NCBI GenBank assembly: GCA_000165345.1 | Contig: CM000432.1 | Span: forward strand, 832,001-896,000 | Direction of reading: 5' to 3' | Length of the DNA stretch: 64,000 nt | Notes under the pieces: generated by a model | Database searches by the model: none | Seen by the model: the letters and a program-made list of their open reading frames with translations, nothing else | What the model was told of the DNA's origin: nothing | Position numbers and translations under genes: made by a program | In this document: one piece after another, positions 1 to 64,000 of the stretch | How the letters are laid out: each line of letters begins with the position of its first letter | How positions within the stretch are numbered: the stretch's first letter is position 1

Positions 1-13
1 TCAAGAGAAGGTT

Positions 14-1465
14 ATGGATAAGTTAATATCTGTAATAGATTCTATGCAAAAGAGGCCACCCTTGAAAAAAGAATACGCCTATGGTGCAGTAATGAATCAT
101 AACATTAGTGATCTGAAAAATCAAGAATTACTTTATGAGGGGTATATGGATTCTAAAAATGATGAAAATAAGGACTCTTTAAGAAGATTAAGAGATTACG
201 AAGAAAGGAAAATCAAAAATGAGTTAAAGAATGCATCATTGACAAGGACATTCTACTCAAAACCTAGTAGCGCACTTGCTTCTGAACTGAATGCTTATTC
301 GACCGCACTTAATTCCAGTCCAAAAAAGAATGGTTCCGGTTCAGGTTCAGGTTCAGGTTCAGGTTCTGATTCTGGTTCAAGTTCCAGTTCCATTTTTGAT
401 TCCGTTTTTGGTTCTGATTCTAAGTCTGGCTCCAAAAAAGAAGCGGCCATATCAAGGAGTACAGATTTAAATAATCCCAAAACTAGATCTGTAAGTGTAG
501 GGTTCTCGGATAGTTCTATTGAAGACTACTCTAGTGCTCAAAGCCATATTTCTGAATCCGGTAGAAGTTCTTCTGCAGATAACAATGTTGAGTCTAGAGC
601 AAATACTGATGAATATGAAGGTTCAACAGAAGAAAATCTTCGCATTAAAACTCCAACACTGCCTCAAACTCATAAGAGTTATTCAACAAGTTCACCTAAA
701 ACCTTGGATAATCTAGCTGAAGAAGAGGAAGAACTGGGCATTCCAGGTACAAATCCCGAAAAAGGACCCTCTGAAAGCCCCATAAAAATGCTTGAATCAG
801 AGTTAATGAAACTACAAGATTTAGTAGAACTTGACTTAAAAAAGAGCACAGCCTCAAATAATTTTGGAAGGGTAAAACCAAAGACTTCTTATACTCAAGA
901 TGAATATTTAGTTCGAACTTCAAGTCCAGAAGAAAACATCTTAAATACGGGAAAAGTAGGAATTGGTAGAATTAGAAGGACCAGAGAAAGCATAGAAAAT
1001 AAAACGCATTCCCCAGAAAACAAATCAGTTTCTAAGCCCTTTGTTACGGTTGGAAGGCTCAAATCTCCAACTAGAGCAACATCAATTGATAAAATGAGAC
1101 CTATTAAGGAAGATGATGACTCAAATTTTGACTATAACACAGCAACAGGAGTTTTCAATATTAGATCAACCAAAGTAGCCATGGATAGTCAAAATGCAAG
1201 GTTGAAAATGGAGGAGCAACTAAGAAACCCCTACAGTGCTCCATTGTTTTCTCCTTCTGACATCTTAGAAGCAAGAGAGACTCATTTTATAGGTGATAAA
1301 CCTCAGGCAAAAAGTCAGCCTAATACTTTCAGAAGAGGCATGATGGCTTCCATGTCTCAGAATATGGCGGGGAACTCATTTCCTGCAGGCCTCGGCCCCC
1401 CTCTTGTAAGAGTGCAAAAGGTTAAAGGAGAGGTAAGAAAGAATGTTATTAGAAGAAAAATGTGA
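14..1465 (+). CDS. Hypothetical Ser/Gly-rich protein of 483 aa. No upstream in-frame stop within the window, so it may extend 5' of it.
   Basis: Long ORF with an internal (GGTTCA)n tract encoding GSGSGSGSGSGSDSGSSSSS. Lys/Glu/Ser-rich low-complexity sequence. No recognisable domain. Confidence 0.5.
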   Translation: MDKLISVIDSMQKRPPLKKEYAYGAVMNHNISDLKNQELLYEGYMDSKNDENKDSLRRLRDYEERKIKNELKNASLTRTFYSKPSSALASELNAYSTALNSSPKKNGSGSGSGSGSGSDSGSSSSSIFDSVFGSDSKSGSKKEAAISRSTDLNNPKTRSVSVGFSDSSIEDYSSAQSHISESGRSSSADNNVESRANTDEYEGSTEENLRIKTPTLPQTHKSYSTSSPKTLDNLAEEEEELGIPGTNPEKGPSESPIKMLESELMKLQDLVELDLKKSTASNNFGRVKPKTSYTQDEYLVRTSSPEENILNTGKVGIGRIRRTRESIENKTHSPENKSVSKPFVTVGRLKSPTRATSIDKMRPIKEDDDSNFDYNTATGVFNIRSTKVAMDSQNARLKMEEQLRNPYSAPLFSPSDILEARETHFIGDKPQAKSQPNTFRRGMMASMSQNMAGNSFPAGLGPPLVRVQKVKGEVRKNVIRRKM

Positions 1466-2025
1466 ATACTCAATTAGATACTTTGAGAAGATCAAAATTA
1501 TAACCCAATTATCTATCTATCTGTTTTTATTTTGTTTTGCGCTCAATTGCATTTTTCTTCTACTTGGAAATTTTTTTTTAGTATTAACTAAACATGGCAT
1601 GAGGCTTTACATGCGATGCATTTTTTGGCGGGATCAGCAAATATTTAAATTTCAAAATATTAATAAGCAAAAAGAACAAGTAGATCAATTCTACTTTTAA
1701 AATTTAAAACATATGATGATTTTTTTGGTAGTTTGGTTATATTAAGGTCTATATAGGATATTCTAATATTTGAATTGTTGAAGTAGATGGATTTTTACCA
1801 AGTGTGTAAGTGAACAAATTTTTACACACAAAATTACCCAAATAGTACGTAGGTAGAATAGAAACATTAGGAAAATTCGCGAAAGGGTTAATAGCAGGTT
1901 TTTAAAGGAAAGAAGACATATTTAAAAAGACAAAATTTGGGCAGGGGTTAATGCAATAACGATTAAAGGCAGGAAAACTAAGCAAACATATAATTACTGA
2001 AGATATAGTAGTCTCATTCTGAATA

Positions 2026-3351
2026 ATGAGACTGTATTCATACTTTTTATTGGTTATCTTTTATTTTGTATGCTGTAATCTACACAAATTGGATACTGTA
2101 GATTGTATTAAGCTTCACAAAGGTGCTAATGACAATGTTCAGACGAAGGATGAATCAAAAGAAGGTAGTAAGGATATGAGCGAGGAAGAGCAATCAACCC
2201 AAGAAACAAGTAGTGATAGTAGTAATAATGATAATGATAATGATATTTCTTCAGGGACTGAGGAGAAATCAGATTCAGAAACTGAAAAAGGAGAGGATAA
2301 TAAAAGTGGCACTTCTGGAGCAATTGATGAAAAAAATGATGAGAATGCAAACACTGATTCAAAAGAGGAGCAGAATAATGCCACTAATGGTCAGGATGGA
2401 TCTCTCTTAAAAGGAGATAAAATGGAAGATGAGTCCATCGGTAATCAAATTAAGGATGCAGCCAAAGAAGAAGATGAGAAGAATGAACTAAAGAAGCTAG
2501 AAGAGTTTAAAAAAAGTGAAACATTAGATAAGGAGCCTGAAATAGAAAAGGAGCCATCAGAAAATCATGTGGAGAATGAAAAGAAGTATGAGATAGAAAG
2601 TGAGATCATTTCAAAGACTAGTACAAGTATTTCTGAAGTAAGAATGACAGATGAAAATGAATTTACAATAGATCATCCAACAGTGAATCAGGTAATTAAT
2701 AAGGTTATTCAGCCTTCAACTGAAGAAAAACAGCTTCAAATAGAGTTAAAGGATGACTTTGAACCAGAAAGTGGTATTGATGAAAGTAAACAGACTAAAT
2801 CTGTAATATTAACTTTTGATTTATCTTCTGAAGATCTTTTCAGTAAGATTTCTCTCATCTCTGATTCGAAACTAACATTAACAAGGTATATTGGTATGAA
2901 TCCACAAAAAGTAAAAATTACCTTAGTAGATCCAACAATAAGATTTGGCTCCCAACAGACAAGACTTTCTGAGCTAGCCAAATACGAATCAATGCAATTT
3001 GAGTTGAATCAAAAAGTTCCTGGAAAAGCTGATGTGATTTCTTTAAGTGAAATTTCAAACCAAATCCCTATAATACTTCAACAACACAATACAACAACTC
3101 TTAGATTCTTATTAGAAGCTGTAGACTCTCAGACCCAATTTGGTATACTTTCAAATATGGATGGAGTGGGGCCTACCATAGTGCTTGAGTTAAAGCCTAC
3201 AGTTGAATCAAATTCGACCTGGATGTATACCATTACAGGAGTTGCTGTAATTGTTGTCATTATTGGGGTTTCTATTGCTTTATACTTCCAAAATAAGAAT
3301 AAGGAATCTCAGAGGATTGAGAATATGCCTCTGTTAAATAACAAGGTTTAA
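2026..3351 (+). CDS. Type I membrane protein with a signal peptide, an acidic Ser/Glu/Asp-rich ectodomain and a C-terminal TM helix
   Basis: N-terminal hydrophobic MRLYSYFLLVIFYFVCC. C-terminal TM segment ITGVAVIVVIIGVSIALYF followed by a short basic tail. Confidence 0.55.
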   Translation: MRLYSYFLLVIFYFVCCNLHKLDTVDCIKLHKGANDNVQTKDESKEGSKDMSEEEQSTQETSSDSSNNDNDNDISSGTEEKSDSETEKGEDNKSGTSGAIDEKNDENANTDSKEEQNNATNGQDGSLLKGDKMEDESIGNQIKDAAKEEDEKNELKKLEEFKKSETLDKEPEIEKEPSENHVENEKKYEIESEIISKTSTSISEVRMTDENEFTIDHPTVNQVINKVIQPSTEEKQLQIELKDDFEPESGIDESKQTKSVILTFDLSSEDLFSKISLISDSKLTLTRYIGMNPQKVKITLVDPTIRFGSQQTRLSELAKYESMQFELNQKVPGKADVISLSEISNQIPIILQQHNTTTLRFLLEAVDSQTQFGILSNMDGVGPTIVLELKPTVESNSTWMYTITGVAVIVVIIGVSIALYFQNKNKESQRIENMPLLNNKV

Positions 3352-3744
3352 GCATTATTAATATTATTTAATTACTACTATTACTATCCTTAATATACCT
3401 ATGTAATTTTTCTTCAAGCTGTTTCATCTCATGCATGCAAACATTAAGTATTATTAAAACTTCCTTTCTTTAAAATCTATCTTTAATTAACTGATTAAAG
3501 TAATTTGGGGAAGAGGAGGAGGAGGACAAAGACGAAGGCAAAAAAATGAAAAACTGGAAGGAATTGGCGAAAATATATATATTTTTTCAATATTTACTAT
3601 TGAACAACAGTTATGAAATTAGCTTAATATCTAATAGTTATTTTAACAAATAAATACCTTAGGTTATCTTGAACACTAAACTTTAAAATATTAATTTTAA
3701 TATTATTAATTTCTATTCTGACCCACTTTTTTTTCATGCTTCAT

Positions 3745-3815
3745 TTGGCGGGCATACCGGAGTGACATGCAAAACTACTTGCAAGTAATAATCCAAATCC
3801 ATTAGTGGCGCCAAG
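3745..3815. promoter_or_regulatory. Pair of E2F-like sites, TTTGGCGGGCA (3745..3755) and TGGCGCCAAG (3806..3815)
   Basis: They lie 165-235 nt upstream of the 3980 gene. Confidence 0.35.
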
Positions 3816-3979
3816 TGAGAATTCGAGGATAAATAGGAAAATTCTGTGTCAGGGGGAAGAAGTAAAAAGAGAAGGTAAAAGGTGGAGAATTAATAGTGAA
3901 TAAGAGATAAGTAAGTTATTAAGACTTTGAGTAATGAAAGAGAGAGGTTGGTAGGCTTTGAGATTAGTAGAGGATAATA

Positions 3980-5086
3980 ATGGTCAAAAATCATTCAATT
4001 GTATTGATTTTCTTGACTTTAATATTATTATGGACTTTAGATAATGGGATTATAGGGGTTTTTTGCAAGAAAAAATCGAAGTATAAGATTGACAATCCAG
4101 AATTGGGACCAGAATCGAATTTAGATCGATCAAAAAGATTGAGAGAGGAGATTTTCGAACCAAGTGAGTTTGGAATTATTAAAAGTGATCGATTGCAGAT
4201 AATAGAGTCAGAATATGGCTCGATAACACAACTTCCAATTCGTGGTCACCAATCTTTTGATACTTCAAGGATTAGATCCCAGTCAATTTTGAGTGATCAG
4301 AATAATGGAATTGAGTTGATTAAACCTTATGAAGGTGTTTATGTTGATTATAATTTAACCAGCTTCTCTAATTTTATATCCAGAATTGTCGAGATGGATT
4401 TAGAAATGCATTTAACTTTTAAAGAGGTAACTGATAGAAAGTTATCTATTAGGAGAAGAGAAAGAGAAGTTTTAAGCCATTTGAATACACAATCCAACAC
4501 AAAAAATTCTCGTGAACAAAGCCATGAAAAACTTAATTCTATTGAGTTCCATAACATTAGCTTTCTATTTTTAGCAGGTTATTTTAAGAATGAGAATAAA
4601 TCATCAGGTTATGGTAATTCATTACAAGATTTTGTATTGGTATTTAAAGATAGCATTACATTGTCTAGACAAAATGCAAATCAATATTATGCTAAATATG
4701 GTATAACAACCTTCAAGGATAGGTTAACAGCAGTCATGAATTCAGAAGAAAGTATGTCAGTTAAGCATAAAGACCTTTTTTCAGATGGTAAAATCAATGT
4801 AGATCATCATAAGTTATCTTTTCTATATTTACCGCATAATGAAACGCGATTATATTTTTCAATGGATGGGACCCAGCGATTAATACTTCCAAAGTTGCAT
4901 ATTAAAGCAATTCAAACTCATCAAGAGGCAGATGACAAGCCAGAATTACCTTCTAAAGATGAAGATTCGAATTCAAAGAAGGTTGTAATTATTACATTTT
5001 TAATATTTACAATGTTTACATCTTTTATTATATTATTTTACATTATAATAACCTGGTATTTTAGAGGAATTCAAAAACATTCCTGA
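3980..5086 (+). CDS. Type I membrane protein of 368 aa with a signal peptide and a C-terminal TM helix
   Basis: N-terminal IVLIFLTLILLWTL and C-terminal VVIITFLIFTMFTSFIILFYIIITWYF. E2F-like TTTGGCGGGCA lies about 225 nt upstream. Confidence 0.55.
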   Translation: MVKNHSIVLIFLTLILLWTLDNGIIGVFCKKKSKYKIDNPELGPESNLDRSKRLREEIFEPSEFGIIKSDRLQIIESEYGSITQLPIRGHQSFDTSRIRSQSILSDQNNGIELIKPYEGVYVDYNLTSFSNFISRIVEMDLEMHLTFKEVTDRKLSIRRREREVLSHLNTQSNTKNSREQSHEKLNSIEFHNISFLFLAGYFKNENKSSGYGNSLQDFVLVFKDSITLSRQNANQYYAKYGITTFKDRLTAVMNSEESMSVKHKDLFSDGKINVDHHKLSFLYLPHNETRLYFSMDGTQRLILPKLHIKAIQTHQEADDKPELPSKDEDSNSKKVVIITFLIFTMFTSFIILFYIIITWYFRGIQKHS

Positions 5087-5230
5087 AATTGTTCTCATTA
5101 TTCATTAAAATAGTAGTTATATAGCTATATATACTTCTAAAACACATTAATAATAATATTGGCATTCAACAAGTTTAGGTTTCTAATCAATATATACACC
5201 TTTCAATTGTTATTTATTATATTATAAATA

Positions 5231-5506
5231 TTAATTTTCGTTTGATTCTTCAATTCTTTCAATGTAGATTGGTGACATTGGGTCTGCTTCTTTAATAAGA
5301 CTTAGATCAAATTTATGTTTAGCTATCTTTGAGTTACTATTCAAAGGAGGCATTTTTGATATCTCAAGTTGATTTATTTTCAAGAAGTAGACATTCTTTT
5401 CGATTGAGTCAACGTTATCAATTACAAGTAATTGTGCTATTCCTTGTATTGGACTCTGTTCCATCATAACTTCCTTATTATCATTGCAAATCACTATATA
5501 TAAAAT
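5231..5506 (-). CDS. Exon 2 of the same gene
   Basis: A TTATTCGTAG acceptor ends at 5507. Exon 2 starts at 5506, in frame with ORF 5231..5494. The intron 5507..5580 is 74 nt. Confidence 0.55.
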   Translation of the reverse strand: MLYIVICNDNKEVMMEQSPIQGIAQLLVIDNVDSIEKNVYFLKINQLEISKMPPLNSNSKIAKHKFDLSLIKEADPMSPIYIERIEESNEN

Positions 5507-5580
5507 CTACGAATAAAAGTCAATTAGAGTTCGTTATTCCTCCAATAATATATATATTAGTGGAAGACTTGATGACTTAC

Positions 5581-6831
5581 CTCATTTTTAAGTACAAAAC
5601 TACTTTCTGAAATAGGGTATTCAATCCTCCCATTACAAGGCATCTTTATTAAGATTTCTTTTGAAGAACTTGGAAATCTTTCCTCACCTAAATTGATCCC
5701 ATTCAGTTCAAGCCACATAATACCAATTGGGTCTGCTATTTGAATAATAGGCGAATTAAAGCTTTGATCTAAAAAGTTGATAGTTGTCTTATTCTCAGAT
5801 TTGTTTTGTTGAAGAGATTCTGTATAACCTCTAGAAGGTGAAATTAAATGTTTTATGACAATTTTCTCTTTTTCAATACAAATAAACTCAACAATTTGTT
5901 CTCCTTTTACAAATACTTTTCCATGTTCTTTTCCCCAAGCTACTCTTCCATTACAAGGCATAAATAATGGAATTGCAATTAAATTACTTTCAAATATGGG
6001 AGGGTAATAGTTTTCAAGTATTCTAAGTATAACTTCTCCTTTTCTAACAAAGAATTTTTTGTTTAAATCCAATTTTGAGTTAATATTATCAGATATATTT
6101 AAAATCATTCTTCCATTTAAAAATTCAATTACTTTACCTTTAAATGGACTATATCTCTCTTTAATATTTCCATTCATGCAATAAATTATATAAAGAGATT
6201 TATTTTCATGAAAAATTAACGTCTCCTCAAGTTCTATATTGAATTGTATTTCTCCATCACAAGGTGAAATTAGAGATGCCCATATATATTCAGAGTTTTC
6301 TTTTAAATTTATGTTGAGTTGATCTTCTTTTTCAAGTTTTCCAAGGTTATTTAGATTGAGTTTATTATCTCCTCTGTAGAATATTACATTGGATTTTTCT
6401 AGAGTTCCAATTCCAAAATCATTATTGATTGAATTTGCTGTGTTATTTTTAAAGTTATTTTGAATTGGTTGTCCAAATCTAGAAAATTCATTAATAATAG
6501 GAATAAATGATTTGTTTGAGAAAATTTCTTCATCTGTAATATTATTATTATTATTATTTTTAATTTTCCATATTTTATTAATTTCTTTAATACCAATATA
6601 GTCTTTATAATACCAATAAAGTTGTCTCTTTTCAAATTCAGAAAGTTCTGATTGTTTGGAGATTTTTGGAGTTCTTTCTTCATAAGGCTTGAATTTTTCT
6701 TTTTGTTCTTTAATAATTCTGAAAAATTTCACTATTACTGAGCATGTTATTTCTTTTGTAAAACTATGAAATACTCCAAAAAAAACAATAATATATATAT
6801 ATATTAAATACCTTTTATTAACAACCATCAT
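5581..6831 (-). CDS. Exon 1 of a two-exon gene encoding a repeat protein with PC[DN]G[ER] beta-barrel-like repeats. The spliced product would be about 508 aa.
   Basis: ORF 5557..6831 runs through a GTAAGT donor at 5580 and then terminates after 8 codons. Splicing to the downstream ORF is in frame (phase 0). Confidence 0.6.
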
Positions 6832-7006
6832 TAATATTATTTGCTTAGGACGATTTATTACTTATTTTCCTTTTTTTTCGCTCTTTTTTTGTTCTTTTTA
6901 CTTTACTCAAATAAGTAAGTTTTGCAATAAATATTCATATTTTCTTCTTTTTTTTTAATATTTTTATTCAATTTATTTTTTACCCCATGCAAAAAAATAA
7001 AATTTA

Positions 7007-7062
7007 ACGGTATAGCAAACCAAATTTCTATACCGGTGCACTATTTTTCCTATACCGGTGCA
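7007..7062. promoter_or_regulatory. Inverted plus direct repeat of the ATACCGG(T) element
   Basis: The arrangement is ACGGTATAG-(12 nt)-CTATACCGGTGCA-(9 nt)-CTATACCGGTGCA, in the divergent promoter between the 5231..6831(-) and 7264(+) genes. Confidence 0.4.
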
Positions 7063-7263
7063 TTTGCATTTTTTTCAATTTTTTTGCTTATCACCCACCC
7101 CCACACAAATTTATAATTATAATGGAAACTTTAATTTATTATTATTTAATATGAACAATTAGAACCTAGAAATTAGAAACTAGAATTATAATACATATTA
7201 ATCTCAAGTTAGTCAAATTTAATGCAAGAATTTGGTAAAGTTATATTATGTTAAATATAAATA

Positions 7264-7626
7264 ATGTATATGTTATTAAAAAAAATATTATTGTCGATTT
7301 TTTTTTTAAATTGGTTTTTAATAATAAAAAGAATTAAAGGGATTGATTTGAATGATGATAAGGAAATATTAATAAGAGAATTGGGTATCCCTTTAAGAAT
7401 GAAACCATTTGGAGAAAATAGAGTTCCTAGTTTAAGAAATTTTAATTATAAAACTCAAGGAGAAAATAATAATTATAGAGTGGAAATTAATAATTTATAT
7501 ATTAATGATAGATTTCAATTATCTTACTATTTGAAAATAGGTGATAAAAATGCTAAGTTTTTGTCTTGTGGTTTCAAGTTTAGGTTTAATAATACAACTT
7601 TACCAATGCTTGTAAATAGAGGAGAG
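7264..7626 (+). CDS. Exon 1 of a two-exon gene encoding a signal-peptide protein (about 338 aa after splicing)
   Basis: A GTAAGT donor sits at 7627 directly after codon GAG. The ORF stops shortly after if the intron is left unspliced. Confidence 0.55.
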
Positions 7627-7711
7627 GTAAGTTTTAATAAATTAAAGAAAAAAGGAAATTATTTTAGTTCAATTAATTAACTAATTATATATTGAAAATA
7701 ATTTTTGTCAG

Positions 7712-8365
7712 ATATTAGGAACTTTGATTTGTGGGGAAAAAATGAGCTCTAAAAAAGAGCTGCCAATATTATCTTATTGTTATGGACAGGTTCAACTGGC
7801 TTATCCATTTCTACCACTTCCAATAATTCTTTTAAAAGAAGAAGATACGTTTTTGATTCAATTATGTGCAAAAAAGTTTCCAGATTATAAAGGAATTCCT
7901 TATAAATTTCCAATAATTCCTCAAGATCAGAAGATTTCATTTAATAATACATTATTTGAAACAAATTACTTAAAACTTGAGAATAAAAGTTCAAAGATCA
8001 TTTATAAAGTTAATGAGAAACAATCCAATATAATTGAATGTGTAATAAATCGATTATTTGATGGTAAAATCTTTCAAGTATTGGAATATTCCATTATAGG
8101 AATAATTGCATGCAAATTAAAGATGAAAGATCAAAAAATACAAATAGAAAGAAAAGTTATTAGAGCTTTTTGTAGTGGTAGTTCAAGTTTTCAATCTGGG
8201 AATAATACTGATTTTATTTATGGTGTTTTTAAAGTAAATAAAAAATTTCCATTTAATTGGATAGAATGTATTTCAAATCCTGAAGATTTGTTAGAAAAGA
8301 AATTAATGAATCCAGATCAAGCCATAAAAGATGCTTTATATGAAATGGATGAAGAAGAATTTTAG
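7712..8365 (+). CDS. Exon 2 of the same gene
   Basis: A TTTTTGTCAG acceptor ends at 7711. 7712 is in frame with ORF 7724..8365, whose track start is a TTG artefact. The intron 7627..7711 is 85 nt. Confidence 0.55.
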   Translation: MLGTLICGEKMSSKKELPILSYCYGQVQLAYPFLPLPIILLKEEDTFLIQLCAKKFPDYKGIPYKFPIIPQDQKISFNNTLFETNYLKLENKSSKIIYKVNEKQSNIIECVINRLFDGKIFQVLEYSIIGIIACKLKMKDQKIQIERKVIRAFCSGSSSFQSGNNTDFIYGVFKVNKKFPFNWIECISNPEDLLEKKLMNPDQAIKDALYEMDEEEF

Positions 8366-8596
8366 TGGAAGGTTTTCTTTCTTTATAATGTTTACAATCG
8401 AGTGTTTTATCAAACTGTAGTTAACGTTTGACTAAAAACTAAAGAATATATCCTTTTTTCTCATTTTTCCTGTTTTATCTCCTTCCATCCATTTGCTTTG
8501 TTTCCCTATTCTCTTTCTCAATCCTCATTCTTTATAATTTTCTTTTTCTTCAAAATCATCTTATATAGTACTTTACAAGATGAAGAATATACAATA

Positions 8597-11500
8597 TTAA
8601 AGATTATATATATATGTATTATTTGTTAAATTAATTATACTATGCTTTCTATTGCTCCAAAAAGATTCAAATTCTATGAATTCTTGAATTTGTTGATTAA
8701 AGGAAATAGATTGATAAATTGAATCAAAATTTTCTTTTTGTTTGGTTTTAATCAAGTCTTGAATTATTCTTTCTTCATCAATCATGAATTTAACTTTAAT
8801 TGTTGGGACTTGAATTTCAAGATTATGGCTATGCTTTTTGGAAGTAATTTGTATTGTCTCAGATTTTGATCTAAGTTTTGAATTATATTGGCTATATTCA
8901 CTTTCAGATCTTCTTTTTCTTTTCTGTTCTCTCTTTTCCAAGAAAGATTGCTTTGGATTTGGTGAATTTTGACTTCTTTTTTTGACCTTCTTATTATTTT
9001 GGAATTCTTGTTTTTCCTTGCTGTTTTGTGATCTTGATCTTGATCTTGGCTTTGATCTTGACTTTGATCCTGATTTTGACCTTTTCTTTTCTTTTCTTGA
9101 AGATGTAATAGATGATTCTCTATAACTTGGAGAGAAATCTTGTTTCTTTGAATGACTCATTTCTGAACTTTGATCTGGATTTTGTGACTTTGATCTTTCT
9201 GTGGCATTTTTATTGGAATTTGGTTCTAAAGTAATTCCATTGGTTGTATTGTTTGTTGAATACTGTGTTTGATTTGAAATTGGAGTTAAAGAAGAATTTT
9301 GAGCTGGATATGGAAAAGGAACTGGAGAGTATGGAAAAGGAGTTAAATGGTATGGGTAAGGATATAGATATGGATATGGAGTTGGAGTTGGATAAGCAAA
9401 AGAGGTTGGAATTGGATATGGAGGTGCCAGATAAGTCAACGCAGTTGGAGCTAAGGTTGGACCTGGAACTGGATGAGGAACTGGAGTTGGATATGTAGCT
9501 AAGCTTGGATTTGGGGCCGGAACTGGAGCTGGACCTGGGGTTGGAGCAGAAGCTGGAACTGAAGTTGAAGAAACCATTGTTTGTGAAAGACTCGGATCCC
9601 TTGAAGGTTCTACTTGAGATATATATGAACCAGGAGCCGAAGCTGAAGCTGGAACTGAAGCTGGAACCGAAGCTGGAACCGAAGCTGGAACCGAAGTTGA
9701 AAAAACCACTGCCTGTGAAAGACTCGGATCCCTTGAAGGTTCTACTTGAGATATATATAAACCAGGAGCTGAGTTTGGAACCGAAGCTGGAATTGAAGTT
9801 GGGGAAGCCACTATTTGTGAAAGACTCGGATCTCTTGAAGGTTCTACTTGAGATATATATGAACCAGGAGCCGAAGCTGAAGCTGGAGCCGAGGCTGGAA
9901 CTGAAGTTGGGGAAACTACTTTCTGTGAAAGACTCGGATCCTTTGAAGGTTCTACATGAGTTATAACTGGAGAAGCTGCTTTCTGAGAAAGACTCGAATC
10001 AACAAATGTATTATCTACTGAAGTCAAATGAGATCCTCCAAAAGGTCTTGGAAGACGCTTTAAAGATTTTTTACTATCTTTTGAGTCTGGATTTGAAACA
10101 TCAAATTTATTATTTGTAATAGGCTTTGATGGTTCTAAAATAAAAGTAGAAGAAGATATCTGAGAATTTAATTTTGAAAAACTATTAGAATGAGAATCTT
10201 TAGAATTTGGAGAATTTTGAGATCCTAAAGAGAATAATTCTTGAGGTGAATTTTGAGAATTAGCAATACCCAATGATGATGATTTTGAAGAAGAAAAATT
10301 ACTTTGATTTATACCTGAATCTTTCAAAGAAGTTAATCCATAAGATAAATCATTTTCATTGTTATAATAATGATCCTCACCATCAATATCTGAATCAAAA
10401 ATTGGTGAAATATCCTCCGCTGGTAGGGATATAACTTCTTTTTTTAAACCATTATCTCTCTCAATTTTATCTTTAGTAGAAAAAGAATTACCATTACAAT
10501 AAATATTATACTTTTCAAGATCCATCTTATCATAAAATGGTAAATTAATTTGAAATCTTGTATTACTGCTACTCACTGTATCCTCATACCAAAATCCTCT
10601 ATTTTTTAAAATTACTAAAGAATTAAATTCTATTTCATTTTCTGAAGGAAAAATCTCCAAATCACAATTTGGACATTTAAATATATCATTACAATTTAAA
10701 CAATCTTCTTGTGAATCTACAGATGATTTTCCAGCATTCCTAACTGCTTCCATTTTCAAATCATTGTTAATCTTATCTCTAAGAATTACCATCTGTCTAG
10801 CATCCATATCCATTCTTTCATCTTGTTCTTTATTTATTGTATTCATTAATGATCTTCTAAATATAAACTCTTGTCTTAATAATTCCATCTTATTTTGATC
10901 TATATCAATCTTCTTCTTTCTATGTGATCCTAAATTATCTATTATTGACTTTTCTCTATATTCTTCTCTTATAAATATATAATGTAAACTACTTATTATA
11001 CCAGAATATGAAAATATACCTATATGTTGCATATTCTCACCTATTCTAATTGGTGAATAATATCCTTTTCCTTCATATATATACCAAACCCCTTTAAATA
11101 AAAGAATACTTATTGTATTATTTTCCAACAAATCTTTATCCAAATCCTTTATTAACTCTTTTGGAAGTTTTTTTCCATATTTAAAACCTGACCACATATT
11201 TATATCAACATATTTATATATACAATAATTTATTGAATTATCAATTACTTCGCCAACTAAAACTGGAAATAAACCACTAAATGGACGCATTTTACTAACT
11301 TCTTTAATAAACTTTATTTCTTCCTTCTTTCTTAATTCTACTCTTATTCTTCTATATAATCCTATACTTTGTAACTTTGCATCATTATTAAATTTTTCTA
11401 TTACATCTTTTTTTGCCTTTTCTATACATTCAAGATGATCCACAACAAATAACATTAAACTATCAGTAAATATGTTTCTTTGTTCTGAATATGGAAAAAC

Positions 11501-11608
11501 TGAATTACTAGTATTTATTGATTTTATCCCATTTATATTATTTATTACTATATAAGAGAATATAATCCATTTTAACAAAAAATTTATTAACATTAATTTC
11601 ATCATCAA
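8597..11608 (-). CDS. Secreted repeat protein of 1003 aa. It has a structured N-terminal domain, Ser-rich repeats of 34-44 aa, a Pro/Tyr-rich segment and an RS/KS-rich basic tail.
   Basis: Signal peptide MMMKLMLINFLLKWIIFSYIVINNINGI. Four copies of SYISQVEPSRDPSLSQ-x-V-SPTS(VPAS)n. Cys cluster CLNCNDIFKCPNC. Tail with KKRSKSGSKSRSKPRSRSRS. Confidence 0.6.
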   Translation of the reverse strand: MMMKLMLINFLLKWIIFSYIVINNINGIKSINTSNSVFPYSEQRNIFTDSLMLFVVDHLECIEKAKKDVIEKFNNDAKLQSIGLYRRIRVELRKKEEIKFIKEVSKMRPFSGLFPVLVGEVIDNSINYCIYKYVDINMWSGFKYGKKLPKELIKDLDKDLLENNTISILLFKGVWYIYEGKGYYSPIRIGENMQHIGIFSYSGIISSLHYIFIREEYREKSIIDNLGSHRKKKIDIDQNKMELLRQEFIFRRSLMNTINKEQDERMDMDARQMVILRDKINNDLKMEAVRNAGKSSVDSQEDCLNCNDIFKCPNCDLEIFPSENEIEFNSLVILKNRGFWYEDTVSSSNTRFQINLPFYDKMDLEKYNIYCNGNSFSTKDKIERDNGLKKEVISLPAEDISPIFDSDIDGEDHYYNNENDLSYGLTSLKDSGINQSNFSSSKSSSLGIANSQNSPQELFSLGSQNSPNSKDSHSNSFSKLNSQISSSTFILEPSKPITNNKFDVSNPDSKDSKKSLKRLPRPFGGSHLTSVDNTFVDSSLSQKAASPVITHVEPSKDPSLSQKVVSPTSVPASAPASASAPGSYISQVEPSRDPSLSQIVASPTSIPASVPNSAPGLYISQVEPSRDPSLSQAVVFSTSVPASVPASVPASVPASASAPGSYISQVEPSRDPSLSQTMVSSTSVPASAPTPGPAPVPAPNPSLATYPTPVPHPVPGPTLAPTALTYLAPPYPIPTSFAYPTPTPYPYLYPYPYHLTPFPYSPVPFPYPAQNSSLTPISNQTQYSTNNTTNGITLEPNSNKNATERSKSQNPDQSSEMSHSKKQDFSPSYRESSITSSRKEKKRSKSGSKSRSKPRSRSRSQNSKEKQEFQNNKKVKKRSQNSPNPKQSFLEKREQKRKRRSESEYSQYNSKLRSKSETIQITSKKHSHNLEIQVPTIKVKFMIDEERIIQDLIKTKQKENFDSIYQSISFNQQIQEFIEFESFWSNRKHSIINLTNNTYIYNL
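9560..9990. repeat. Four tandem coding repeats of variable length (98-132 nt) in the 8597..11608 gene
   Basis: The core TGAAAGACTCGGATC recurs at about 9584, 9716, 9818 and 9926. Confidence 0.7.
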
Positions 11609-11888
11609 TATTTTATTAACTATAAAATGCTCATCTTTAATATATATATATCACGCTTGTTATTATTTTATTATTAATATACTAAATCAAATTTTAAAAT
11701 TTTTTTAATAAAAAAAAAAAAGTAAAATAATAACTTCCTTCAAACTCTTTTCTTATCTCCTTTCTATTATTTGAAAAAAATCACACCGATTTGTTGTTAT
11801 CTTTCTTTTTTTTCTTTATCTTCTTCTATTGCAATTTTTATTTATATTAAGATCTTTTTTTTATATAAATACTATACTAATCACAAAA

Positions 11889-11957
11889 TTACCGCCAAAC
11901 TCCGGTATGTAAAAAAAATTTACTATGGTATCGGAATGCATGCATGTGCATGAAGAA
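11889..11957. promoter_or_regulatory. E2F-like GTTTGGCGGTAA (reverse strand) plus a GCATGCATGTGCATG cluster
   Basis: They lie about 285-350 nt upstream of the 8597..11608 gene start. A further site, AATGGCGGGAGAA, is at 12415..12427. Confidence 0.35.
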
Positions 11958-13839
11958 TAAAAATTAATATTCCATTCAAAATTAATAGATATTCCCAAAA
12001 GGTCTAAATATAGAATTCTTCTATTTCCCTCTCTATTTCACCACCACCCCCACTCCCTTCCTCTCCTCTCTTCCCCCATATATTTCTATTTAAATTTTCC
12101 TTGCTTTAAACAACTTTTTTTCCCAAAAAAGAAAAATATTTGGAAAATAATTTTAAAATATTCTCTACAAATCCCACTTTGTTTTTAAAATATGTTTTTT
12201 AAAATATCAAGAAGAGGGAAAAGAAAAAATGTATTAAAAAAAAAAAAAAAGTCGTCTCCTACACTCCTATCTACTTTCTAGACTTTAATATAAACTGTTA
12301 CATATAATACTTAAAAAACCTAAAAATAATCAAATAATTTGTCTAAAAACTCAATTTCTCGAAAACCTAATTTCTTTAAAGTCATAACTTCTTCAAAACT
12401 CAGAAATGCATGTAATGGCGGGAGAATTCCTTTCTAAGATTATATTTATATTTGCATGCATCCCATCCACACAATATTTATAATCAAAATGGAAAACACA
12501 AAAAAAGACAATAATCTAAATAATAATTAAGGTGCTATTTTTTTTAATGATTCCTCTCATTAATCACTGAGCTCCTATTCTTATTAACTCATAACTGAGT
12601 ATAAAAGCATCATAGTTTCTAATACCCAGAAAATAAACACTTGGTATAAAAAGGCCAACGAGTGAAATAATACCTGTTTCCCCAAAAGTAATTTCTCTTA
12701 TATTGTCTCTCTCCTCTCCCCCTTTGTAAGCCAGCTGCTTACTTTTTTTTTCAAGAATAAAGAGGAAAAACTTGAGTCATCATTGAATAGTGATGGAATA
12801 TAATAGTGGCATAAATACATATATAACATTTGAAATAATTTACTTTTCACTCTTTTTTCTACCTCTCTGGCAAAAAAAAAGAAAGTTTTAAAAACTCTTG
12901 TAGGAATACCATTAATTATTTCTAAATGGTAAGAAAAATCAAGAATTTAATAACTTCTGGTATTTTATATATATACATATCCCCACCATCTACAATATAT
13001 TGTATAGAATTTGAAATCCTATAATTACAATATACCATCCACCAATATATCAAACCTCTTTTTATTTATCTCTCTTCATATTTTGAGATTTTGTTTATTA
13101 TTCTTTCTTTAACTCTTCTCTAAAATATAATAATCATTATCAACTAGTAACTCAACCTCATAGCATAAACCATTCATTAGATTGATGAACATTTATAATG
13201 GAAAACCCCAATATTCCAACAAATCCAAAATATTATATATTAATGAGGACTGAAAGATTACAAGAAAATGATAAGTATAATTTCCGTTAATGGAGTTTAG
13301 TATTATCTAGAACACCATAAAATCGACGAAAAGTCAAAGAAACCAAACAAACTATTTCCCATCAATAAGCCTTTCCTCACTCTTAGGACCTTGAGTATTT
13401 TTTACTTGTTTAAATAATTAGTGTTTATTGGAAACTAAAGAAACTTTGAAGGAATACTTGGCCTTAACTTTAATGATGAATACACCCCTTAAGGTGGCTC
13501 AAGCTGTTCTGTATTAAGATATAGGTTGGGTATAATCAATCATCTTATGTGATGACAAAACCGTAATAATACTAATAAAAACTCGAATGATCAAACGGAT
13601 TTGCTGATTTTTTTTTGTACTGTGTACTCTTGTTACCATTAGTTTAAGTATAATCTTAAAGAAATCAAATAATCACAATGTTACACACTATTCTTTCCCT
13701 CTCTTTCTCTCCCTTTCAATCTCTTTCAATCTAACTAATCTCATAAATTCTGGTGAAAATTAAACCAGTATAAATAAAGAGTAATAAAAAAATGTATAAA
13801 TTGTTATCATATTTGATCTAAACTTGCTTTACTTCTTTC

Positions 13840-16800
13840 TTAATTGGAAGAAGGAAAACCTGACTCCTCACAAGCCTTGAGAATTGCACTACTTTGATTA
13901 GTAGTAAATGGATGACCATCATGAGAGGCTTGTTGTTCAAATGCTGATGAGCACTCATAAGCAAAGAAGGATGAGAATGTTTCATTCTTCTGTAAAGAAG
14001 CCTTCATAGATTCAAATACATGGCAAACTAAATGGAATGGAATAGATGAGGATGGAATAGTTCCAACAGTCTGAAGTTTGTGAAGAATTGAATATAATTT
14101 ATTAGCTCTTTCTTCCTCAAGTGGAGAAAATGCATAAGGAGAAGAGGTTCTGTAGCTCATCAAAGAAGAACATCCTTCTACCTTTCCATCAATACCTATA
14201 GCAACACAAACTTTCTCTACTCTGCTCTGTGAAACTGTGTAACCAAGTCTAAGTAATGTTGGATAGAGAACTCTAGCACATTCCTTTGCTGTCTTTGTTT
14301 CTTGAATTGATGATGAAATATCACATGCATTTCTTCTATCCATTGTACTGACAGAACTTCTTGGAAGAATCTTTGTTGACTTCATATAAAGTCTGAAGGC
14401 AATTTGGTTACCTCTAACAGTCATTGAAGAATATCCCATTCTAGTACAAAATACATCTCTGTTTTGAGGTTTAATTGAACTGGAAACCTCAGTCTTTTGA
14501 CCTCTAGAAGATCTTACTGGCTTTCTTGCTGCACTTCCTGGTACAACATATCCTTCAGGATATAAACCCGGAGTCTTTTGTCTAACTAATGCTTTCTCAA
14601 CATAATTCAAAGCTTTTTCTCCAACCTTTGAACCTACAACTGGACCAGAAGTTATTGGAACTCCTCTTTCATCTCTTCTTACATTAGAATAGTTAATTCT
14701 TGATTTTGGAATTGCTGGTCTTCTGAAATATGGAATAGCTGGAAGAACAAGCTTCTTTGGCTTCTGATAACCTGGAGCTGGTTTTGTAAGAACCTCTGGC
14801 TCAACAATTGATGAAGGAGATGATACAGAATTGAATTCAGAGATAGAATTGTCTTTCTGTGATGTAACACCCTTCTTTGAACTAGTATCAGAAAACATCT
14901 TTTCAATAGTAGACTGTTTCTCAGCAATTTCAGAAATCATACTATTGATCTTAATACCATCAGCTGAAGTCTCTGATCTTTTTGAGTAAATCAAGTAATT
15001 CTTGAGGAGTAACCTTTGTCTACTGTAAACTTCCATAATCTGATCAAAGTATCTTAAAGCAAAATCTGCCAATTGAACTTGGTTATGAGTAGATGAAATC
15101 TTGACCAAAAGCTTATAAAGAACGCTAAGTCTAGGCTCAACATCGGCAAAGAACTTCTTCAAAGCTCTTCTCTCAGTCTTTTGGAGCCTTCTCTCCTTAA
15201 GAGCAGACAAGTACTTCTCAATTTGGCTTTGTACATGTTGAATTCTGACGAGAAGAGATGAAATCTTTGAAGTACTGCTTGGAAGAGGAGTTTTAGAAAG
15301 AGTTGATTGTGTGAGAATTGGAGAAAGGGATAATGATGGAGTAGCATTCATTGTCTGAGAATTTCCTGAGATGTTTCTATCCACAGATTTAAGTTTCTCA
15401 GTTAATTGACGTGAAGCATGGAGAAGCTTTTGAAGAATCTTCTTAAACTCTTCAATTTCAGACTTTGACTTGAATGAGATGTTTGGTTGCTGGAGCTTCT
15501 TATTAATCTTAGAAAGCTTGGAAGATACCTTATGAACCTTCTTTGTTAAAGATTCAAAATCATTCTTAATAGAAGAATCACTAATTGGAGATGAACTAAT
15601 GGTTTGAACTAATCTCTGACATTCCTTGTTAGAATTTGAAATATCCATGTATAAGGTCTTGAGTTCAGTAATGGATGAATCAAAAGCGGTTTTATCAGTT
15701 GATGATGGAGAGATTGAAATTGATGAAGATAATGAAATTGATGGTGAATCTGCGACTCCTGAAATAGATGCAGGAATTGAAGAAATAGCATCCTCAAGTT
15801 GTGAAGCTAATTCAGATCTTCTGCTCTCAGTATCCTTAAGAATCTCCTTTGTAAGAGATCTATCTTCTTGAGAGAGTGAGGGACTTCTTAAAATGCTTTC
15901 TAACTGAGCAATCTGTGAAGAGAGTGCATTTTGCTGACTTGAAACTCTATCAACAAATATACCTGCAACAGAAACTTCAATTGAAGCTTCAGCTGACATT
16001 TCTAAAGTTGTCTTAGGCTCTGGAACTGCAATTAGGATTCTTTGGATTTGTTGAATTGGAGAAGCAGCTATAATTTCTTGTTCTACAACCTTTTGTTTAT
16101 CATTAAGCTGCTTAATAACACCAACTATTTTGTGCATATCAGAAGCAGAAAGTGGATTCTCTAAAATCTTACTAATACTTTGTTGCTGTTCTTGAAGGAA
16201 TTTTTGAGTCTTTGATTGTTCATCAAGAACCTGTAAAGAAATCTGAAGTGCTGGAGAAAGATCTGAAACACTTTGTGGTGGTAAAGATGTATGTGGACTT
16301 GCTGAGACATCTTTTGGAAGAAGAACTTCAGTAGTTGTTCCTGTTAGAGTTAAACCATAGAATGAAATGGTTGTAGCCCCTGATAATAATGGAATTAAAT
16401 CAATTGGGAACAACTTTGATGAGAAGATAACAACATCTACTCCATGTGGCATTGCCTTATTGAATGCAGCCTGAGCTGAAGTACAAACGCTTTGTACTGC
16501 ATTATTGCTGAGACCATAAATGCTTTCTGGACCATAACTGGTGGAGAATATCTTAAGACATTGAGCATAGAATGATGAAGCTGAAGTAAGAGAATTGTAG
16601 TCAAATTCAGAAATCATCTGATCCAAATCATTAGAGCTTGAGAAAGGAGCAGAATCATAAGAATATGGAGCTGAGCCAAATACAGCAAGCTTTGCAGCAA
16701 ATAGCTTTAATTGATCTCTATTGGGAATGATTTCAGAGTATTCATTCAAGTAATATGAATATTTCTGACAGATTGAATCAATAAGAGATTCTTGGAAATC

Positions 16801-18576
16801 AGCAGATTTAAAGAGTTGAGAAACAACAGATTTGCATGTTGCAAGTGATGTTCCATCAACATGTTTAGCAATAGTGGCAAATTGTTCTTCAACATAGTAA
16901 TTGGTAAGTACTGAAACAGCTTCTTGATCGGCTTGGATTGAAAGTTTGAAGATTGCTCTTAAAGTAGATGGAGTAAATGTCTTGTAGAATCTAACCATTT
17001 CAGTATATGACTCTCTCCATACTTGTCTACAAACCTTAATGGCATCAGATGAGTTATAAGAAGAACCATTTCTTAGATTCAAATGTTTAAACAATAAATC
17101 TACCTCAAAGATACAACTCATTGCAAAATTGATCAAATTGATCTTGGATGTAACACTTGAAGCATACTGATTGAGCTGAGCTTGATCAGTGAAATAGCTA
17201 GAGAGAGCAGATTTCATGAACTTGGTAATATCAAATTTCTGGAATTTGGAAGATGTAGGCATTGCTGTGGTTGTGATGGTAGTAGTGTCTGTTGCAATTG
17301 CACTAATTGATACATCTTTTGGTGTAATAGCAGAAAGTTCAGGAATAGACAAAGTTTCGGGTGTCTTAACTGGTTTTTCAACTGAAACATCTGGAGATGC
17401 TGGTGATTCCTCTGGAGCACCAGTGGACTCTTCTGCTTCCAAACCATGTGAAGCGTCATAACTATTTGGATTCATATCAATATCAGAGCGCCTTGATGCA
17501 AGAGATAAATCATCCTGGATATAACTCTGCTTAACCTCAACTTCTGGCTCTTTAAGAATTTCCAATGGTTCAACTGGAACACTAGAATCTTCATGAATAT
17601 CCAACTGAGATTCAAGAAGCTTAATCTTCTCATCAGTACGTTTAATTCTCTCCTCAATGTTAAGTTGTTGTTTCTTTGCCTTAAATACAAGGTCAATAGC
17701 ACTGTCTCTCTTTCTCTTCTCAGACATGAAGTGCCCATAAGCCTCTTGATATCTTAATTTAAGTCTTGCAATTTCATCCTCTTGAGCAACAATTGAGACA
17801 TTTGGAACAGTTCCAGACTTTTGCATATTTAGTAATTGCTCTTCATGTTGAGCAATAGCATCCTTAATTTGGTTAACTGACAAAATTAAAGACTTAATGT
17901 TATCGTCAATGGATTTACGATACTTCTCAGCATCAGAAACAACTTTGAGTACTTCAGAAAGTACCTTCTTTTCATTAGCAACTTTTTCTTTATATGAATA
18001 ATAAAGTTCACTATCTTTAGAAACATCTTTTCCGATTTCATATTCGTCAAAGCTTACTTCTGGTTCAACAGTGTACTGTAACTGTTTAATATCTCTAAGC
18101 TTAGCTTTTTCAGAATCAATTGGCATAGTGTAAATGTATGGCTCTTCCTTAATTTTCTCAAATTGAACAAATTCCAAATCATCAGTACTTGTTTGTTTAT
18201 CAAATGGAGAAATAACACCTTCTCTCTCTGAAACTTCTTCAATTTCACCTTGGAATTTTGGTGCTTTTGGAATAACCACTTTATGAGTTTCAGTGCTTGT
18301 TCCTTGATCAGCTTGAGAATATTCCTTTGGTGCTGGAAAGTCTCCACTTGGATCCATCAAAGCAATAGAAATATCTGGAGATTGCTCATTTTCTCCCTCA
18401 CTAGAATCTGCCTCCTCAGTCATACTACTTTCTTGATTACCAGAACCTGTTTGTGTGGATTGATCTACAGCCTTTTTTGGGCTTGATCCCAAAGTTTGAT
18501 TAATAGTCAAGAATAAGAGTACTAAAAAGATACAAAGCCATGCCAACTTGGCTCTGCTAGCAAAAATTGCCTTCAT
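13840..18576 (-). CDS. Large secreted protein of 1578 aa with coiled-coil-like central regions and a Cys-containing C-terminal domain
   Basis: Signal peptide LAWLCIFLVLLFLTINQTLG. Single uninterrupted ORF. Heptad-like Lys/Glu/Leu/Gln-rich stretches. Confidence 0.6.
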   Translation of the reverse strand: MKAIFASRAKLAWLCIFLVLLFLTINQTLGSSPKKAVDQSTQTGSGNQESSMTEEADSSEGENEQSPDISIALMDPSGDFPAPKEYSQADQGTSTETHKVVIPKAPKFQGEIEEVSEREGVISPFDKQTSTDDLEFVQFEKIKEEPYIYTMPIDSEKAKLRDIKQLQYTVEPEVSFDEYEIGKDVSKDSELYYSYKEKVANEKKVLSEVLKVVSDAEKYRKSIDDNIKSLILSVNQIKDAIAQHEEQLLNMQKSGTVPNVSIVAQEDEIARLKLRYQEAYGHFMSEKRKRDSAIDLVFKAKKQQLNIEERIKRTDEKIKLLESQLDIHEDSSVPVEPLEILKEPEVEVKQSYIQDDLSLASRRSDIDMNPNSYDASHGLEAEESTGAPEESPASPDVSVEKPVKTPETLSIPELSAITPKDVSISAIATDTTTITTTAMPTSSKFQKFDITKFMKSALSSYFTDQAQLNQYASSVTSKINLINFAMSCIFEVDLLFKHLNLRNGSSYNSSDAIKVCRQVWRESYTEMVRFYKTFTPSTLRAIFKLSIQADQEAVSVLTNYYVEEQFATIAKHVDGTSLATCKSVVSQLFKSADFQESLIDSICQKYSYYLNEYSEIIPNRDQLKLFAAKLAVFGSAPYSYDSAPFSSSNDLDQMISEFDYNSLTSASSFYAQCLKIFSTSYGPESIYGLSNNAVQSVCTSAQAAFNKAMPHGVDVVIFSSKLFPIDLIPLLSGATTISFYGLTLTGTTTEVLLPKDVSASPHTSLPPQSVSDLSPALQISLQVLDEQSKTQKFLQEQQQSISKILENPLSASDMHKIVGVIKQLNDKQKVVEQEIIAASPIQQIQRILIAVPEPKTTLEMSAEASIEVSVAGIFVDRVSSQQNALSSQIAQLESILRSPSLSQEDRSLTKEILKDTESRRSELASQLEDAISSIPASISGVADSPSISLSSSISISPSSTDKTAFDSSITELKTLYMDISNSNKECQRLVQTISSSPISDSSIKNDFESLTKKVHKVSSKLSKINKKLQQPNISFKSKSEIEEFKKILQKLLHASRQLTEKLKSVDRNISGNSQTMNATPSLSLSPILTQSTLSKTPLPSSTSKISSLLVRIQHVQSQIEKYLSALKERRLQKTERRALKKFFADVEPRLSVLYKLLVKISSTHNQVQLADFALRYFDQIMEVYSRQRLLLKNYLIYSKRSETSADGIKINSMISEIAEKQSTIEKMFSDTSSKKGVTSQKDNSISEFNSVSSPSSIVEPEVLTKPAPGYQKPKKLVLPAIPYFRRPAIPKSRINYSNVRRDERGVPITSGPVVGSKVGEKALNYVEKALVRQKTPGLYPEGYVVPGSAARKPVRSSRGQKTEVSSSIKPQNRDVFCTRMGYSSMTVRGNQIAFRLYMKSTKILPRSSVSTMDRRNACDISSSIQETKTAKECARVLYPTLLRLGYTVSQSRVEKVCVAIGIDGKVEGCSSLMSYRTSSPYAFSPLEEERANKLYSILHKLQTVGTIPSSSIPFHLVCHVFESMKASLQKNETFSSFFAYECSSAFEQQASHDGHPFTTNQSSAILKACEESGFPSSN

Positions 18577-18840
18577 TCTTTGCTAATAATTTGTATTATA
18601 TATATTTACTATAAGATGATATATTCTTCGACTTGTCTTCCTATTAAATCCCCTATTTTCCCTAAATAGTTTCCTGGCAGAACCTATTATTCACTCTCTT
18701 AAACTCTACCTTCCTTTTCTTCCTAACAAACTGATTTTATAATTCCCTTGTAGAATTAATCACTCAATCTCCTTCACTGAATGAGTTCTCCCTCATTTCC
18801 TGATCTATTTCCTATACTGAATCTATTAATTCATTAGATC

Positions 18841-18880
18841 GCATGCCGCCTGAAGCATGCGCGCCAACCCCATGGGCGCG
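18841..18880. promoter_or_regulatory. GC-rich island GCATGCCGCCTGAAGCATGCGCGCCAACCCCATGGGCGCG
   Basis: Two GCATGC cores plus an E2F-like GCGCGCCAA, about 265 nt upstream of the 13840..18576 gene start. Confidence 0.4.
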
Positions 18881-19244
18881 TTATCTCGAAATTATTTAAA
18901 GATTTAATTCCGGTAAAGTATTTATAGTAGAAAAGTTTATTATTATTTTCCTTTCTTCCAGCAAATGTTTGTTAATAATTTGTTTGAATACTCTTTTCAG
19001 TTGTTGGAATTATTTCTAAAACAAAATAGAGGAAAAAAATGTAATTTGTGACTATTATACTATATTATTCAAAAAGAGTCCATTAATACTATTTCTATCT
19101 ATCTAACTTGCCTTCTCTAAAATTCTACATTTTAAATTATTTTCAATATTTACTCCTAATAGTGTTGATGTTATTAGTAATATTAATAATTGAAAAGGAG
19201 GTTAGTTTTTACTATTCTCTTGTAAATTAATAGTTAATTTGTGA

Positions 19245-19266
19245 GTTGCCGCCATTTTTTGGCAAC
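19245..19266. promoter_or_regulatory. Inverted repeat GTTGCC-GCCATTTTTT-GGCAAC with an E2F-like core
   Basis: It lies about 360 nt upstream of the 19624 gene. Confidence 0.3.
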
Positions 19267-19623
19267 TTTAATTTACATGCAATTTCCCCACATGGTTACT
19301 TTATCCAATAAATATCCAATAGACATAACAGAAATATACATATGGACAGTACATGTATGGATATTTGCCATATTATTGGTAACGCGTTTAGATCCAATTA
19401 ATTTCATATCTGGAATTGTTTGGCTAAATTTGTAGTTTTAATATTAACGAGGAGCAAAAAAAACTTTCAAGTTTACTTATAATTAAAAGAGTGGGTTAGA
19501 AGTTAATAGTAATTGTGAACATTGTTAAGTGGTTAACAGCACTTTTATCTAAATTGTTATACATATCGTTTTCTTAATAATTGTTTTTAATATAATTTTA
19601 AAGAAAAAAATAAAGAAATTAAA

Positions 19624-20346
19624 ATGGTTTCATTAAGATTGTTATTCATTATAGCTCTAACAGCTTTAATTCAAAATGTCAGATCATCAAATATCATTTT
19701 GAATGAGAACTACACGAAGATTTCTGAAAAAGAGTCTATCATTGAAAGTTTGGAGATTATTAAAAGAGAGTACGATCAGGGCAAGAATTTGACTGATTTA
19801 ATCAAAGATCTTGAACATTCTGAAGAAAATAGGGAGCTTTTCGAGAATATGGATACTAATACAACTGAAATTATTTCAGATTCCTGGGATAAAATTGAAG
19901 CTGCTATGAAAAATACTACTGTCGTGACTCCAGTTGCTCCTTTTAACAGCTCCTCAATTGGAAGTTGTGTGAAACTTGCTTCAGATGTGAATATTGTCTT
20001 TGGTTCTCACAGAGATGAATTCCAAAATGCTGTTGCAAAATGCTCCAGGAAAGCTCTTGGGAGCTATAAGAATACATTTAGGTGTATTTCAAAGCTTAGT
20101 TTTGATGGTTTAAAATTATCAGCTCAATGTAATGATTGCTGGGCAAAAACTGCTCATTGTGGAGTTAAGCACTGTGCCTCCCAGTGCTTGTTTAACACAT
20201 GTGTTGCTAAGTGTCAGAAATGTTCAATTAGAGAATGTTCCAAACAGCTTAACGAATGTGCAGGGACTACATGGATGCCTTTACCTTGCGCTCTAGATCC
20301 TCACAAACCAATCCCTGATCATTTTAAAGCAAATGACCCCAAGTAA
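19624..20346 (+). CDS. Small secreted Cys-rich protein of 240 aa. It is a stand-alone copy of the C-terminal Cys-rich module of the downstream Kazal gene.
   Basis: Signal peptide MVSLRLLFIIALTALIQNVRS. C-terminal segment CNDCWAKTAHCGVKHCASQCLFNTCVAKCQKCSIRECSKQLNECAGTTWMPLPCALDP aligns with the Kazal-gene tail [58 protein letters not shown]. Confidence 0.6.
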   Translation: MVSLRLLFIIALTALIQNVRSSNIILNENYTKISEKESIIESLEIIKREYDQGKNLTDLIKDLEHSEENRELFENMDTNTTEIISDSWDKIEAAMKNTTVVTPVAPFNSSSIGSCVKLASDVNIVFGSHRDEFQNAVAKCSRKALGSYKNTFRCISKLSFDGLKLSAQCNDCWAKTAHCGVKHCASQCLFNTCVAKCQKCSIRECSKQLNECAGTTWMPLPCALDPHKPIPDHFKANDPK

Positions 20347-20883
20347 ACTTTCATTTGACAACATAAAGGCAATTACAAGGGGGATAATAATCGTGTAATA
20401 TTCTTCCTCTCAATCTTCTTATTATGCTCCTTTCTTTTTTCAGGATGAGAAGATAATATCTACCCTAATTTCTATGTTTGTTAAATACATATCTCGATCA
20501 TTCTCATTTAAGGAAAGAGAAACAATTGTCTATAGATAGAGTATTTTTCTTTTAGATCGTTTTAATTAGGATTTTTACAATTATTTAGAGTCTTTACAAA
20601 ATCTTTATCTAGTTTTTAATGTGATTTTGTCATAAAAATTGATGACTAATATTTTTTCCCTAAGTTAAACAATGACTTGTTTTTCACTCTAAATTAATCA
20701 GTTTTATCCCAAGTTAATTATATAGATTTATTATTATCAAGTGAGTAAATAAAAAGGAAGAAGTGTGAAAAAAAAATCTTTACAATTATCAATAAAGTCA
20801 TCCCCTACATATGTTAATTCTCTCCATTACTCTTTTCTTCACTCGTTTAAAATTATAAATTATACTCGGCATAAGCGCCACAA

Positions 20884-20902
20884 TTTGCGCGCCTTTACCG
20901 GT
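20884..20902. promoter_or_regulatory. TTTGCGCGCCTTT E2F-like site abutting ACCGGT
   Basis: It lies about 190 nt upstream of the Kazal gene start. Confidence 0.35.
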
Positions 20903-21085
20903 ACTGATTAATATATAACATAAATATAGGCAATTAATTAAATAAATTAGAGGCAAGGCAAAAAAAAATCTTAAATTAAATAATACAATTAAAAAATGAC
21001 CGGGTTAGAGGATAAACGTAAAAGTATAACTTAAACAATTCGGTCGTTAATCAGTAAAGTAATTCTTTTACATAATTATTAAAAT

Positions 21086-64000: not shown

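Follow-up and report, generated by a model that had tools for sequence, protein, structure and literature searches.

The interval 7627-7711 of the window (the whole 64,000-nt stretch of DNA that was analyzed, which is AT-rich, with 23-45% GC per 2 kb) is read here, with a probability of about 0.95, as an ordinary U2-type GT-AG intron of a two-exon Cryptosporidium parvum gene that encodes 338 amino acids. Both the intron and the 338-aa gene model are already known, having been deposited in GenBank for C. parvum. The features on which the analysis is based are listed below (^ marks the exon boundary).

7264..7626, forward strand: coding part of exon 1, amino acids 1-121; open in all ten lineages and identical to the N-terminus of QOY42085.1
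7264..7341, forward strand: signal-peptide-like N-terminus, MYMLLKKILLSIFFLNWFLIIKRIKG followed by IDL; from hydropathy, with a putative cleavage site
7627..7711, forward strand: GT-AG spliceosomal intron, phase 0, 85 nt; from the sequence, conservation in ten lineages, and GenBank models with an intron at the same position
7627..7632, forward strand: 5' splice site GAG^GTAAGT; from the sequence, with alignment columns G31, T32, A34, and G35 invariant
7681..7686, forward strand: putative branch-point motif CTAATT, with its A at 7684, as read from the sequence
7702..7711, forward strand: 3' splice site TTTTTGTCAG, a pyrimidine-rich tract plus AG; the AG is invariant in ten lineages
7712..8365, forward strand: coding part of exon 2, amino acids 122-338, with the stop codon TAG at 8363-8365; G124, L126, and C128 are invariant

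A preliminary description had placed a GTAAGT donor at 7627 after a GAG codon, an acceptor ending at 7711, an intron of 85 nt between them, and a second exon from 7712 in phase 0. All of these positions were recovered from the sequence. The GAG is codon 121 (7624-7626), the donor GTAAGT (7627-7632) meets the extended GTRAGT consensus, and the acceptor TTTTTGTCAG (7702-7711) includes a pyrimidine-rich tract before the AG. Exon 2 opens with ATA TTA GGA ACT TTG, in frame with the ORF listed from 7724. It had also been implied that the TTG from which this ORF was listed is not a real start, and indeed the TTG start is an artefact of listing ORFs with the bacterial code. The genome is eukaryotic, so the two listed frames, an ATG ORF of 138 aa (7264-7680) and a TTG ORF of 213 aa (7724-8365), give only a mechanical view of the locus.

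The length of the intron is not divisible by three (remainder 1), and its GC content is 14%, compared to 22% and 26% in the flanking exons. When read through unspliced, the frame of exon 1 ends at the TAA at 7678-7680, after the tail VSFNKLKKKGNYFSSIN. The spliced coding sequence (7264-7626 plus 7712-8365) comprises 1017 nt, that is, 338 codons and a stop. Across the junction, the protein reads ...LVNRGEILGTLICGEK, with the junction peptide GEILGTLICGEK.

In the mechanism that we propose, the spliceosome would recognize GAG^GTAAGT as the 5' end of the intron, the A of CTAATT at 7684 would probably serve as branch point, and the 3' cut would fall after TTTTTGTCAG. Loss of the 85 nt would join codon 121 (GAG) to codon 122 (ATA), and the spliced mRNA would be translated into one 338-aa protein with a signal-peptide-like start and eight cysteines that are invariant throughout the genus. 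Most likely, this protein would enter the secretory pathway and form a disulfide-bonded, soluble all-beta protein, in which secretion, cleavage, and disulfides are predicted features.

The intron is typical of C. parvum in length and AT content. In a set of 213 C. parvum introns, the length had a median of 61 nt and a mean of 82 nt, and the AT content was 78%; CTAATT, the commonest branch-like hexamer, occurred in 9.4% of them, and no clear consensus emerged for the branch point (Irimia and Roy, 2008; PMC2483917). The interval 7627-7711 resembles these introns in its GT-AG ends, short length (85 nt), very high AT content, T-rich 3' end, and CTAATT motif; the AT content of the published set is somewhat lower (78% vs. 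86%). The putative branch A at 7684 lies 27 nt before the acceptor G; a branch A would be looked for in a YTRAY-like motif some 15-40 nt ahead of the AG. In the alignment, TAACTA(A/T) is common to C. parvum, C. meleagridis, chipmunk genotype I, and C. ubiquitum. The CTAATT motif is without an alignable counterpart in distant species.

The splice motifs by themselves do not exceed chance. In the window, 28 copies of GTAAGT were counted, compared to 24.1 ± 5.2 expected from shuffles. As it is not over-represented, the motif alone was dropped as evidence. Between the segments SCGFK and CYGQV, 14 different GT..AG pairs restore an open frame in C. parvum. The 13 other pairs are either not conserved in other species or remove conserved residues, and only the pair 7627/7711 recurs at the same position and in the same phase in each of the ten Cryptosporidium lineages compared. 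The splice is therefore placed above chance by this conservation across species together with the presence of the exact spliced product in GenBank.

For the comparison, loci were taken from C. ubiquitum, C. meleagridis (two loci), Cryptosporidium sp. chipmunk genotype I, C. canis, C. parvum BGF, and a C. parvum/tyzzeri-like Logan contig, as well as from two GC-richer Cryptosporidium loci in the Logan assemblies SRR31860986 and SRR31861040. Three more distant assemblies were reached via a profile search: GCA_014529505.1, GCA_037039495.1, and GCA_001865355.1, the last of which we take to be C. andersoni. A GT-AG interval was found at the same codon boundary and in phase 0 in 10 of 10 distinct lineages. 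The residues before the junction are ...RGE in all but the two most distant lineages, which have KE or ED, and those after it follow (I/L/P/D)(L/I)G.L.C across the ten lineages. The conserved context can be written as ...RGE^(I/L)(L/I)G(T/A/S)L(I/V)C, and removal of the intron restores a continuous frame. Annotated models cross the junction in C. meleagridis, chipmunk genotype I, C. ubiquitum, C. canis, and the three distant assemblies.

The intron itself has changed freely between its ends. Its length in the ten lineages is 85, 89, 76, 63, 46, 55, 57, 68, 71, and 69 nt (46-89 nt), with remainders of 0, 1, and 2 modulo 3. In the DNA alignment of the ten, the initial GT, intron positions 4-5 (A and G), and the final AG are invariant, and the donor takes the forms GTAAGT, GTGAGT, and GTAAGC. 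The interior is barely alignable and has diverged to near-random identity, and the 3' pyrimidine tract is weak or absent in several species (e.g., GAAAG in chipmunk genotype I and C. ubiquitum). Identity to C. parvum was lower in the intron than in the exons in every pairwise comparison; for exon 1, intron, and exon 2 it was 0.89, 0.83, and 0.93 in C. meleagridis, 0.72, 0.58, and 0.78 in C. ubiquitum, and 0.58, 0.37, and 0.59 in C. canis. The exon 1 differences between C. parvum and C. meleagridis are distributed as 20, 10, and 14 over the three codon positions. As this shows no third-position excess, coding constraint on exon 1 rests on the conservation of the open frame and on the invariant residues P43, L44, Y71, C102, F104, P114, L116, and V117.

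At the syntenic locus in SRR31860986 and SRR31861040, the coding sequence has about 50% GC. The introns there (55 and 57 nt, with 47% and 56% GC) lack the AT-richness seen in C. parvum introns.

An exact-sequence look-up identified the spliced product with QOY42085.1, 'Uncharacterized protein CPATCC_0019080' of C. parvum IOWA-ATCC (Baptista et al., 2022; PMC8744675). The two proteins of 338 aa are identical, so start, donor, acceptor, and stop are the same. The single protein of about 338 aa that the preliminary description had assembled from two small ORFs thus agrees residue for residue with a deposited record. The window belongs to C. parvum chromosome 4, and in strain BGF the locus is named cpbgf_4003510. 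The 6,760 bases around the gene have 0 mismatches to C. parvum BGF (CP141121.1, positions 594078-600837); over this stretch the BGF DNA matches the window, and its model WRK31941.1 uses the same splice and starts at M115, giving 224 aa.

This one gene is deposited at five lengths in close genomes (207, 208, 224, 293, and 338 aa). The 207-aa models are those of Iowa II (XP_625927.1/EAK87774.1) and C. hominis TU502 (XP_667294.1) and start at ATG 7742. The 224-aa model of BGF starts at ATG 7606. The 293-aa models are those of C. hominis UKH1 and TU502_2012, and C. meleagridis has a separate 293-aa entry. The 207-, 224-, and 293-aa (C. hominis) models share a 90%-identity cluster with the 338-aa protein, and the 208-aa protein of C. 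tyzzeri falls in a neighboring cluster. Among the five lengths, the 338-aa model is the only one to keep the signal-peptide-like N-terminus. It differs from several public records of this gene in C. parvum, C. hominis, C. tyzzeri, and C. meleagridis, and secretome predictions made from the shorter models would miss the protein, because these models lack that N-terminus.

It is very improbable that the splice is as proposed and translation starts further downstream, at M115 (ATG 7606, 224 aa, without signal peptide) or at M46 (293 aa), even though models of both lengths have been deposited (WRK31941.1; C. hominis and C. meleagridis). In C. ubiquitum and the two GC-rich lineages, I or V stands in place of M115. 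The upstream frame is open to an ATG and a hydrophobic segment in 10 of 10 lineages, and P43, L44, Y71, C102, and F104 are invariant in this upstream part. Past the in-frame stop at 7258-7260, the first ATG is the one at 7264. In C. meleagridis, chipmunk genotype I, and C. canis, the open frame likewise reaches a hydrophobic-segment ATG upstream of the annotated starts.

A regulated retention of the intron, yielding a truncated secreted peptide of 138 aa with a function of its own, is also most unlikely. Intron retention is common in unicellular eukaryotes generally, a point that is not specific to this gene. Read-through would meet an in-frame stop in 10 of 10 lineages, including the three with an intron length that is a multiple of three, and the retained tail is unconserved in sequence and length, the stop being reached, according to species, after 2 to 31 codons. 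Furthermore, CPATCC_0019080 is not among the three genes listed as putatively alternatively spliced in the IOWA-ATCC annotation (Baptista et al., 2022; PMC8744675).

The same annotation is the product of manual curation in WebApollo, which drew on RNA-seq, EST, and proteomic data, and its introns are stated to be 100% RNA-seq supported, a claim made for all introns in general; expression data cover only 87% of the genes (PMC8744675). An exact search for the spliced junction in metagenome contigs gave no match. None of the Logan-assembled contigs on record encodes the spliced protein, and the Logan-derived proteins are pieces of the unspliced ORFs only. A literature search for cgd4_3510 or CPATCC_0019080 found no paper naming the gene.

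The least probable reading is that splicing does not occur and two separate small genes are present, 7264-7680 (138 aa) and an ORF from ATG 7742 (207 aa). The downstream part was indeed first annotated as a 207-aa protein in Iowa II and C. hominis TU502, and prokaryote-style gene calls on Logan contigs do give two ORFs, but the former was superseded by later curated annotation and the latter come from bacterial gene finders, which are unable to model introns. M132 (the putative second start) is replaced by V or L in other species, whereas all ten lineages share G124, L126, and C128, which are encoded downstream of the acceptor and ahead of ATG 7742. The read-through tail of the first ORF is unconserved and variable in length.

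With the two-exon model, the N-terminus of the protein is laid out as MYMLLKK, ILLSIFFLNWFLII, and KRIKG followed by IDL, with G at -1 and I at -3 of the putative cleavage site. A cleavable signal peptide would have a charged n-region, an h-region of 10-15 hydrophobic residues, and small residues at -1 and -3. The best hydrophobic 12-mer is LSIFFLNWFLII, with a Kyte-Doolittle mean of 2.34. An N-terminal hydrophobic segment is present in 10 of 10 orthologues (best 12-mer 2.1-3.2), and several orthologues continue with G(I/V)(Q/K/L)(G/A) and then an (I/M/A)(D/E)L stretch. No later transmembrane-like stretch was found by hydropathy in the ten orthologues (best later 19-mer ≤1.4). From hydropathy, the 338-aa protein is predicted to be secreted, as the preliminary description had put it; the N-terminal segment may also be a signal anchor rather than a cleavable signal peptide. 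Eight cysteines are invariant in the ten lineages, one encoded by exon 1 (C102) and seven by exon 2 (C128, C144, C173, C231, C255, C275, and C307). Together with the signal-like N-terminus, they would fit a disulfide-bonded protein of the secretory pathway.

The 338-aa protein had no match at E ≤ 1 in Pfam or among PDB sequences, and a protein search with the spliced product returned Cryptosporidium proteins only. When 1.84 billion representatives were searched exhaustively with a profile, nine orthologues, some complete and some fragmentary, were recovered, all of them AT-rich or Cryptosporidium-like. One further match, to a short segment of a 2,660-aa protein, was marginal (E 2.6e-4). Within the reach of these searches, the family is confined to Cryptosporidium.

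An AlphaFold model made with 7 sequences was unusable (pLDDT 34). The model made with 15 sequences is of moderate confidence, with a pLDDT of 71.8 and a pTM of 0.68, and has an all-beta core at about residues 68-312. It begins with a helix from residue 2, with a pLDDT of about 87 for residues 1-20. Predicted strands at residues 115-117 and 122-129 flank the exon junction, which fits a single folded protein that extends across both exons. A Foldseek search with the model gave nothing significant. The all-beta model is weakly similar to lipoyl/biotinyl barrel-sandwich hybrid domains (GcvH 8ugo_E and lipoyl 1ghk_A), a similarity of fold only and not of membership. Such domains have a conserved cofactor lysine and Pfam membership, both of which are absent from the 338-aa protein; the latter is cysteine-rich and probably secretory. 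As no lysine is invariant among the ten orthologues, the protein has no cofactor attachment site.

Biologically, these results describe a routine intron in a lineage-specific gene. A reading of the raw sequence alone gave the same two-exon model as evidence-based curation, and its value lies mainly in a quality check.

A divergent neighbor gene lies at 5231-6831 on the reverse strand (508 aa in the BGF model) and has one intron, at 5507-5580 (74 nt, GT-AG, GTAAGT donor). Of nine other loci searched, eight have this intron at the conserved position; in the ninth, from GCA_037039495.1, the sequence covered stops short of it. The 432-nt divergent intergenic region contains a further GTAAGT at 6915-6920 on the forward strand, about 345 nt upstream of ATG 7264, which could be due to chance or could be the donor of a 5'-UTR intron.

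The intron of the neighbor sits in ...SFVLKNE^ILYIVICNDNK, which resembles ...PMLVNRGE^ILGTLICGEK of the 338-aa protein. The neighbor protein carries internal repeats at about residues 185-445, with the pattern PC(D/N)G...V.KGE.I..(F/I)IC...SP..G. One repeat, residues 386-444 (or 385-450, where the alignment is longest), matches a segment encoded earlier in the same gene, with a tblastn E-value of about 3e-5 against orthologues. Repeat motifs such as SPCDGEIQF, MPCNGRVAW, MPCNGRIEY, and SPSRGYTE presumably recall the hairpin motif of barrel-sandwich hybrid domains. No Pfam match was found for the neighbor protein.

Both genes could be ancient paralogues of a Cryptosporidium-specific family of probably secreted, cysteine-containing proteins with lipoyl-like barrel-sandwich hybrid modules, which we consider doubtful. 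Aligned to each other with hhalign, the orthologue profiles of the two genes gave no significant match (probability about 1%, pairwise E 0.045-0.1), and a common ancestry of the two genes and their introns is therefore speculation. On this reading, both genes have, throughout the genus, a phase-0 intron that interrupts the same local motif at the same point, and the intron would predate the duplication. If true, the paralogue family could represent an undescribed class of apicomplexan secretory protein.

The downstream neighbor (8597-11608, reverse strand) is an ORF of 1003 aa with a long Ser/Pro-rich region and a basic tail rich in Ser, Lys, and Arg. With repeat units of the type ...YISQVEPSRDPSLSQ...SVPASVPAS..., it looks mucin-like or of low complexity.
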